A stretch of DNA of 64,000 nucleotides from an uncultured delta proteobacterium (GTDB lineage: Bacteria; Desulfobacterota; Binatia; UBA9968). This document shows, one piece after another, positions 1 to 64,000 of this stretch. The notes under the pieces are model-generated. The model had not been told where the DNA came from and searched no databases. It saw only the letters and a program-made list of their open reading frames with translations. Position numbers and translations under genes: made by a program. The stretch is taken from contig CAVYTU010000014.1 in the NCBI GenBank assembly GCA_963771465.1, positions 416,001-480,000 on the forward strand. The letters are read 5' to 3'. Every line of letters starts with the position of its first letter. Within the stretch, counting starts at the first letter, position 1.

Positions 1-966
1 TCCGACGATCCCAGCGCCGCCAAAGGCGGCGATCTGGGTTGGATGACGCAGGGGCAACTCCCGCCGCAGCTGGCGCCGATCTTCCAACTTGAGAAAGGTC
101 AGGTCAGTGAAGTAATTGAAACGCCGATGGGCTATCAGATCGTCAAGATCGAAGATACCAAAGCGGAGAAAGCTCCGTCGTTGAAAGAAGCGACGGCTGA
201 CATTACCAAGACACTTAAAACCGAAAAAGCCAAACGTGAAGCCGGTAAGATCGCCGAGCGCGACCGTGAAAAAGCGCTATCGGGAACAGACTTCGCCAAG
301 CTTGCCCAGGAAAGCGGCGCAAGTATTAACGTAACCCCATGGTTCGCCAATGGTGAGGCCATTCCAGAGGTCGGCGCCAATCAAGAGTTTTACAAAAGCG
401 CTTTTAGCTTGGGCGCTAAAGATGTCAGTTCGATTATCACCGGCTCTGCCAGCTATTATCTTTTACGCGTCAAAGAGCGTAAGGAGCCCAATGTTCCACC
501 GCTCGAAAACGTCAGAGGTCAAATCGAAAAGGGTCTCAAAGAGTCCAAAGCCTACGAATTGGCGCTACAAAAGGGCAACAGCTTGATCGAGCAGCTCAAG
601 AAGGAAAAGGACATCGGTAAGCTCGCCGGCGCCAACAACGTGAAATTGGAAGAGACCGGGTGGTTTCAGCGCAACGCACCGGAGTTGCCGAAAATCGGCG
701 AACTTCCCGACCTGAGAACCGGCGGGTTGCCGCTCTCTGCGCAGAAGCCGTTGGCCGATAAACTCTATACGCAAAAAGACGCAGCCTACGTGCTTGCGTT
801 CAAGGACAGTCAACCCGCCGACATGGAAGCATTCGAACGGGAGAAGGACAATCTCAAAAAACAAACGCTGGCGGAAAATCGCCAGCGCGCGCTAGTTAAG
901 TTTTTGGAGAGCCTCAAAGCCAAAGCCAACATCAAAGTCAATAACGCCTTTCTCGAGGCGATCTGA
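1..966 (+). CDS. ppiD: PpiD/SurA-type parvulin peptidyl-prolyl isomerase/chaperone, 5'-truncated by the window
   Basis: Frame open from base 1: SDDPSAAKGGDLGW...GQVSEVIETPMGYQIVK is the rotamase signature; a second degenerate parvulin repeat and the C-terminal LKAKANIKVN match PpiD. Confidence 0.8.
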   Translation, partial: SDDPSAAKGGDLGWMTQGQLPPQLAPIFQLEKGQVSEVIETPMGYQIVKIEDTKAEKAPSLKEATADITKTLKTEKAKREAGKIAERDREKALSGTDFAKLAQESGASINVTPWFANGEAIPEVGANQEFYKSAFSLGAKDVSSIITGSASYYLLRVKERKEPNVPPLENVRGQIEKGLKESKAYELALQKGNSLIEQLKKEKDIGKLAGANNVKLEETGWFQRNAPELPKIGELPDLRTGGLPLSAQKPLADKLYTQKDAAYVLAFKDSQPADMEAFEREKDNLKKQTLAENRQRALVKFLESLKAKANIKVNNAFLEAI

Positions 967-988
967 TGTTTCGGCGCAGGACGCTCGC

Positions 989-1615
989 GTGCAGATTGTC
1001 TTAGTGCGCCACGGCGCCACCGACTGGAACTTGGAGCACCGCTGCCAAGGCTCGTCGGATCGCGATCTGAGCGCCGTCGGCGTGCGCCAAGCTGAAGATC
1101 TCGCCGTGCACTTGCGCGGCGAGAACATCGGCGCGATCTATGCCAGCGACTTGAAGCGCGCCCGGCGCACCGCGGAAGCGATCGGCCAGGCGCATCATCT
1201 GCCGGTGATTATCGAAGAGCGCATTCGCGAGCTCGATCACGGCAAGCTCGAAGGACTTACTTTTAGCGAGATCAAAGCGAACTTCGGCGAATTTTTAACG
1301 CGTTGGCGTACCGAGCCGGCGGAACTGCAGGTCCCAGGCGGCGAAAGATTGATCGATGTCGCCGAGCGCGCCTGGATCGGTTTGAATGACATCGTCACGC
1401 GCCACGGTTCAAGCGAGAATATCGTCGTGGTCAGTCATAACTTTCCCATCGTCGGTGTCGTCTGCAAGATTACCGGCACTCACCTAAACGACTATCGCAA
1501 GTTTCACCTCGACCCGTGCGGCGTTAGCCGGCTACACTGTAACGGCGACGGCCGATGGCAAGTCACGCACGTCAATAGCAGGGAATATCCCGCACGCTCA
1601 GACTCTCTGGCGTAG
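989..1615 (+). CDS. histidine phosphatase family protein (phosphoglycerate mutase/CobC-like)
   Basis: RHG catalytic motif (LVRHGAT), SDLKRA, RELDHG, GGE, VVSH. Confidence 0.9.
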   Translation: MQIVLVRHGATDWNLEHRCQGSSDRDLSAVGVRQAEDLAVHLRGENIGAIYASDLKRARRTAEAIGQAHHLPVIIEERIRELDHGKLEGLTFSEIKANFGEFLTRWRTEPAELQVPGGERLIDVAERAWIGLNDIVTRHGSSENIVVVSHNFPIVGVVCKITGTHLNDYRKFHLDPCGVSRLHCNGDGRWQVTHVNSREYPARSDSLA

Positions 1616-1641
1616 TCGTTACGCCGTGGAACCCTTATCAT

Positions 1642-1709
1642 CCGGATTCCGCAGTTGAAATAATGGCGTGCGCCTCGCTCGCTGTTTAAATTGCAACCAC
1701 GGAATCCGG
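1642..1709. repeat. inverted repeat/hairpin between convergent genes (REP-like, possible bidirectional terminator)
   Basis: CCGGATTCCG (1642-1651) pairs with CGGAATCCGG (1700-1709), extended inward by GTTG/CAAC. Confidence 0.55.
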
Positions 1710-1720
1710 GATCACCGGCA

Positions 1721-3265
1721 CTAGGCCGAATCTTTCTTGGCGATCCAACCGATGGAAAAGAAGAGTAGCGCGAGCAGCAAGTAGGCGGCAAAAAACTCCG
1801 GCGCGGCCATGAGGCCGAATCGGCTGGTAATCCCGCTCGCGGTGAGATCATAGGCGTGAATGATGCCGAGTGCGGACAGTACCGCGGCCGCAAGCGACCA
1901 CGCGCCGGCGGTGGCGAATTTTCTCTCGATCAACGCCACGCCGATGGCGGCAAGAATCATCGAGGTAAAAATAAATCCGCGCTCGAGGGAGATCATGCCA
2001 TGAATCGCGACACTTTCGTGACTAAACTTGCCCAATCCGACTGCGAACAAAGATTTGTCCGCCGCCCGCAGACCGGTCTCGATCATCATCAAGCCCCAGC
2101 CTGCCAGCGCTGGAACGATGCCCAGCGCCACCGCCGGCGCATGCTCTTTCGGTGTTTCCTGAAACGACTGAGCGACGATGATGATGCCGATGTAAAGGAG
2201 AATACCGATGCCGGCCTCGAGCGGGATTAGCCCGAGCACAGCCTGAATCGTACCGGTGAGGCAGAGAAAACTGATAAACACGCCGTTGAGCGCGGAATAG
2301 CCCGAGCGCGCGCCGAGCCGTTTCCAACCGGGATGACCGATATAGATGGTCGTCGGAAACACACTGCCGAAAAGCGCCGCGACGACGGAACCGATACCGT
2401 TGGCCATGAGCGAGGGAAAAGTCTTGAAGCGATCGCCCGCCGCCTCGGCGCTCTCGATATTCTGCAGCGAACCGACAACGTTGAATATCCCCATGGGGAA
2501 AATCACCGAGAAATAATTCAAGAACGCCGGATGGGTGAGCGCTTCCCAGAGTGAATCGCCGGTGAACGCCGGCAGCGACAACGACCAATGGACCGACAGC
2601 GCCTTGCCGTCCATCGTGCCCAGTGTCCAACCCAAGATCGTGCCGACCGCGATGGCGACCATGCCGCCGGGCAGACCGAGCGGCAATTTCTGATGGGAAA
2701 AGTAAGCGACGAAAATCAGCGCCATCGGCACCAGCGCAACCAACGGCTGAGCGAAAATCTTGAAAGTAAAATCCATGGCGATGAAAGTAATCGCGATGCC
2801 GGATAGCGCCGACAAGAGCGCCGCTCGCGGCGTGACTCGGCGCACCGCCTCGGCGACAAACGCGCCGAAGATTTCGATCACACCGTTGAGAAAGCAGGCG
2901 ACCAGGCCAACCTTCCACGCCCACACCGGATCTTTGGTTTCCTGCACGATCGGCAGCATGATGAAAAAAACAAATGCAAAAAGGCTCACGGTATTGATGC
3001 CATAAGGCAACGCCGTGACATCATCCCGTCCAGTCTCGCGCGCCAGGCGGCGGGCCTGCCAAGCGTAAAAGAAGTTACCGACGAGAATCGAGATCGCTGC
3101 GCCGGGAAGAATCTTGCCGAAGATGTAACTATCGGGCAGTTGAATCAGCTCGCGGCACAAACCGACGATCAAAATCAATTGAATGAGATTGTCGATCATC
3201 AGGCCGAAAAAACCGTCGAGATCTTTACGAACAAACCAAGGTGGATTTACCGCTGTTTGCGCCAT
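1721..3265 (-). CDS. NCS2/AzgA-type nucleobase permease family protein
   Basis: Many TM helices; DLDGFFGLMIDNL, TALPYGIN, NIESAEAAGD, PTTIYIGHPGWK typical of this family. Confidence 0.8.
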   Translation of the reverse strand: MAQTAVNPPWFVRKDLDGFFGLMIDNLIQLILIVGLCRELIQLPDSYIFGKILPGAAISILVGNFFYAWQARRLARETGRDDVTALPYGINTVSLFAFVFFIMLPIVQETKDPVWAWKVGLVACFLNGVIEIFGAFVAEAVRRVTPRAALLSALSGIAITFIAMDFTFKIFAQPLVALVPMALIFVAYFSHQKLPLGLPGGMVAIAVGTILGWTLGTMDGKALSVHWSLSLPAFTGDSLWEALTHPAFLNYFSVIFPMGIFNVVGSLQNIESAEAAGDRFKTFPSLMANGIGSVVAALFGSVFPTTIYIGHPGWKRLGARSGYSALNGVFISFLCLTGTIQAVLGLIPLEAGIGILLYIGIIIVAQSFQETPKEHAPAVALGIVPALAGWGLMMIETGLRAADKSLFAVGLGKFSHESVAIHGMISLERGFIFTSMILAAIGVALIERKFATAGAWSLAAAVLSALGIIHAYDLTASGITSRFGLMAAPEFFAAYLLLALLFFSIGWIAKKDSA

Positions 3266-3293
3266 GAATGATTCCCGCTGTGAATTTCCGCCG

Positions 3294-3323
3294 ACTGTAG
3301 CTGTCGATGCTTTGTGGTGTCAA
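3294..3323 (-). promoter_or_regulatory. sigma70-type promoter of the permease
   Basis: Minus strand TTGACA-N18-TACAGT, 28 nt upstream of the ATG. Confidence 0.55.
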
Positions 3324-3383
3324 ACCCGCAGTAGGTCCAATCAACTTGAAACCCCCTATAAGGGACGATAAAAGTGTAAACCA

Positions 3384-4067
3384 ATGTCGACTCTGTTGTT
3401 CAAAGATCTAGGCACGCTCGAATTCCCCGCCGCGCTCTGCTTGCAAGAGCGGCTTGTCGAGCTCAAGCACCGGGAGGCTTCAAGCGACATTCTGCTCTTC
3501 CTCGAGCATCCCCATGTCTACACGCTCGGGCGTGGTGGCAACGAACTTAATGTCCGATGCGCGCAAGACGTGCCGGTTTATCGCACCAGTCGTGGTGGCG
3601 ATGTCACTTACCATGGACCCGGACAGTTAGTGGTTTATCCGATCATCGATCTGCGCTCGAAGCTGCGCAAAGACGTGCACCGCTACGTGAGAAATTTGGA
3701 ACAGAGCGCGATTGACACATTGGCGGATTTTGGCGTCGCCACGACGCGCCGCCCGCCGCACACGGGGATTTGGATCGAAGCTAGAAAGATCACCGCTATC
3801 GGCGTCGCCGTGCGCCGCGCCATCACCTACCATGGCCTGGCGCTTAACGTGAACACCGACCTTGGCTACTTCGAGCGTATCGTGCCCTGCGGCCTTATCT
3901 GGGCTGATGTGACTTCGATGCAAAAGGAACTCGGTAGCGAGCAGAACTTAGGCGCTGTTCGAGAGCGGTTCCTCCATCACTTCGCCGAGATCTTCGGTTA
4001 TCACGATATCATCGAGGACACCGCGCAGCCCGGCGATTTGAACGGTTTGAACGATTTGAACACGTGA
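3384..4067 (+). CDS. lipB: lipoyl(octanoyl) transferase LipB
   Basis: EHPHVYTLG, RGGDVTYHGPGQLVVYP, HGLALN, IVPCG; directly upstream of lipA. Confidence 0.95.
   Translation: MSTLLFKDLGTLEFPAALCLQERLVELKHREASSDILLFLEHPHVYTLGRGGNELNVRCAQDVPVYRTSRGGDVTYHGPGQLVVYPIIDLRSKLRKDVHRYVRNLEQSAIDTLADFGVATTRRPPHTGIWIEARKITAIGVAVRRAITYHGLALNVNTDLGYFERIVPCGLIWADVTSMQKELGSEQNLGAVRERFLHHFAEIFGYHDIIEDTAQPGDLNGLNDLNT
4034..4060 (+). repeat. 9-mer tandem micro-array x3 (CGATTTGAA CGGTTTGAA CGATTTGAA)
   Basis: Read directly; lies inside the lipB 3' end and encodes DLNGLNDLN. Confidence 0.8.
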
Positions 4068-4921
4068 ATCTTATGGGCCGAAGACATCCCGACTGGATCA
4101 AAGTCAAAGCGCCGGGTAATCCCAACTACCTGCGGCTCAAACGCTTGATGCGCGAGAAAAATCTTCACACGGTCTGCGAGGAAGCGCGCTGTCCGAATAT
4201 CGGCGAGTGCTGGGGCAATAAGACCGCGACGTTTTTGATCCTCGGCGACACCTGCACGCGCGGTTGCCGTTTTTGCGCCATAGATAAAGGCAAACCGCTG
4301 GCGCTCGATCCCGAAGAACCGCGCAACGTGGCGCTGACCGTCAAAGAACTTGGTCTCGATCATATTGTCGTCACGTCGGTCAATCGCGACGATCTTGCCG
4401 ACGGCGGCGCCGATCATTTCGCCAGGACGGTTTTTTGGATTAAGAATCTAAATCCGGGAATACGAGTGGAATTGTTGATTCCCGACTTCGAAGGCAACCT
4501 GGCTGCGTTGCAAACCGTCGTCGATTCAGGAATAGAAATTCTTAACCACAATATTGAGACCGTGCCGCGCCTCTACGGCAAAGTCCGGCCAGGCCACACC
4601 TACGAATGTTCGGTGAATATCCTGAGCACCGCAAAAAAGCTGCAACCGGAGATGTTAACCAAAACCGGGATGATGCTCGGCGTCGGCGAGACCAAAGACG
4701 AAGTGATGACAACGCTACGCGATTTACGGGCCAACGACGTCGACATTGTCACTCTCGGACAATATCTCCAGCCGTCGGCGAAACTTTTGCCGGTCGATCG
4801 TTACGTGACGCCGGAAGAATTTGTCGAATTCAAGAACCAAGCCGACAAGCTGGGTTTTCGCCACGTCGAGTCCGGCCCGTTGGTGCGCAGCTCCTATCAC
4901 GCCTGGAGCCATGTCAATTGA
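4064..4921 (+). CDS. lipA: lipoyl synthase LipA (alternative ATG at 4073)
   Basis: CX4CX5C (CEEARCPNIGEC), radical SAM CTRGCRFC, C-terminal RSSY. Confidence 0.97.
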   Translation: MNLMGRRHPDWIKVKAPGNPNYLRLKRLMREKNLHTVCEEARCPNIGECWGNKTATFLILGDTCTRGCRFCAIDKGKPLALDPEEPRNVALTVKELGLDHIVVTSVNRDDLADGGADHFARTVFWIKNLNPGIRVELLIPDFEGNLAALQTVVDSGIEILNHNIETVPRLYGKVRPGHTYECSVNILSTAKKLQPEMLTKTGMMLGVGETKDEVMTTLRDLRANDVDIVTLGQYLQPSAKLLPVDRYVTPEEFVEFKNQADKLGFRHVESGPLVRSSYHAWSHVN

Positions 4922-4969
4922 AGCTCTTCCAAATTTACCGAATCGTGTGACCATTTAAGGAGGTTTGCT

Positions 4970-5335
4970 ATGAAAGTACTGCGCATGCGCTCATGGAATG
5001 TTCATGCCGACAAACTGGATGAGATGGCCAGCTTTTACCAAACCGCGTTAGGCGCGGAAGTGAAAGCACAACAAACCATTGCCGGAGTTAAAGTCGTCCG
5101 ATTGCAGGCCGGCGAGACCGGAGTCGGTCTGTTCGACGCTGCCGAGAAGCGCGCGCCCGGCGTGCCGCATCACACCTTCGATATCGAAGGACCGAATGAT
5201 CCTCAGGAACTGATCAAAGAGCTCGAAAGCAAGGCGATCAAAACCGATGGCATGCGCGTGCATGGCCAAGGACCGGGTTATTCGGTTTACATCATCGATC
5301 CGAGCGGCAATCGCATCGAACTGTCCAAAGATTAA
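4970..5335 (+). CDS. VOC/glyoxalase family protein
   Basis: FYQTALG, HHTF, DPSGNRIEL; SD AAGGAGG upstream. Confidence 0.85.
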   Translation: MKVLRMRSWNVHADKLDEMASFYQTALGAEVKAQQTIAGVKVVRLQAGETGVGLFDAAEKRAPGVPHHTFDIEGPNDPQELIKELESKAIKTDGMRVHGQGPGYSVYIIDPSGNRIELSKD

Positions 5336-5342
5336 TGGGCGG

Positions 5343-6683
5343 TTAACTCTTCGCCATTCTTGCCGACAACCAACGCGCGGTGCGTAACAGCCGCGCGTCA
5401 CCGCCGCGCGGACCGACGAGCTGCACCCCGATGGGCAAGCCGCTCGTGCTTTGCAGCAGTGGTAACGTGATGCAGGGCATGCCGCAAAGCGTCCATAAGG
5501 TGCAAAACGACGGATCGCCGGTCGATGTAAGCCCCTTGGGCGCGGCGCTCGGCGCGGCGGGTGTGAGAATCGCGTCGTAGCGCTGTTCGAAAAGTTCAAT
5601 GAAGCTTTCGTGTATTGGGACAATTTGCTTGAGCGCATGCTGGTAACCAAAGGCGGTCACGGCGCGGCCGATGTCGATTTGTTTGCGCAGCTGTTCGGAC
5701 AGGCGCGCGCAGTCGCTGTTCCATTCGCGCGCTAGATTGAACGCCATTTCCGCGCTCATGATCGTCTGATGCCACTGCCACGCGTTAGACGCCGACGGGA
5801 AAAGTTCGACTTCTTCGACCTGAACACCGAGCTGTTCGACGATCTCGGCGAAACCTTCTTGGGTGTCATCGTCGGCCAGCTGCCACATCGGTGTCTTGAT
5901 GAAGGCGAACATCGGCGCCAACGGCGGCTCGTCCCCGGCAACCGCAGTAAATGGAATCCGCGCGCGCGGCCGGGTGTCGGGATCGTTCTCATCGTAGGCA
6001 ACCAACTGCTCGGCAAGTAGTGCAATATCGTCGATGCTGCGCGCGAACAGTCCGACATGATCGAGAGTGCGCGAAAGCGGTGAAACGCGATGGCGCGAAA
6101 TCAGTCCGTGGGTTGGCTTGAAGCCGATGACACCACAGTATGCCGCGGGACGAATCGTCGATCCGTTGGTCTGGCTGCCGAGTGCGAGCGGCGCCATGTT
6201 CGCCCCGATCGCCGCCGCCGAGCCGCTCGACGAGCCGCCCGGTGTGTGCTCGGGGTTATGCGGATTGCGCGTTTTTCCCGGCGAAAAATAGGCGAACTCC
6301 GTGGTAACCGTCTTGCCCATGATCACTGCGCCGGCGGCGCGTAACAATGAAATCGCCGTTGCGTCACGCGACGGCGTGCGCCCGGCGTAAATCACCGAAC
6401 CGTTTTCCGTCGGCATGTCGGCGGTGTCGAAAATATCTTTGATCGCGATGGGAACACCGTGCAGCGGTCCGATGGGTTTGCCCTCGAGGCGAAGTTGGTC
6501 CAGAGCGCGTGCTTGCTTGAGCGCGTAATCGGGATCGAGAAACGCCCAAGCCTGCACCTGGGCATCGACTTCTCGAATTCGCTCCAGGTAAGCTTCGACT
6601 AGCTGCTCGGAAGTAATGATCCCGTCGCCAATCAATCGCGCTGCTTCTGATGCTGAAAGCAAATGAAGGTCGGTCAAGTCCAT
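5343..6683 (-). CDS. amidase signature family enzyme
   Basis: GPLHGVPIAIKD, PGGSSSGSAAA, GSQTNGS.IRPAAYCG, GLPIGVQL. Confidence 0.92.
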   Translation of the reverse strand: MDLTDLHLLSASEAARLIGDGIITSEQLVEAYLERIREVDAQVQAWAFLDPDYALKQARALDQLRLEGKPIGPLHGVPIAIKDIFDTADMPTENGSVIYAGRTPSRDATAISLLRAAGAVIMGKTVTTEFAYFSPGKTRNPHNPEHTPGGSSSGSAAAIGANMAPLALGSQTNGSTIRPAAYCGVIGFKPTHGLISRHRVSPLSRTLDHVGLFARSIDDIALLAEQLVAYDENDPDTRPRARIPFTAVAGDEPPLAPMFAFIKTPMWQLADDDTQEGFAEIVEQLGVQVEEVELFPSASNAWQWHQTIMSAEMAFNLAREWNSDCARLSEQLRKQIDIGRAVTAFGYQHALKQIVPIHESFIELFEQRYDAILTPAAPSAAPKGLTSTGDPSFCTLWTLCGMPCITLPLLQSTSGLPIGVQLVGPRGGDARLLRTARWLSARMAKS

Positions 6684-6718
6684 TGCGTCCGCTTCACGGT
6701 TGGGAGACGTCGATCAAA

Positions 6719-6754
6719 CGTTTTGAGCTGCTTGAACGTCTTCAACAGTTTGAA
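6719..6754 (+). repeat. 9-mer tandem micro-array x4 (CGTTTTGAG CTGCTTGAA CGTCTTCAA CAGTTTGAA)
   Basis: Intergenic between dctM and the amidase; same family as 4034 and 39902. Confidence 0.7.
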
Positions 6755-6759
6755 CCTCG

Positions 6760-8844
6760 TCAATTCCCATAAAGAAACTCCGGCAGCCACAATGTCATGC
6801 CCGGCCAGATGTACATGAACACGAGGCAGATGCAGACAATAATCATGTAAGGCATCATACCGGCGAAAATTTGGTTGAGCGTGACATGCTTCGGGGCCAC
6901 GCCTTTTAGATAGAACGCCGACATCGCCACCGGCGGCGACAAGAAAGCCGCCTGGAGATTGACCGCTACCATCGTGCCGAACAGAATCGGGTCGACGTTG
7001 AAGTGGCCGAGCAACGGAACAAATATCGGGCAAAAAATAACGATGATCTCCGTCCACTCCAGGGGCCAACCGAGCAGAAAAATGATCACCTGGGAAACAA
7101 AAAGGAAGCCCAGGGGCGATAGATTCATGCCGAGCACCCAGCGCTCGATCAAACCCTGGCCGCCGTGCAAAGCGAAGACGCCGGAAAACAGCGCCGAGCC
7201 GATGAACAACCAACACACCATCGCCGTCGTCTTGGCGGTAAGAAAAGTCGCTTCCTGAAGATTGCGCCGGAGCTCGGGTGATTTCGGCAGCGCGATGATT
7301 AGCGGAATCCCCGTGCCGACAAACGTCGCGCCCAAGGATCCTGAAACGATCAACGTGGCGATATCGCCGCGCTGCAAGCCGAGCCCCACGCCGATGATCG
7401 CGCCGAGAAGACTCCACCAACCACAACTGCGCGGAAACTTCACCATGACCGCGAGGTAGAGCGCGCCTAATGCGCCAATTGCTGCAGACTCGGTCGCCGT
7501 GCAGATGCCCAAGAGAATCACCACCAGCACGACGATGGTCAACACTCCCAGCGGCACCACCGCGATCGCCAGTTCCTTGAGAATTTGAAACTGTTCTCCG
7601 TCCATGCGCCGGTAGTAATAAGCCAGTAGGAGCGTCGAAAGCGCGACGAATGCCCAAAACCAAGTATAAAATTGCGCCGGTACTTTGCTGCCCGTCGCCG
7701 CGGCCGGCTCCGCGAGGGAACTCATTTCTTGGGGCGGCGCATCAACTGGACGCGCCGGTTCGCTTGACTCGATCGTGGTCTCCGCCGAACCGAGTTCTTG
7801 TGGTCTCGCTTCAGAACTCCCCAACTCTTGCGGCTTTTCGTCCGCGCCGCCAAGCTGCTGCGCTTTGTCAGGTTGTGGTGGCGCAGCCGCCGGCGGTGGT
7901 AACACCGACGGAGGCGTTGAGACAATCGCGCTGGCCGCCGCCGGCGCATTGTGAATGACCACATACCACCAAGTGCCAGCGTAGGTTCCGATGGTGAGCG
8001 CCAACGGCACCATCAGAACAAGAAAATTGGTGACGAAAAATCCGTACCTGACGGGGTTACCATCGGGCTGAGTCGCGCCGCGCAGTTTCCCTGGTTGGAA
8101 AAGCAGCGAGATAATGCCACCAAACACGCGCTTTGACGGGCCTCGTTGGAGACGCTGCAACCAGTCCGGAACCGCAACCCGGTACTGATCCGGCGGCAGT
8201 TTTGGCGCTATCTTCGGATTGATTATTGCCCAGCCTAGAATATAGACGAGATAGAGAAACGTCAGGAAAAAACCGGGGATCATCGCAGCGGCGTAGAGCT
8301 TTACAATCGATTGTCCCGCGACCGCGGCGTAGACGATCAGCATGACCGACGGCGGAATGAGAATGCCGAGGGTGCCGCCCGCAGTGATCGCGCCGGCGGC
8401 GAGCCGGACGTCATAGCCGGCGTTGAGCATCGGCCGCATGGCGATGACACCCATTAGGACAACCACCGCGCCAACAATGCCGGAGGCGATGCCCCAAAAC
8501 GCGCAAACGAGCAGCGTCGTAACGGCGAGCGACGCCGGCACGCGGCGAAACGCCAGCTGCACGCTATGAAACATGCGGTCGACCAGGGCCGCCCGTTCCA
8601 TGATGTACCCCATGAAGACAAACAACGGGACGGAGAGCAGCGTGTCGTTAACCATGACACCGTAGGTACGCTGCACCATCAGATCGAAAATCCTATTCTC
8701 CCACCAGTGATGCGCCGGATCCAAGAAAGCGATGTAACCGAAAATCATGCCGAGACCCATGAGCGTAAACGCAGTGGGAAAACCCATCATGATCGCAGCC
8801 ACGATGAGCCCGAGCATCGTCAAGCCGAGCACCGGATCGCTCAT
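6760..8844 (-). CDS. TRAP transporter large permease DctM with internal insertion
   Basis: SVPLFVFMG, GGTLGILIPPS, TATESAAIG, FLSPP; co-transcribed with dctQ/dctP-like genes. Confidence 0.92.
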   Translation of the reverse strand: MSDPVLGLTMLGLIVAAIMMGFPTAFTLMGLGMIFGYIAFLDPAHHWWENRIFDLMVQRTYGVMVNDTLLSVPLFVFMGYIMERAALVDRMFHSVQLAFRRVPASLAVTTLLVCAFWGIASGIVGAVVVLMGVIAMRPMLNAGYDVRLAAGAITAGGTLGILIPPSVMLIVYAAVAGQSIVKLYAAAMIPGFFLTFLYLVYILGWAIINPKIAPKLPPDQYRVAVPDWLQRLQRGPSKRVFGGIISLLFQPGKLRGATQPDGNPVRYGFFVTNFLVLMVPLALTIGTYAGTWWYVVIHNAPAAASAIVSTPPSVLPPPAAAPPQPDKAQQLGGADEKPQELGSSEARPQELGSAETTIESSEPARPVDAPPQEMSSLAEPAAATGSKVPAQFYTWFWAFVALSTLLLAYYYRRMDGEQFQILKELAIAVVPLGVLTIVVLVVILLGICTATESAAIGALGALYLAVMVKFPRSCGWWSLLGAIIGVGLGLQRGDIATLIVSGSLGATFVGTGIPLIIALPKSPELRRNLQEATFLTAKTTAMVCWLFIGSALFSGVFALHGGQGLIERWVLGMNLSPLGFLFVSQVIIFLLGWPLEWTEIIVIFCPIFVPLLGHFNVDPILFGTMVAVNLQAAFLSPPVAMSAFYLKGVAPKHVTLNQIFAGMMPYMIIVCICLVFMYIWPGMTLWLPEFLYGN

Positions 8845-9521
8845 GGCTTTTTCTCTTCCTCTTCCATGTCCCTGGAGCTGCGATGACGCGCCGCGTCGTC
8901 AATGGCATGAGCCGATTTCATGGTTGCCAAGCGCGATTCCTCGTCGATGAATTCGCTATGCGAGAGTTGGCTCTCGATTACGTCGATCTCTTCCACGTCG
9001 TCCAAACGCGCCGGCCAAGCGCCGGTGCGAATGCAAAGGATACAGCGGATGATTTCACCGAGGCCCTGAAGCATGACCAACGTGCCCGCGATCGGAATGA
9101 CTGTTTTGAAGTAGTAGATGGGCGGACCCTCGGCCGTGACATTGGAGTGTTCCGCGATGCGCCAGGAGTCGGCGGCGTAACCGTAGCCCGCGTAAATAAG
9201 CCCGAGGATACCCGGCATGAAAAACAGAAAATACAACGCGAGATCGAGCGACGCCTGAATGCGCGGTTTGAGGTAGATGTAAACGAAGTCAGCGCGTACG
9301 TGGCCGGCGAGCGCCAAGGTGTAAGCGCCACACATCATGAACAGCGTGCCGTAGAGCATATTGTTCAGATCGAAGATCCACGCCGTCGGCGCATTCAAGA
9401 TGTAGCGCTTGAACACCTCGACCGACACTACCAGCGTCAACCCCAGGATCAGCCAGGCGAAGGCTTTGCCGGTCCAGTAACTGATCCGGTCAATGATGCG
9501 GAGCAGCGGTTGAGCGTCCAT
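8841..9521 (-). CDS. TRAP transporter small permease DctQ
   Basis: Four TM helices, GAYTL..GHVRAD motif; 4-nt overlap with dctM. Confidence 0.9.
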   Translation of the reverse strand: MDAQPLLRIIDRISYWTGKAFAWLILGLTLVVSVEVFKRYILNAPTAWIFDLNNMLYGTLFMMCGAYTLALAGHVRADFVYIYLKPRIQASLDLALYFLFFMPGILGLIYAGYGYAADSWRIAEHSNVTAEGPPIYYFKTVIPIAGTLVMLQGLGEIIRCILCIRTGAWPARLDDVEEIDVIESQLSHSEFIDEESRLATMKSAHAIDDAARHRSSRDMEEEEKKP

Positions 9522-9531
9522 GATTTTCTCG

Positions 9532-9570
9532 AAAAAAAGCCAGTCATCCGGTCACAGCCGAATGACTGGC
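9532..9570 (-). terminator. intrinsic terminator/stabilising hairpin after dctP
   Basis: GCCAGTCAT...ATGACTGGC stem (9539-9570) followed on the minus strand by T7. Confidence 0.75.
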
Positions 9571-9595
9571 GTGTTGCACCAATCGGTTCAGGGAT

Positions 9596-10762
9596 TTAGC
9601 CCTTCTTAACCGCTGGTTTAGCGGCAGGCTTGGCAAAATAGTGGTTGTAGGCCATACGGCGGGGAGTGTTGGTGTCGAGGTCCCACTTTACCGTCCGGGC
9701 GGCAAAGGCGCGCTGGGATTCGGCGACTTCTTTGAACGTGGGATTCTCGGCCGATTTCTTCGCCTCCACCTGGTCGAAGATTTCGAGTTGCTTCTGCAGA
9801 ATGGATTCCGGCGTGCGGTAAAATCTGACCTTCTCTTTGGTCTGCAGCTCAATATAGTCTTTCGAGTAGCGGTCCACCGCCTTCCAAGACATATCGGCCG
9901 ACGCGGCGTCCGCGGCGTACGCGATGATCGCCTTCATCTTGTCCGGCAGCGCTTCGAATTTTGTCTTGTTGAACAGAACCTCGAACGTCTCCGCATTCTG
10001 ATGATAACTCTGCAGCATGCAAACCTTCGAGACATCCTGAAAACCTAGGGCGCGGTCGGAGGACGCGTTATTGAACTCCGCTCCCTCGATCAGACCACGG
10101 TCCAACGCCGGCACGATCTCGGCGCCGGGCAGCGCGTTCACCGATGCGCCCATGCCCTGGAACAAGTCGATGGAGATGCCTACCGTGCGAAACTTCATAC
10201 CTTTGAAATCATCCGGCTTGGTGATCGGCTTCTTGTACCAGCCGAGCGGTTGGGTCGGCATCGGACCATAGGGAAAAGAAACCACATTAGCGCCGAGCGC
10301 GCCGTAGATCTTACTGAGCAGTTCCTTGCCGCCGCCGTACTTGTGCCAGGCGAGGACCATGTTTGCGTCCATGCCGTACGCGGGACTCGAACCCCAGAGC
10401 GCGAGAGCTGTCTGTTTGCCGTAGTGGTAGCTGAGAACGCCGTGGCCGCCGTCGAGGGTGCCCTTCGACACGGCGTCGAGCAGTTGAAACGCCGGCACCA
10501 CCGCGCCCGCGGGCAGAACTTCGATCTTGAGATCGCCGCCGGTCATGTCGACGACCTTCTTGGCGAAGTCGAGCGCAAACTCGTGGAATATATCCTTGGA
10601 CGGCCAAGTGCTCTGCCAGCGCATCGAAGTCACACCCTGCGACTTCACGATGTTGGGAAAACCGAGCACAGCCGCCCCTCCCGCGGCCATCGCGGCTTTC
10701 AAAATATTTCGCCGTGAAACCTTCTTCGTTTCTGACACAACAACGTTTGCTTCTTCAGACAT
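9596..10762 (-). CDS. TRAP substrate-binding protein DctP (TakP-like), Tat-exported
   Basis: Twin-arginine SRRNILK; WQSTWP, LPAGAVV, QPLGWYKKPI, GMKFRT. Confidence 0.9.
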   Translation of the reverse strand: MSEEANVVVSETKKVSRRNILKAAMAAGGAAVLGFPNIVKSQGVTSMRWQSTWPSKDIFHEFALDFAKKVVDMTGGDLKIEVLPAGAVVPAFQLLDAVSKGTLDGGHGVLSYHYGKQTALALWGSSPAYGMDANMVLAWHKYGGGKELLSKIYGALGANVVSFPYGPMPTQPLGWYKKPITKPDDFKGMKFRTVGISIDLFQGMGASVNALPGAEIVPALDRGLIEGAEFNNASSDRALGFQDVSKVCMLQSYHQNAETFEVLFNKTKFEALPDKMKAIIAYAADAASADMSWKAVDRYSKDYIELQTKEKVRFYRTPESILQKQLEIFDQVEAKKSAENPTFKEVAESQRAFAARTVKWDLDTNTPRRMAYNHYFAKPAAKPAVKKG

Positions 10763-10792
10763 TGCCAGCCTCCTGATATTAATCCCAAAGTT

Positions 10793-10813
10793 GTAACTGT
10801 ATATTACAGTTAC
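10793..10813. promoter_or_regulatory. perfect palindromic operator in the TRAP/glc divergent region
   Basis: GTAACTGTA-TAT-TACAGTTAC (9-3-9). Confidence 0.65.
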
Positions 10814-10844
10814 CTTAATGCCGTCAATCTCACGAAGGCCCGGG

Positions 10845-10874
10845 TTGACACTCTATTTCACTCTCGACTACGCT
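10845..10874 (+). promoter_or_regulatory. sigma70-type promoter of glcD
   Basis: TTGACA-N18-TACGCT. Confidence 0.55.
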
Positions 10875-10916
10875 TGGCAAGCGAGATAGCCTCGTCCCTC
10901 TGACAGTGATCACAGG

Positions 10917-12353
10917 ATGAATAAACTAGAATCGATTGCCGCGTTGCGCGCCATCGTCGGCGAACATTACGTCCTCGTCGAGAAGGAAGATGTAATCGTC
11001 TACGAGCAGGACGGTTCGATCTTCCAAGTCATGCCGGAAGTCGTCGTCGTGCCGGCGAATGTCGACGAAGTGGCGGCCGTGATCAAGGCGGCGAAACAGG
11101 CCAATGTGCCGATCGTGCCGCGTGGCTCGGGCACCGGACTGGCCGGCGGCGCCGTGCCCGCCGAGGGTGGCATCATAATTTCGTTGGCGCGGCTGAACCA
11201 TATATTGAGAATCGATTTAGAAAATCGTATCGCCATCGTCGAACCCGGTGTGATCAATATCGATATCACCAAAGCCGTTAGCCGACACGAATTTTTCTAC
11301 GCACCCGATCCAAGCAGCCAAGCCGCTTGTTCCATCGGCGGCAACGTCGCGAATAATTCCGGCGGGCCGCACACGCTTGCCTACGGTGTCACCACCAATC
11401 ATGTCCTCGGTGTCGAAGTCGTACTGGATAACGGTGCAATCGTCTGGCTCGGCGGAGAAGTCCCCGACACGCCGGGCTACGATCTCTGCGGTGTTTTTGT
11501 CGGCTCCGAGGGGACGCTTGGCATCGTCACGAAGATCGCCGTCAAGCTGATGCAAACCCGCGAATCGGTGCGAACCCTGCTGGCGATTTTTGACGACATG
11601 GATTTGGCAACCAAGACCGTCGTCGACATCACCAGCGCTGGGATTATTCCCGCCGCCTTGGAAATGATGGATCACACGACGATTGAAGCCATCGAGCGCG
11701 GCGCGCCGGTGGGATTTCCGCGCGACGCTGCGGCGGTGCTGATCGTCGAGGTCGAAGGTTTGAGCGAACATACCGAAAAATCGATACACCTCGCCGGTGC
11801 CGTCTGTCAGCAAAACGGTGCCCGCGAAGTGCGCCGCGCCAAAGACGAGGCCGAACGCCAGCTCTTATGGAAAGGCCGCAAAGGCGCCTTCGGCGCCATG
11901 GGCGCGCTGGCGCCGAACTATTACGTCCAAGACGGCGTCGTGCCGCGCAGCCAATTGCCGGAGATGATGCGCCGCGTCGCGGCAATCAGTAAGCAGTTTG
12001 ATTTGCCCATCGCCAATGTCTTTCACGCCGGCGACGGTAATTTGCATCCGAATATTCTCTTCGACATGCGCAACCCCGGCGAGCTCGACCGCGTCGTCGC
12101 AGCCGGCGAGGCGACCTTGCGCGCCTGCATCGAGCTCGGCGGCAGCATCACCGGCGAGCACGGCGTCGGTTTAGAGAAGAAGGCTTATATCGGTCTCTTA
12201 TTCAGTGAAACCGACCTCGAAGCGATGACGCGCGTGCGCAAAGCCTTCGACCCCGACAACCGTTTCAACCCGGCTAAGTTATTTCCGACGCCGGTGAGTT
12301 GCGGCGAAGTCCGATTGCAGCCGGCGAAGATTGCGGCGGGGATGTGGATTTGA
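10917..12353 (+). CDS. glcD: glycolate oxidase FAD subunit GlcD
   Basis: PRGSGTGLAGG, YAPDPSSQ.ACSIGGNVA.NSGG, GSEGTLG, VQDGVVPR, FHAGDGNLHP, GEHGVG. Confidence 0.9.
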   Translation: MNKLESIAALRAIVGEHYVLVEKEDVIVYEQDGSIFQVMPEVVVVPANVDEVAAVIKAAKQANVPIVPRGSGTGLAGGAVPAEGGIIISLARLNHILRIDLENRIAIVEPGVINIDITKAVSRHEFFYAPDPSSQAACSIGGNVANNSGGPHTLAYGVTTNHVLGVEVVLDNGAIVWLGGEVPDTPGYDLCGVFVGSEGTLGIVTKIAVKLMQTRESVRTLLAIFDDMDLATKTVVDITSAGIIPAALEMMDHTTIEAIERGAPVGFPRDAAAVLIVEVEGLSEHTEKSIHLAGAVCQQNGAREVRRAKDEAERQLLWKGRKGAFGAMGALAPNYYVQDGVVPRSQLPEMMRRVAAISKQFDLPIANVFHAGDGNLHPNILFDMRNPGELDRVVAAGEATLRACIELGGSITGEHGVGLEKKAYIGLLFSETDLEAMTRVRKAFDPDNRFNPAKLFPTPVSCGEVRLQPAKIAAGMWI

Positions 12354-12363
12354 AATTCCTGAA

Positions 12364-12391
12364 TCGAGTTTCGTTTTTCAGGTCGCGAGTT
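12364..12391 (+). repeat. 7-mer degenerate tandem micro-array x4 (TCGAGTT TCGTTTT TCAGGTC GCGAGTT)
   Basis: Read directly in the glcD-glcF gap; degenerate. Confidence 0.45.
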
Positions 12392-12426
12392 GAATCCTTG
12401 AATAGCTAGACTACAGAAGGGCGCCA

Positions 12427-13737
12427 TTGGAACACACCCATCCGGACAGAGACAGTGGCCCCCAAGCAAAGATCGCCACTCTCGATCTCGCCGAACTCTA
12501 TCAATGCGTTCATTGCGGCTTGTGCTTGAATCAATGTCCGACTTATCGCGCCACCGGCCTCGAACCGGAATCGCCGCGCGGCAGAATCCATCTGGTCAAA
12601 GCCGCCGCCGATGGACGCATCGAGCTCAGCGACCGATTCAAGGAACATATTTATCTCTGTCTGCTCTGCCGCGCCTGCGAGAGCGCGTGCCCGTCCGGCG
12701 TGCAATACGGCCGTATCGCTGAAACCGCGCGCGAACACATCGGGCCCCCGGGATCGGCCACCTCCCGGAGAATATTGAACTTCGTTTTCACCCAAATGTT
12801 GCCCCATGCGAGCCGCCTAAAGTTGGCGTTTACGCTCTTCCGTTTGTACCAACGCACCGGCCTGCAACGAATCCTGCGCCCCTTGCTGCCGCAAAAAATG
12901 CGCGACATGGACGCCATGCTGCCGGCGATCCCGAAAAAATTTTTCCGGCCCGAAGCGAATGCTTTGCCAGCCATCGGCCCGCGCCGCGCGCGCGTCGCCA
13001 TGCTTAATGGCTGCGTCATGCCCTTGCTGTTCGGCGACGTCAATGCCGCCACCGTCCGCGTGCTCCGGCGCAACGGTTGCGAAGTCGTCTTCCCGGAGCA
13101 ACAAACCTGCTGCGGCGCGTTGAACATTCACAACGGCGAAAACATCGCGGCGAAAAAAATGGCGCGCCAAAACATCGACGCATTTCTTGCAGCTGGAATT
13201 GACGCGATTGTCGTCAACGCCGCCGGTTGCGGCGCGGCGATGAAGGAATACGATTACCTGCTGCGCGACGATGCCGAGTACGCCGAAAAGGCCAAACGTT
13301 TCAGCGCAACGGTCAAAGACGCCGGCGAATTTCTCGCCGGACTCGGCCTCGTCGGCCCAATGGCGCCGATGAATCTGACCGTCACCTATCAAGATCCTTG
13401 TCATCTCGCGCACGGACAGAAAATTCGCAGCCAGCCGCGCCATCTCTTGCAAGCGATCCCCGGACTGAAATTGATCGAGATGGAAGGCGCAGACCGCTGC
13501 TGCGGCAGCGCGGGAATTTATAATATGACCCACGCCTCCATGTCACAGCATCTGCTCAAGGAGAAAATGCAGTCTGTTGGCGCGACAACTGCTGAGGCCA
13601 TGGTCGCGCCCAATCCCGGCTGCATGTTGCAACTTGCCTACGGCGCAAAATGCTACGGCCCGAATCTACCGGTCTATCATTTGATGGACCTGCTCGATCG
13701 CGCGTACAGCCAAGCTGAAGCCGTGGCCGCGAAATGA
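12427..13737 (+). CDS. glcF: glycolate oxidase iron-sulfur subunit GlcF
   Basis: Two 4Fe-4S motifs (CVHCGLCLNQCP, CLLCRACESACP), ESPRGR, two CCG domains, DPCHLAH, NPGC. Confidence 0.9.
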   Translation: MEHTHPDRDSGPQAKIATLDLAELYQCVHCGLCLNQCPTYRATGLEPESPRGRIHLVKAAADGRIELSDRFKEHIYLCLLCRACESACPSGVQYGRIAETAREHIGPPGSATSRRILNFVFTQMLPHASRLKLAFTLFRLYQRTGLQRILRPLLPQKMRDMDAMLPAIPKKFFRPEANALPAIGPRRARVAMLNGCVMPLLFGDVNAATVRVLRRNGCEVVFPEQQTCCGALNIHNGENIAAKKMARQNIDAFLAAGIDAIVVNAAGCGAAMKEYDYLLRDDAEYAEKAKRFSATVKDAGEFLAGLGLVGPMAPMNLTVTYQDPCHLAHGQKIRSQPRHLLQAIPGLKLIEMEGADRCCGSAGIYNMTHASMSQHLLKEKMQSVGATTAEAMVAPNPGCMLQLAYGAKCYGPNLPVYHLMDLLDRAYSQAEAVAAK

Positions 13738-15020
13738 AAATCACCCACGAGCAACTAGCGCGAAAACTGCAAGCCGCGCTGGGCACAGACGCAGTTAACG
13801 CTGAAGCGAATTGCCGCGCTAGTCACGTCGTCGATGGCGTCATGCCAGCGCTGGTTTGTGCGCCGCAAAGCGCCGAGCAGATTGCCTCGATATTGAGAAT
13901 CTGTGCCGAAGCACAAGCGAGTGTCATCCCCTGGGGCGGCGGCATGGCGATGGCACTCGGCAATCCGCCGCGAGTTGCCAATGTCGTCGTCAAAACCGCC
14001 GCGCTCAACCGAGTGATCGAGCACGATCACGCCAATCTCACGGCGACCGCGCAATGCGGCATCAACCTGAACGCGCTGCAAAATGCGCTCGCGCCGCAAA
14101 ACCAGTTCGCGCCGTTGGATCCGCCGTTCGCCGAGCGCTCGACCATCGGCGGTGTCGTCGCGGCAAACCTGAATGGACCGCGGCGAGCTTCCTATGGCAG
14201 CGTGCGCGACCTGATTATCGGCATGAGAGTCGCGCTGGCGTCAGGCGAACAGATCAAGGCTGGCGGCAAAGTCGTCAAAAATGTCGCCGGCTACGATATG
14301 TGTAAACTATTCACCGGCTCGCTCGGCACCTTGGGAATCATCACGGAAGTGACCTTGAGAGTCGCGCCGATTGCGGAAAGCAGCGCGACCGTCGTGGTTA
14401 CCGGATCGCTCGCCCACGCGACGCAATTGGCCAATCAACTTGCCGCATCGAAGTTATTGCCGACCGCTGTCTTTCTCTCAAACGATTCCACCGAGCAAAC
14501 TTGGCAATTGACGGTCGGCTTCGAAGGTTTCACAGCAACCGTAGCGCGTCAGTTGCAGGACTTGGTATCGATGGCGCAACCGATGGGCATGAACACCACC
14601 ACGCTTGGAATCGAGAAAAATAAACGGGTTTGGCAAGGGATACGCGATTTTCCGCTGAAACCGAATCAGATTATATACCGAGTGACCGTGCCACGGGCAT
14701 CGGTTATGGAAATCGTAAACGTCGTTAACAGTTGGCACAACGACGCGCTGAATCCTGTACTCATCGTCGACTTAGCAATAGGAACGGTGTGGTTTGCTTT
14801 GCACCCAAGCATCGAATCGGCGGCCGATTTTCCCAAGCTCATCGCCCTAGCTCAAAAGCAGCACGGCCACGCAGTCATGTTCGTCGCACCGAGCGAGCAT
14901 AAATCAGCTAGCGACGTATGGGGACCGGCGCCGCCATCGCTGGCGCTGATGCGCGAAATCAAGCAGCAGTTCGATCCCAAGGGAATTCTCAATCCCGGCA
15001 GATTTATTGGCGGTCTGTAA
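13734..15020 (+). CDS. glcE: glycolate oxidase FAD subunit GlcE
   Basis: STIGGVVAAN..GPRR, GGKVVKNVAGYD, GSLGTLG, FDPKGILNPGRF. Confidence 0.9.
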   Translation: MKITHEQLARKLQAALGTDAVNAEANCRASHVVDGVMPALVCAPQSAEQIASILRICAEAQASVIPWGGGMAMALGNPPRVANVVVKTAALNRVIEHDHANLTATAQCGINLNALQNALAPQNQFAPLDPPFAERSTIGGVVAANLNGPRRASYGSVRDLIIGMRVALASGEQIKAGGKVVKNVAGYDMCKLFTGSLGTLGIITEVTLRVAPIAESSATVVVTGSLAHATQLANQLAASKLLPTAVFLSNDSTEQTWQLTVGFEGFTATVARQLQDLVSMAQPMGMNTTTLGIEKNKRVWQGIRDFPLKPNQIIYRVTVPRASVMEIVNVVNSWHNDALNPVLIVDLAIGTVWFALHPSIESAADFPKLIALAQKQHGHAVMFVAPSEHKSASDVWGPAPPSLALMREIKQQFDPKGILNPGRFIGGL

Positions 15021-15063
15021 TGCTCCGCTCCGACTCTCAGCACTCACGACTTATTCTCGACAA

Positions 15064-15567
15064 TTAAAACCAGCGAATCACCCAAGCGCTCAGCCAATTG
15101 TCGACGCCCCAACCGCCGCTGCCGCGCACCGCGAAGTAAGCCGCCGCGGCAACGAACACTAGGTTGTCGCGCAGCCCAACTTCGTGAGCGTGATAGGATT
15201 GGCGATCGAAGGAACGAAAATAGTTTTGCGCTTTCTCGTCCTTGAGCGCGGCCGTGACTACCGGCACCATCGTCGGCAGGACTTTTAGCCAGTGAGAGTG
15301 GAGCGCAAAGGTGGGAATGAGAAACACGATGATCATCACGGCGCATAGCGGTGTCTGGAATCCAACCGCCAGGCCGAATCCGCCGACAACCATCAAGAAC
15401 GTCGCCACGAAGCCAAAAAAAGTCGCGCCCTTGGGAAACAGAATGCTCGCGGTGTTTACCGGATTGGGCCAGCGCCGCACGTTACTCAGCCCGCTAATCA
15501 ACATACGCCAGCCGAGAATCGCTCGCAGCACCGCTTCGGCTAGAATAACCAAGCTCGAATTCTCCAC
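15064..15567 (-). CDS. DoxX family membrane protein
   Basis: LAVGFQTPLCA..IVFLIPTF..H, G.GGWGVD; GTG start at 15567 follows SD GGGAGG (track start 15735 is over-extended). Confidence 0.7.
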   Translation of the reverse strand: MENSSLVILAEAVLRAILGWRMLISGLSNVRRWPNPVNTASILFPKGATFFGFVATFLMVVGGFGLAVGFQTPLCAVMIIVFLIPTFALHSHWLKVLPTMVPVVTAALKDEKAQNYFRSFDRQSYHAHEVGLRDNLVFVAAAAYFAVRGSGGWGVDNWLSAWVIRWF

Positions 15568-15833
15568 GCCGCCTCCCAACGAATAGCTAACAATAGAAAT
15601 CCGCCGCACTATAATCAGCGCCAACATAGCCGTCAAACCGCTGAAACAAGCGGCACAATATCGAACCTCTGTATCGTCTACTGGCCGCACAGAGCGTGAC
15701 TCGTTCTCGTCAGCGATCGTCAAATAGTCCGCCAAACTGCTTGGTTTAGATTGTTTCTGCCAAAAAATTTCTCTACAATGCGCCGGTGCCGTGTTGGCAC
15801 TTTAGTTGCTGTTCCAAGGTTGTCTAAAACGAG

Positions 15834-17063
15834 GTGGCAATGAAACAGGCAAGACTATGGCTGCTCTCACTTTTGTTGAGTGTGGTGTCGCTCGCCGGTG
15901 ACGCAACGGCTCAAAGCAATCAGCCAAACCAAAGTCCCTTCCCGGTGCCCGCTGGGCTCGAATCTTCGATTGAATTCTGGAAAAAAGTTTTTAGCGAGTA
16001 CGGCCTCGCCCAACTGATCTATTTCGACCCCCTCGACCCGAGCAGGATTTACGAAGTGGTCGACGTCGGTGAAGACAGCCGAACCAATGAATATATCAAC
16101 GGCGAGCGATCCCGCATCGCCGCCGCCAATGAGGTCGATATCGAGCGTGTCAAAGCGCAGCGCGGCGTGAAAGAACGGACCGCCGCGGGTATCAAACGTT
16201 CGGGTCGCTATATCGCGCAGATCCAACAGATTTTTCGCGACCGCCAGTTGCCGGTGGAGCTGAGTTTCCTGCCGATCGTCGAATCGTCGTATGACATCTA
16301 TGCCCGGTCGTCGGTCGGCGCGTTAGGCGTTTGGCAATTCATGCCCGCTACGGGGCGCGAGTATATGCGCGTCACCCGCGATATCGATGAACGGCGTGAT
16401 CCATTGGAGTCATCCCGCGCCGCGGCGGCATATCTGAAGCAAGCCTACGAGTATCTCGGCAGTTGGCCTTTGGCGATTACGTCATATAACTATGGTCAGG
16501 CCGGCATGGCTCGTGCGGTTGCGGAGGTCGGATCGAGCAATCTGGTCGACCTGATTCAACGCTACAATCATCAGAACTGGGGTTTTCCACCGAAGCATTT
16601 TTACGCCGAGTTTCTCGCTGCTGTGGAGATCGGCACGAATCTCGAGCGCTATTTCCCCGGATTGGAACTTGATCGAGCAGCGCCGATGAGAGAACAGGAA
16701 CTCACGACCAACATGTCGATCGCGTCTCTGCTCAATTCCACCGGTTTGAGCCGGGATGAACTGTTTGGCTGGAATCCGGCTATTACTCCTACCACGCGTA
16801 TCGTTCCAGCCGGCTATCGGGTCAAACTACCGAGCGATCGCACCATGGAACCGCTGGTTACGGTGGTTCAAGTGCAGCAGGTCACGCGCCAGCCGCAGCC
16901 GAAAGCGCAGGCGCAAGTAGTGCATCATCAAGTGAAACGCGGCGAGACGCTATTCTTGATCGCGCAGCGCTATGGCGCTTCGGTGAATCGAATATTGCAG
17001 GCTAACGGTCTGCGCCACGCCCGTCTGGTCAGAGTCGGAACCACCCTGCGCATTCCGACCTAA
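15834..17063 (+). CDS. lytic transglycosylase with LysM domain (MltD-like)
   Basis: Signal peptide; LPIVESSY, GVWQFMPATG, SYNYG; C-terminal LysM HQVKRGETL..IA.RYG. Confidence 0.88.
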   Translation: MAMKQARLWLLSLLLSVVSLAGDATAQSNQPNQSPFPVPAGLESSIEFWKKVFSEYGLAQLIYFDPLDPSRIYEVVDVGEDSRTNEYINGERSRIAAANEVDIERVKAQRGVKERTAAGIKRSGRYIAQIQQIFRDRQLPVELSFLPIVESSYDIYARSSVGALGVWQFMPATGREYMRVTRDIDERRDPLESSRAAAAYLKQAYEYLGSWPLAITSYNYGQAGMARAVAEVGSSNLVDLIQRYNHQNWGFPPKHFYAEFLAAVEIGTNLERYFPGLELDRAAPMREQELTTNMSIASLLNSTGLSRDELFGWNPAITPTTRIVPAGYRVKLPSDRTMEPLVTVVQVQQVTRQPQPKAQAQVVHHQVKRGETLFLIAQRYGASVNRILQANGLRHARLVRVGTTLRIPT

Positions 17064-17095
17064 ATACTGCCCCTGAGATATAATTGCTGACCACG

Positions 17096-17126
17096 AGGCC
17101 GAGCTGATAAATTCGGCTCGGCCTTT
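17096..17126 (+). terminator. hairpin terminator after the mltD-like gene
   Basis: AGGCCGAGCTGA / TCGGCTCGGCCT stem followed by a short T tract. Confidence 0.6.
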
Positions 17127-17183
17127 GTGCAACTCAATGTGACATTGCTTTAGAATCAAATTTTTTACGCGCGCGCCGCGTCA

Positions 17184-17213
17184 TTGACAAACTTTCCGGC
17201 GGCTAGCTATAGT
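17184..17213 (+). promoter_or_regulatory. sigma70-type promoter, probably leaderless transcript
   Basis: TTGACA-N18-TATAGT, 7 nt before the GTG at 17221. Confidence 0.6.
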
Positions 17214-17220
17214 CACGCGC

Positions 17221-18215
17221 GTGAAGTTATTCGTCATTCGACACGCTGCTTTCGCTGCAACTACTCGATCACAGCGAATTCTAGCCGGCGTTTTACTCAC
17301 GTTACTACTAACCGTTGCAGCTCAAGCCCAAGAGTCGAGAAAAGTTCGCCTCGCGTATTCAGCCTTTAGCGTTTCATTTTTGAATCTGTTCGTCGCCCCC
17401 GATGCCGGACTTTTTAATAAGCACGGCCTCGAGCCGGAGCTGATTCAGATGGCTGGCCCGCTGCCGGTGGCCGCATTGGCCTCAGGCGACATCGATTACC
17501 TCACCGGTTACACCACGGGCATCATCGCCACCGGACAAGGCGCGCCGCTCAAAGGCATCATGATCGCTCTGCGTAAGCCGCCCTTTTTCGTCGTCGCCGA
17601 ACCGGGCGTTCAACGGCTCAACGATCTCACTGGCAAACGCATCGGCGTCGATCGCATCGGCAGTTTGCAGCATTTGGTCGTGCGTTTGTTATTGCGCAGC
17701 AAAGGCGTCGATCCGGAGAAAGTGATTTTTACCCAGACCGGCTCGGTATCAAACACCGTGACCAGCCTCGCCAAGGCGCGGTGTCGGCGGCCGTACTGTC
17801 CGGGCCACACAACGTGATCATGGCGCAAAAAGGTTTTCGCCAGCTCGGCGCTGCCGATGATTTGCCGATGCAACTTCCCACCAGCGGCCTGGTCGTGAAC
17901 GAGAGCAAACTAAAGAGCGACGCCAATCGCATCAAGAACGTGATTCGCGTCATGCTCGACGCCTCGGCGTTCTGCCGCAAAGAGAAAGTCTGGGTGGTGA
18001 ACTACGTCCGCGACAAGTGGAAGATCGAGCAAAAAACCGCCGAGGCCGTCTACGCTCAGGGGCTGGCAATCCTCACGCCGGACGGCAAGATCGCCATCAA
18101 GGACATGCAAGAATACTTCGACTTGGCGTATAATCAGAAGTAAATCCCCGCGCCCATCAACGTCGCGGCGGTGACCGACTACACCTTGATCGATCAAATA
18201 TTAGCGGGGAAATAG
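17221..18215 (+). pseudogene. SsuA/NMT1-type ABC substrate-binding protein, disrupted
   Basis: 1-nt deletion near 17772 (restoring it gives TSLAQGAVSAAVLSGPH) and in-frame TAA at 18141-18143 followed by in-frame IPAPINVAAVTDYTLIDQILAGK-TAG. Confidence 0.75.
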
Positions 18216-18294
18216 TTTTCACTAGTCAGTTCGCAATGGCATTTTAATCCCTGAACTCAAGACGCCAAGCATAGAACAAGGAGTTTTAATTTAT

Positions 18295-18966
18295 ATGATA
18301 GACGGCAAGGCACTCGTTGAGGCAGTCAAGAAGGAAGTCATCGAACCCGGCATTGAAAGTTTGATGAACACGCAGTATTTCACCGAACTGCGCCAGGGGA
18401 AGTTATCGATCAAAAGAATGCAAGGTTGGGCGATCCAACACTATTTGCACAACAAGGCGATTCTAAAATCCTTCGCCTTGGGCATGGTCAAAAACGCTCA
18501 CGAGCCTACGATGTTCGACTACTTCACCGAGCAGTTCACCGAAGAACAGACGCATCCCGATCTGGCAAAGCGGTTTGGCCTCGCGCTCGGCCTCAAGGAA
18601 GAAGACTTCACCGAGGCGACGCAAATTTTTGAATGTCAGATTCATTCCGCGCGCACCGTCTACAACACGCTGATGGGCTACCCGCCGCAAAACCGCGCCT
18701 CCGCGCTGACCAGCGAAAGCATGGTCTGCCGTTACTCGGAGGAATTCTTGAATGCGGGACACAAACACTACGGCCTCGACGATCGCGACCTGACATTTTT
18801 CTCCGTCCACATGGTCGCCGATCAGGAGCATACCGCGCGCTCGGCGGAATTGATCGCCCGCATGGTCAAAACTCCGCGCGAGGAGCGGCTGGTGCGCGAA
18901 AGCGCGCGATATATGGTCCGCATCAAGCTCGGCAAGTTTGACGGACTCTATCGCGAGTACGCATGA
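18295..18966 (+). CDS. heme-oxygenase-like diiron enzyme (TenA/PqqC/CADD superfamily)
   Basis: WAIQHY, EEQTHPDL, SESMV, FFSVHMVADQEH give the E/H/E/H/D/H ligand pattern. Confidence 0.75.
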   Translation: MIDGKALVEAVKKEVIEPGIESLMNTQYFTELRQGKLSIKRMQGWAIQHYLHNKAILKSFALGMVKNAHEPTMFDYFTEQFTEEQTHPDLAKRFGLALGLKEEDFTEATQIFECQIHSARTVYNTLMGYPPQNRASALTSESMVCRYSEEFLNAGHKHYGLDDRDLTFFSVHMVADQEHTARSAELIARMVKTPREERLVRESARYMVRIKLGKFDGLYREYA

Positions 18967-19042
18967 GAGAACCTCTTGATGCCTGCCGCACTTCTTGGCA
19001 AGAGATTGAGCGAGTGAATCGTTTACTGGGCTTTGTTAACGC

Positions 19043-19306
19043 ATGGACATCTTCATCCGCGCGCCTTGGCTGGCATTTGCGGTTGGCGCACTTTTCTTCA
19101 CGCTCAGCTGGTCGACCCGGTCAAAACTACTGATCACGAGCTCGACTGCCTGGATTCTCTACGGCATATACGAATATTTGATGCGCTTTCGCGTGCTGTG
19201 CTCGGGCGAGTGTAACATTCGAGTCGACCTCTTACTGATCTATCCGATCTTGCTGATCCTATCGATCATCGCCGTCGTAACGCTGGTGAAACAGCCTCGC
19301 CCATAA
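19043..19306 (+). CDS. small membrane protein of unknown function
   Basis: Three hydrophobic segments, YGIYEY...CSGECNIRVDLLL. Confidence 0.6.
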   Translation: MDIFIRAPWLAFAVGALFFTLSWSTRSKLLITSSTAWILYGIYEYLMRFRVLCSGECNIRVDLLLIYPILLILSIIAVVTLVKQPRP

Positions 19307-19314
19307 ACGGCATT

Positions 19315-19995
19315 TCAAACCGTTGCCGTCGCTTCAATCTCCAGCAAATATTTCTCGCCGGCGAAACCATCGACGAAAGTAAACTCGATCTCCGGCACGG
19401 TCAGGCGGTTCGCCTGGGCGAGAACTTGTTTCACCGAATCGATGTTGGAACCGCGCTGTAATAGCAACGTCAGTTTCACGACCTTACTCCAGTCGGTTTT
19501 TGCCTTGGCGAAAGCGCCGTCCAGCGTAATCAGAACGTCGCAAAGCTGTTGATCGAGGCTCACCGCTTCGGAAGTGAAGCCGGAAAAGAACAATACGGAG
19601 TCGTATTCAAGGTAGCAGAGATAATTGCGCGGCGGCTCGAAATCGACGGGATGTCGCTGCGCGCTGGAACTCAACGGCCGCATGGCGAGCAGTTCCAAAC
19701 CGCCGGCGCCGGCAGAATCGAACCATGCTTGCGAGATGAAACTAGAACTCGCTGCTCTCCGGCTGCCGCTGAGAATTTTTGAGCGCGAGAGAGTGGCGTC
19801 AGTCCGTCCCTGCCTGTCCCGACCAAAGACGCGAATCCGGACCGTATTGTCGAGCGACAGACCAAGCGGCGTGAGCCCATCGGCGAACTTTTGAAACAAC
19901 TCAGCCATCGCGGTTTCCACCGACGCGCCGGCTTGCGACTCGCCACAAATCTCGACAAACTCTCTACCTAGCCAGGAAAAAATCTTTGCTTCCAT
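19315..19995 (-). CDS. tandem Rid (YjgF/UK114)-fold protein
   Basis: Two Rid-like halves (GLSLDNTVRIRVF; LFFSG...DWSKVVK...LLEIEATA); ATG 19995 preferred over 20019. Confidence 0.65.
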   Translation of the reverse strand: MEAKIFSWLGREFVEICGESQAGASVETAMAELFQKFADGLTPLGLSLDNTVRIRVFGRDRQGRTDATLSRSKILSGSRRAASSSFISQAWFDSAGAGGLELLAMRPLSSSAQRHPVDFEPPRNYLCYLEYDSVLFFSGFTSEAVSLDQQLCDVLITLDGAFAKAKTDWSKVVKLTLLLQRGSNIDSVKQVLAQANRLTVPEIEFTFVDGFAGEKYLLEIEATATV

Positions 19996-20213
19996 AATAG
20001 CGGTAACATATTGCAACATCGCTCATGAGACAAAGCCAATTTATTATTCCGGCAAAGCCGTAGGACGGGCTAGCGATCGCGAAACCAATCAACCGAACTG
20101 CCTTGCGTTTGCCCGCCTGTTTGTCATATCTGGCGTAATCGATTTGAATAGAAGAATCGATGTCCGCAATAAGATTCACTGCCGTGAGTCGAGCGGTTAG
20201 TTTGTGACGGAGA

Positions 20214-20648
20214 GTGGATATGGCTCCTACCGATGTGATGTTTCGACGCCTATGGAGCGCCGATGGCCAGAGCCGTTCGGCCAAGACGGTTGAGGTATTC
20301 GGCTGGCTGATCTTGATCGAGGGCAGCGCCGCGCTCTTCTTTCCCCATGCTTCAGCTGCGCTATTGCAGTTACCGCCGCTGGTCGAGCAAGCGAGCAATT
20401 ACGTTCGCCTCGTTGGGCTATTAGTGAGCGGGTTGGGAATGCTCTATGTTGTCAGCGGCCGTGTGAATGCTGAGGGATTCGTCTTCGCATCGCTGCTCGA
20501 CCGCCCGCTGGTTCCCTTCGCCATGGCCGTACTCTGGTATTTAAGCATCATTCCTGCGCCGCTCGCGCTGCTTTTCTCGATACAAGATTTCGGCAGCTTT
20601 CTCTGGACACTCTTTACTTGGCGGTCGGAACGTCAAAGACGCAACTAG
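20214..20648 (+). CDS. hypothetical membrane protein
   Basis: Four hydrophobic segments; 12 nt upstream of the reductase; start uncertain. Confidence 0.6.
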   Translation: MDMAPTDVMFRRLWSADGQSRSAKTVEVFGWLILIEGSAALFFPHASAALLQLPPLVEQASNYVRLVGLLVSGLGMLYVVSGRVNAEGFVFASLLDRPLVPFAMAVLWYLSIIPAPLALLFSIQDFGSFLWTLFTWRSERQRRN

Positions 20649-20660
20649 CGAGGTGAAATC

Positions 20661-21560
20661 ATGAGCAACGCAACCGTCGGTTTCATCGGTCTCGGCATCA
20701 TGGGCAAACCCATGGCGCGCCATCTTCTCAAGGCTGGTTACTCACTGGTGATTCACAACCGTAGTCGAACGGCCGTGGATGAATTGAGTAAAGAAGGCGC
20801 TCAGTCGGCGGCGAATTCGCAAGAAGTCGCCCAGCGCAGTGAGGTGACCATCACCATGCTACCCGACTCGCCGGATGTAGAATTAGTATACGCCGGCGAG
20901 CGTGGCATCTTCGCCGGCGTGAAATCCGGATCGCTGTTGATCGACATGTCGAGCATCTCCCCAGTCGTCGCCCGCAAACTTGCAACCGAAGCGGAAAAGC
21001 GTGGCTGCGACATGCTCGATGCGCCCGTGAGCGGCGGCGAAGCCGGCGCCATCGCCGCTTCTCTTTCGATCATGATCGGCGGCAAGGTTTCAGCCGTCGA
21101 ACGGGCAATGCCAATTTTAGAGAAGCTGGGCAAAAACATCGTCCATGTCGGCGAAGCCGGTGCGGGACAAGTGACCAAAGCGGCGAATCAGATGGTCGTC
21201 GGTACGACCATCGCAATCGTCAGCGAAGCGCTCGTGCTCGCTGCGAAAGCCGGCGTCGATCCAGCGAAAGTGCGCCAAGCAATGCTCGGCGGCTTCGCCC
21301 AATCGAAAATCCTCGAAGCCCACGGCCAGAAAATGTTGGATCGCAACTTCAAACCCGGCTTCCGCATCCGCCTGCATGAAAAAGACATGAAGATCGCGCT
21401 CGCGACCGGCAGCGAATACGGCGTGCCGTTAATGGTCACCGGTGTCGTCGGTCAGATGATGACCGCCATGAAAGGCATGGGCAACGGCGAGTTGGATCAT
21501 TCGGGACTGGTGAAGTTCGTCGAGGAGTTAGCAAGGATCGAGCTTGCTCAGAGACCGTGA
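20661..21560 (+). CDS. 2-hydroxy-3-oxopropionate (tartronate semialdehyde) reductase family, GlxR/GarR-like
   Basis: GFIGLGIMGKPMA, MLPDSPDV, DAPVSGG, GQVTKAANQ, FKPGFRIRLHEKD. Confidence 0.88.
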   Translation: MSNATVGFIGLGIMGKPMARHLLKAGYSLVIHNRSRTAVDELSKEGAQSAANSQEVAQRSEVTITMLPDSPDVELVYAGERGIFAGVKSGSLLIDMSSISPVVARKLATEAEKRGCDMLDAPVSGGEAGAIAASLSIMIGGKVSAVERAMPILEKLGKNIVHVGEAGAGQVTKAANQMVVGTTIAIVSEALVLAAKAGVDPAKVRQAMLGGFAQSKILEAHGQKMLDRNFKPGFRIRLHEKDMKIALATGSEYGVPLMVTGVVGQMMTAMKGMGNGELDHSGLVKFVEELARIELAQRP

Positions 21561-21567
21561 CTCGCTA

Positions 21568-21592
21568 CGTCATTCCGTGAAAAGGGAATCCA
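21568..21592 (+). repeat. degenerate ATTCCC-N8-GGGAAT (dRS3-like) REP element
   Basis: CGTCATTCCGTGAAAAGGGAATCCA between convergent genes. Confidence 0.5.
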
Positions 21593-21637
21593 AATTATGC
21601 AAGTTTAAGCGGAACTTCGATTTCTGCACCGACTGGC

Positions 21638-22651
21638 TTAGGGTTTCCACCCCGCTTTGTTCAGTTGCTGATCCGCGTCCACCGCGAAGCTGAAGTCATA
21701 ACCTTTGGCATTGGGTATAGTTTCGTTGGTATTGACCACCTGACGAATGATGCTGAGATCGTTTCTCTGGGTTTCGTCGTCAACGGCGCCATTGCGGGTA
21801 AAGGTGCCGATGATGTCGTCGTAGACACGGGTCGCCTGCGGGCGCGACACGTTGGAGAATTTCAGCATTGCCGAGATCGTGCCTTCCTTGTCCTGGCGAA
21901 TGTAGCGCAGCGCCTTGAGCGTCGCGCGCACGAAGCCGGCGACCATTTTGGGATTTTCTTTGATGAGCTTATCCGTGGTGGCGAGCGTTCCCCAAGAGTT
22001 TTTCACTTCATTGCCCATGAAGAACATCTCGCGCATGCCTTTGTCGAGCGCGACGTAGCGCTGCTCGACGCTGAGGATCGCCGCGTCGAAACCGCCGCCG
22101 ACCAGCGCCGCAAGCTGATTGCCCTGGCCGACATCGAGATAACTTACATCCTTGTTGCCATCGAGCCCATGCTTGGTCAGAACCTGTTTCGCCATAAACG
22201 TTGCGATGGCGGCGACTCCGGTGGTCGCGATGCGTTTGCCTTTGAGGTCTTTCGGACTAGTGATTTCCGGTTTGGTCACAAACCATTGCAATACGCGATC
22301 GTTGGTCGCCGCCACAACTTTCAGCGGGGTATTGCCGCGCGCGATGCTTACCAGCGCACTCGACCCCGCGCCGGTGAAGTGAACGTCGCCGCCGAGCATC
22401 GCTTGGATACTCGTCGTCGGCGCGACGAAAATCACCCGTTGATCGATGCCTTCTTCTTTCATGTAGCCTTTTTGCTGGGCGATCGGGTAGATCACCATTT
22501 GAAAACTGCGCGCGGGGATCGCCATGTTGACGGTTTGCAGCGACTGCGCTCCGGCAAGCTCGAAAGCGAGAAACTGAATGCAGCCGAGCAGTGCGACGGC
22601 GAATCGCAAACCTCCCCTGATGTGCGAGACTTTCTTCGATTTGATTTTCAT
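21638..22651 (-). CDS. SsuA/NMT1-type ABC substrate-binding protein
   Basis: Signal peptide; KGYMKEEGID, DLKGKRIA, ENPKMVAGFVRA; start 22651 or 22678. Confidence 0.85.
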   Translation of the reverse strand: MKIKSKKVSHIRGGLRFAVALLGCIQFLAFELAGAQSLQTVNMAIPARSFQMVIYPIAQQKGYMKEEGIDQRVIFVAPTTSIQAMLGGDVHFTGAGSSALVSIARGNTPLKVVAATNDRVLQWFVTKPEITSPKDLKGKRIATTGVAAIATFMAKQVLTKHGLDGNKDVSYLDVGQGNQLAALVGGGFDAAILSVEQRYVALDKGMREMFFMGNEVKNSWGTLATTDKLIKENPKMVAGFVRATLKALRYIRQDKEGTISAMLKFSNVSRPQATRVYDDIIGTFTRNGAVDDETQRNDLSIIRQVVNTNETIPNAKGYDFSFAVDADQQLNKAGWKP

Positions 22652-22704
22652 CGGCGTCTCTCTAACTCTGAATGCCACATACAGAACGAGGTCTAACGTA
22701 ATAA

Positions 22705-23799
22705 TTAGTTCAGCGGATAGAGCAACTTGGGATTGTCAAAGAAAATCTTGTCCGTCAATGCGCGAGGAATGTCTTCGCGCGCACGCATGGCGGCGACCAG
22801 TTGTCTTTCTTCCGACGGATCTTGATGGCCATAGTCCGAGCCGATGATCAAGTGATCTTCACCGGTGTAGCGGGCGATGTAATCGACATCTTCATCCGCT
22901 TCGCAGGCAACGAAAATACGATATTCGCGGAACATGTCCTGATCCGAAGCGAATTTCCACTTTTCTTTGAACAATCTCTTGACGATGTGCAGCATGAACG
23001 GCACCCAGCCGGCCGACGCTTCGATAAAGCCGAATCTGAGTTTGGGAAACTGTTCGGGAATCTTATTGGCGATCAAATCGCGGAACGCAAACAGCGGCTG
23101 CACTCGGCTGTGGCCGAACGTGTGATTGCGCTCGACATCGAACAGATTTAAGAACAGTGGGCAACCCGCGCCGGTGTGGATCAGAACCGGCTGATCGGTG
23201 TCGCTCGCCGCCTGGTAGATCGGGTTGAAATAGGGATTGTCCAGCGTGCGTTGTCCCTCGATGCCGCGAAAGAACACCCCCACCGCGCCGTTGTCCTTGC
23301 CCCATCTGATTTCCTTCACCGACTCTTCCACAGAGTGCAACGGCGGCACGACGACCCAGTGCATGCGACCGCCGGATTTCGCGCACGCTTGTGCGATGAA
23401 ACGGTTATAGGCGCGCGCCATGGCGACGTCGAGGGCGGCATCGTCGGTGATGTAAATAAGAAACAGCGTCGGGAACACGACCTGCGTATCGACACCGAGC
23501 TTGTCCATGTCACGCAGCCGTCCGGCGATGTCGGTCATTTCGCGGTAGGGCAAATGAATGTCGCCGCGGGATAATTCTAATTTCGACGCCGACGGCGTAA
23601 TCAAGCGGAAGCTGCCTTTGCCGTTCGGTTTGGGAAAAATATTGCCGTCGATCAGCCAAAACGCATTGCGCGGTCCGTAGAGCGTATCTTCAGGACTCTT
23701 GAGCAGCACGGGACGACGCGCGTACATTTCTTGGTCCATCATCGCCCACATCGCCTCACCTTCCGATATATGCGTATCCGCATCGATTATGCCTGCCAT
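22705..23799 (-). CDS. amidohydrolase family 2 protein
   Basis: IIDADTH, DMDKLGVD.QVVFP, LIH, FIEA.AGW, GSDYGH; ATG 23799 follows SD GGAGG. Confidence 0.88.
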   Translation of the reverse strand: MAGIIDADTHISEGEAMWAMMDQEMYARRPVLLKSPEDTLYGPRNAFWLIDGNIFPKPNGKGSFRLITPSASKLELSRGDIHLPYREMTDIAGRLRDMDKLGVDTQVVFPTLFLIYITDDAALDVAMARAYNRFIAQACAKSGGRMHWVVVPPLHSVEESVKEIRWGKDNGAVGVFFRGIEGQRTLDNPYFNPIYQAASDTDQPVLIHTGAGCPLFLNLFDVERNHTFGHSRVQPLFAFRDLIANKIPEQFPKLRFGFIEASAGWVPFMLHIVKRLFKEKWKFASDQDMFREYRIFVACEADEDVDYIARYTGEDHLIIGSDYGHQDPSEERQLVAAMRAREDIPRALTDKIFFDNPKLLYPLN

Positions 23800-23953
23800 A
23801 AAAATCCTCCTTCTCAACAAAATTCTTCTCGCTGGTAAATTAGCTCGAACACGGGCGATGCCAACCCAGCGGATATATAGCAAGAAATGCGGCGGTATCG
23901 CCAGGCCTCGAAGGTCGTAGAAAAACTCGAGTGGATTAACCTTTTGTCACACC

Positions 23954-24853
23954 CTACGGCCGCAACGCACCGGAGATTAGCCACTCCGCTGCTACCTGGC
24001 GAGCATTGGCGGTGGAGTCGAGCGCCACTTGCGCCAGCAGTTTGGTCAGCTGATTTACGTCGACGGTCAGAGTCTCATCCATGTAGCCGAGATAATCGTC
24101 AAACGTCCTCTCGGCGAGCGAGCGATAGTGGGCGAATTTGTCGATGAGTAATTGCACAACTTTTTCCCGGTTGGCCTTGGCGTAGAGAATTCCTTCGCGG
24201 TGCGCCGCTAGGAAGGCGGTAAAATCTTTTTCCCGCTCGCTAAAGAGGTTCTGGGTCGTCTCGATCGTGATTGGCAGCGGATCGTCAACCATGTCGTTCC
24301 AATCGCCCATGCGATGAAAACCCTTGTCTTCAGCAACGAAGCCATAGGGCCGCGGCACAATCGCCGCCGCCACTTTCTTGTCGAGCAGCGTATGAAACGC
24401 CTCCTGATCGCTGGCGACGAGCTTGAGCTGAAAATCGTCGTCCAGGGTGATGCCGCCCAGTTGCTGAAACACCGAGCGAAACGGCACGCCGCGCGCCGGC
24501 CCTTCGCGGCAGACGACGATCTGGTTTTTGAGATCTTTGATTTCTTTGATCGCCGGATCGGCGATCAATAGATACGGGCAGCTATTCATCGCGCAGCCGA
24601 GCACCCGCGTCGACTTGGTGTCGAGAAAATGTTGCAGCGACGCACGTCCGACGACGAAGGAAATCTGCGCTTCGCCGCTTTCCAATCTCCGGTAGCGCTC
24701 CTCGGTGCCTTGCACGTGATTCCAGGAAACCTCCAGGCCATGTTTTGCGTAGATGCCGGCGTCGATCGAAAGATAGCCGGTGATGTCGCGGGCGAATTTC
24801 CCATCGATCGCTTCGAGATGTCCGTACATGCAGGTAAGCTTAGTCAAAGTCAT
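23954..24853 (-). CDS. SsuA/NMT1-like binding-protein-fold protein lacking an obvious signal peptide
   Basis: GIYAKHGLEV, IKEIKDLK, FLAAHREGI; N-terminus not hydrophobic. Confidence 0.7.
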   Translation of the reverse strand: MTLTKLTCMYGHLEAIDGKFARDITGYLSIDAGIYAKHGLEVSWNHVQGTEERYRRLESGEAQISFVVGRASLQHFLDTKSTRVLGCAMNSCPYLLIADPAIKEIKDLKNQIVVCREGPARGVPFRSVFQQLGGITLDDDFQLKLVASDQEAFHTLLDKKVAAAIVPRPYGFVAEDKGFHRMGDWNDMVDDPLPITIETTQNLFSEREKDFTAFLAAHREGILYAKANREKVVQLLIDKFAHYRSLAERTFDDYLGYMDETLTVDVNQLTKLLAQVALDSTANARQVAAEWLISGALRP

Positions 24854-24913
24854 CGGTGTTTCTCCTTCGAGTCATCTCTATATTACGGTTAGCGCCGGCA
24901 AACAAACCTCGCC

Positions 24914-24943
24914 TTGACAGTGTTATAATAACGGGGCTAGATT
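24914..24943 (+). promoter_or_regulatory. sigma70-type promoter of the cupin gene
   Basis: TTGACA-N18-TAGATT with a GTTAT-A-ATAAC palindrome in the spacer; SD AAGGAGG downstream. Confidence 0.55.
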
Positions 24944-24986
24944 CTCGCAGTCGTTAACGCTTACACCAACCTAAAAGGAGGTTCCT

Positions 24987-25418
24987 ATGAAAGTCTTAGA
25001 TGTTCTGGAAATGTCGAAGGGCCGCAAGAAGGGCCAGCGCCGCATCGATCTTTTCCGCCGCGAGAATTTGGAAACCTGGATTCTTTGCTTCCCGCCGGGC
25101 GATGTGCAGGTCATGCACAACCATCCCTCCGACCGGACCTACTACGTGCTGACCGGTAAAGGCATCATCAAGGGACGTAATGAAACCCACGAAGTCACCC
25201 AGGGGCAGATCATCAGCATCCCGGCCCATGAATTTTACGAAGGGTCGAACCCCAATGACGAGCCGATGATTCTGCTCGGCAACAGCCACAAAGCGACGGC
25301 GGATGACGTCGCCAAAGCGGGTGGCCAACGCAACGAGATCGATAAAGAAACCGGCAAGCGTGTTATTTTCCAACACGGGGGCGGCCAAGACATGGGCGTG
25401 CTGGCGGATTGGAATTAG
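24987..25418 (+). CDS. cupin domain protein
   Basis: PGDVQVMHNHP..RTYYVLTGKG, GQIISIPA. Confidence 0.8.
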   Translation: MKVLDVLEMSKGRKKGQRRIDLFRRENLETWILCFPPGDVQVMHNHPSDRTYYVLTGKGIIKGRNETHEVTQGQIISIPAHEFYEGSNPNDEPMILLGNSHKATADDVAKAGGQRNEIDKETGKRVIFQHGGGQDMGVLADWN

Positions 25419-25444
25419 CCGGCTGTAGAATAGGATGCTTCGCT

Positions 25445-25471
25445 CCATTCGTCCTGAGCCCGTCGAAGGAC
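25445..25471 (+). repeat. REP-like element CCATTCGTCCTGAGCCCGTCGAAGGAC
   Basis: GTCCT...AGGAC arms; resembles a widespread CTGAGCCTGTCGAAGG extragenic repeat recalled from other genomes. Confidence 0.5.
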
Positions 25472-25595
25472 TCCGAAAGAGCATTTCATCAATCGACTAG
25501 TCTCGTCGATAAGCAATGGCAAAGCCCGGTCGAGTTTCAACTCGCCGGGCTTTGTCTTGTTTGCGACAGGAATGAATACCGTGTAAATCCGCTGA

Positions 25596-27307
25596 GTGAT
25601 GTTGTCGTTCATGCCGCGTTTCCGTTTGAGTTCACAATCGATCGTCATCGCCTTAGCCGCCGGGCTGTTGGCCTATCTGACATTTTTTCCGCTCGTTACC
25701 TTGATCTACGGCAGCTTGAAAAGCGGCCCGCCCGGCGTCGCCGGCAGCATAACGCTGAGAAACTATCTCGTGCTGCTGGAAAATTGGCGTTTACCGGCCG
25801 CGCTGTGGAATTCGCTGATCTTCAGCTTCGGTTCGAGCTCCCTCGCCTTCGCTTTCGCGCTTTACTTCGCCTGGATCACGGAGCGCACCAACGTGCGCTG
25901 GCGCGGCCTGATTTACAGCTTGATCTTGGTGCCGATGATCGTGCCCGGGATACTCACCACGGTCGGCTGGATCGTGCTCTTCGGCCGGCGCTCGGGGCTG
26001 ATCAATTTGATCGCCATGCCGTTGTTCGGCCTCGAAGAGCCGATTCAGATCAACAACATGCTCGGCATGATCTGGGTGCAAGGCACGGATCAGATTTCGT
26101 TCGCATTCTTGCTGCTCGCCGCCGCGCTGCGCTCCATGGACCCGTCGTTGGAAGAAGCGGCGCTGGTTGCCGGATCGGGGATGCTGCGCACGGCGCTGCG
26201 CATCACTCTGCGCGTACTCTTGCCGGCGATCATGGCGGTGTGGATGATTACCTTTGTCCGCGCCATTGAGAATTTCGAAGTGCCAGCGTTGATCGGCATG
26301 CCGGCGGGGATTTTGGTTTTCGCCACCGAGGTTTACTTGGCGACCAAAAGCGTGCCGACTGATTTCGGTTTGGCTAGCACCTTCGCGGTGGTTTATTTAC
26401 TCATCACCACGGTCGGAGTTTTGCTTTATTTAAAATGGACCGCGGCCTCCGAGCAGTTCGCTACCATCACGGGCAAAGGATTTCGGCCCACAGCTTACGA
26501 TCTCGGCCGCTGGCGCGCGCCGCTCGCGTTTTTAAATCTGCTGCTCTGCTTCGTGGTGTTCATCTCTACCGATCGTGGTTGTGATCTGGTCGTCGTTTCT
26601 GCCCTTCTACATGGCGCCATCTGAAGAAGCATTGGCCAGCCTCACGCTCGACAATTACAAAAATCTTTGGAACCTGCCGCTGGTGAAACGCGCCATGTGG
26701 AATAGTTTCGTGCTCGGCATCTCGAGTTCGACGCTCACCATGGTGCTTACTGCCGTCATCGCCTGGATCATCGTGCGCACGAAATGGCGCGGCAAAGGCG
26801 CGTTGGATTTCTTGGCGTTCAGCCCCATCGCCATGCCGGGCTTGGTGCTCGGCATTGCCATACTTTGGCTTTATTTGATCGTGCCGGTGCCGGTGTACGG
26901 AACCCTATGGATACTCTTGATCGCCTACGTCACCAAGTACTTGCCCTTCGGCATGCGCGCCTGTTCGTCGTCCATGTTGCAGATCAAAAAGGAACTCGAG
27001 GAAGCCTCGGAAACGCAGCGGCGCGAGCTGGGGACATACTTTCCGCAAAGTGATCCTGCCGCTGTTGGCGCCCGGTTTCGTCGCCGGCTGGATCTATGTG
27101 ATCACCCATTCCTTCCGTGAGCTGTCGACTTCGATCATGCTCTATCGCAGCGGCACGGAGGTGATCGCCATCGTGCTCTTCGAGTTATGGGACGGCGGTC
27201 AATATCCTCAGCTGGCGGCGCTCGGCATGGTGATGATCGTTATCTTGATCGCCATCAGCCTAATCGCCCGCGCCGTCGGCGCGCGCTACGCGATCCAGCA
27301 GATGTAG
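25596..27307 (+). pseudogene. FbpB-type (iron/thiamine class) ABC permease split by two +1 frameshifts
   Basis: Three consecutive ORFs join into one two-domain permease: extra base near 26565 (FI-LPIVVVIW) and near 27015 (EEASET-SGASWGHTFRKVILP, second EAA motif). Confidence 0.8.
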
Positions 27308-27320
27308 GCGAAGAGACGTC

Positions 27321-27387
27321 GAGGATGGAGGATCGAGGATTGAGAATGGCGTCATTCGATTCTCTATCATTGCTCCTCGATCCTCCA
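27321..27387. repeat. 7-mer array GAGGAT(G/C/T) x4 plus inverted copy
   Basis: GAGGATG GAGGATC GAGGATT GAGAATG; TGGAGGATCGAGGA (27326-27339) pairs perfectly with TCCTCGATCCTCCA (27374-27387). Confidence 0.75.
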
Positions 27388-27411
27388 CCGGTCCGATTGG
27401 CATCTCCAGTT

Positions 27412-27446
27412 TGGAATCGGGAATGTGAGATCCGAAATTTGTAATC
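27412..27446 (+). repeat. 7-mer array x5 (TGGAATC GGGAATG TGAGATC CGAAATT TGTAATC)
   Basis: Read directly; same family as 32340-32367. Confidence 0.65.
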
Positions 27447-27453
27447 TATAGTC

Positions 27454-28557
27454 CTATTTAAGCTGCTTGCGCACAATAATATCCTCCATCAGCTTATTCC
27501 CCTTATCCTTTAACTCCTCCATCTTTTCGTGGCCGATGACCGCTTTGCGAATCCTCTTGTCCTCAAGCGCGTCGATGATTTCCTGCCAGCCGGCTTTGGC
27601 GCCGGTGCGCGTCGGGATCGTGCCGCCGCCTTTGACCAGCGCGACAACGCCTTCCTCACTGAGCATGAAATCCATGTAGAGCGCTGCGGCGTGGAGGTTT
27701 TTGGCGCTGCGGGTGATTCCCGTGTGGCTGCCGAGCGACCCAGGCGTGGGGTTGGGCCAGACCATGGCGATGGGACATTTTTTTTCGTACTTCATCTGCA
27801 TCACCCGCGGCGGATAGACTTCCACGGCGATCTTGAAGTCGCCGCTGCAGAGCATCTGGACTTGCAGCGAATGGCCGCGCCGCGGCACCGTGCCGTTGCG
27901 CATGAGCCCCTTCATATACTCGGCGGTTTTCTCTTCGCCCCAGTCCATCATCCAAGCGAAGACCGCCTGCTCCGGTTCGGTGTCGATAGAGATATCGTTT
28001 TTCCACTTGGGATTGAGCAGGTCTTGATAGCCCTTCGGCACCTCATTGGGTTTCACCAGCTTGGTATTATAAGCGATCACCGCCAGCGTGTAGTCGGCGA
28101 CATACCAGCGACCGTCCTTGTCCCAATATTGCTTGGCGTAGTTTTTCTTTTCCGGCGACTCGTAACGGCCATGCACACCGGCTTTCATTAGCTCGCCGAT
28201 ATTATCGAAGTCGACGCCAACGACATCAGCCGTTAGCTTGCCAACGCGATGCTCGAGGAGAATGCGGTCGAGCCCCTTGGACCCTTGAAGGCGAGACGGC
28301 TCGACTTTGATGAAAGGATATTTCTTGCCGAAAGCATCGGCATATTCCTGTGTCGTCTCGATGCCGTGGTTTGAGTAAATGACGAGATTGCCCTCTTTCT
28401 TCGCCCCATCTTCCAGCCGGCGCTGCCGCTCCTTGGCTGGCAACTTGTTAATTGCCGAGAGGGTTTCTTCGACCGTCGCGCCGCTGGCTGCGCTCGACAG
28501 CCAAGTCACGAGGCACATTGCGGCAATGATCGCTCTGCCGATTCTCCGGGTTGTCAT
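27454..28557 (-). CDS. extracellular solute-binding protein (FbpA/AfuA class)
   Basis: Signal peptide; GAKKEG.LVIY, F.KKYPFIKV, AYNTKLV...PK.YQDLLNPKWK, AAALYMDFMLSEEG; SD AAGGAGG. Confidence 0.88.
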   Translation of the reverse strand: MTTRRIGRAIIAAMCLVTWLSSAASGATVEETLSAINKLPAKERQRRLEDGAKKEGNLVIYSNHGIETTQEYADAFGKKYPFIKVEPSRLQGSKGLDRILLEHRVGKLTADVVGVDFDNIGELMKAGVHGRYESPEKKNYAKQYWDKDGRWYVADYTLAVIAYNTKLVKPNEVPKGYQDLLNPKWKNDISIDTEPEQAVFAWMMDWGEEKTAEYMKGLMRNGTVPRRGHSLQVQMLCSGDFKIAVEVYPPRVMQMKYEKKCPIAMVWPNPTPGSLGSHTGITRSAKNLHAAALYMDFMLSEEGVVALVKGGGTIPTRTGAKAGWQEIIDALEDKRIRKAVIGHEKMEELKDKGNKLMEDIIVRKQLK

Positions 28558-28592
28558 AAATCCTCCTTAAATTGCGTCGAAATTCGAAAGTC

Positions 28593-28644
28593 AAATATTG
28601 ATTTGGGGATACCTTGCGTGCTTGCCCGGGTCAAATCAATATTT
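28593..28644. promoter_or_regulatory. 13-bp inverted repeat flanking the probable promoter of the SBP gene
   Basis: AAATATTGATTTG-N26-CAAATCAATATTT. Confidence 0.55.
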
Positions 28645-29168
28645 TTGAATTTTTTTATTTTGCGCTCCTTACGGTTAAATCTTCTTATCCCTTCCGCCTC
28701 ACCTCTTCTACCATAAGCCCCTTGTGTGTCCGCGTCCTAACGAACTCGCTCATTGCCACCCGGCGGCGCCCACCGGGTGCAGTTAAGAATCATTCAAATG
28801 AGCCGAATGGTCATTGGACCAAAGTCCAATAGATAGACTTGCGGAGTTCTTGATAGAAGTTCAATCATTGTTCAACGAACTTTAATTCCATGTCGTTTCC
28901 GTCGATCACGTCGCGTTGCTCATCGTAGCCGCGCATACTGCGCGGCTGCTCGACCCATATCTGCAGCTCGGCGATAGTCATCGCCGTCCCGACTTTGGGA
29001 TTGGTAAAGATTTGCCAACTCTTGCCGACAAATGATCTCAATGCAAACCGTCCGGCGAAAGTTTCGGAGGATCGCTTACCGGCGGCTCGACATAGGCTCG
29101 CAGGCCTTGCCGCTGGGAAAACTTGTTAGGTTTTTTTCGCCGCTGTGTTATTATTACTTCACACTTCA

Positions 29169-32100
29169 ATGAGCGTAAAATCCATTCCATCCGAGTTACC
29201 GCGGACACCGTCACTCGTTTCTCGGCTGTTGTTCGTCTTCAACTTTAAGCGGCTCAAAGTTTGGCTCTGGTGGCTGGCTCTCTTTGCGATCATCGCCGCC
29301 TGCGTCTTTATTGAAATCCAGACCTCGCTTTTGCAGTCTTGGTTTTTCACCAGCACCAACGAGCGGATCTTCTATACGCTGCAAGACGGCCGCAGCAGCG
29401 AGATTCTTTTTCCGCGCTCGGCGCCATTCGACGATCGGCGCGGTTACTCGAAGCTGCCAGCGTTTCAGTCCAAGCTGGAAGCCCAAGGCTATAAAGTCCG
29501 TCAACAGACACGGCAGTCGGAAACCATGTTGACGTTCCTGGAGCGCGGCGTGTCGCCGCCGTATATGGAACGGCCCGACACCGGCCTTGAGATCACGGGC
29601 GCCGACGGCGCGCCCCTGTTTCGCTACGCTCAGGCGGACTTTCTCTTCGAAAAATTAAGCGGCATCCCGCCATTGTTGGTAAAAACGTTGCTGTTTCTCG
29701 AAAACCGCGACCTCGACCGTCCAGCCACCTCGTGGCAAAACCCGGTGATCGAATGGGATCGCACTTTCAAAGCGTCGCTCTTCTACATCGGCTCCAAGCT
29801 GCAACTGCCCGTTGCCGCGCAGGGCGGTAGCACGCTTGCCGTTCAGTTGGAAAAGTTTCGCCACTCGCCCAACGGCCGCACCGACAGCCCGGCGGAAAAA
29901 TTGCGCCAAATCGTCGGCGCCAGCCTCAAAGCCTACCGCGAAGGTCCCAACACGCGCGCCTGGCGCGAGCGCATTATTGTCGATTATTTGAACACCGTCC
30001 CGCTAGCGGCGGCGCCGAGCTACGGCGAGATCCATGGCTTGGGCGAAGGTCTCCACGCCTGGTTTGGTATGCAGTTGCGCGACGTCGTTGCCGCGCTCCA
30101 TATGCCGGGCAACAGTCCGGCAAAACTGCGCGCCTTCAAGCACGTGTTAACCCTGCTCATTTCGGTGCGCGCGCCGACGGTTTTCCTAGTCGATGAGCGC
30201 GTCTCGCTGGAAGACAAAGTCGGCCAATTTACCCGGCTCATGGCCCGCGCCGGCATCATCGACTGGGAATTCGCGGCTGAATTGCAACAAATGCCGATCA
30301 AATTCTTGCCCACCGCGCCGCTGCCGCCGCAGCCGTCATCGGTGAAAAACAAAGCCGCCAATGCGATTCGCAACACCATGATGGATTCACTCGGCGTGAC
30401 CAATCTCTACGATCTTAACCGCCTGCATCTGCGGGTCGACAGCAGCATCGACGTACCCTTGCAAAAACGTGTCACGGAATTCTTTGGCCGCTTGGCCGAC
30501 AAACAAGTGGTCGACTCGCTGGGTTTGAACGGCGAGCACATGCTCGAAAACGACGATCCCAGCAAGCTGATCTACTCGTTTCTGTTAGTCGAGGCGACGC
30601 CGGCCGCCAATCTGGTGCGTGTACAGGCGGATAATTTCGCCGCGCCCTTCGATTTTAACAAGAGCGTCAAGCTGGAGCTCGGCAGCACCGCTAAGTTGCG
30701 CACCTTGACTCATTACCTAGAGCTCATTGCCGAGTTGCACAAAGCGTTGTCCGGTCTAGACAACGGCGCCTTGAAGCAGCGGGCAGCGTCCGCGCGCGAT
30801 CCAATGACCAAATGGGCGGCGGAAACCTTGCTCGAAGAGAAGTCGATAGCGTTACAGCCATTCCTCGACAAGGCGATGGCGCGCCGCTACGCGGCCAGTC
30901 CTCATGAAACGTTTTTCACCGGCGGCGGCGTGCATCATTTCGAGAATTTCGACGACAAGGACGATAATCAAATTTTCGAACTGCGCGACGCCTTCCGCAA
31001 CTCGACCAATCTGGTCTTCATCCGCCTGATGCGCGAGCTCGCCCAGTACCATCGCGCCCGTCTGGCCTATAACGCCGATGATGTTCTGAGCAATCCGGCC
31101 AATGCCGACCGGCAGAAAATGCTCCAGGAAATTGCCGAGGAAGAATCCCGCGCCGCGCTACGCCGCGCCTATCAGAACTTCGCCAAGCAGCCGCCTGAAG
31201 AAATCGTCAAACGGCTGCTCGGCGCCAAGGGCCACTTGGAGCGTCGCTTGGCGATCTTGTTTTTCGCTTGGCGTATCGGCAGCGACGAGGAAGCGCTGCG
31301 AGCCTGGCTAACCAAACATCGAGTGAACACCGCGGAGATTGACATGGCGAGACTCTTTCGCGCCTTTCACAATCCGCGCTTGACGCTCATCGATTATGCC
31401 TATTTGCTCGGCCTCCATCCGCTCGATCTTTGGTGCGCCAGCGCTTATCGCAACGATGCCAATCTAACCTGGGAAAAACTTTGGACCGACAGCAGCGAAG
31501 CACGCCGCGTCGGCTCTTCGTGGCTGCTCAGTAATCGCGCCCACCGGGCGCAGGATTTGCGCCTGCGTATTCGCATGGAGAAAGACGCTTTCAACCGCAT
31601 GGCGCCCTACTGGCAAGGGCTCGGCTTTCCGTTCAAAACGTTGGTGCCAACCTACGCTACCGCGATCGGCAGTTCATCGGATCGTCCCGTGGCGCTGGCG
31701 GAATTGGTCGGCATCTTGGTCAACGACGGGGTGCGCCGCCCGGCTTCAAGCCTGACCAAAGTCCATTTCGCCGGCAACACCCCTTACGAAACCGTGCTCG
31801 AACCAAGCCAGCCCAAAGGCGAGCGGGTGCTAGCCGTCGAAGTCGCCCGCACCGTGCGCCGAGCCATGGCGACCGTCGTCGAGCAAGGCACCGCACGCCG
31901 CCTGAACGGCGCCTTTAAATTATCCTCTGGCGAAGTCGTCACAGCCGGCGGCAAGACCGGTTCCGGCGACAACCGCTTCGAAACATTCAATCGTGCCGGC
32001 GCCGTCGTCAGCTCGCGCGCGACCAATCGTACCGCGACATTCGTCTTTTACATCGGCGAGCGCTACTACGGCGTGATTACCGCCTACGTCCAGGGCCGGG

Positions 32101-32294
32101 AGGCGGGCAACTATCACTTCACCAGCGGACTGCCCGTAACAATCTTGAAACTGCTCGCCCCGGCGATCGTCGCCCGGCTGGAAAATAAACCGCTGGTGCA
32201 GCCGGCGACAGCGCCAGCCCAGGTAATGCCAGCCGACGTGCGGGCGCAAACCATCGTATTCGCCTTCAAGTCACCTCGTTCCCACGCTCAGTAA
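29169..32294 (+). CDS. large bifunctional transglycosylase/transpeptidase (class A PBP-like, GT51)
   Basis: N-terminal TM; LLFLENR, QGGSTLAVQLEK, YLN; transpeptidase STAK, STN, KTG. Confidence 0.85.
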   Translation: MSVKSIPSELPRTPSLVSRLLFVFNFKRLKVWLWWLALFAIIAACVFIEIQTSLLQSWFFTSTNERIFYTLQDGRSSEILFPRSAPFDDRRGYSKLPAFQSKLEAQGYKVRQQTRQSETMLTFLERGVSPPYMERPDTGLEITGADGAPLFRYAQADFLFEKLSGIPPLLVKTLLFLENRDLDRPATSWQNPVIEWDRTFKASLFYIGSKLQLPVAAQGGSTLAVQLEKFRHSPNGRTDSPAEKLRQIVGASLKAYREGPNTRAWRERIIVDYLNTVPLAAAPSYGEIHGLGEGLHAWFGMQLRDVVAALHMPGNSPAKLRAFKHVLTLLISVRAPTVFLVDERVSLEDKVGQFTRLMARAGIIDWEFAAELQQMPIKFLPTAPLPPQPSSVKNKAANAIRNTMMDSLGVTNLYDLNRLHLRVDSSIDVPLQKRVTEFFGRLADKQVVDSLGLNGEHMLENDDPSKLIYSFLLVEATPAANLVRVQADNFAAPFDFNKSVKLELGSTAKLRTLTHYLELIAELHKALSGLDNGALKQRAASARDPMTKWAAETLLEEKSIALQPFLDKAMARRYAASPHETFFTGGGVHHFENFDDKDDNQIFELRDAFRNSTNLVFIRLMRELAQYHRARLAYNADDVLSNPANADRQKMLQEIAEEESRAALRRAYQNFAKQPPEEIVKRLLGAKGHLERRLAILFFAWRIGSDEEALRAWLTKHRVNTAEIDMARLFRAFHNPRLTLIDYAYLLGLHPLDLWCASAYRNDANLTWEKLWTDSSEARRVGSSWLLSNRAHRAQDLRLRIRMEKDAFNRMAPYWQGLGFPFKTLVPTYATAIGSSSDRPVALAELVGILVNDGVRRPASSLTKVHFAGNTPYETVLEPSQPKGERVLAVEVARTVRRAMATVVEQGTARRLNGAFKLSSGEVVTAGGKTGSGDNRFETFNRAGAVVSSRATNRTATFVFYIGERYYGVITAYVQGREAGNYHFTSGLPVTILKLLAPAIVARLENKPLVQPATAPAQVMPADVRAQTIVFAFKSPRSHAQ

Positions 32295-32339
32295 GCAGTG
32301 ATTCGCCGTCGCACGACAACAATCAGCGCTGATCTTTTT

Positions 32340-32367
32340 TGAAATGTGAAATCTGTAATTTGAAATT
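32340..32367 (+). repeat. 7-mer array x4 (TGAAATG TGAAATC TGTAATT TGAAATT)
   Basis: Read directly between the convergent PBP and queE genes. Confidence 0.75.
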
Positions 32368-32389
32368 CGTGATGCCGTGCCGCGCAGCA

Positions 32390-33076
32390 TCACGTGCCGC
32401 GCCGATGACCGAACAGCTGAATATGCAAACGCGGCGTATAGCTGAAGCCGTGCTGCTTGCACAGCTCGACGATCCACTGCGCTTTTCGATTTAACTCCCG
32501 GTTCGCCGTCCCCTGCGCCATGATCATGACGCGCGCCGGATCGATATTGCGCAATTGATTTAAAATCTCGCCAATCTCAGCGAAATCTTCCCGCGCTTCG
32601 ACAACGAATTTGAGCTGATAATCATAGGCGTCGAGATAATTTTGAATGACGGCCAAATTCAGCCGGCGCCGCTCATGCATGGCGGCAAATTTTCCCCGCG
32701 CCCTTTTCCACGGCGTCGAGTTTGCCAACTTCGGACTCATGGAAATGAGATCGGCAGTCAACGGCTGGTAAATCGTCGCCGCGGTTTCGATGGTGATATG
32801 CGCACCGCTTTGCTTGACCTGCCGCGTCAGCTCGCCCATTTCCGCCGCCAACAGCGGCTCGCCGCCGGTGATGACCACATGGCGAGCGGGATAGTTGTCA
32901 ATTTCGCGGAGAATTTTTGGCAGACTCCAAGGCTTTCCTTGCGGCTGCCACGACGTGTAGGGCGTGTCGCACCAAACACAACGCAGATTGCAGCCGGAGG
33001 TGCGAATGAAAACCGACGGCACGCCGAGCAGCCGGCCTTCCCCCTGAATGGAATAAAAAATTTCACTGATGTGCAC
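32390..33076 (-). CDS. queE: 7-carboxy-7-deazaguanine synthase QueE
   Basis: EIFYSIQGEG, GCNLRCVWCDT, ITGGEP, SPKL, PRLH. Confidence 0.9.
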   Translation of the reverse strand: MHISEIFYSIQGEGRLLGVPSVFIRTSGCNLRCVWCDTPYTSWQPQGKPWSLPKILREIDNYPARHVVITGGEPLLAAEMGELTRQVKQSGAHITIETAATIYQPLTADLISMSPKLANSTPWKRARGKFAAMHERRRLNLAVIQNYLDAYDYQLKFVVEAREDFAEIGEILNQLRNIDPARVMIMAQGTANRELNRKAQWIVELCKQHGFSYTPRLHIQLFGHRRGT

Positions 33077-33199
33077 GGCGCCACAGTAACAGAGGGAAAG
33101 CGGAGGCGAAAGTGATTGATATCAACCTTGATTCACCTATGCCGTGTGGTAGACGTGATAGGTTAGCGCGAGCGGAAATATCGCCGCACCGTACACGGC

Positions 33200-33460
33200 A
33201 TGGCAAAATACATGGCTTCGATGGCGGATCAAGAAGCATTGTTGGCGGAAGAAAAAAAACTGCGCCGCTTGGGCCGGGCGATGGATGTGGCCGTGACGCT
33301 GCTCTGGAAGGTCAATCTCACGCTCGAAGAAGCGCAGGATGTCATCCATCACGCCAAGCGCACGGCGCTGCAACTCTTCCCCGACAAAGAAGACACCTTC
33401 GATCTGATTTACGGCCCGCGCTTTCGCCGCGTCCTCGTCGAAAAATATCGATTGCCATAG
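33200..33460 (+). CDS. small hypothetical protein upstream of uvrA
   Basis: 86-aa helical ORF (LFPDKEDTFDLIYGPRFRRV) with host-like codon use, 9 nt before uvrA. Confidence 0.7.
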   Translation: MAKYMASMADQEALLAEEKKLRRLGRAMDVAVTLLWKVNLTLEEAQDVIHHAKRTALQLFPDKEDTFDLIYGPRFRRVLVEKYRLP

Positions 33461-33469
33461 AGCTCGCTC

Positions 33470-36400
33470 ATGAACGGAAAAGCGATTCACATCCGCGGCG
33501 CCAAGCAGAACAATCTCAAGAATCTCGACATCGAGATTCCGCTCAACCAACTGACCGTCGTCACCGGTGTCAGTGGCTCGGGTAAATCGACGTTAGCCTT
33601 CGACATTCTCTATGCTGAAGGTCAGCGCCGCTACGTCGAAAGCTTTTCCGCCTACGCTCGGCAATTTCTCGATAGGATGGACAAGCCCGACGTCGAGAGC
33701 ATCGAAGGCATCCCGCCGACCATCGCCATCGACCAGAGCCGGCCGGTGCGCACCTCGCGCTCCACCGTCGGCACCATGACCGAGCTGCACGACCATTTCA
33801 AATTGCTGTTCGCCAAGATCGCCGTGCTCTATTGCCGCGGCTGTGAGCGCGTGGTCGAACGCGACACGGCGCAGTCGGTGTTTAATAAGCTGACGGCAAT
33901 GGCCGACGGCACGGCGATGGTTTTAGCGTTTCCGTTGCCACCCTCATCAGTGGCGTGGGACGAAGTGCGCAACGGTCTGCGTCAAGCCGGTTTTCACCGG
34001 CTTTTGATCGATAAAAGCCTTCGCGAGCTTGACGAAGTCACCCACGCGCCGGCAAAAAAGGAAACCTTGCAAGTCGTCGTCGATCGTTTCGCTTTTCGGC
34101 CGCAGAACAAAAAACGCATCACTGACTCATTAGAACAGGCGTTTCACTACGGCAAAGGACGCTTGAATTTGTTTTTGCCTGAGCAAGAGTGGCGCCGCGA
34201 GCCGTTCAGCAATCATCTGCATTGCCCGCACTGCGATATTTCTTACCGCGATCCGGTGCCCAATCTGTTTTCCTTTAACAGCCCACTCGGCGCCTGCGAA
34301 ACCTGCCGCGGTTTCGGCCGGATCATCGACATCGATCTCGATTTAGTCATTCCCGATCCCGGCAAATGGCTCAGCGACGGCGCGATCCGGCCGTGGATCA
34401 ACCGCAAGCGCAGGGTCAAACGCCTACTCGACTACTGCGAGAGCAAAAAAATCCCCAGCAAAAAACCCTGGGGCGAGTTGAGCGACGCACAAAGATTACT
34501 GATCATCGACGGCGACGGCGAGTATCGCGGCATCCGCGGCTGGTTCCGCCGCCTCGAGCGGCGCAGCTACCGCATGCACGTGCGCGTGCTACTGGCGCGC
34601 TACCGGGCGTATTTAATGTGTCCGGAATGCCAAGGCAGCCGGCTCAAAGCCGACGCATTGAATTATCGCATCGACGGCAAAGATATCGCGCAAGTAAACG
34701 CGCTGAGCGTCGGCGCCGCCCATGAATTTTTTCAGAAACTGAAACCCGCCGGCGCCCTCGACCAAGTGGCGAGCTTGATCCTCGCCGAGATTCGCCGGCG
34801 CCTCGGCTATCTCGTCGGCGTCGGTTTGGAATATCTCACACTGGACCGCCAATCGCGCACGCTTTCCGGCGGCGAGCTGGAGCGCGTCGACCTGACCACC
34901 GCCATCGGCTCGTCTCTGGTGAATACTCTTTACGTCCTCGACGAACCGTCCATCGGCTTACATCCGCGTGACAGCCGGCGTCTGGTGGAAATTCTCCATC
35001 GCCTACGCGCCAATCAGAATACTGTGGTTGTCGTCGAGCATGATCCGGAGATCATCAAGGAGTGCGATCACATCATAGATCTTGGGCCGAAAGCCGGCGA
35101 GCAAGGCGGCGAGATCATGTTCGCCGGCTCGTATAAAGAGCTGTTGAAAGACGAGAACTCGCTCACCGCGGCGTACTTGAGCCAGCGCAAGACCATTCCG
35201 TTTCCGCCTCGCAATCGCAAACCGCTGCTGCAACGCTCGCTCAAAATCACCGGCGCCCGCGCCAATAATTTAAAAAACATCGACATCGAAATTCCCCTCG
35301 GCGTGCTGGTCTGCATCACCGGCGTATCGGGCTCGGGCAAATCGAGCCTGGTGGACGAGGTGCTGTCGCGCAATTTGAAAAAACTCAAGGAAGCGCCCAC
35401 GGCCAACATCACCGACTGTGAGAAGATCGAAGGGGTCGACAAGATCTCCGAAGTGGTGCTGGTCGATCAATCGCCGGTGGGTACCACGCCGCGGTCCAAC
35501 CCGGCGACCTACATGAAAGCGTTCGACGGCATTCGCCGGCTGTTCGCCAGTGCCGATTTGTCGCGCCTGCGCGGTTATACGCCGTCGACTTTTTCTTTCA
35601 ACGTCGAAGGCGGCCGCTGTGAAACTTGCCGCGGCGAGGGTTTTGAAAAAGTCGAGATGCAGTTTCTCTCCGACGTTTATACCTCCTGCCCGGAGTGCCA
35701 CGGCAGCCGCTACCGCGAAGAAGTTCTCGAAGTGGCCTATCGCGGCAAAAGTATCCGCCAGGTGCTCGATCTCACCATCGCCGACGCACTGGAGTTTTTC
35801 AAAGACACGGCGGAGGTCAAAAATGCGCTTTATCCGCTGCGCGCCGTCGGCTTGGAATATGTCCGCCTGGGTCAACCGCTGACGACGCTTTCCGGCGGCG
35901 AATCGCAGCGCTTGAAACTCGCCGCTCATATGGCGCGGGCGAAAAAGGCGGGAACGCTGTTTATTTTCGATGAGCCGACCACTGGCCTCCACTTCCACGA
36001 CATCGAGCGCTTGCTTTGGGCGTTTAACGAACTGATCGATCAAGGCCACTCCATCGTCGTCATCGAGCATAATTTGGAAGTCGTCAAATGCGCCGATCAC
36101 GTCATCGATCTCGGCCCGGAAGGCGGCGACAAAGGCGGGGAGATCGTGGCAACGGGAACGCCGGCTGAAATCGCCGCGGTTGAGCGCTCGTACACCGGCG
36201 TTTATCTGCGGCCCTATTTGAACCGAAACGTTTCGCCCTTCGCGCCGGTTTTGGAAAAACCCGCGGCGCTACCATCGGTCAATGACGGCATCGACGATCA
36301 TTCCATCACCATCGTCGGCGCCAAGGAGCACAATCTCAAAAATATCAGCGTCAACATTCCGCGGGACCGTTTCATTGTTTTCACCGGCTTGAGCGGTTCG

Positions 36401-39148
36401 GGCAAGTCATCCCTGGCCTTCGACATCGTCTATGCCGAAGGCCAGCGCCGCTACATCGACAGTCTGTCCGCTTACGCGCGCCAGTTCCTCGAAGTGATGG
36501 CGCGCCCCAACGTCGACTATGTCGCGGGCATCCCGCCGACGGTCGCCATCGAGCAGCGCTTGAGCCAAGGCGGTAAAAAATCCACCGTCGCCACGGTGAC
36601 GGAAATCTATCATTACCTGCGCCTGCTCTACGCGAAGATCGGCAAGCAACATTGCGTCAACTGCGGCCGGCCGATTCACGCGCTCACGCGCAGCCAGATT
36701 CTCGACCGCATCGGCCGCGCCTATCGCGGCAAAGACGTGATGGTGTTGAGCCCGCTGGTGCGCGGCCGCAAAGGCTTTCATAAAGAAGTCATCGCCGGCG
36801 CGCGCCGTTTGGGCTACCGCCGCGCCCGCATCGACGGAAAATTGGTGGACTTGCGCGCGCCGGAATTAACCAACGGCTTGGAGCGCTTCAAAGAGCACAA
36901 CATCGATATCGTCATTGGCAAAACCAAGGCCGGCGGGCGCGAAGTCGAAGCGATGATCGATCAAGGTCTGCGCTTGGGCAACGGCGTCATTCACTTGATC
37001 TCCGAGCGCGGCGAGCAGATTTTCAACCAGCGGCTTTTTTGCCTTGGTTGCGGCATCGGCTACGAGCCCCTCGACCCACGGCTGTTTTCATTCAATAGCC
37101 AGCAGGGCGCGTGCAGGGAATGTGCCGGCATGGGTTTTACATTCGATTTCGATCCCAATTTGATTTTTGCCGACCCGCGCCGCCCGCTCAAAGACGCCCT
37201 CAGCGGCATCACCGCCGGCTCTTCGGTCAACGGCTCCGAGATCGAGCGCGCCATGCAGCGGTTGTTAGAAAAGTTAGAAGATGACCACGACGTGGATATC
37301 GCGAAACCCTTTGCGAAACTGCCGAATAAAACCCAAGAAGAGATACTCAACGGCGGCAAAGGCCGCGGCGCTTTCGTCGGCCTAGTGCCCTATTTGAAAG
37401 AACTCTCGGCTGCACGCGATGAAAATGACGCCAATGAACTCGACGATCTCATGACGGAAATACCCTGCGCCGCTTGCCACGGCCGCCGCCTCAATCAGCG
37501 CGCCCAAGCGGTCAAGGTCGAAGGCAAAGCGATCTGGGAGATCACCGAGCTCGCCGTTGACGACGCCCGCAAATATTTTACTAAGCTCGATCTCTCACAT
37601 GGCGACAACGGCAACGCCGCGCGCGATCAAGCGGTGGCGGATAAAATTCTGCGGGAAATTCAGCAGCGTTTGAATTTTCTCTCCGAGGTCGGCTTGCCGT
37701 ATCTAACCCTCGACCGGCGCGCCGATACGCTCTCCGGCGGCGAGGCCCAGCGCATTCGTCTGGCGGCACAGTTGGGCTCCAACCTGCGCGGCGTTTGTTA
37801 CATCCTCGACGAACCGACCATCGGCCTGCACCCGCGCGACAACGCCATGCTGCTGAAAACCTTGCGCCGGCTCGAACAATTGGGCAACAGCGTGCTTGTG
37901 GTCGAGCATGACGAAGCGACGATTCAGTCGGCCGATCTGATCATTGACTTGGGACCCGGCGCCGGCGTCCACGGCGGCAACGTGGTTTCCATCGGCACGC
38001 CGGCGGAAATTCGAAACAATCCCGATTCGCCGACCGGCGCCTATCTGCGCTCGGAGCGGAAACGTCTTGGACCCAAGCGCGAGCTCACCAAATCCAAGTG
38101 GCTCACCATCCACGGCGCCAAAGCGCATAATTTAAAGAACCTCGACGTCAAAATTCCCCTTGGCATGTGGAGCTGCATCACCGGCATCTCCGGCTCGGGC
38201 AAGAGCACGCTGGTCAGAGAAGTGCTTTACAAAGGCATCAAGCTGCTGCTCGGCCAATTCGCCGGCCGGCCCGGACAACACAAGGAAATCGCCGGCTGGA
38301 AGGCGATCGAACGGATCGTCGAGGTCGACCAAACGCCCATCGGCAAGACGCCGCGCTCGGTGCCGGCGTCCTACATCGGCGTGTTGGATGAAATTCGCAA
38401 GCTCTATGCGTTGGCGCCCGAAGCGCGCTTGCGCGGTTACACCGCCAGCCGTTTTTCATTTAATGTCAAAGGCGGCCGCTGCGAGGAGTGCGCCGGCCAA
38501 GGCAAGATTCGTAAAGAGATGAGTTTTCTCCCCGACGTATTCATCGACTGCGAAGCCTGCAACGGCCAGCGTTTCAACGACGAAACGCTGAGCATTCGCT
38601 ACAACGAAAAAAATATCTTCGACGTGTTTTGTCTGACCGTGGAAGAAGCCGTGCCGTTCTTCCACGCTTTTCCGAAAATCTACCGACCGCTCAAGATACT
38701 CGATGACATCGGCATGGGCTACATCAATCTCGGCCAAGCGAGCAACACCCTCTCCGGCGGCGAAGCCCAGCGCATCAAGCTCGCTTACGAGCTCGGCAAG
38801 GAATCCCGCGGCACGACGCTCTACGTGCTCGACGAGCCGACCACGGGGCTGCATTTCCTCGACGTGGAAAAGTTGATTCACATCCTCCATCGCCTGGTCG
38901 ACATGGGCAACACGGTGGTGACCATCGAGCATAACCTGGACATCGTCAAAGACGCCGACTACATCGTCGATCTCGGCCCCGAAGGCGGCGAGCAAGGCGG
39001 TCAGTTAGTCGCCTGCGGTACGCCGATGGACGTGATCAAAGACGGCAGGAAGTCTTATACGGCGCGTTTTCTGCGCGAGTATTTGACCGGTGGCGCCAAC
39101 GCACCAGCGCCGGCGCGTAAACCGTCGCGCCATAGAGTGACCGCGTAA
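33470..39148 (+). CDS. uvrA: double-length (tandem fused) excinuclease ABC subunit UvrA
   Basis: Four Walker A motifs (GVSGSGKS twice, GLSGSGKS, GISGSGKS), four LSGGE and DEP motifs, CxxC zinc fingers, two YAEGQRRY motifs. Confidence 0.95.
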   Translation: MNGKAIHIRGAKQNNLKNLDIEIPLNQLTVVTGVSGSGKSTLAFDILYAEGQRRYVESFSAYARQFLDRMDKPDVESIEGIPPTIAIDQSRPVRTSRSTVGTMTELHDHFKLLFAKIAVLYCRGCERVVERDTAQSVFNKLTAMADGTAMVLAFPLPPSSVAWDEVRNGLRQAGFHRLLIDKSLRELDEVTHAPAKKETLQVVVDRFAFRPQNKKRITDSLEQAFHYGKGRLNLFLPEQEWRREPFSNHLHCPHCDISYRDPVPNLFSFNSPLGACETCRGFGRIIDIDLDLVIPDPGKWLSDGAIRPWINRKRRVKRLLDYCESKKIPSKKPWGELSDAQRLLIIDGDGEYRGIRGWFRRLERRSYRMHVRVLLARYRAYLMCPECQGSRLKADALNYRIDGKDIAQVNALSVGAAHEFFQKLKPAGALDQVASLILAEIRRRLGYLVGVGLEYLTLDRQSRTLSGGELERVDLTTAIGSSLVNTLYVLDEPSIGLHPRDSRRLVEILHRLRANQNTVVVVEHDPEIIKECDHIIDLGPKAGEQGGEIMFAGSYKELLKDENSLTAAYLSQRKTIPFPPRNRKPLLQRSLKITGARANNLKNIDIEIPLGVLVCITGVSGSGKSSLVDEVLSRNLKKLKEAPTANITDCEKIEGVDKISEVVLVDQSPVGTTPRSNPATYMKAFDGIRRLFASADLSRLRGYTPSTFSFNVEGGRCETCRGEGFEKVEMQFLSDVYTSCPECHGSRYREEVLEVAYRGKSIRQVLDLTIADALEFFKDTAEVKNALYPLRAVGLEYVRLGQPLTTLSGGESQRLKLAAHMARAKKAGTLFIFDEPTTGLHFHDIERLLWAFNELIDQGHSIVVIEHNLEVVKCADHVIDLGPEGGDKGGEIVATGTPAEIAAVERSYTGVYLRPYLNRNVSPFAPVLEKPAALPSVNDGIDDHSITIVGAKEHNLKNISVNIPRDRFIVFTGLSGSGKSSLAFDIVYAEGQRRYIDSLSAYARQFLEVMARPNVDYVAGIPPTVAIEQRLSQGGKKSTVATVTEIYHYLRLLYAKIGKQHCVNCGRPIHALTRSQILDRIGRAYRGKDVMVLSPLVRGRKGFHKEVIAGARRLGYRRARIDGKLVDLRAPELTNGLERFKEHNIDIVIGKTKAGGREVEAMIDQGLRLGNGVIHLISERGEQIFNQRLFCLGCGIGYEPLDPRLFSFNSQQGACRECAGMGFTFDFDPNLIFADPRRPLKDALSGITAGSSVNGSEIERAMQRLLEKLEDDHDVDIAKPFAKLPNKTQEEILNGGKGRGAFVGLVPYLKELSAARDENDANELDDLMTEIPCAACHGRRLNQRAQAVKVEGKAIWEITELAVDDARKYFTKLDLSHGDNGNAARDQAVADKILREIQQRLNFLSEVGLPYLTLDRRADTLSGGEAQRIRLAAQLGSNLRGVCYILDEPTIGLHPRDNAMLLKTLRRLEQLGNSVLVVEHDEATIQSADLIIDLGPGAGVHGGNVVSIGTPAEIRNNPDSPTGAYLRSERKRLGPKRELTKSKWLTIHGAKAHNLKNLDVKIPLGMWSCITGISGSGKSTLVREVLYKGIKLLLGQFAGRPGQHKEIAGWKAIERIVEVDQTPIGKTPRSVPASYIGVLDEIRKLYALAPEARLRGYTASRFSFNVKGGRCEECAGQGKIRKEMSFLPDVFIDCEACNGQRFNDETLSIRYNEKNIFDVFCLTVEEAVPFFHAFPKIYRPLKILDDIGMGYINLGQASNTLSGGEAQRIKLAYELGKESRGTTLYVLDEPTTGLHFLDVEKLIHILHRLVDMGNTVVTIEHNLDIVKDADYIVDLGPEGGEQGGQLVACGTPMDVIKDGRKSYTARFLREYLTGGANAPAPARKPSRHRVTA

Positions 39149-39149
39149 C

Positions 39150-39542
39150 GTGGCGGCGAGAATCTTTCGCATGCTCGGCCATGGCCTGCAGCTGCGCTGC
39201 CCGCGCTGCGGCCAGGCATCGCTCTACGGCAAACCGTTCAAGATGAATGAGCATTGTGACAATTGCGCGCTAAAGTTCGAACGAGAACAAGGCTACTTCG
39301 TCGGCGCCATCTACATCAACTACGCCGCCACCATCGCCATCGCCGTCCCCGGCTTCTTTCTCCTCGACGCCTTCACCGACATCTCCATCAATCAGCAGCT
39401 CGCTATCTGGGTGCCCTTCGCCGTGATCTTTCCGCTAATCTTTTTCCATCACTCGAGAAGCTTGTGGCTGGTGCTCGATCATTTCTTCAACCCGCCGGAA
39501 AATCTCTACAGCGTCCCGCCGAAAAACTCCCCTCGCTCCTAA
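39150..39542 (+). CDS. DUF983 family zinc-ribbon membrane protein
   Basis: RCPRCGQ.LY...CDNC, REQGYFVGAIYINY, two TM helices. Confidence 0.8.
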   Translation: MAARIFRMLGHGLQLRCPRCGQASLYGKPFKMNEHCDNCALKFEREQGYFVGAIYINYAATIAIAVPGFFLLDAFTDISINQQLAIWVPFAVIFPLIFFHHSRSLWLVLDHFFNPPENLYSVPPKNSPRS

Positions 39543-39546
39543 CCGC

Positions 39547-39876
39547 TCATGCACTAATCCGCCGCTGACACTCAATCGCTTTCATCGCCCACTGACTTAA
39601 CTCATCCGCGTCCTCGATAACATCTGCCGGCACTTGATAATAACTCTTGAGCGTTTGCTTGGCGTTGGGGCGAAACGCTTTCATTTTCCGCTTGCGGTAC
39701 TCGCCAATCGTAGATTCATCGATCTTGAAAAATAGCTTGCCCTTATGAACGATGCCGAAGAAAGTTTCGTTTTGGTAGAGACCGAATCCACCGAACATGC
39801 GACGCCCTTCGACGTCGTCCATTCTCACGAGCTGATCCAGGACAAAATCTTTGAACGATTCGTCTTTAGCGTTCAT
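39547..39876 (-). CDS. TfoX/Sxy N-terminal domain protein
   Basis: RRMFGGFGLY...FFGIV...LFFK, SYYQVPADVIED; ATG at 39876. Confidence 0.85.
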   Translation of the reverse strand: MNAKDESFKDFVLDQLVRMDDVEGRRMFGGFGLYQNETFFGIVHKGKLFFKIDESTIGEYRKRKMKAFRPNAKQTLKSYYQVPADVIEDADELSQWAMKAIECQRRISA

Positions 39877-39901
39877 CGCTCCGCGCTTTCTCCTTCCTAA
39901 A

Positions 39902-39937
39902 CGTTTTGAACGATTGGAACGGCTTGAACGTTTTGAA
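39902..39937 (+). repeat. 9-mer array x4 (CGTTTTGAA CGATTGGAA CGGCTTGAA CGTTTTGAA)
   Basis: Intergenic between EamA and TfoX; same family as 4034 and 6719. Confidence 0.8.
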
Positions 39938-39946
39938 CAAACGGTT

Positions 39947-40807
39947 TTATCCGAGTGCCAACGCCACCACGCCCAGCACCATCGCGCCGGCCGCGCCCAA
40001 GCGGCGCGGCGCATCGCCCTCGGCGAGCAGCCGCGCGCCCATCGCCGTGCCGATGAGAATGCTGATCTCGCGCGCCGGGGCGACGTAGCTCACCGGAGTA
40101 AATTGCATCGCCGTGAGCACGAGAATGTAGGAAAGCGGAATTAGAATGGCGATGCTAATCGCTTCCCACTTATGCTCGCACCATTCGTTGACCGCATCGT
40201 CCGAGAATTTTAGCGCATAGGGCGTGAGCAAGAGCGACCGGCCGACGTTAGCGCCCCAGTCCAACACCATGGGCGCGATGGCAAAGCGGCTCACCGCCTG
40301 TTTATCCCACAAGGTGTAGGCGGCGATGCAAAGTCCGGTGATCAACGCATAACCGACCGCTGAGCGATTATCGTCCTGACTTAATTTCGCGAGATTGCCG
40401 GTCAGCACAAAAACTCCGCCAATGATCAGCAGCACACCCGCCATGGCGAGCAGTGACGGCCGCTCGCCGAGAACAATAATTGCCGCGATGGTCGCAAGCA
40501 GCGGCCCAGTGCCGCGTGCCAGGGGATAAACCAGCGACAGATCTCCGGCGCGATAACCTTGATTGAGCAGGACGAAATACGCCGTATGGAGCGCCGCGCT
40601 GCCGACTATCATGCCAACTTCGACGAAACCGATTTTCAATCGCCAGATTTCAATGATGGTAATCGTCGCCGGCGCGTAGAATACCGCCGAAAGCACCGCC
40701 ACTAGCCAGGTAAACGTCGGGTGACCGCTCGCTTGCTTGTTGAGCAAGTTCCAGGTGGCATGAATCACTGCCGCCGCAAGGACAAGGATCAATGCTCCGC
40801 TCGTCAT
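39947..40807 (-). CDS. EamA/DMT family transporter
   Basis: HATWN, GDLSLVYPLARG, YTLWDK, VAPAREISI. Confidence 0.88.
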   Translation of the reverse strand: MTSGALILVLAAAVIHATWNLLNKQASGHPTFTWLVAVLSAVFYAPATITIIEIWRLKIGFVEVGMIVGSAALHTAYFVLLNQGYRAGDLSLVYPLARGTGPLLATIAAIIVLGERPSLLAMAGVLLIIGGVFVLTGNLAKLSQDDNRSAVGYALITGLCIAAYTLWDKQAVSRFAIAPMVLDWGANVGRSLLLTPYALKFSDDAVNEWCEHKWEAISIAILIPLSYILVLTAMQFTPVSYVAPAREISILIGTAMGARLLAEGDAPRRLGAAGAMVLGVVALALG

Positions 40808-40828
40808 GGCAAAACCGCGCCCACCGTT

Positions 40829-41320
40829 TTAATCTTCCACCATGACGATCCGATCGCCGACCCGAATGATTCCGCCGACAAGAATTTCCGCGCGCAAACC
40901 GCCGCGGTGAATCAGACTGCGCATCGTGCCAGGCTGAGTGAGTTTATCCAAGTGTAGGCAGGGTTCGCACAGTCGCGTGCCGCGCAGGGTGACTGCACCA
41001 ACGCGGAACTCGCGCTCGACAAAATCATTGAGTGGGACACCGCGGGTGACGATATTGCGCCGTGCTGAGCCGGCTCCGAGCGCGATCGGGTATTCGCGCC
41101 GGAGCGCTTCGATGGCTTCGATTTCGATCAATGTCACGTGGCGGCCGTCGCCCGGATGGTTCGAATAGGTTCCGCAAAGATTGTAGTAGCGGTCGTTTTC
41201 GAGGCCGCGGCCGGCGATGGCATTGACGCTACCGAGCGATTGCATCGGCGCCGCGCCATTCGGCGCAATATGCAGCGACACGACCACACTTGGCGAAACC
41301 GTTGCAGTCATGCCGATCAA
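40829..41320 (-). CDS. MOSC domain protein (alternative ATG 41311)
   Basis: GRGLENDRY, RHVTLI, RRNIVTRG, CEPC, RGGLRAEI..GGIIRVGD. Confidence 0.88.
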   Translation of the reverse strand: MIGMTATVSPSVVVSLHIAPNGAAPMQSLGSVNAIAGRGLENDRYYNLCGTYSNHPGDGRHVTLIEIEAIEALRREYPIALGAGSARRNIVTRGVPLNDFVEREFRVGAVTLRGTRLCEPCLHLDKLTQPGTMRSLIHRGGLRAEILVGGIIRVGDRIVMVED

Positions 41321-42957
41321 GCGGCGATCTTGCCGCGCGCTTCCAACACCTTTTCGACCACCGCTTCGACGTTGGCCTCGTCGGTGAAGGGCGAAAGGAT
41401 GAACGATTTGAGCGCCAGCACGGGCTCGCCATAGCTCGTCTCGCGATAAGAATCGGTCAGCGAAATCACCACGCCGCGACCGGCCATCGCTTCCTTGTGC
41501 ACATAGTCATAAATCTTTCGGTTGTAGTCGTTGTGGTAGAGCAGCGTGGCGCGAAACGCGGCATCGCTCATCTCCTGATCCTTGATGGCAAAGGTATCGA
41601 CCCCGTCAGGATAAGCGCGGAACAAAGTGACCGTGCCGAAGTTATCGCGGTTGAGCACGCACGTCGACGCATGGCCTTCGAGATGTTCACGCAAAAGTTG
41701 CGTCATCTCGACGATGTGACCGATGGTGACACGCAAGCCTTCTTTGCCGAGCAGTTTGAGATTGGCCAGCGCCGCCAGCGCGCCCATACCGCCGCGCGAG
41801 GTTTCGAGCGTAAACATCCCCGGCCGGTGCTCGCCGAACTGATAGAGATACGGCATCTGTTCCTGGCTGCGGCTCAAGAGCGACAGATCGTCGCGTTCTT
41901 TGAATAGAACCAAACTTGAAATATAGGGCGTGAAACCGGTCTTGTGAAAATCGATGCCGATGGAGTCGGCCAGCGGCAGATGGCGAATGCGCTGCGCCGC
42001 GCCCGCCAGCGCGCGCACGGTGCGCGGGCGAAAACCGAGAGGATTGGTCTCAAAATCATAGTCGCTAAATACTTGCCAAGCCCAACCGATCACCGCATCG
42101 GCGTGAACGTGCGGACGATAAGGCAAATTGAATTCCTTGATCAGCTCGTCGCGCAAGTTAACGATCGCCTCGAGATCGTCGAGGCCGAACGCATCGGTGG
42201 TGCCGAGTGTCGCGACGATGGCGGCGATGGGCCAGCCGCTTTGCAGCGCAGTGCGCGCCTGGTCGCGCAGGACGTCGAGCTTCATCGTATTGCGTGCATC
42301 GGTGGGGATCGTGATCAGATTCTTCGCGCCCAGACCGAGCCAGCCGGCGACGTTGTACCGGCAGTAGTGGCTACAGTCGCTGGCAAAAACGATGGCGCCC
42401 GCGCCGACGCCGTTTTGCATCGCGCCGGGCACGGCTTTTTCCAAACCGACTTTGACGCCGTAGAGTGTTGTCCCTGTGCCGCCGAAGGTGAACACGCCGG
42501 AAGCGCGCGCCGGATCGTAACCCATGAGCGACGCCGACATCGCGACCGCCTCGACTTCGGCAAGCGCGACTTTGTGGCTATACTCGTCCCACGCCAGGTT
42601 CGGATTGTAGAGTCCGGTCAACACTGTCGCGATCAAGGATGATATCGACGGCGGCGGCACGACGTTGATCTGCGTGCGCGGATGGCCCCAGATCGTCAGC
42701 CCTTTGAAATAGTCGACCAGATTCGCCGTCACTTCTTCCACTGTCGACGAACCCTCCGGCAGCTTGGTCTGCTGTGCGGCGGCGTAATCCAGCGGTTCGC
42801 GCGGTCCGAGTACCGGCACTTCGCTCTTGAGACTATCGACCAAATCCAAAGCGCGCATAATGCTATGGACGAAGTAAGAATCATGCACCCGGTCCGACAC
42901 CGGCTGCGGAAAGGCCAAGCGAATCTTGTCCAACTTTTCGCGGTATGGCGTCGCCAT
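41317..42957 (-). CDS. group II PLP-dependent decarboxylase
   Basis: FTFGGT, SHY, ATLGTTDAFGLDD, HVHADA, DSIGIDFHK (PLP lysine). Confidence 0.88.
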   Translation of the reverse strand: MATPYREKLDKIRLAFPQPVSDRVHDSYFVHSIMRALDLVDSLKSEVPVLGPREPLDYAAAQQTKLPEGSSTVEEVTANLVDYFKGLTIWGHPRTQINVVPPPSISSLIATVLTGLYNPNLAWDEYSHKVALAEVEAVAMSASLMGYDPARASGVFTFGGTGTTLYGVKVGLEKAVPGAMQNGVGAGAIVFASDCSHYCRYNVAGWLGLGAKNLITIPTDARNTMKLDVLRDQARTALQSGWPIAAIVATLGTTDAFGLDDLEAIVNLRDELIKEFNLPYRPHVHADAVIGWAWQVFSDYDFETNPLGFRPRTVRALAGAAQRIRHLPLADSIGIDFHKTGFTPYISSLVLFKERDDLSLLSRSQEQMPYLYQFGEHRPGMFTLETSRGGMGALAALANLKLLGKEGLRVTIGHIVEMTQLLREHLEGHASTCVLNRDNFGTVTLFRAYPDGVDTFAIKDQEMSDAAFRATLLYHNDYNRKIYDYVHKEAMAGRGVVISLTDSYRETSYGEPVLALKSFILSPFTDEANVEAVVEKVLEARGKIAA

Positions 42958-42964
42958 GAATCCC

Positions 42965-43825
42965 TCAGCGGCGCTTCTTGCTCACCAGCGCATTGATCTC
43001 CGGCGTCTGCACGCCGTCCTTCAATAGGCTGCACGTGCCTTGCTCCAAAATCTCTTGGGCCAACTTTTTGGTTGCTGTGATCGCCGTTTTCATAAAGCCT
43101 GAACCGTAACTCACCCGCGCCACACCGAGATCTTGCAACTCGCTCACGTTCGGCGACTGTGGTCCGGCGAGAATGCTGATGGGCGCCTTTACTTCCTGGG
43201 CCACCGTGCCGATGATTTCCGCGGAATGGAGACTGAGATAGAAAATGCAGTCGCTGCCCGCTTCGGCGTAGGCGTTGCCGCGGCGAATCGCTTCATCGAG
43301 AGCTTTTTTGGGATCGGCCGTCATAACGTGAAACGAATCGACGCGCGCGTTGAGAAAAAATTCACTGCCGAGCTCGCGCTTGATGTCCATCACGGACTTG
43401 ATCTTGCGGAGCTGCTGAGAAAGCTCGACCAAGCCGCTGCCCCCTTTGGCGATGCTGTCTTCCAGATTCATCCCAGCCACGCCGGCGGCGACGAGCGATC
43501 GGACAGTTTCCTTCACGCCCTCTTCGTCGCCGTAACCTTTTTCGCCGTCGGCATTGACCGGCACCGACACCGCAGCGGCAAAGCTCGCCGTCAATTGAAT
43601 GAACAAATCGCGGCTCATCGCCTCGCCGTCGGGATAACCCAATGCGGCGGCGATGCCGCCGCTGGTGCATTGAATCGCCTGGAAGCCCAACTGCTGAAAC
43701 AGCAGCGCGCTCAAGACATCGTAGGCGCCGGGCATGACGAGTATCTCCGGCGCGCGGACGAGTTCTCTAAGTCGTTGGCTCTTGGCGTTAGCATCTCGCA
43801 GGACATCAGTGGCAATCGGTTCCAT
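42965..43825 (-). CDS. isocitrate lyase/PEP mutase superfamily protein
   Basis: MPGAYD.LSA, TSGGIAAALGYPDGE, ADGEKGYG, NLED, NARVD, AYAEAGSD; ATG 43825 follows SD GAGGGAG. Confidence 0.85.
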   Translation of the reverse strand: MEPIATDVLRDANAKSQRLRELVRAPEILVMPGAYDVLSALLFQQLGFQAIQCTSGGIAAALGYPDGEAMSRDLFIQLTASFAAAVSVPVNADGEKGYGDEEGVKETVRSLVAAGVAGMNLEDSIAKGGSGLVELSQQLRKIKSVMDIKRELGSEFFLNARVDSFHVMTADPKKALDEAIRRGNAYAEAGSDCIFYLSLHSAEIIGTVAQEVKAPISILAGPQSPNVSELQDLGVARVSYGSGFMKTAITATKKLAQEILEQGTCSLLKDGVQTPEINALVSKKRR

Positions 43826-43989
43826 CGCAGCTCCCTCGTGACTTTTCAGAATAGGTAAACGGAATGTACCGTAAAGGGGGAACTGAGGGAAAGACCCTTG
43901 CGGTGGGGCTAGATAACCATTCTCGGTGAGGCGAAACGGTGCACAGCCGCACAAAGAAGAGCGTTAAAACAAAATATTAGTCGGCCGAA

Positions 43990-45606
43990 CTAAATCGTCA
44001 AACCGGCGCTCTGCAACGCTTGCCACGTCAAGGCGATGCCGGCGAGCAAAATAAAAGCCGACGACGTGATCGGCAGCCAGCGGGTCGTCCACTGTCCCTC
44101 GGTCTGGAAGCGTGTCATGAATTGGCGCGCATAAACCATCAGCATGCCGATGGCGATGAGCACGGCGGCCAGGCCGATGCTGAAGGCGACGATCAAGAGC
44201 AAGCCGAAACCGACCCGCTGCATCGCCACCGCGCTCAACAGCACAACCAAAGCCGCCGGACAGGGAACGATGCCGCCGCTGATGCCCAGCGCAAGTAGCT
44301 GTTTGAGCGAGACCGCTTGATTCACTTCGTGATCGTGTTGCTCGTGGCTGTCGTGGTGATGATGATGCGCATGTTCGTGATGATGGTCGTGGCCATTTGC
44401 GCCATGATCGTGAGCGCCATGATGGTAATGATTTTGTCCGAACAACTCGTCTCTGCTCCGATAGCGGCGCACTAACAGGATCAGTCCGAGCAACGCTATC
44501 GTGACGCCGGAGATCGCGCCCAACCACGGATAGAGCCGTTCCGGGACGATATACTTCGACGCATAAAGAGTAATCGCGCCAAGCAAGTAGACTCCCGCGG
44601 TGTGCGACGCGGTGACAATCACTCCGAGCAGAAACGCATGTTTAAACGTTCCGCGCGAGCCGACCAGATAGGCAGCCACCAAAGTCTTTCCATGGCCAGG
44701 CTCCAAAGCATGAAAAGCGCCAAGCCCAACAGCAATCGCTAGCGCCGCGAGAATAACTCCCAACCCCAGATCTTTTCTCGCCATAATTTCCGTGAACGAA
44801 CTGCGTGGCGTTGCTTGGCTGTTTGATTTCAACTCCACGGTTCTGCGGGTTGTCAAATCTCGCCCAAGCGCAGGCGCGACTGTCGGTCGAACTTGCGAAA
44901 TTTCAGTGATTACCCGTTTCACCACAGGCTTCGCTGTTTTGACTCGTTCGAGGGGTTTTCCTGCGCTGAAATTGTCCACGCGTCCCGCCAGCGGCACTAC
45001 TACAAAACTCATCTGCGCTGCCAGTTGCTGCGGCGGGCTATTCAGCAAGTCGGTTGGATAGTCGCTCAGGCGCGCGCTTCGGTCGGTCTCAGGGACAGAG
45101 CTGCTGAGTAGCTTCACGCCGGGCGCCGCCACAGCGATCATTTCTTTCCAGCCGGCGCGGCCAGGGAAATTGCCGTCACGATAGCTGAGCGAATAATCAC
45201 CGCCGTTGTCGCCAGCTAGTTTCCCTCTGTAAATCACACCGATCTTCAGCGTCGGCAAGCCGCCGGCACCTTCGGGAAAGATAATTTCGTGGGACTCGAG
45301 CTGCAACGTGACCCGCCGGCCGTTGATCTCAAGCAATAACCCGCCGCTCAAACTTTCCGCTTTGCGCCTCGCGTAGGCTGTCGCACTCTCGTCGTCGGCC
45401 TTCGGCACTAAACCGGTTTCTTGCATCTCTTGAAAAGTCGGGATCTCAGCCATGTCGACGATGTAGCGGAGCTCGATTTCCTGCGCGCCGATTTGAATGG
45501 CGGAATATTGGCTGATGCTAAAATTGCCGAGCGGATGGGCCGCAATCTTGCTCGTGAAGCCGAGAATAAGAGCGGCGATGAAGGTGATAATCAATCGTGA
45601 GCGCAT
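43990..45606 (-). CDS. Ni/Co transporter (RcnA/NicO-like) fused to an N-terminal extracytoplasmic domain
   Basis: Signal peptide then HPLGNFS; HALEPGHGKT, HTAGV, His-rich loop, GGIVPCPAALVVLL. Confidence 0.85.
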   Translation of the reverse strand: MRSRLIITFIAALILGFTSKIAAHPLGNFSISQYSAIQIGAQEIELRYIVDMAEIPTFQEMQETGLVPKADDESATAYARRKAESLSGGLLLEINGRRVTLQLESHEIIFPEGAGGLPTLKIGVIYRGKLAGDNGGDYSLSYRDGNFPGRAGWKEMIAVAAPGVKLLSSSVPETDRSARLSDYPTDLLNSPPQQLAAQMSFVVVPLAGRVDNFSAGKPLERVKTAKPVVKRVITEISQVRPTVAPALGRDLTTRRTVELKSNSQATPRSSFTEIMARKDLGLGVILAALAIAVGLGAFHALEPGHGKTLVAAYLVGSRGTFKHAFLLGVIVTASHTAGVYLLGAITLYASKYIVPERLYPWLGAISGVTIALLGLILLVRRYRSRDELFGQNHYHHGAHDHGANGHDHHHEHAHHHHHDSHEQHDHEVNQAVSLKQLLALGISGGIVPCPAALVVLLSAVAMQRVGFGLLLIVAFSIGLAAVLIAIGMLMVYARQFMTRFQTEGQWTTRWLPITSSAFILLAGIALTWQALQSAGLTI

Positions 45607-45613
45607 AATCCTA

Positions 45614-46919
45614 TCACCCTTCTTGCGGTGGAATCGCAGCCACATCGGCTTCAGCTGCTTCTATTTCTTTGACAGTCTTGGCAGCGTGGTCGGCGAAGAG
45701 AATATGAAAGTGCGGGTTAGCTGTGAGCGCGCGCTTGAAAAATTCTTTGGCCTTCGCCAGACTCACCGATCCCGTGGTAGATCATCCCGGCATGGTAATA
45801 CAATTTAGCGTCTTGGGTTCCCAGCCGAAGCGCTTTTTCCATGGCGCGGCTAGCTTCATCATGCTTGCCGTTGCGATAGAGATTCCACGCTAGCACGTCG
45901 TAGGCGTAAATATCGCGCCGGTAATCTAACTCGCGCTGAGCTAACTCCAAACCTTCTTTCGCCTTGATGTTGTGGTCTGCGTAGAAATACGCGAGCTCGC
46001 GATTGTAGAGAGCTTGGTTGAGCCCGTTCAACTTACCGATGTATTCGACAAAATCGTACTGTTGTCGCGCTTGCTCCGGTTTACCGACCCTCTCGAAGAC
46101 TTCACCGAGCGCTGCGGCGTGCTCGGGCATCGGCAAGATCGCAATCGCTTTCTGATAAAACACAATCGCTTCGTCGAAATTTTTCTGCGCCGCGCGTAAT
46201 TGCGCCATCCCGGCCAGCGCACGGTAATAGTTCGGATAACTTTCCAGCGATCGGCGGAAGCTCGATTCCGCCGCCGGTAAGTTTCCATGCGCGAAATATT
46301 CCGCGCCCAGCTGCCATTCCGTCCACGCGATGCTTTCCGCCGGTACTTTCATCGCTTTGCCAATCGCAATTGCACGCTCCAAATCGGCGATGGCACCGTC
46401 AACGTCGCCGCGCGCACTCTTCAAGCCGGCGAGCCTGCCGTAGGAATACAAACTCTCGTCCAGCTCCATCATGTACGCGTACGCCGCCTGAGCCTCTGCA
46501 TACCGGCCCACCTCGAGCAGCGCGTCGCCGAGCACGCCGTAAGAGTCGCTGTCCTCAGCATTGATCTCTATCGCTTTGCGCGCCTGCACGGCCGCCGGTG
46601 CGAACTCATGGCGCGAGTAGAAGACGTAGGCGAGATGGCGCAGCGCGCCGCCATTCTGCGGCGCGATTTCCAGCGACTTCCTAAGCGCTTCCTCGGCGCG
46701 GTTAAAGTAACTTGGATCACCGCTCTCGCGCGCCTTGCGGATCAGCGCGTCGCCGAGTCCGAAATAAGCTTTGGCGCTTTGCGGATTGCGTCTGAGCAGT
46801 TGCTGGTAGTAACCGATCTGGTTGTCGGTGGCGCTGAGCTGCGCAAGGAGATTTGCTGCCGAGAACAGTACTGCGGCAATTATCAGGAGCAGAAGTTTGG
46901 CGGCTTTGAATGTTTTCAT
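45614..46919 (-). CDS. secreted tetratricopeptide repeat protein with an apparent +1 frameshift near the C-terminus
   Basis: Signal peptide and many TPRs; track ORF stops at 45717 but the shifted frame continues AKAKEFFKRALTANPHF...QEG-TGA (45614). Confidence 0.8.
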
Positions 46920-46942
46920 GGCGCATCCTCGCACAGCAATAA

Positions 46943-46972
46943 CGCCGGAGGGTGATAGCTCTCCCTCCGGCG
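46943..46972 (-). terminator. stem-loop between the DUF4331 and TPR genes
   Basis: CGCCGGAGGG-N10-CCCTCCGGCG, followed on the minus strand by TTATT. Confidence 0.65.
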
Positions 46973-46982
46973 CGGGTTGGGT

Positions 46983-48575
46983 TTACTGCTCCACGCAAGG
47001 AGCGCCGGTGTTCTGCACGCAGTCGATATGTCTGCGTCCACGCCCGTCATATGGCGTCGGCAGGTAGGGAAACTCTTTGGCGATGCCGTTTTGGGTCACG
47101 TCGAGACGGTTGTCCGGAATCGCACCGTAGCCGGGGCCATCGTTGGTGCCCGCGCCCGGCGCGCCGCCGAGAAAGTTCACACCGTCACCGACGAGACCGG
47201 CGATGTAGTTGGCGCCGCCAACCACACGCAGGGCGATATCGGTCACGTCGTCGTTAGGACGCCGGCCGTTAGGAAAACCCGCCGGGTCGCCGGCGAGAAA
47301 GCTCAGCCGTTTTTGCTGCTCGGGCTGTGTCGGTGCCGTTTTGACGTTCAAGCGCAGCAGCTCGGAGCAAGGGTTACCGCAGTTGTTGCCGTTGAGCGCT
47401 TGCCCTGGATATTTGAGGAACACGCTCATCAAATCGGTCCTCGGTGTCGGCGTCACCGGCACACCAAAGATCAGTTGTAGCGCCAGCGCGATGGACGGAT
47501 TTTTGTAGAACTCTTGGAACTGCGCTTCGTCTTCCGGTTCTTGCGCGTTCCACAAATCCTTCGACGAGGTGTCGATAATCAGCTCATTAACAAGCGGATT
47601 GGCCATGCGCGATACCTGCATCCACGGGCCCGACAATTTTGCAGTTCCATCGCCTACTAGGTGTTTGATTTTTTGTCTGGCAGTCGAACCATACATACCA
47701 ATTAGTGGGGTGTTGGTTTGCTCCGCCGATTTGCCGTCTTTGGTGATCCGGCTGATCGGCACCTCGATGGCGATGGTGTTCACGTTGGTGCCGCTGAAAC
47801 GATTGACGCCGAATGGATCCTTGGTGTCGTCAGCGTCTTCCGCTGCGGTCAGTAATGGCAGCGGCTTGCGGCGCAGGTTCGCGGTGTCGAACACCGCGCC
47901 GAGATCGATGTAGAAAGTCTCGGCCCGCTGGCCGGCGAAAACTTTGATGCCGGTCGATGGATCGGTGTACATACCCTGGGACGCGAGATCTTCGTATCTC
48001 GGCATCGTCGCCGGCCCGACGTTGGATGGCACGGCGATCAGCTTCTGACCTTTGAATAGTTCTGTCCGTTTGTTGCCGCGCACTTCGGTGACCGTGTAAG
48101 TCTGGCGGCGTGTCAAACCTTCCGAGCCCGCACCGTCGAGCCTGGTGATGCCCTGAACGGCGGCAACGGGAATATTTGGATTTCCAACATAAGCCAGGGG
48201 AAATTCCAGCTGACCCAAGATCGGCCGGTTCTCGGTCTTGAAGCGAAATTCGTAAACAATGTCTTCGGCCTTGCCGTCTTGATTGATATCGAGATTGACA
48301 GCGTAGAGAACTTCATCATCGAAATTGAAATAGTTCGGCCCGTCGGCGGGATCCTGACCAGGCAGTACGTTGACAATGAACACGCCCTTGCTCGGATCCT
48401 GCCAGCTGCGAAATGCATATGTGTCCGTGGTGTCCGCCGCCGGATCGAGGGCGATCAGCGGCGCCTCTCGATGACTCGCCGCGCGGGCGAGCGGCGTCAT
48501 CGTCGTCAGCGCCATCAGTCCGCTCAACGACATCGCCGTCGCTCGGCAGAATAAACTCTTTTTAAATGATTTCAT
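46983..48575 (-). CDS. secreted DUF4331 domain protein
   Basis: SHREAP.I..DP.AD.TD.YAF, GPNYFNF, VFAGQR..FY.DLG.VFD, QVSRMANPLVNE, GFPNGRR..DDV.D, FPYL.TP; SD AAGGAG. Confidence 0.85.
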   Translation of the reverse strand: MKSFKKSLFCRATAMSLSGLMALTTMTPLARAASHREAPLIALDPAADTTDTYAFRSWQDPSKGVFIVNVLPGQDPADGPNYFNFDDEVLYAVNLDINQDGKAEDIVYEFRFKTENRPILGQLEFPLAYVGNPNIPVAAVQGITRLDGAGSEGLTRRQTYTVTEVRGNKRTELFKGQKLIAVPSNVGPATMPRYEDLASQGMYTDPSTGIKVFAGQRAETFYIDLGAVFDTANLRRKPLPLLTAAEDADDTKDPFGVNRFSGTNVNTIAIEVPISRITKDGKSAEQTNTPLIGMYGSTARQKIKHLVGDGTAKLSGPWMQVSRMANPLVNELIIDTSSKDLWNAQEPEDEAQFQEFYKNPSIALALQLIFGVPVTPTPRTDLMSVFLKYPGQALNGNNCGNPCSELLRLNVKTAPTQPEQQKRLSFLAGDPAGFPNGRRPNDDVTDIALRVVGGANYIAGLVGDGVNFLGGAPGAGTNDGPGYGAIPDNRLDVTQNGIAKEFPYLPTPYDGRGRRHIDCVQNTGAPCVEQ

Positions 48576-48669
48576 TTTCCTAACTCCTTCTTGGTTTAAG
48601 GTTGATTGGATAAGAACTTGCGACTGTCGCTGTCAAACTCTACGAAAGATCGATGCCTTTCGGATTGTT

Positions 48670-49095
48670 CTAGGCGGCTTGGCGAAAAATATTTTTGCTG
48701 GATTGCCTGCATGAAGACTTCGCTTGCGCTAGTTGCTGTTCCCGCCAAGCAAGCAGACCCTTGCGCAGGTAGTTGGGCTCGATCCCGAGCACGCTGCAGC
48801 AGTTGTCGAAAGAAAACACCCAATCGCTGTCGTCGCTCAATATCCACGACTCGGCATTGGCGAAACGCCGCGCACCTTTTTTGTCGCGGGCAAAGATCAA
48901 ACGCTGGAAGTCGGCCACGGCTTCTTTCAGCACCGAAACCATCAACTGCTGTTCGGGTCCGAACATGCGCTTGCCGTAGACCCGCGCATACTCGGCGCTG
49001 ACAAGAATATCCGGCTCGATCGTGCCGACGAAGATTTCGTTGTTGGCGCGGTGGTCAGCTGTCGGTTTGGCAATTGCAATCTTTTTCGTCTTCAT
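48670..49095 (-). CDS. hypothetical protein
   Basis: 141 aa, SD GAGG; PEQQLMVSVL..A..D, AESWI...DWVFSF..CC.VLG. Confidence 0.7.
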   Translation of the reverse strand: MKTKKIAIAKPTADHRANNEIFVGTIEPDILVSAEYARVYGKRMFGPEQQLMVSVLKEAVADFQRLIFARDKKGARRFANAESWILSDDSDWVFSFDNCCSVLGIEPNYLRKGLLAWREQQLAQAKSSCRQSSKNIFRQAA

Positions 49096-49109
49096 GTTTC
49101 ATCCTCGGC

Positions 49110-49140
49110 AAAAAGCTAGGGCCGGTCGTTCCGGCCCTAG
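49110..49140 (-). terminator. intrinsic terminator in the operon leader
   Basis: CTAGGGCCGG-N5-CCGGCCCTAG (10-bp stem) followed by CTTTTT, 14 nt before the next ATG. Confidence 0.75.
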
Positions 49141-49153
49141 TGCTGATGGTTTG

Positions 49154-49213
49154 TCAAGTTTTTTCGCTTAGCGTTGCGCGTAGCGATCCGGGAACTGTTT
49201 GATTCGGTTTCAT
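49154..49213 (-). CDS. putative 19-aa leader peptide MKPNQTVPGSLRATLSEKT
   Basis: AAGGGAG 8 nt before the ATG; lies between the predicted ECF promoter and the terminator. Confidence 0.35.
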   Translation of the reverse strand: MKPNQTVPGSLRATLSEKT

Positions 49214-49266
49214 TGGCCCTGCTCCCTTGTCAGTGTTTGGCCGATTTTTTCGTCCATCTGTGATGC

Positions 49267-49295
49267 TCTACGGCTGGCGTGGAGAATTTGGTTTG
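49267..49295 (-). promoter_or_regulatory. ECF-type promoter toward the DUF4331 operon
   Basis: Minus strand CAAACC-N17-CGTAGA. Confidence 0.6.
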
Positions 49296-49337
49296 GTCAA
49301 AGGCAAAAAATTTTCCGTTGAAAAAATTTTTTGGGGT

Positions 49338-49366
49338 AAATCCGCGGGCCGAGGTTCAATCGTAGA
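49338..49366 (+). promoter_or_regulatory. ECF-type promoter toward the anti-sigma/sigma operon
   Basis: AAATCC-N17-CGTAGA. Confidence 0.6.
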
Positions 49367-49436
49367 TAGTACGAGCGGTGTTTGCGCCGCTTCCTGGCGC
49401 GGTCTAGAATGGCTCGCCTGGGGTTGGAAAGAAGCC

Positions 49437-49991
49437 GTGAGCCACGAAGAATTGCTAGATTTGGCCGAGATTTACGCCTTGGGCGCGCTGGATGGCGACG
49501 AGCTTGCCGAGTTCCAGGCCCACCTGTCCGCCGGCTGCGCCGAGTGCCAAAGGCGCGTGAATGAAATACGCGAGGCGTTCACATCGGTGCCGAGTACCAT
49601 TGAACAGTTAACCCCGCCCGATCGCGTTAAAAGTCGCGTTTTCGAACAGATCGACGCCGACAAGCCTGGCTATTCATTCATATTGGCCAAAGACGGTGCG
49701 TGGAAAGAAATAGCGCAGGGCATCAGCGCAAAGGTGCTCAACATGGATCCTGACCGCCAACGCGTGACCGCGTTGGTGCGCATGGCGCCTGGTTCGCGCT
49801 ATGACAACCATCGTCACACGCGCACCGAAGAGCTCGTCGTCATCGAAGGGAGCTGCTACTGCGGCGGCAAACTCTTACAGAAAGGCGATTATCACCGCGC
49901 CGAAGCCGGCAGTATCCACCTCGATACCTATAGCGACGACGGATCGCTGATGTTGATGATCACGTCAGTGCAAAACGAGAGGCTCTTCTGA
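49437..49991 (+). CDS. zinc anti-sigma domain plus ChrR-like cupin
   Basis: YALGALD...HLSAGCAEC then cupin LVRMAPG..Y.HRH...EE.VIEG...GDYH.A.AGS.H; GTG start 49437. Confidence 0.8.
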   Translation: MSHEELLDLAEIYALGALDGDELAEFQAHLSAGCAECQRRVNEIREAFTSVPSTIEQLTPPDRVKSRVFEQIDADKPGYSFILAKDGAWKEIAQGISAKVLNMDPDRQRVTALVRMAPGSRYDNHRHTRTEELVVIEGSCYCGGKLLQKGDYHRAEAGSIHLDTYSDDGSLMLMITSVQNERLF

Positions 49992-50002
49992 AGGACCGCG
50001 CG

Positions 50003-50599
50003 ATGGCTGCCGATTCCAACTTCGCCGTTCATCTGATCCAGCGCGCCGCGGCGCAGGACCGTGAGGCCTTCAGCCAACTCTACGATCGCTTCTCCTCTTT
50101 GGTTTTCACCCTGGCGATGCGCATGCTACGCGTCGAGTCCGACGCCGAAGACTTGCTCCAGGAAGTCTTCATACAAGTTTGGCGCCAAGCCGCAAACTAT
50201 AGCCAGGAGCGCGGCCGTCCGGAAGCTTGGATAATAAATATTGCGCGCAGCCGGGCAATCGATAAGCTCCGCGCCATACGTAGAAGAGACAAGAGTTTTG
50301 TTTTGACCGATGATCCGGCCGCTGCGGAATCTCCCGATAACGTCGAGTCGGCGGTCGGAGAGAGTGAGGCGAAGCTGGCGATGAATGGCGCTCTGGCGAA
50401 TTTGCCGGAAGCGCAGCGCCGGGTCTTGGAGCTCGCCTATTTTAGCGGGCTCAGCCAAACCGAGATCGCCGAGCACTTGGCGGAACCGCTCGGCACGGTG
50501 AAAACGAGAATGCGCGCGGGAATTCAACGTCTAAGAGTGTGCTTGGAAATCAGGCGGCTTGATGGCAAGGGAACACGAACATTGGACAGAGCAGGGTGA
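50003..50599 (+). CDS. ECF sigma factor (SigK-like); true end probably 50562
   Basis: AFSQLYD, DAEDLLQEVF, IARSRAID, LAYFSGLSQTEIA...PLGTVKTR. Confidence 0.92.
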   Translation: MAADSNFAVHLIQRAAAQDREAFSQLYDRFSSLVFTLAMRMLRVESDAEDLLQEVFIQVWRQAANYSQERGRPEAWIINIARSRAIDKLRAIRRRDKSFVLTDDPAAAESPDNVESAVGESEAKLAMNGALANLPEAQRRVLELAYFSGLSQTEIAEHLAEPLGTVKTRMRAGIQRLRVCLEIRRLDGKGTRTLDRAG

Positions 50600-51296
50600 A
50601 ATCTTCGCCCTCGGCGCCCTCGACGGCGGCGAGCGCGAAGACTTCGAAGCCCATCTGGCCGCCGGCTGCGCGATCTGCGAAGCTCACGTCCGTGAAACCC
50701 GGGAAACGTTGAGTGTACTCCACCGCGCGCTGAAGCCAATAAACCCACCGGCCGCGGTCAAGACTCGGCTTTTCGATCAAATCGCCAAAGATAACGTCGT
50801 GCCGATCGCCGCCGCGGGCGCAAAAAAAATCGCGCCGTGGCGAAAAATCACTGGCGCGTTGGCCGCCGGCATTGTTGGCATAGTGATCGGTGGAACTTAC
50901 TACCGTTTGTCCTACGAACCGCGCCACACGGTTTATACTTCCGTGATCAATTTGCTACGCGATCCGGCGACGCGCGATCACGCTCTCTACGGCGCCGGCC
51001 CGGTGCCACAAGCCAAAGGCCGTTTTCTCTGGAACGAATCGGGTGAAGGCCACATCTTCGCGACCAATCTTCCCGCCGCTGCCGAAGGGAAAATGTACGC
51101 CGTCTGGACCATCGCGGAAAACTCCGCGCCGCGCTACGTCGGGACCATCAAGACCGACGCCAAAGGCCAAGGCGGTCTGCACGTCAATTCCACCCGCAGT
51201 GACAAACCGATAGAAACCTTTGCAGTCACTCTCGAACCGGACGGCACCACCGCCGCACCGACGGGGCCGATGGTGCTGGTTTCCAAACAGTCGTAG
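50562..51296 (+). CDS. anti-sigma-K factor RskA-like membrane protein
   Basis: FALGALD...HLAAGCAIC, PP.AVK.RL, one TM, LP...GKMY.VW, FAVTLEP.G...PTGP.V. Confidence 0.88.
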   Translation: MAREHEHWTEQGEIFALGALDGGEREDFEAHLAAGCAICEAHVRETRETLSVLHRALKPINPPAAVKTRLFDQIAKDNVVPIAAAGAKKIAPWRKITGALAAGIVGIVIGGTYYRLSYEPRHTVYTSVINLLRDPATRDHALYGAGPVPQAKGRFLWNESGEGHIFATNLPAAAEGKMYAVWTIAENSAPRYVGTIKTDAKGQGGLHVNSTRSDKPIETFAVTLEPDGTTAAPTGPMVLVSKQS

Positions 51297-51303
51297 CCAA
51301 AAA

Positions 51304-51328
51304 GGCGGGTTGCAAACCCGCCGCCACA
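51304..51328. repeat. REP-like palindrome/terminator GGCGGGTTGCAAACCCGCC
   Basis: GGCGGGTT/AACCCGCC stem right after the rskA-like stop; on the minus strand followed by T5. Confidence 0.6.
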
Positions 51329-51340
51329 ATTTCTATTCCC

Positions 51341-51432
51341 CTTTGTGTCTTTGCGCTCTTTGCGGCTAATCTCGCGATTCTGATCAGCGCGGTCCCAAGC
51401 GGCAACTATGTGATCTTCGTATTTTTTGCGGT
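51341..51432 (+). repeat. two 9-mer arrays of the CTTTGCGNN family
   Basis: CTTTGTGT CTTTGCGCT CTTTGCGGC (51341-51366) and CTATGTGAT CTTCGTATT TTTTGCGGT (51406-51432), both followed by TA. Confidence 0.6.
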
Positions 51433-51888
51433 TACTTCCCTACCGAGAACCATTTTTCGATGCGCAATTCCCGCTTCGTCGAAAATTTTCCCGACGGCGT
51501 GAAAACCCATCCGCTCGTAGAAGCCAGTCACGGCGACCTGTGCGTATAGGTAAATCCGCCGCGCGTGCAATCTTTTCGCCGCCAAAATGGCGCGCTTGAG
51601 TAAAGCCGCGCCAATGCCCTTGCGTCGATAACTCTTCAGCACCGCCATGCGCCCGATCTTCGCGTGGCCCTGGCGCATTACCACTCTAGCCGTTCCCACG
51701 GCCGTGCCTGAACTGATCGCAAGAAAATGAACGGCGCGCTGATCATCGGTATCCAATTCAATCTCCGCCGGCACACGTTGCTCCCGCACGAACACACGGA
51801 TGCGGATTGTGAAGACTTGCACCAGCTCCAACTGGGAAGACACGTGTTTAATTTTCAGCGCTGATCTCGTCTTGCCATTTCTGCTCAT
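51406..51888 (-). CDS. GNAT acetyltransferase (ElaA/YjcF-like)
   Basis: IR.RVFV.EQ.VP, GTAR, KIGRMAV, R.KGIG, AQ....FYE..GF, EAGI.H..M. Confidence 0.9.
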   Translation of the reverse strand: MSRNGKTRSALKIKHVSSQLELVQVFTIRIRVFVREQRVPAEIELDTDDQRAVHFLAISSGTAVGTARVVMRQGHAKIGRMAVLKSYRRKGIGAALLKRAILAAKRLHARRIYLYAQVAVTGFYERMGFHAVGKIFDEAGIAHRKMVLGREVTAKNTKIT

Positions 51889-51942
51889 TGAAATCCTTCC
51901 GTTTATTCACTGCTATCTGGAATGCCCGCTGGCTTCCCCATG

Positions 51943-51972
51943 TTGACACAAGCTAAACTTATCGGATAGTTT
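51943..51972 (+). promoter_or_regulatory. sigma70-type promoter of the VOC gene
   Basis: TTGACA-N18-TAGTTT. Confidence 0.5.
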
Positions 51973-52027
51973 CACTTCAGTGATCGTTCACGTTGTACCC
52001 TGAACCAACCAGTAAAGGAGACTTGCC

Positions 52028-52504
52028 ATGCCGAAGATCAGAGGCCTTAGCCACGTGGTGCTCTACGTCAATGACTTGGACAAAATGGTCGAGTTCTACA
52101 CCGACGTACTCGGACTCGTAAAGTATCGTGTGAACGAGCGGCGCATGGTCTTCTTGACCTCCGATCCTGAAAAGGAAGACCACGAGCTAGCCCTGACCAC
52201 GGGGCGGGAAGGTCAAGCCAAGCTGATCGCCCACATCGCGTGGAAAGTCGATAAGCCATCCGAGGTAAAAGAATTCTATGAGCGGTTCAAAGCCAAGGGC
52301 GTGCCCATCGATCACTGCGTCAGCCACGCTTATACGGAAATGGGCAACACGGTGTCGTGCTATTTTCTCGATCCCGAAGGCAACCGCATCGAAATTTACG
52401 CTATCGTGTCCCAACGCGACGACGCGCGCATCAATCGTCCGCTCGATCTGGAGAAGAGCGTCGACGAAATCGTCGCGCAAGCGAGCGGACTGGGCATACA
52501 CTGA
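52028..52504 (+). CDS. VOC family protein
   Basis: LSHVVLYV.D...FYTDVLG, HELAL, HIAW, YFLDPEGNRIE; SD AAGGAG. Confidence 0.88.
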   Translation: MPKIRGLSHVVLYVNDLDKMVEFYTDVLGLVKYRVNERRMVFLTSDPEKEDHELALTTGREGQAKLIAHIAWKVDKPSEVKEFYERFKAKGVPIDHCVSHAYTEMGNTVSCYFLDPEGNRIEIYAIVSQRDDARINRPLDLEKSVDEIVAQASGLGIH

Positions 52505-52535
52505 TTCGGCACGAATGGAGAAGGAACCCGCAACG

Positions 52536-52856
52536 ATGAAACAAAACTGCTTTGTCTGTCAGAATATCGATTGCCAGAGCCGTGGCTCTGAAGAACTCAT
52601 GCAAGAACTCACCGCGCAAGTCGCTGCGAAATCCATCGACGCCGAGGTCAAACCCTATATCTGCTTCGGCGGCTGTGATTTTGGCCCTAACATCGTCGTT
52701 CATCCGCAAAAAAATTGGTACGCCGGGGTCAAGAAAGAAGACTTGCCGGAGATTGTCGATTCCCTAGCCGGCGGCCCCGCCGTCACCCGCCTCGACACCA
52801 TCGACGGCTCATTAAAAGATATCGTCTATCAGCTGCTCGATGCCGGCGTGTACTGA
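52536..52856 (+). CDS. thioredoxin-like (2Fe-2S) ferredoxin
   Basis: CQNIDC..RGS, CFGGCDFGPN.VV.P...WY; ATG 52536 (alternative 52515). Confidence 0.85.
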   Translation: MKQNCFVCQNIDCQSRGSEELMQELTAQVAAKSIDAEVKPYICFGGCDFGPNIVVHPQKNWYAGVKKEDLPEIVDSLAGGPAVTRLDTIDGSLKDIVYQLLDAGVY

Positions 52857-52858
52857 GT

Positions 52859-53572
52859 TTAATTTCCACGATCCAAGAGACGGCCATAACCGGGGATGGG
52901 ATCGTCCATCCCCATAGCGCCCAAGCATTCCCAAGTCCAAGCTTGGGTGTTGGTCACCACCGGTTTGCCGCTGTCTTTTTCAATTCGCTCGATGACCGAT
53001 ACCGTGCGCCATTTGTTACAAGGCATGTAGACGCCGTCGACCTCTGGATGTTCGCGCAATAGCGCCATCGACAAATCGTAACCGCTCTCCGGCGGCAATT
53101 CCCAGATCACTGTGACGTTGGGACAGCCCAAGCCGCGAAAGGCGACGACTTCGATGCCGTCATGAGCGAGAAACTAGACCAATCGCTCGTCTTGATCTTC
53201 AGAAAATGGCGACGCCATCACCACGCGCTTCAAACCCAGCGCGCGGCATCCGCGCGTCACCGCCGTCAAGACCGTCGAAGCCGGCGTCGCCGTGATCTGT
53301 TTCACTAAGTTAAGTATCGCGCGATCCGAACCCGGTCCCTTGTACGAGAGAAACAACTCACCGGTCACCATCAAGAAATCCAATGGCAGGCACGCCAAGT
53401 CCCGCACGAGCCCTTGAAAAGTCTGCTCGGCGCGCTGAAATTCAGCGTCGGTGTATTGGCTCACATGCAACGTTCGCCCCTCGATCCGAATCCCCTCTGG
53501 AAAAATTTTATAAACGGCGACCAACGTATCGTCGGTCGTATTCGGCGAGATGAGTCCGATCAGTTTCATCAT
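52859..53572 (-). pseudogene. maleate isomerase/arylmalonate decarboxylase family gene with an in-frame TAG
   Basis: IGLISP, ALGLKRVVMASPF...ERLV-TAG(53174-53176)-FLAHDGIEVV...DGVYMPCN...GKPVVTNTQA...GYGRL, all in one frame. Confidence 0.8.
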
Positions 53573-53628
53573 GCCTCCGCAATAATTTTGTGCGCGGTTC
53601 GAACGTAGCAGCGCATTGGCAACTTCGC

Positions 53629-54525
53629 TTAATGCAGATTCCTCGTCACATCGCCAAACAACTCGTCCACTGCGATCTGCGTCGGAATCAATCTTTGCTG
53701 GACGCAATAATTGATGATCAACTCCAGGCTTCGCCTAATATTTTCAACACCGAACTGGATCGGATCAAGCGCGGTACCTACAGCAGTCGCGGCTTGTTTG
53801 CTTTCCCGAAGCAGGCGGTAAATCTCCTTCACGGCCGCTGGATTGGACTTTGCCAGCGACTCTTTCACGACCAGCATGTGGTTGATCGGCAACACGCCGT
53901 ACTTCTCACCCCAGGCTTTTGCCGCCTCATGAGGATTGGCAAAAACTGGCTGTAATCTCGTGTCTTTGAGATCCGCGCCACCGACAAGTCCGGCGTCGAC
54001 GGCGCCGTCGATGAGCATTTGCCCAAGCGATTTGCCGGCGGGCGCGCGCACTGCGATCGGCGGATCCGAATACTCTGCAACATGGGGGTCTTCAAAGGTC
54101 ACCCATTTGATGCTGTCGAGATCGACGTCATGATCGTTTTGTAAGACACCACGCATCCATGCAGCGGTAGTCACAGAGTACGCACGGATGCCGACGCGCT
54201 TGCCGTTCAGATCAGCTGGCGAAATCCGGCCGCGCTCGGCGTTGTAGACCAGAAACGGATGCGGCATCGAACCGACGACGACCGCAGGTAGCAGCACGAG
54301 CGGTTTACCATGCGCCCTAGCCTGTAAATAAGTGACGATTGCCAACTCGGCGACATCGTACTTGAAATGGCGCACAACATCTTTGAACGCGGTATTTGGC
54401 ACCTTCACATCGGCGAAGTCGAAGACAATATTCGGCGAGCGAACGTCGCCGTTCTTCAACGCCAACGTGTTCGGATAGTCGCCCAATAGCGTTTTGAGTG
54501 TCACAACGTTCAATTCATTGCTCAT
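53629..54525 (-). CDS. 4,5-dihydroxyphthalate decarboxylase-like/ABC binding-protein-fold protein
   Basis: GDYPNT.AL..G, DVAELA, GKRVGIRAYSVT.A.W.RG.L, PINH.LVV. Confidence 0.75.
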   Translation of the reverse strand: MSNELNVVTLKTLLGDYPNTLALKNGDVRSPNIVFDFADVKVPNTAFKDVVRHFKYDVAELAIVTYLQARAHGKPLVLLPAVVVGSMPHPFLVYNAERGRISPADLNGKRVGIRAYSVTTAAWMRGVLQNDHDVDLDSIKWVTFEDPHVAEYSDPPIAVRAPAGKSLGQMLIDGAVDAGLVGGADLKDTRLQPVFANPHEAAKAWGEKYGVLPINHMLVVKESLAKSNPAAVKEIYRLLRESKQAATAVGTALDPIQFGVENIRRSLELIINYCVQQRLIPTQIAVDELFGDVTRNLH

Positions 54526-54549
54526 TCGATTTCATCTCTCTTTCTCCCT

Positions 54550-54576
54550 TTTGGCGTCCTTCGCGTTCTTGCGTGC
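54550..54576 (+). repeat. 9-mer array x3 (TTTGGCGTC CTTCGCGTT CTTGCGTGC)
   Basis: Degenerate member of the CTTTGCG family in a divergent intergenic region. Confidence 0.45.
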
Positions 54577-54661
54577 TACTGCTATCACCGTACGTCTAGC
54601 CTGGCAATTCGGATGAAATTTCCCTCGCAACCGCGTCATCGCTTTGCTACGATGGTTGTTC

Positions 54662-55459
54662 ATGAAAGTCATTCGCAAAGCACTCACCATCGCGGGCTCG
54701 GACTCCGGCGCCGGCGCCGGTATCCAGGCCGATCTTAAGACTTTCGCCGCCCTCGGTGTCTACGGCACTTCGGCGATCACCGCGATCACGGCGCAGAACA
54801 CGGTTGAAGTGACCCAGGTTTTAGCGCTAAATCCGAAACTCGTCGGCGCGCAGATCGACGCCGTCGTTGACGACATCGGCGCTCATGCGCTCAAGACCGG
54901 CATGCTCGCCAATGCCGGGATTATCGACGTGGTGGTAAACAAAATTCGCCAACATCGCTTGAAAAATATCGTGGTTGATCCGGTGATGGTGGCGACTTCC
55001 GGTGATCTGTTGATAGAGAAAAACGCCGTCGCTGCGTTGCGCACCAAACTCATCCCGCTGGCAAACGTAGTGACCCCGAACATTCCGGAAGCCGAAGAGT
55101 TAACCGGCATGACGCTTCGCACGTCAGAGGATACGCGAGAAGCGGCGCGGCAAATCATCAAGATGGGGCCGAAGACCGTCGTCATCAAAGGCGGCCATCT
55201 CCAAGGTCCGGCGATGGATCTTTTTTATGACGGTAAGAATTTTACTGAGTTCAACGCGCCGCGCATCCGCAGCAAAAACACCCACGGCACCGGCTGCACG
55301 TTTTCGGCAGCGATCGCGGCGTATCTGGCCACAGGCGAAAAGATCGACCGTGCTGTGGCGCTTGCCAAGAAGTATACTACTCGAGCGCTCCAGTCGAGCT
55401 TTACCATCGGCGCGGGTCATAGCCCAGTGCATCACTTTCATCAATTCTGGAAGATCTGA
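54662..55459 (+). CDS. thiD: hydroxymethylpyrimidine/phosphomethylpyrimidine kinase ThiD
   Basis: [47 protein letters not shown]. Confidence 0.95.
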
Positions 55460-55498
55460 TTAAGCTCGAGGGTGAGACGAATTGGGCACAACGCCAAT

Positions 55499-56254
55499 TT
55501 ACTTGCCGGCCTGTTCCATGTCGGCGACAATCGCGCGGGCGGCTGCAACGGGATCTCTGGCTTCGATGATCGGACGACCGACGACGATGTAGTCGACGCC
55601 GGCGCGCTCGGCTTCGGCCGGAGTCATGACGCGCTGCTGATCGTTTCGGCTGCCATCGGCCGGGCGAATACCCGGCGTGACGATGACGAAGCGCCGGCCG
55701 CAGGCTTCGCGAATGGCCGCCACTTCATGCGGCGAGGCAACCACGCCATCCATGCCGGCTTGCTTGGTCAGCAAGGCTAGGCGCTCTACCTGCGCGGCGA
55801 CTTTCTGGGTGACACCCACCCGTTTGAGATCGTCCTGATTTAAACTGGTCAGCACCGTCACCGCCAGCATGATCGGCCGGCGCCGCTGTTCCTGGCGGCA
55901 CACACGCTGCACTTCCTTCACCGTCAAACGCATCATTTCCAGACTACCCGAAGCATGCACGTTAAACATTTTGACGCCCAAACGGGTCGCTTCGATGGCA
56001 GCTTTAGCGACGGTGTTGGGAATATCGTGAAACTTGAGATCGAGAAAAATCTCGCCGCCGAGCTCTTGAATCAAGCGCACCGCCTGCGGCCCGGCATGGG
56101 TGAAGAGCTGCTTGCCGATCTTGAACATGCCGACTTCCCCGGCCAGCGAGTGGACCAGTTCTGTGGCTTGCTCCAAGTTGTCCACATCCAAAGCAACGAT
56201 CAAGCGCTCGCGCATGGAAGCGCGTTTTCGCACCAGCTCGAGCTTGGATGCCAT
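55499..56254 (-). CDS. pyrF: orotidine-5'-phosphate decarboxylase
   Basis: IVALD, FLDLKFHDIPNTV, VTVLTS, TPGIR, VVGRPI. Confidence 0.97.
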   Translation of the reverse strand: MASKLELVRKRASMRERLIVALDVDNLEQATELVHSLAGEVGMFKIGKQLFTHAGPQAVRLIQELGGEIFLDLKFHDIPNTVAKAAIEATRLGVKMFNVHASGSLEMMRLTVKEVQRVCRQEQRRRPIMLAVTVLTSLNQDDLKRVGVTQKVAAQVERLALLTKQAGMDGVVASPHEVAAIREACGRRFVIVTPGIRPADGSRNDQQRVMTPAEAERAGVDYIVVGRPIIEARDPVAAARAIVADMEQAGK

Positions 56255-56257
56255 AAT

Positions 56258-57985
56258 TTAAGCCTGGACTGCTTGGGTAATTAAATTCTGAATCGTTTTT
56301 GCCGCATCGGCGACGGCAATTTCATCGGTCTTGCCGTCGCGGCGCCAGCGTAACTCGACGCAACCTTTATCCAAACTCTTCGCGCCGATGGTCACGCGCA
56401 GAGGAATACCGACGAGATCGCCGTCTTTGAATTTCACACCCGGCCGCTCGTCACGGTCGTCGAGCAGCACATCGACGCCACGCCGCTGCAACTCTTGATA
56501 CAGCTTGTCCGCCGCGTCGCGCAACTTTTCCTCTTTGTAATTGATCGGCAGGACGAGCACTTGAAACGGCGCGATGGAGAACGGCCAGATGATGCCGTTG
56601 GCGTCGTGATTTTGTTCGATCGCAGCCGCCACCAAGCGGCTGATGCCGATACCGTAGCAGCCCATTTGGATGGGCTGCTCGCGCCCCTCGGTGTCGAGAA
56701 AAGTCGCGCCCATCTTCTCGCTGTACCTAGTGCCGAGATAAAATACCTGGCCGACTTCAATGCCACGGTGGCTTTCCAACTTACCTTTCTCACAGCGCGG
56801 ACAGGCATCGCCGTTCACGGCGAGGCGCAAATCGGCGAACGCCGACGGCGTGAAGTCGCGCTCTTGATCGATTTGGATATAGTGCGCGTTGGCTTCGTTG
56901 GCGCCGGTGACCGCGCTGCGCATGCCTTGCACGCTCAGATCGGCCACCACACGGAGCTTGAGTCCGATGGGTCCCAAATAGCCGGGTATTGCGTCCGTCG
57001 CCGCAGCAACTGACGTCTCGTCGGCGAGGGCCACCTCGCGGCAACCGAGAACGGTGCGGAGCTTGAGCTCGTTGACTTCGTGGTCACCGCGCACTAGCAC
57101 CGCGACCAGTTCGTCGCTATCGGTTTTGTAAACCAACGTCTTGATGAATTTATCCACGGTCAATTTCAAAAACTCGGCGACCGCGGCAACACTTTTCTTT
57201 CCAGGGGTCGCAACTTTTTCGAGTTTGGGCGACTCCTCGGAAATTTCCCGTCCCGCCGGGCGCTTGTTTTTTACTTCGGCCTTTTCGACATTGGCCGCGT
57301 AGTCGCAGCTATTGCAGCTAACGATCGCATCTTCACCCGACTCGGCGAGCACCTGAAACTCATGGGATTGACTGCCGCCGATGGCGCCGGTGTCGGCCTC
57401 GACGGGACGAAAGCTCAAACCCAATCGGCCGAAAATCCGCCGGTAGGTCTGATACATGTTGTCGTACTCGCGCCGGCAGTCGTCGATGTCGGTGTGAAAG
57501 CTGTAAGCATCCTTCATAATGAACTCACGCCCGCGCATCAGGCCAAAGCGCGGCCGCGGTTCGTCGCGAAACTTGGTTTGAATCTGATACAGGTTCATCG
57601 GCAGCTCGCGGTACGAGCGCACCGAGCGGCGCACCAGATCGGTGACGATCTCCTCATGGGTCGGCCCGAGACAGAAGTCGCGCTCGTTGCGATCTTTGAA
57701 GCGCATCAACTCTTTGCCGTAGTAGTCCCAGCGGCCGCTCTCCTGCCACAGCTCCGCTGGAGCAGATATCGGCATGAGCAATTCTTGCGCGCCAGCGCGG
57801 TTCATTTCCTCGCGCACGATGGTTTCGATTTTGCGGATGACTCTTAACGCCAGTGGAAAATAATCGTAAACGCCGCGGCTGATTTGGCGGATGAAGCCGG
57901 CGCGCACCAGCAGTTTATGGCTGACGACTTCGGCGTCCGCCGGCTCTTCTTTCAATGTCGGTATGAGAGTTTTGCTCCAACGCAT
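56258..57985 (-). CDS. proS: proline--tRNA ligase
   Basis: LGPTHEE, FRDEPRPRFGLMRGREF.MKDAYSF, editing insertion, MGCYGIG.SR, DDRDERPGVKF. Confidence 0.98.
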   Translation of the reverse strand: MRWSKTLIPTLKEEPADAEVVSHKLLVRAGFIRQISRGVYDYFPLALRVIRKIETIVREEMNRAGAQELLMPISAPAELWQESGRWDYYGKELMRFKDRNERDFCLGPTHEEIVTDLVRRSVRSYRELPMNLYQIQTKFRDEPRPRFGLMRGREFIMKDAYSFHTDIDDCRREYDNMYQTYRRIFGRLGLSFRPVEADTGAIGGSQSHEFQVLAESGEDAIVSCNSCDYAANVEKAEVKNKRPAGREISEESPKLEKVATPGKKSVAAVAEFLKLTVDKFIKTLVYKTDSDELVAVLVRGDHEVNELKLRTVLGCREVALADETSVAAATDAIPGYLGPIGLKLRVVADLSVQGMRSAVTGANEANAHYIQIDQERDFTPSAFADLRLAVNGDACPRCEKGKLESHRGIEVGQVFYLGTRYSEKMGATFLDTEGREQPIQMGCYGIGISRLVAAAIEQNHDANGIIWPFSIAPFQVLVLPINYKEEKLRDAADKLYQELQRRGVDVLLDDRDERPGVKFKDGDLVGIPLRVTIGAKSLDKGCVELRWRRDGKTDEIAVADAAKTIQNLITQAVQA

Positions 57986-58027
57986 GGGTAATTTGTTATC
58001 GAGAATAGGCAGAACGACGTGGAGGAA

Positions 58028-59125
58028 TCAGCCGTCCGCGGCGGCGCTCGGCTCGGTCGCTTTTTCGGCAGCGAATTTTTCCACTTCTTCCATCAGCGCG
58101 TCAACGATTTCCGCCTCCGGCACTTTGCGGATCACCTCGCCGCGCTTGAAGATCAGACCGATACCCTTACCGCCGGCGACGCCGAGATCGGCGGCGCGCG
58201 CTTCACCGGGACCGTTAACTTCGCAGCCCATCACCGCGACGTGAATGTTAAGATTACCGTAGGGCGCCATTCGTTCCTCGACCTTCTTAGCGAGACCGAC
58301 GAGATCGACATCGGCTCGGCCGCAGGACGGGCAAGCGACAAAGGTCATGCCTTCTTTGCGAATCTTCAGCGCCTTGAGAATTTCCAGACCGACGCGCACT
58401 TCTTCCACGGGGTCCGCCGCCAGTGAAACTCGGATGGTGTCGCCGATGCCTTCGGCCAAAAGCGTGCCCAGTCCGACCGCGGACTTGATCGTGCCGATGC
58501 CCGGCGTTCCGGCTTCCGTGACGCCGAGATGAAACGGATAATCGACTTTGTCGGCGAGCGCGCGATAGGCTTCGATCATCATCAAGGGATCGGATGCTTT
58601 GAGCGAAATCTTGATTTCCCGGTAGCCGACATCTTCAAGAATACGAATATGCCGCAGGCCGCTTTCGACCATGCCTTCGACCGTCGGGCCATTGAATTTT
58701 TGTAGCAGATCCTTTTCCAACGAACCGGCGTTGACGCCGATACGGATCGGAATCTTTCGCTCGGAAGCCGCTTTGACGACTTCTTCGACATATTTGCGCG
58801 CGCCGATGTTGCCCGGATTGAGGCGCAAACCGTCGACACCCTGGGCGATGGCGATGAGCGCCAGCTTGTAGTTGAAATGAATGTCGGCAACCAGCGGGAT
58901 CCGAATGCGCTTTTTGATCTCGCCCAACTGCTCCGCCGCTTCGCGTACCGGGACGGCGCAGCGCACAATCTCGCATCCGGCCGCTTCCAACGACCAGATC
59001 TGCTGCACGGTCGCACGCACGTCGCGGGTGTCGGTCTTAGTCATCGACTGCACCGTGATCGGCGCATCGCCGCCCACTGACACCTTGCCGAGTTGCAGCG
59101 GCCGGGATTTACGTCGTTGAATCAT
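58028..59125 (-). CDS. ispG: HMBPP synthase IspG (GcpE)
   Basis: VQSMT.T.T, PLVADIHF, RIGVNAGSL, HLGVTEAG, CPSCGR, MGC.VNGPGE. Confidence 0.97.
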   Translation of the reverse strand: MIQRRKSRPLQLGKVSVGGDAPITVQSMTKTDTRDVRATVQQIWSLEAAGCEIVRCAVPVREAAEQLGEIKKRIRIPLVADIHFNYKLALIAIAQGVDGLRLNPGNIGARKYVEEVVKAASERKIPIRIGVNAGSLEKDLLQKFNGPTVEGMVESGLRHIRILEDVGYREIKISLKASDPLMMIEAYRALADKVDYPFHLGVTEAGTPGIGTIKSAVGLGTLLAEGIGDTIRVSLAADPVEEVRVGLEILKALKIRKEGMTFVACPSCGRADVDLVGLAKKVEERMAPYGNLNIHVAVMGCEVNGPGEARAADLGVAGGKGIGLIFKRGEVIRKVPEAEIVDALMEEVEKFAAEKATEPSAAADG

Positions 59126-59264
59126 GCCTCAACTATAGAGAACCAACTAGACGGGGTCAATCAGCGAAAAGAGTCGCTGACCGCGCTCTTGTGACTGAAA
59201 TCGCAGCGACGAAGGAGCTTGCTCAGCGGTCTGACGCGGACCAAACCCGATGCCGGCTTGCGAA

Positions 59265-60134
59265 TCAGCCGTCTTTCTCCTCCGGCGCGCGCGCCGCAGC
59301 CGGCCGAGCGCCGCCGCGTTGCGGCCGCGCCGGCGCTGCATCCGACGCCATCGATTTGGCTTCGTCTTTTTTCCTGCGATCACCTTCGGGGATAATCAGC
59401 AGCCGGCGATAGGAACCTTGGCCGAGACTTCTCGTCGTCACCCAGGGGTCGTCTTGCAGCGCCGCATGGATGATTCGGCGGTCGGCCGCGCTGAGCGCGT
59501 CCACCGTGACGGTTTTTCTTTGCCGCTTGGCTTTTTCGCCGAGACGCAGTGCCATGTCTTCGAGAGATCTGCGCCGGCGCTCACGGTAGCTTTCAATGTC
59601 GATGATGATATGCGGCCCTTCGCTGCTCTGCCGTTCGCCGGCGATGCGGCCGATCAGATATTGCAACGCTTCCAGCGTTTGTCCCTTGCGGCCAATCAAA
59701 AGACCGCTATCCGCCGTTTTAATTTCGAGAATAATTTCCGCGCCACCGGCCGCCGCCTTTTGTTCCACTGTCGCTGCTACACCCATGAGCTGTAGGATCG
59801 CCGCCAAAGTCGTCTTGGCCTTGTCGACCATGGCGGCGATGTCGACGGAGATAGCCGCTGGTTCAGCGCCGGAGGCCATCTCTACCATCGGCGCCGGCGC
59901 CGCGGGCTTCGCAGGTATCGCAACTGCGGCGGGATTTGCCGGCCGGTCGATTTCAATGGCGGTTTTTCTCAGCGCAGCGTGCACCTTGGCTTTCTGCGCG
60001 CCGAAACCGAGAATGCCCTTGCGGCCTTCGCTGAGAATATCGACGGTAACTTTATCGCGCGTGACGCCCAGTAATTTCAGCGCGCTGTCGATGGCAGCAT
60101 CTATGGTGTCGCCTTCGGTTTCCACGAAATCCAT
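59265..60134 (-). CDS. jag: Jag/EloR/KhpB RNA-binding protein
   Basis: Jag_N (EGDTIDAAI...G.KGILGFG), KH (GLLIGRKGQTLEALQ), R3H (RRIIH); downstream of yidC. Confidence 0.92.
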   Translation of the reverse strand: MDFVETEGDTIDAAIDSALKLLGVTRDKVTVDILSEGRKGILGFGAQKAKVHAALRKTAIEIDRPANPAAVAIPAKPAAPAPMVEMASGAEPAAISVDIAAMVDKAKTTLAAILQLMGVAATVEQKAAAGGAEIILEIKTADSGLLIGRKGQTLEALQYLIGRIAGERQSSEGPHIIIDIESYRERRRRSLEDMALRLGEKAKRQRKTVTVDALSAADRRIIHAALQDDPWVTTRSLGQGSYRRLLIIPEGDRRKKDEAKSMASDAAPARPQRGGARPAAARAPEEKDG

Positions 60135-60158
60135 AAATCAGACCTTTCTCAATGACGC

Positions 60159-61784
60159 TTATCCGTGGTTGCGGTTGATCCAATACTGCTGGGCGATGCT
60201 GAGCACGTTGTTCACCAGCCAGTAAACCGTCAAACCGGCGGGAAACGACACAAACATGAAAGTGAACATCAGCGGCATGAGCATCATCATTTTGCGCTGA
60301 TTAGGATCGCCGGCAGACGGCGTCATCCACTGCTGCAAGAACATACTGCCGCCCATCAGGATCGTCAGGACTGGAACGCCAAGATGCCAATCGCCGAAGC
60401 TAAATGGCAGCGCCTGCCAGTCGGGCCGCGACAGATCGTTGATCCACATGAACGGCGCGTGGCGCAGCTCGATGGGCGTGCTAAGTGCATTGTAGAGTCC
60501 GATGAATACCGGAAATTGCAAGATCATCGGCAAACAGCCGCCGAGCGGATTGACGCCGTTGCGCTTGTAGAGCTCCATGATCTCGCGATTGAGCTTTTCC
60601 TTATCATCGCCGAATTTTTCTTTGAGCTTCTCCATCTGCGGCGCGAGCTTCGACATCGATTTCATCGACACCATGCTCTTATGCGTCAAGGGCGCCATCA
60701 GCAGTTTGATCAGCACCGTGAGAATAATAATATCGAGGCCGTAGCTCGACGTCAGGCGATGGAAAAAATGCAGCACATATAACAACGGCTTGGAGACGAA
60801 GCCGAAATAGCCGAAATCGATGGAACGCTCAATACCTTTGCCGACCGATTCCAAGAGATCGATCTGTTTCGGGCCGACAAAAAGCGTATAACGTCCGTTA
60901 CCCGCCGGGCCGGCCATGGCCGATATCAATGCCGCGCCAGCTTGGCGCACGGAAATCTTATGTTGCGCGCCGTTGTCAGGCAACAGAGCGATAAAAAAAT
61001 AGGTGTGACCGAAACCCGCCCACGACACATCGCCGCTAAACTCATGGCCTTTGATCGCATCGGCTGGCGTTTCGCGTTTGATCTTGTTGTCGACCAGCGC
61101 GATGAATCCTTCGAACGGCGCGTCGTGATCGGCTACCGCATGATCGCTCTTGTCGGTGAGTAAGATTTCCGCCGCTTGGACGCTGCCATCCGCGGCTTTT
61201 GCGTTAACCTCAACTGCGATGGAATAATTTGCCCCGGTAAACGTTAGCGCCTTGGTAATCACCGTACCGCTCGCAGTTTGGCCTTGGAAAACCAAGTTGC
61301 CTTTAGCGTCGCCGGTCAATTTCAGATCGCCGCCCTGGGCGGCATAATTGACCGTGCCGTCGTCAACTGGCGTGGCACCCAGCAATCGCACGCCTAAGGG
61401 TAACGGCACTCCAGGGGCGGCAGTTACGATTTCAAAGAGCGGGCTTGTCGGCTCCGCCGATGTGCGATATTTTTTGAACTTGAAACTCTTCAGTCGCGCA
61501 CCTTGGGTAGTAAAAACAGCCAGGTAGTTATCGGTCTCGACGGTGATCTCTTTGGCCGATTGACCAGAGGGAATCTCGACGGGCGCAGTTGCGGCTGGCG
61601 TCGTCGCTGGCGCCGGCGTGATTGTCGGAGCCGTGCCGTCTGCTGGGGCTTTCTCCCCATCGCTCTTCACATCGACCGGCGCCGGCACCGTCACGGGAGT
61701 GGGGTAATAGTAGTTGACCAACTGCTGGTAAACTACCAGGACGAGAATCGATAGAGCTATACCAATGAGTGCGCGTTTATCCAT
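60159..61784 (-). CDS. yidC: membrane protein insertase YidC
   Basis: GPK, IDFG, YG..II.LT, NPLGGCLPM..Q.PVF, PAGL.VYW. Confidence 0.96.
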   Translation of the reverse strand: MDKRALIGIALSILVLVVYQQLVNYYYPTPVTVPAPVDVKSDGEKAPADGTAPTITPAPATTPAATAPVEIPSGQSAKEITVETDNYLAVFTTQGARLKSFKFKKYRTSAEPTSPLFEIVTAAPGVPLPLGVRLLGATPVDDGTVNYAAQGGDLKLTGDAKGNLVFQGQTASGTVITKALTFTGANYSIAVEVNAKAADGSVQAAEILLTDKSDHAVADHDAPFEGFIALVDNKIKRETPADAIKGHEFSGDVSWAGFGHTYFFIALLPDNGAQHKISVRQAGAALISAMAGPAGNGRYTLFVGPKQIDLLESVGKGIERSIDFGYFGFVSKPLLYVLHFFHRLTSSYGLDIIILTVLIKLLMAPLTHKSMVSMKSMSKLAPQMEKLKEKFGDDKEKLNREIMELYKRNGVNPLGGCLPMILQFPVFIGLYNALSTPIELRHAPFMWINDLSRPDWQALPFSFGDWHLGVPVLTILMGGSMFLQQWMTPSAGDPNQRKMMMLMPLMFTFMFVSFPAGLTVYWLVNNVLSIAQQYWINRNHG

Positions 61785-61793
61785 GGATTGAAA

Positions 61794-62006
61794 TCACTTA
61801 ACCGGATCGTAGCCACCGGGATGGCCGGGGTGACAGCGGGCGATGCGAAATAGGCCAAAAAATATTCCTTTGAAGATGCCATGCTTTTGAATCGCTTGCT
61901 CTGTGTATGCTGAACAAGTGGGATCGAACCGGCAGGCAGCGGGCAGAAATGGCGACAGCACTTTACGATAACCGAACAAGAGCAAACTGAGCGCCGAGCG
62001 AATCAT
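61794..62006 (-). CDS. yidD: membrane protein insertion efficiency factor YidD (alternative GTG 62015)
   Basis: SP....CRF.PTCS.Y, RI.RCHP..PGGYDPV. Confidence 0.93.
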   Translation of the reverse strand: MIRSALSLLLFGYRKVLSPFLPAACRFDPTCSAYTEQAIQKHGIFKGIFFGLFRIARCHPGHPGGYDPVK

Positions 62007-62011
62007 GGGTA

Positions 62012-62377
62012 TCACGAATTGCGCTGACGGCGTTGCTTGGCTAGGGCTTGGTCGATTTCGCTCACGATCAACGCGTTGGCCAAAGTCGCGGCGCTGTTGC
62101 GCGCGATGATCAGCACATCGGTCGACTTCGGCCAATCTCCACGGTGGCGGCGGAAATACTCTCGCACCTGTCGTTTGATCCGATTGCGCACCACCGAGTT
62201 GCCGACTTTGCCGCTCACCGTGATTCCGATCCGGCTCTCAGCGCCGTCATGGGCTTGGCTGATCACAACGAAGTTGGCCGATTGAAACTTACTGCCGGTA
62301 CGCGACAGTTTTAAGAACTCTGGTCGTTTGCGCAGGCGGGCGGTCTTCGGAAACCGTTCGCTAGCTATGCGCGGCAT
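62012..62377 (-). CDS. rnpA: ribonuclease P protein component
   Basis: RLRKR.EF, RIGITVS.KVGNSVVRNRIKR..RE.FR. Confidence 0.95.
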   Translation of the reverse strand: MPRIASERFPKTARLRKRPEFLKLSRTGSKFQSANFVVISQAHDGAESRIGITVSGKVGNSVVRNRIKRQVREYFRRHRGDWPKSTDVLIIARNSAATLANALIVSEIDQALAKQRRQRNS

Positions 62378-62386
62378 CTGCGGCTA

Positions 62387-62548
62387 TTAGGTGCGTGCCC
62401 GTTTGGGCGGCACGGATACCGTAAGTTTTTTCCGCCCCTTGGCCCGGCGTCGCCTGAGCACATTGCGGCCGCCAGGGGTTTCCATGCGGGCGAGAAAACC
62501 ATGGGTGCGTTTTCTCTTTATGTTGCTCGGTTGATAGGTTCGTTTCAT
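62387..62548 (-). CDS. rpmH: 50S ribosomal protein L34 (not in the ORF track, 53 aa)
   Basis: Manual translation [53 protein letters not shown]; SD GAGGGAG. Confidence 0.97.
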
Positions 62549-62634
62549 AGAAATAATACTCCCTCAGGCCGCCGTTACGGCCAAGTGGTTATTTGAATCA
62601 TACCGACGCCGTGAAGTCAATTTTGCCGGCAATT

Positions 62635-63642
62635 TTAGCCCGCTTCGGACTTTAAGGAACGCTGCATCAAGTCGCGCACCGCTTCAGCCGGCTGTTTGCC
62701 GGCATAAAGCACCCCATACATCTGCTCGACGATCGGCATCTCGACGCCGAGTTGCCCGGCCAGCGAATGAAGCGAGCGCGTATTGCGCACGCCCTCGGCG
62801 ATCGTCCTCGTCGCGCCGGAAATTTCCGCCAAGCTCTTGCCGCTGGCAATTTGCAGTCCGACGGTTCGATTGCGGCTTAAATCTCCGGCACAGGTGAGAA
62901 TCAAGTCGCCCAAACCCGGCAAGCCGGAAAGGGTCATCGAGTCAGCACCCATCCGCACGGCCAAGCGAGTCATCTCGGCGAGCCCACGAGTTATCAGCGC
63001 GGCGCGAGCGTTCTGGCCCAAGCCGAGGCCGTCGCTGATACCGGCGGCGATGGCAATCACGTTTTTCACCACGCCGCCGATCTGCACGCCGATGACATCG
63101 CTCGAGGTGTATACCCGCAAGCTCGGCGTGTTCAAAACATCTTGAACCAACGCCGCGACGGCTGGCGAATACGCAGCCACCGTCACCGCCGCGGGTAGCC
63201 CGTGCGCCACTTCGATCGCAAAGGTCGGCCCCGAAAGAAAAGCCTGGCGCTCTCGGTTAGCGGCGCCAAAAATGTCGGCGAACAGCTCGCCCATGGTTTT
63301 GAGCGTACCTTCTTCCAAACCCTTGGTACCACAAAGCATCAACGTATCCGGCGCAAGCTTGCTCTTAGCTTGAGCGAAAACTTCGCGCACCGCGTGGGAC
63401 GGTACGGCGCAGATAACTAGGAACTTGCCGGCAACCGCACTGGCTATCGCCTGCGTAACCGCGAGGTTTTCGGGAAGTTGAATGCCGGAAAGATAGGCTC
63501 GATTTTCGCGCCGGTCGGTGATGTCGCGATAGCTCGACGTCCCATGGCACCAAAGCATAACATCTTCGCCCTTTTCGGCGAGCACCTTGGCCAGTGCCGT
63601 ACCCCAACCGCCGGCGCCGACGACTCCAACCTGTCTAGCCAT
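62635..63642 (-). CDS. gpsA: NAD(P)H-dependent glycerol-3-phosphate dehydrogenase
   Basis: GAGGWGTALA, TKGLE, LSGPTFA.EV, KNVIAIAAG, GLGDL.LTC...SRN. Confidence 0.96.
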   Translation of the reverse strand: MARQVGVVGAGGWGTALAKVLAEKGEDVMLWCHGTSSYRDITDRRENRAYLSGIQLPENLAVTQAIASAVAGKFLVICAVPSHAVREVFAQAKSKLAPDTLMLCGTKGLEEGTLKTMGELFADIFGAANRERQAFLSGPTFAIEVAHGLPAAVTVAAYSPAVAALVQDVLNTPSLRVYTSSDVIGVQIGGVVKNVIAIAAGISDGLGLGQNARAALITRGLAEMTRLAVRMGADSMTLSGLPGLGDLILTCAGDLSRNRTVGLQIASGKSLAEISGATRTIAEGVRNTRSLHSLAGQLGVEMPIVEQMYGVLYAGKQPAEAVRDLMQRSLKSEAG

Positions 63643-63716
63643 GACGAACTAAAACTGCCGCATCGTTACTCGATCGAATCCGCATGTTTTTGAATTTTTA
63701 TTTCGCCTTTTTACCT

Positions 63717-64000
63717 TTATTGTTCGCCGCCGTTGCTGCCGTCATCTTCCTCTTCCTTTTCGACCACGCGGGCCAGCGAAACCACGCGCTCGCCTTCTTC
63801 AAGCTCGATCAGCCGCACGCCCTGAGTGTTGCGGCCGATGATGCGGATGTCTTTGATACGGAGACGAATAATTTTGCCGTTGGTCGTGACGAGCATCAGC
63901 TGATCGTCCTCGGTCACTTGCTGCACGCCGATGACGCGGCCGGTCTTATCCGTCGTCTTCATCGTGATGATGCCCTTGCCACCGCGGGACTGCAGCCGGT
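63717..64000 (-). CDS. gyrA: DNA gyrase subunit A C-terminal end (partial)
   Basis: RLQSRGGKGII.MK, GKIIR...I.IIGRNTQGVRLI, acidic tail. Confidence 0.9.
   Translation of the reverse strand, partial: RLQSRGGKGIITMKTTDKTGRVIGVQQVTEDDQLMLVTTNGKIIRLRIKDIRIIGRNTQGVRLIELEEGERVVSLARVVEKEEEDDGSNGGEQ

Follow-up and report, generated by a model that had tools for sequence, protein, structure and literature searches.

Among the closest described systems to the locus presented here are the anglerase-permease fusions, in which Ang-1 or Ang-2 is joined to a HupE/UreJ-2 permease (Franco Cairo et al., Nat Commun 2025, PMC12537917). According to the accessible text of that paper, a His residue directly follows the signal peptide in these proteins, and a flexible linker connects the metal permease to a periplasmic beta-sandwich whose strands 2 and 3 are separated by helices; the anglerase domains bind Cu2+ (about 70 nM) and Ni2+ (220 nM) (section 8). 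An N-terminal His is also found in the secreted DUF4198 and DUF6702 proteins (PMC12537917) and in Zcp of N. gonorrhoeae (PMC12663993), which, in the accessible portions of these sources, capture Ni, Co, Cu, or Zn for uptake. In its accessible part, the main text of PMC12537917 is silent on TPR, NicO, RcnA, sigma factors, and ATCUN, and a DUF4331-TPR partnership, an ECF promoter, and a hairpin are not described there. DUF4331 occurs three times in its source-data neighbor tables (counts of 1 and 2 in the two entries displayed).

The locus lies in a window (the whole stretch of DNA that was analyzed) of 64,000 nucleotides. Its permease shares the architecture of the anglerase fusions outlined above, but the membrane part is of the NicO/RcnA type, not PF13795. 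In its regulatory genes, the locus resembles SigK-RskA of M. tuberculosis (ECF19), RpoE-ChrR of R. sphaeroides (ECF11), and the ECF18 sigma factors, and it shares with them targets that are secreted proteins. All open reading frames of the preliminary description of this DNA were borne out at the coordinates it gave. The features are as follows.

43990..45645, minus strand: fusion permease (551-aa ORF), whose periplasmic domain starts with His1 and is joined through a disordered linker to a 6-TM domain of the NicO/RcnA type that has a His-rich loop
44998..45537, minus strand: periplasmic N-domain of the permease, predicted anglerase-like beta-sandwich (AF2 model and PDB structure match)
45717..46934, minus strand: secreted TPR protein (Pfam TPR_1/2/8/12 and related families, E down to 1e-21)
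core about 46942..46973, minus strand: GC-rich intercistronic hairpin at the DUF4331/TPR junction (folding energy)
46983..48575, minus strand: DUF4331 protein, 530 aa, signal peptide followed by A-S-H-R-E-A-P (PF14224, E 1e-110)
48641-48666, minus strand: ECF18/19-type promoter of the DUF4331 operon, AATCC-N17-CGTA (motif scan)
48670..49095, minus strand: 141-aa gene between the two divergent promoters (ORF)
49339-49364, plus strand: ECF18/19-type promoter of the anti-sigma/sigma/anti-sigma operon (motif scan)
49437..49991, plus strand: soluble anti-sigma factor with a class-I anti-sigma N-domain (H-x4-C-x2-C) and a ChrR-type cupin (Pfam)
50003..50599, plus strand: ECF sigma factor of the ECF18/ECF19 (SigK-like) clade (Pfam Sigma70_r2/r4)
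50559..51296, plus strand: RskA-like membrane anti-sigma factor with a single TM helix and an RskA_C domain outside the cytoplasm (Pfam RskA_C/RskA_N)

Distribution of the module

Our analysis shows that DUF4331, the TPR protein, and the Ni/Co-type permease form a widespread, unstudied three-gene envelope module. We surveyed the best 80 of 602 related loci; because they are the nearest relatives of the query, the family as a whole may show other frequencies. In this sample, the TPR gene immediately follows DUF4331 in 57 of 73 testable loci, and a fusion permease of the NicO or HupE/UreJ-2 type is present in 39 of 64, never without the TPR gene. DUF4331 stands without a TPR or permease gene nearby in 18 of the 80 loci, which counts against a metal module. 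A NicO-type fusion like that of the window occurs in 23 related loci, and a true HupE/UreJ-2 fusion occupies the same operon place in 17. On the DUF4331 tree, in which the window's clade (NicO) is sister to a HupE clade with a support of 100, the permease type switches at least 8 to 9 times; thus, the two types appear to do the same job. The hosts belong to Binatota, Acidobacteriota, Actinomycetota, Chloroflexota, Pseudomonadota, Verrucomicrobiota, and other phyla and include the cultured Streptomyces anulatus, Marinobacter adhaerens HP15, and a Comamonadaceae isolate. In Marinobacter, DUF4331 adjoins PhoD-type and metallophosphoesterase genes, and elsewhere a fasciclin gene (L084) or a DUF3455 gene (L081) lies beside the module.

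The module had been called self-contained, which is too strong: no sigma gene is nearby in 31 of the 49 loci with both flanks available, and other loci add genes under the same promoter. These encode TonB-dependent receptors (L023, L025, L028, and L058), DUF4198 proteins (L038 and L057), and, in L058, a HoxN/NixA-type Ni/Co permease scoring above its NCBIfam cut-off. A CusA/CzcA heavy-metal efflux RND pump gene is directly upstream of DUF4331 and codirectional with it in L066, the only such case among the 80 loci and one that counts against uptake.

Permease and its periplasmic domain

Translation of the permease likely starts at the second Met (ATG 45606), because the signal peptide begins there. 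The preliminary description was right in assigning a Ni/Co-type transporter with its own periplasmic domain and His-rich loop, for which PDB 9GCE (PMC12537917) provides a structural precedent. Residues 301-541 match Pfam NicO (E 8e-15). With the Ni/Co efflux protein RcnA of E. coli and the NicO family (HoxN and NixA), the permease shares the 6-TM NicO fold, in which TM1 carries a HALEPGHGK-type motif, TM4 carries a P-C-P motif, and the loop joining TM3 to TM4 is rich in His (here 18 His in about 80 residues). Unlike RcnA, the permease remains below the cut-off of the RcnA-like NCBIfam subfamily PRK10019 (144 versus 195 bits), and unlike RcnA and the NicO family, it has an extra periplasmic part of about 290 residues, including the linker, and other operon partners. 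It is closer to efflux RcnA than to uptake NicO proteins, which counts against uptake.

The mature N-domain, judging from the sequence, begins with His-Pro-Leu-Gly-Asn-Phe behind an A-x-A site. Among 19 members, none has a credible Pfam match, and H1, P2, G4, N5, F6, D28, A30-P33, W130, and E132 are invariant in the 19 sequences. Among 350,542 PDB chains, the best match of the AF2 model (pLDDT 84.8, pTM 0.79) is 9GCE (RbAng-1a with Cu; E 1e-4, probability 1.00), with modest TM-scores of 0.31/0.44; ZrgA (8f1b) is matched with a probability of 0.97. The predicted structure thus suggests that the domain has the fold of the Cu/Ni-binding anglerase domain, whereas its sequence, unlike that of the anglerase fusions, shows no similarity to Ang-1. 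Alignment of the NicO-type with the HupE-type N-domains by hhalign gives a probability of only 10%. A mature His1 can be seen in 19 of 25 ORFs of the NicO cluster and in 17 of 18 ORFs of the HupE cluster, and one HupE-type N-domain weakly matches DUF6702 (E 6.5e-4).

DUF4331, TPR protein, and hairpin

DUF4331 is the first gene of its operon. Across 58 sequences, H35 and a PNGRR..DD motif are invariant; there is one invariant His, no conserved Cys or Met, and many invariant Asp, Asn, and Arg residues, which look more like an enzyme or a Ca2+ site and argue against a transition-metal role. Metal binding by DUF4331 would rest on the conserved His at or near the mature N terminus. Judging from the sequence, the mature protein may begin with His1 or with X-X-His (His at position 3). 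In its extracytoplasmic location and the placement of this His, it resembles the secreted His1 proteins DUF4198 and DUF6702 as portrayed in the accessible text of PMC12537917; unlike these and Zcp, it is roughly three times their size, no solved structure is related to its model, and its His is possibly at position 3, not 1. The AF2 model is confident (pLDDT 82.2, pTM 0.85) but has no match at an E of ≤0.001 among PDB structures (best probability, 0.15), nor did a sequence search of the PDB yield one. DUF4331 domains are fused elsewhere to SLH, CWB2, T9SS, and RTX modules, which indicates that they work outside the cytoplasm. One DUF4331 is fused to a carbonic anhydrase.

A stem-loop after the DUF4331 gene had been noticed earlier; it is both real (minimum free energy, -36.9 kcal/mol; z, -5.6; none of 200 shuffles as good) and conserved. 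A comparable hairpin (z ≤ -2.5) follows the DUF4331 stop codon in 44 of 79 loci, and hairpins are present at 13 of 22 DUF4331 junctions versus 9 of 128 control codirectional junctions (Fisher P 7.6e-8). It is likely a partial terminator or an mRNA stabilizer, and its conservation fits an abundant first gene product. The TPR gene likely starts at ATG 46919, behind a GAGGA ribosome-binding site. Its product has only generic TPR matches in the PDB and is weakly similar, below the cut-off, to the TPR domain of CcmH/CycH (E 2e-9), which is used in cytochrome maturation.

Promoters and sigma/anti-sigma genes

Matching ECF-type promoters on both strands had been proposed, and they are real: AATCC-N17-CGTA occurs exactly twice in both strands of the 64 kb, where 0.39 matches are expected by chance, and at least two matches arose in 8 of 100 shuffles of the window. 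The motif agrees with the ECF18 consensus (ATCC at -35 and CGTA at -10) in the accessible parts of the PMC7826278 supplement and of PMC13492112 (Table 4). The accessible part of that supplement also lists DUF4331 as conserved context of ECF18s13 and ECF214s1, which supports the regulatory link. Among the 74 loci that could be tested, 39 carry ATCC-N16/17-CGTA ahead of DUF4331 versus 1.6% expected (P about 4e-50), and CGAACCG-N15-18-CGAA precedes DUF4331 in 8 further loci, mostly of Actinomycetota, 3 of which have a divergent copy before the sigma gene too. The exact promoter is absent before DUF4331 in the cultured-host loci L081, L082, and L084, the three scanned of four fetched (L083 being the other). 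In L001, an equivalent site precedes the sigma gene (791-816, minus strand), and the two promoters are separated by about 50 nt that contain no gene. The promoter at 49339-49364 likely makes the sigma operon autoregulated. Taken with the conserved gene order, the motif here and in many genomes supports the proposal that the sigma/anti-sigma genes, DUF4331, TPR, and transporter genes form one regulon.

The 141-aa gene, by contrast, had been counted in the ECF-driven unit and does not belong there: the DUF4331 promoter sits between its stop codon and the DUF4331 start, and no homologue is present in any of the 80 related loci. It has no Pfam or NCBIfam family, its 8 homologues (51-99% identity) fall into Binatota-only clusters, and the local GC content is 0.52. 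It is a lineage-specific insert between the divergent promoters, outside the module.

The first gene of the sigma operon (ORF 49227-49991, plus strand; Cupin_7 E 4e-19, RskA_N E 1e-7) most likely starts at GTG 49437 (184 aa) and not at 49227, because the long ORF contains the promoter and is matched by Pfam from residue 76 onward. The cupin ligands HxHx3E...H are retained in at least 90% of 9 relatives, and ChrR (3o14) is matched in the PDB (E 1.6e-5). The best PDB sequence matches of the sigma factor are SigK (4nqw, E 3e-29) and R. sphaeroides RpoE (2q1z, E 3e-23). The names SigK and ChrR, used earlier, hold at the clade level; as family assignments they do not, both proteins being below their NCBIfam cut-offs (162.6 versus 226 and 27.7 versus 124.5, respectively). 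The membrane anti-sigma factor, aligned with 10 relatives, matches RskA_C (E 5e-16) and exceeds the cut-off of NF052375 (113 versus 100 bits); its gene is downstream of the sigma gene, as in SigK-RskA, and overlaps it by about 40 nt. Unlike in SigK-RskA and RpoE-ChrR, a single sigma gene lies here between anti-sigma genes of both types, an arrangement seen in none of the 80 related loci. Moreover, the sigma factor has one Cys only, so the two-Cys redox switch of SigK is absent.

Possible functions

In this genome, the module has an alternative sigma factor of its own, and its most likely task is the handling of a trace metal. The metal link is drawn from the NicO family, the His-rich loop, the mature His1, the top match to 9GCE, and the binding published for anglerases (PMC12537917, accessible part). 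We consider it somewhat probable that it is a conserved envelope module that deals with a divalent transition metal and is induced by a dedicated ECF sigma factor. What we infer about the metal, the direction of transport, and the role of DUF4331 is the following. The His1 domain would catch a periplasmic metal ion, most likely Ni(II)/Co(II), or Cu(II), and pass it to the permease. DUF4331, produced in excess through the hairpin, would be the abundant partner outside the cytoplasm; with the X-X-His or His1 end conserved on its flexible N-terminal tail, it would scavenge or hold the metal. The TPR protein would bridge DUF4331 and the permease. The two anti-sigma factors may provide one cytoplasmic and one envelope input. 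The net direction would most likely be uptake, because TonB receptors, DUF4198, and a HoxN/NixA-type permease share the promoter and because NicO and HupE permeases interchange. ECF sigma control is commoner for stress responses than for uptake, which counts against this direction.

Alternatively, the permease may export a cofactor onto the His1 domain for maturation of DUF4331, a secreted metalloenzyme or metal-dependent surface protein presented in its apo form by the TPR chaperone. The RcnA-like best match and cytoplasmic His-rich loop of the permease, the CcmH/CycH similarity, the TPR gene being steadier than the permease, and the large, well-folded DUF4331 body with its own fold and many invariant polar residues are consistent with it, as are the carbonic anhydrase fusion and the Marinobacter neighbors. 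We nevertheless regard export for maturation as rather unlikely, given the promoter shared with importer and receptor genes and the HupE/UreJ-type permeases that substitute in 17 loci. To our knowledge, permeases of this type are importers only. The accessible text of PMC12537917 is in line with this. Ni/Co (or Cu) resistance, in which the sigma factor would sense envelope or metal stress and induce RcnA-like efflux, with DUF4331 and TPR as periplasmic buffers (compare RcnA/RcnB), would also suit the RcnA-like permease, the RND pump in L066, and RpoP of C. metallidurans, which belongs to ECF18 and has a link to Ni/Co resistance (PMC7826278 supplement and PMC6851896, accessible parts). Resistance is improbable, since importers and TonB receptors are coregulated, HupE-type permeases interchange, the pump adjoins 1 of 80 loci, and RpoP is unresponsive to metals in the accessible text of PMC6851896. 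Finally, the link could be regulatory only, with DUF4331 as one of several secreted surface proteins of a SigK-type regulon (compare fasciclin/MPT70-83) in a nonmetal role and the transporter as a passenger. In the accessible part of the PMC7826278 supplement, ECF18/19 contexts are full of secreted proteins without known function (fasciclin, DUF4394, and DUF3455); the fasciclin and DUF3455 genes flanking the module in L084 and L081 and the 18 loci with DUF4331 alone point the same way. Such a link is very improbable, however, because in 39 of 64 loci, from different phyla, the same place in the operon is taken by one of two unrelated permease families, and both families carry a His1 domain.

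Conservation of the DUF4331 operon

The operon of DUF4331, TPR and permease genes is conserved across genomes; it has an ECF18/19-type promoter, to which a sigma operon corresponds. In the window, ORFs and Pfam families agree with the preliminary description of four same-strand minus genes lying opposite anti-sigma, sigma and anti-sigma genes, and the matching ECF promoters proposed there for both strands correspond to two AATCC-N17-CGTA sites, one for each divergent operon.

Features of the locus in the window (coordinates, strand, description)
43990-45645, minus: fusion permease, 551 aa; NicO (Pfam) at residues 301-541, E 8e-15
45717-46934, minus: TPR protein, 405 aa; many TPR families (Pfam)
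46983-48575, minus: DUF4331 protein, 530 aa; DUF4331 over the whole length, E 1e-110 (Pfam)
48641-48666, minus: DUF4331-operon promoter, AATCC-N17-CGTA, about 60 nt 5' of the DUF4331 start
48670-49095, minus: 141-aa gene; no Pfam assignment
49227-49991, plus: soluble anti-sigma/cupin ORF; ChrR-cupin and RskA_N (Pfam)
49339-49364, plus: sigma-operon promoter, AATCC-N17-CGTA, about 70 nt 5' of GTG 49437
50003-50599, plus: ECF sigma gene; sigma-70 regions 2 and 4 (Pfam)
50559-51296, plus: membrane anti-sigma gene; RskA_C and RskA_N (Pfam)

Because the sigma-operon promoter falls within the long ORF 49227-49991, the start of the anti-sigma/cupin gene is most likely GTG 49437, giving a protein of 184 aa. 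Rfam gave no match in 43500-52000 at E <= 1.

A DUF4331 profile built from 58 diverse proteins identified 602 confirmed loci in contigs representing one genome per species. The best 80 of the 602 were kept (L001 to L080), so that the locus frequencies reported here are those of the nearer relatives. Neighboring genes were called by profile searches on stop-to-stop ORFs, with sigma and anti-sigma clusters seeded from the window proteins and filtered; initial versions of these clusters, into which antisense ORFs over DUF4331 had been mixed, were discarded. The co-occurrence on which the preliminary description had staked its proposal is borne out for the structural genes: a TPR ortholog lies immediately 3' of DUF4331 in 57 of the 73 loci whose downstream sequence extends for 1.3 kb or more, and a NicO or HupE fusion permease is present in 39 of the 64 where it extends for 3.5 kb or more. 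For the sigma factor it holds in part, an ECF sigma of the window kind being found in 18 of the 49 loci that include both flanks (25/80 overall) and missing from the rest of the 49. The anti-sigma partner is of the RskA type in 13 loci and of the cupin type in 10; both types together occur in none of the 80, and the window alone has both. DUF4331 stands without TPR or permease in 18/80 loci.

The permease is of the NicO type in 23 loci and of the HupE/UreJ-2 type in 17 (one locus has both), and the TPR gene accompanies it every time. The latter type, our cluster c4, is HupE_UreJ_2 (PF13795) with an N-terminal domain of its own. In a tree inferred by a quick maximum-likelihood run on 77 DUF4331 proteins, the window and its closest genomic relative (L001, NicO type) are sister to two proteobacterial HupE loci with a support of 100, and well-supported branches force at least eight (NicO) and at least nine (HupE) changes of permease type. 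NicO- and HupE-type permeases thus appear to be interchangeable within the module.

Related gene orders also occur in cultured hosts, and Variovorax, Massilia and Janthinobacterium are further non-pathogenic carriers that can be cultured.

DUF4331 loci of cultured hosts (replicon or organism, gene order)
Streptomyces anulatus plasmid: DUF4331, TPR, "nickel transporter" of 549 aa, fasciclin gene
Marinobacter adhaerens HP15 plasmid pHP-187 (L081): DUF4331, small ORF, ~400-aa protein, HupE/UreJ
Comamonadaceae plasmid: DUF4331, small ORF, ~400-aa protein, HupE/UreJ
Miltoncostaea oceani: DUF4331, TPR

In two plasmid loci a small ORF separates DUF4331 from the TPR-like gene (L081, 8473-8718, 81 aa; L082, 8538-8843, 101 aa); the two ORFs are mutually unrelated (BLASTP E 19) and were set aside. 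The module of pHP-187 has as neighbors the genes of an alkaline phosphatase of the PhoD family, a metallophosphoesterase, a DUF3299 protein and a PKD protein, with a gene of DUF3455, another ECF18-context family, in the vicinity. In the acidobacterial modules (L020, L025, L026, L028, L018, L046 and L071) the TPR genes are doubled or fused, reaching about 1,000 aa, and the NicO fusions carry an additional C-terminal extension of about 300 residues.

Promoters and sigma-factor control

An AATCC-N16/17-CGTA site pair is common to the divergent regions of the window and of L001, also a member of the Binatia, whose DUF4331 is 84% identical. AATCC-N17-CGTA has exactly two matches on both strands of the 64-kb window, where 0.39 is expected by chance, and two or more matches arose in 8 of 100 shuffles; position and conservation weigh more in the case for the promoters than this match count. 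Over the 2.53 Mb of the best 80 of the 602 loci, the two strands together contain 103 ATCC-N16/17-CGTA sites, and the motif is found on the coding strand within 390 nt before DUF4331 in 39 of 74 testable loci, compared with 1.6% expected (binomial P ~4e-50). The target promoter has (GC)ATCC at -35 and CGTA at -10, as for ECF18 and ECF19, and in proteobacterial loci it reads TGCATCC...CGTA, which is the ECF18 consensus given in the supplement of PMC7826278 and in Table 4 of PMC13492112. The supplement of PMC7826278 also lists DUF4331 as conserved context of ECF18s13 and ECF214s1; the link between sigma factor and DUF4331 is therefore already on record, only as a line of that supplement.

Eight further loci, mostly of Actinomycetota, have CGAACCG-N15-18-CGAA before DUF4331 instead (L047, L062, L078, L040, L048, L056, L067 and L069). 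In three of these the motif forms a back-to-back pair, the second copy preceding the divergent sigma gene, and only 2 of its 13 matches in 84 loci are at other positions. We take this motif to resemble the mycobacterial SigK site. Of the four plasmid loci from cultured hosts (L081 to L084), the scan covered L081, L082 and L084, and it found no exact promoter motif before their DUF4331 genes.

Several kinds of genes lie behind the same promoter, counting ATCC sites only: TonB-dependent receptors (L023, L025, L028 and L058), second TPR-NicO operons (L018, L045, L046 and L071), PEP-CTERM proteins 5' of DUF4331 (L005 and L008), DUF4198 proteins (L038 and L057), a stand-alone HoxN/NixA-family Ni/Co permease scoring above its NCBIfam cut-off (L058), and sigma operons (L001, L006, L031 and L054). 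In the window, which has four ATCC sites against 2.3 expected, a third ATCC-N16-CGTA site at 54591-54614 (minus strand) precedes an NMT1/THI5-like ORF (53629-54525) by 66 nt and may mark a further regulon member or be a chance match.

The window sigma factor is nearest to SigK-like NCBIfam models, below their cut-off (162.6 versus 226). Unlike SigK, it lacks the region-4 Cys pair that forms the redox switch, having one Cys in 198 aa; the two-Cys feature is not universal in ECF19 according to the supplement of PMC7826278. As in ECF18 and ECF19, a gene for an RskA-like single-pass anti-sigma factor lies directly 3' of the sigma gene, and its product matches the generic anti-sigma model NF052375 (NCBIfam; 113 bits, cut-off 100). 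The soluble anti-sigma factor shares with ChrR a cupin with HxHx3E...H metal ligands (Cupin_7, E 4e-19), conserved in at least 90% of nine sequences; it differs in having H-x4-C-x2-C where the ZAS motif is H-x3-C-x2-C, and it scores below the NCBIfam cut-off for ChrR (27.7 versus 124.5 bits). The presence of two anti-sigma factors suggests two inputs. RpoP of C. metallidurans was set aside, as its connection with the module is through the ECF group only.

A predicted His1 domain on the NicO permease

The membrane part of the permease matches NicO (PF03824) over residues 301-541 with 55.3 bits (gathering score 27.7), and DsbD_2 more weakly in the same region. Its nearest subfamily, the Ni/Co efflux model PRK10019 (NCBIfam), gives 144 bits with a cut-off of 195; judged by sequence, the permease is RcnA-like and is not assignable to the RcnA subfamily. 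It also has the His-rich TM3-TM4 loop of RcnA, with 18 His in about 80 residues; among the 15 related fusions measured the count ranges from 2 to 19.

The N-terminal part recalls the anglerase domains (Ang-1/Ang-2), periplasmic metal-binding domains of HupE/UreJ-2 permeases that have His as mature N-terminal residue (His1). At the end of its signal peptide the window permease reads A-A|H-P-L-G-N-F, so that, reading the cleavage site by the A-x-A rule, His is first after the candidate cleavage site. A-x-A followed by H-P-(L/M)-G-N-F is present in 19 of 25 ORFs in the NicO cluster (fragments, motif-less ORFs and second NicO-like ORFs make up the other six), and A-x-A followed by H-K-x-S-D-S-Y in 17 of 18 HupE-cluster ORFs. 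A confident model of the N-domain based on a 47-sequence alignment (pLDDT 84.8, pTM 0.79) predicts a beta-sandwich (strands at residues 8-16 and 20-29, helices at 31-41 and 50-64, a strand at 67-71 and onward) in which two helices separate strand 2 from strand 3, then a disordered linker. Among 350,542 PDB chains its best fold match is 9GCE (E 1e-4, probability 1.00), with TM scores of only 0.31/0.44 and 146 columns aligned at 18% identity; no more than two matches reach E <= 0.001, and zinc-binding ZrgA (8f1b) is also matched (probability 0.97). 9GCE is the Cu-bound structure of RbAng-1a, an Ang-1 domain from a HupE/UreJ-2 protein (PMC12537917).

The window domain has in common with anglerase-permeases a predicted His1 and, in its model, an Ig-like beta-sandwich whose helices are placed likewise. 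The membrane part is HupE/UreJ-2 (PF13795) in the latter and NicO in the window; PF13795 fusions are present in 17 related loci. By sequence, the N-domain profiles found no Ang-1 (9GCE) chain among PDB sequences, Pfam searches with 19 N-domains gave chance-level matches only, and hhalign of the NicO-type against the HupE-type N-domains gave a probability of 10%, which does not show common descent. By its model the window N-domain is structurally akin to a proven Cu/Ni-binding domain, and predicted His1 domains are present on two permease families. According to PMC12537917, His1 domains bind Cu2+ at ~62-74 nM and Ni2+ at 220 nM and are proposed to "fish" metal ions for the permease, and DUF4198 and DUF6702 are characterized there as His1 Ni-binding proteins. 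Its main text has no mention of TPR, NicO, RcnA, sigma factors or ATCUN, and DUF4331 occurs three times in all in its source-data neighbor tables, with counts of 1 and 2 in two entries. Literature searches for "anglerase" and IPR032809 returned that paper only.

DUF4331, the TPR protein and the intergenic hairpin

DUF4331 (PF14224) is matched with 371 bits (threshold 27) over profile positions 2-421 of 421, and the family comprises at least 7,650 clusters at 90% identity (4,715 representatives at 50%). His35 is invariant in 58 sequences. In the 48 of these that match the motif, the preceding three residues are ASS (29), AAS (8), GSS (4), MSS (4) and three others (1 each), and the -3/-1 rule is compatible with cleavage either directly before His or two residues earlier; in four sequences M-S-S-H is the start. 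Given this small tripeptide, the mature protein is predicted to begin with His or X-X-His. With a free N-terminus, X-X-His is the amino-terminal Cu/Ni (ATCUN) motif. The DUF4331 model, likewise confident (pLDDT 82.2, pTM 0.85), has a beta-rich body at residues 49-324, then a helical part; since residues 16-35 have a pLDDT below 50, the conserved His of the model sits on a flexible end, where the ordered part starts.

Extra modules are present in 8 of 15 long DUF4331 representatives scanned (SLH, CWB2, T9SS/FlgD-Ig, RTX, once a carbonic anhydrase, and one weak cytochrome-c match), and fusions to SLH, CWB2, T9SS and RTX argue that DUF4331 acts outside the cytoplasm. The carbonic anhydrase fusion is a natural protein of 695 aa (P0180), and its added domain is of the eukaryotic (alpha) type. 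The fold search of the PDB with the DUF4331 model gave no match at E <= 0.001 (top probability 0.15), and its sequence gave nothing useful among PDB sequences and no usable ESM Atlas match; the TPR profile gave generic TPR matches only among PDB sequences. Full-text searches for DUF4331 or PF14224 found no paper.

The stem-loop that the preliminary description had placed after the DUF4331 gene is found in the window (MFE -36.9 kcal/mol, z -5.6) and recurs: in 44 of 79 loci, folding of the 80 nt around the DUF4331 stop is unusually stable (z <= -2.5). At codirectional junctions with gaps of 20 to 200 nt, this threshold is reached in 13 of 22 cases after DUF4331 and in 9 of 128 at other junctions of these loci (Fisher P 7.6e-8), and a U-run lies 3' of many of these hairpins. 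The hairpin is therefore conserved and no local accident. Operons for binding-protein-dependent transporters use hairpins of this kind to make more of the first gene product than of the membrane components, and the DUF4331 hairpin may act likewise.

A putative route for transition metals

We infer that the module handles a transition metal, with DUF4331 as an abundant extracytoplasmic partner and the TPR protein as an adaptor. Nickel or cobalt would be favored as the metal because of the transporter families and the co-regulated genes, while copper is a possible substrate because of the chemistry of the N-terminal His site. Uptake seems the favored direction, because TonB receptors, HoxN and DUF4198 occur behind the same promoter, because HupE permeases interchange with NicO, and because it is what the published anglerase model implies. 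Against this stand two rivals, export of metal for metallation and metal resistance. Both are kept alive by the likeness of the permease to RcnA, its His-rich loop and the ECF control, and by a Melainabacteria metagenome-assembled genome (L066, 5553-11446) in which genes for a membrane-fusion protein and a CusA/CzcA heavy-metal efflux pump lie directly 5' of DUF4331-TPR on the same strand.

We tentatively consider a broader proposal, which has perhaps a one-in-three standing in our judgment: DUF4331 may be a new-fold extracytoplasmic metal-capture protein that, with the TPR adaptor, anglerase-tipped NicO/HupE permeases and in some loci a TonB-dependent receptor, forms a widespread, unrecognized route of transition-metal acquisition, switched on by an ECF18/19 sigma factor instead of the usual Fur/NikR/Zur-type repressors. 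At one genome per species, at least 602 DUF4331 loci are present in many phyla. The new element is a metal permease of the anglerase type built on a NicO scaffold, within a conserved ECF-controlled operon with the uncharacterized DUF4331 family; the anglerase idea is thereby widened from HupE/UreJ-2 to NicO/RcnA-type transporters. DUF4331, a large family without a solved structural relative, is now tied to operon partners, a promoter, a sigma clade and metal-catching permeases of a class described only recently, which provides a hypothesis testable in culturable hosts. Little is understood of the signals and the regulon logic of SigK-type sigma factors; our findings suggest that these factors may govern the handling of trace metals by soil bacteria.

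The 141-aa gene and the downstream neighbors

The 141-aa gene had been counted as part of the ECF-driven unit. It lies outside that operon, because the DUF4331 promoter sits between its stop codon and the DUF4331 start. In the window it stands between the two promoters, which in L001 are back to back about 50 nt apart, and the GC content around it is lower (0.52). No homolog is present in any of the 80 loci and a PDB sequence search gave nothing useful, while eight homologs (51-99% identity) fall in clusters restricted to Binatota; the gene is real but lineage specific. A strong terminator-like hairpin (49116-49140, z -5.3) lies just 20 nt 5' of its start codon on the minus strand.

On the other side, 35 nt downstream of the permease, are genes of the PEP-mutase/isocitrate-lyase family and for a PLP decarboxylase (41317-43954, minus strand), which lie behind the permease in L001 as well. 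They were rejected as members of the module: they recur in that one other Binatia locus only, all their NCBIfam scores are below the cut-offs, and they have a sigma-70-like promoter of their own (TTGACG-16-TAATAT, 44001-43974).
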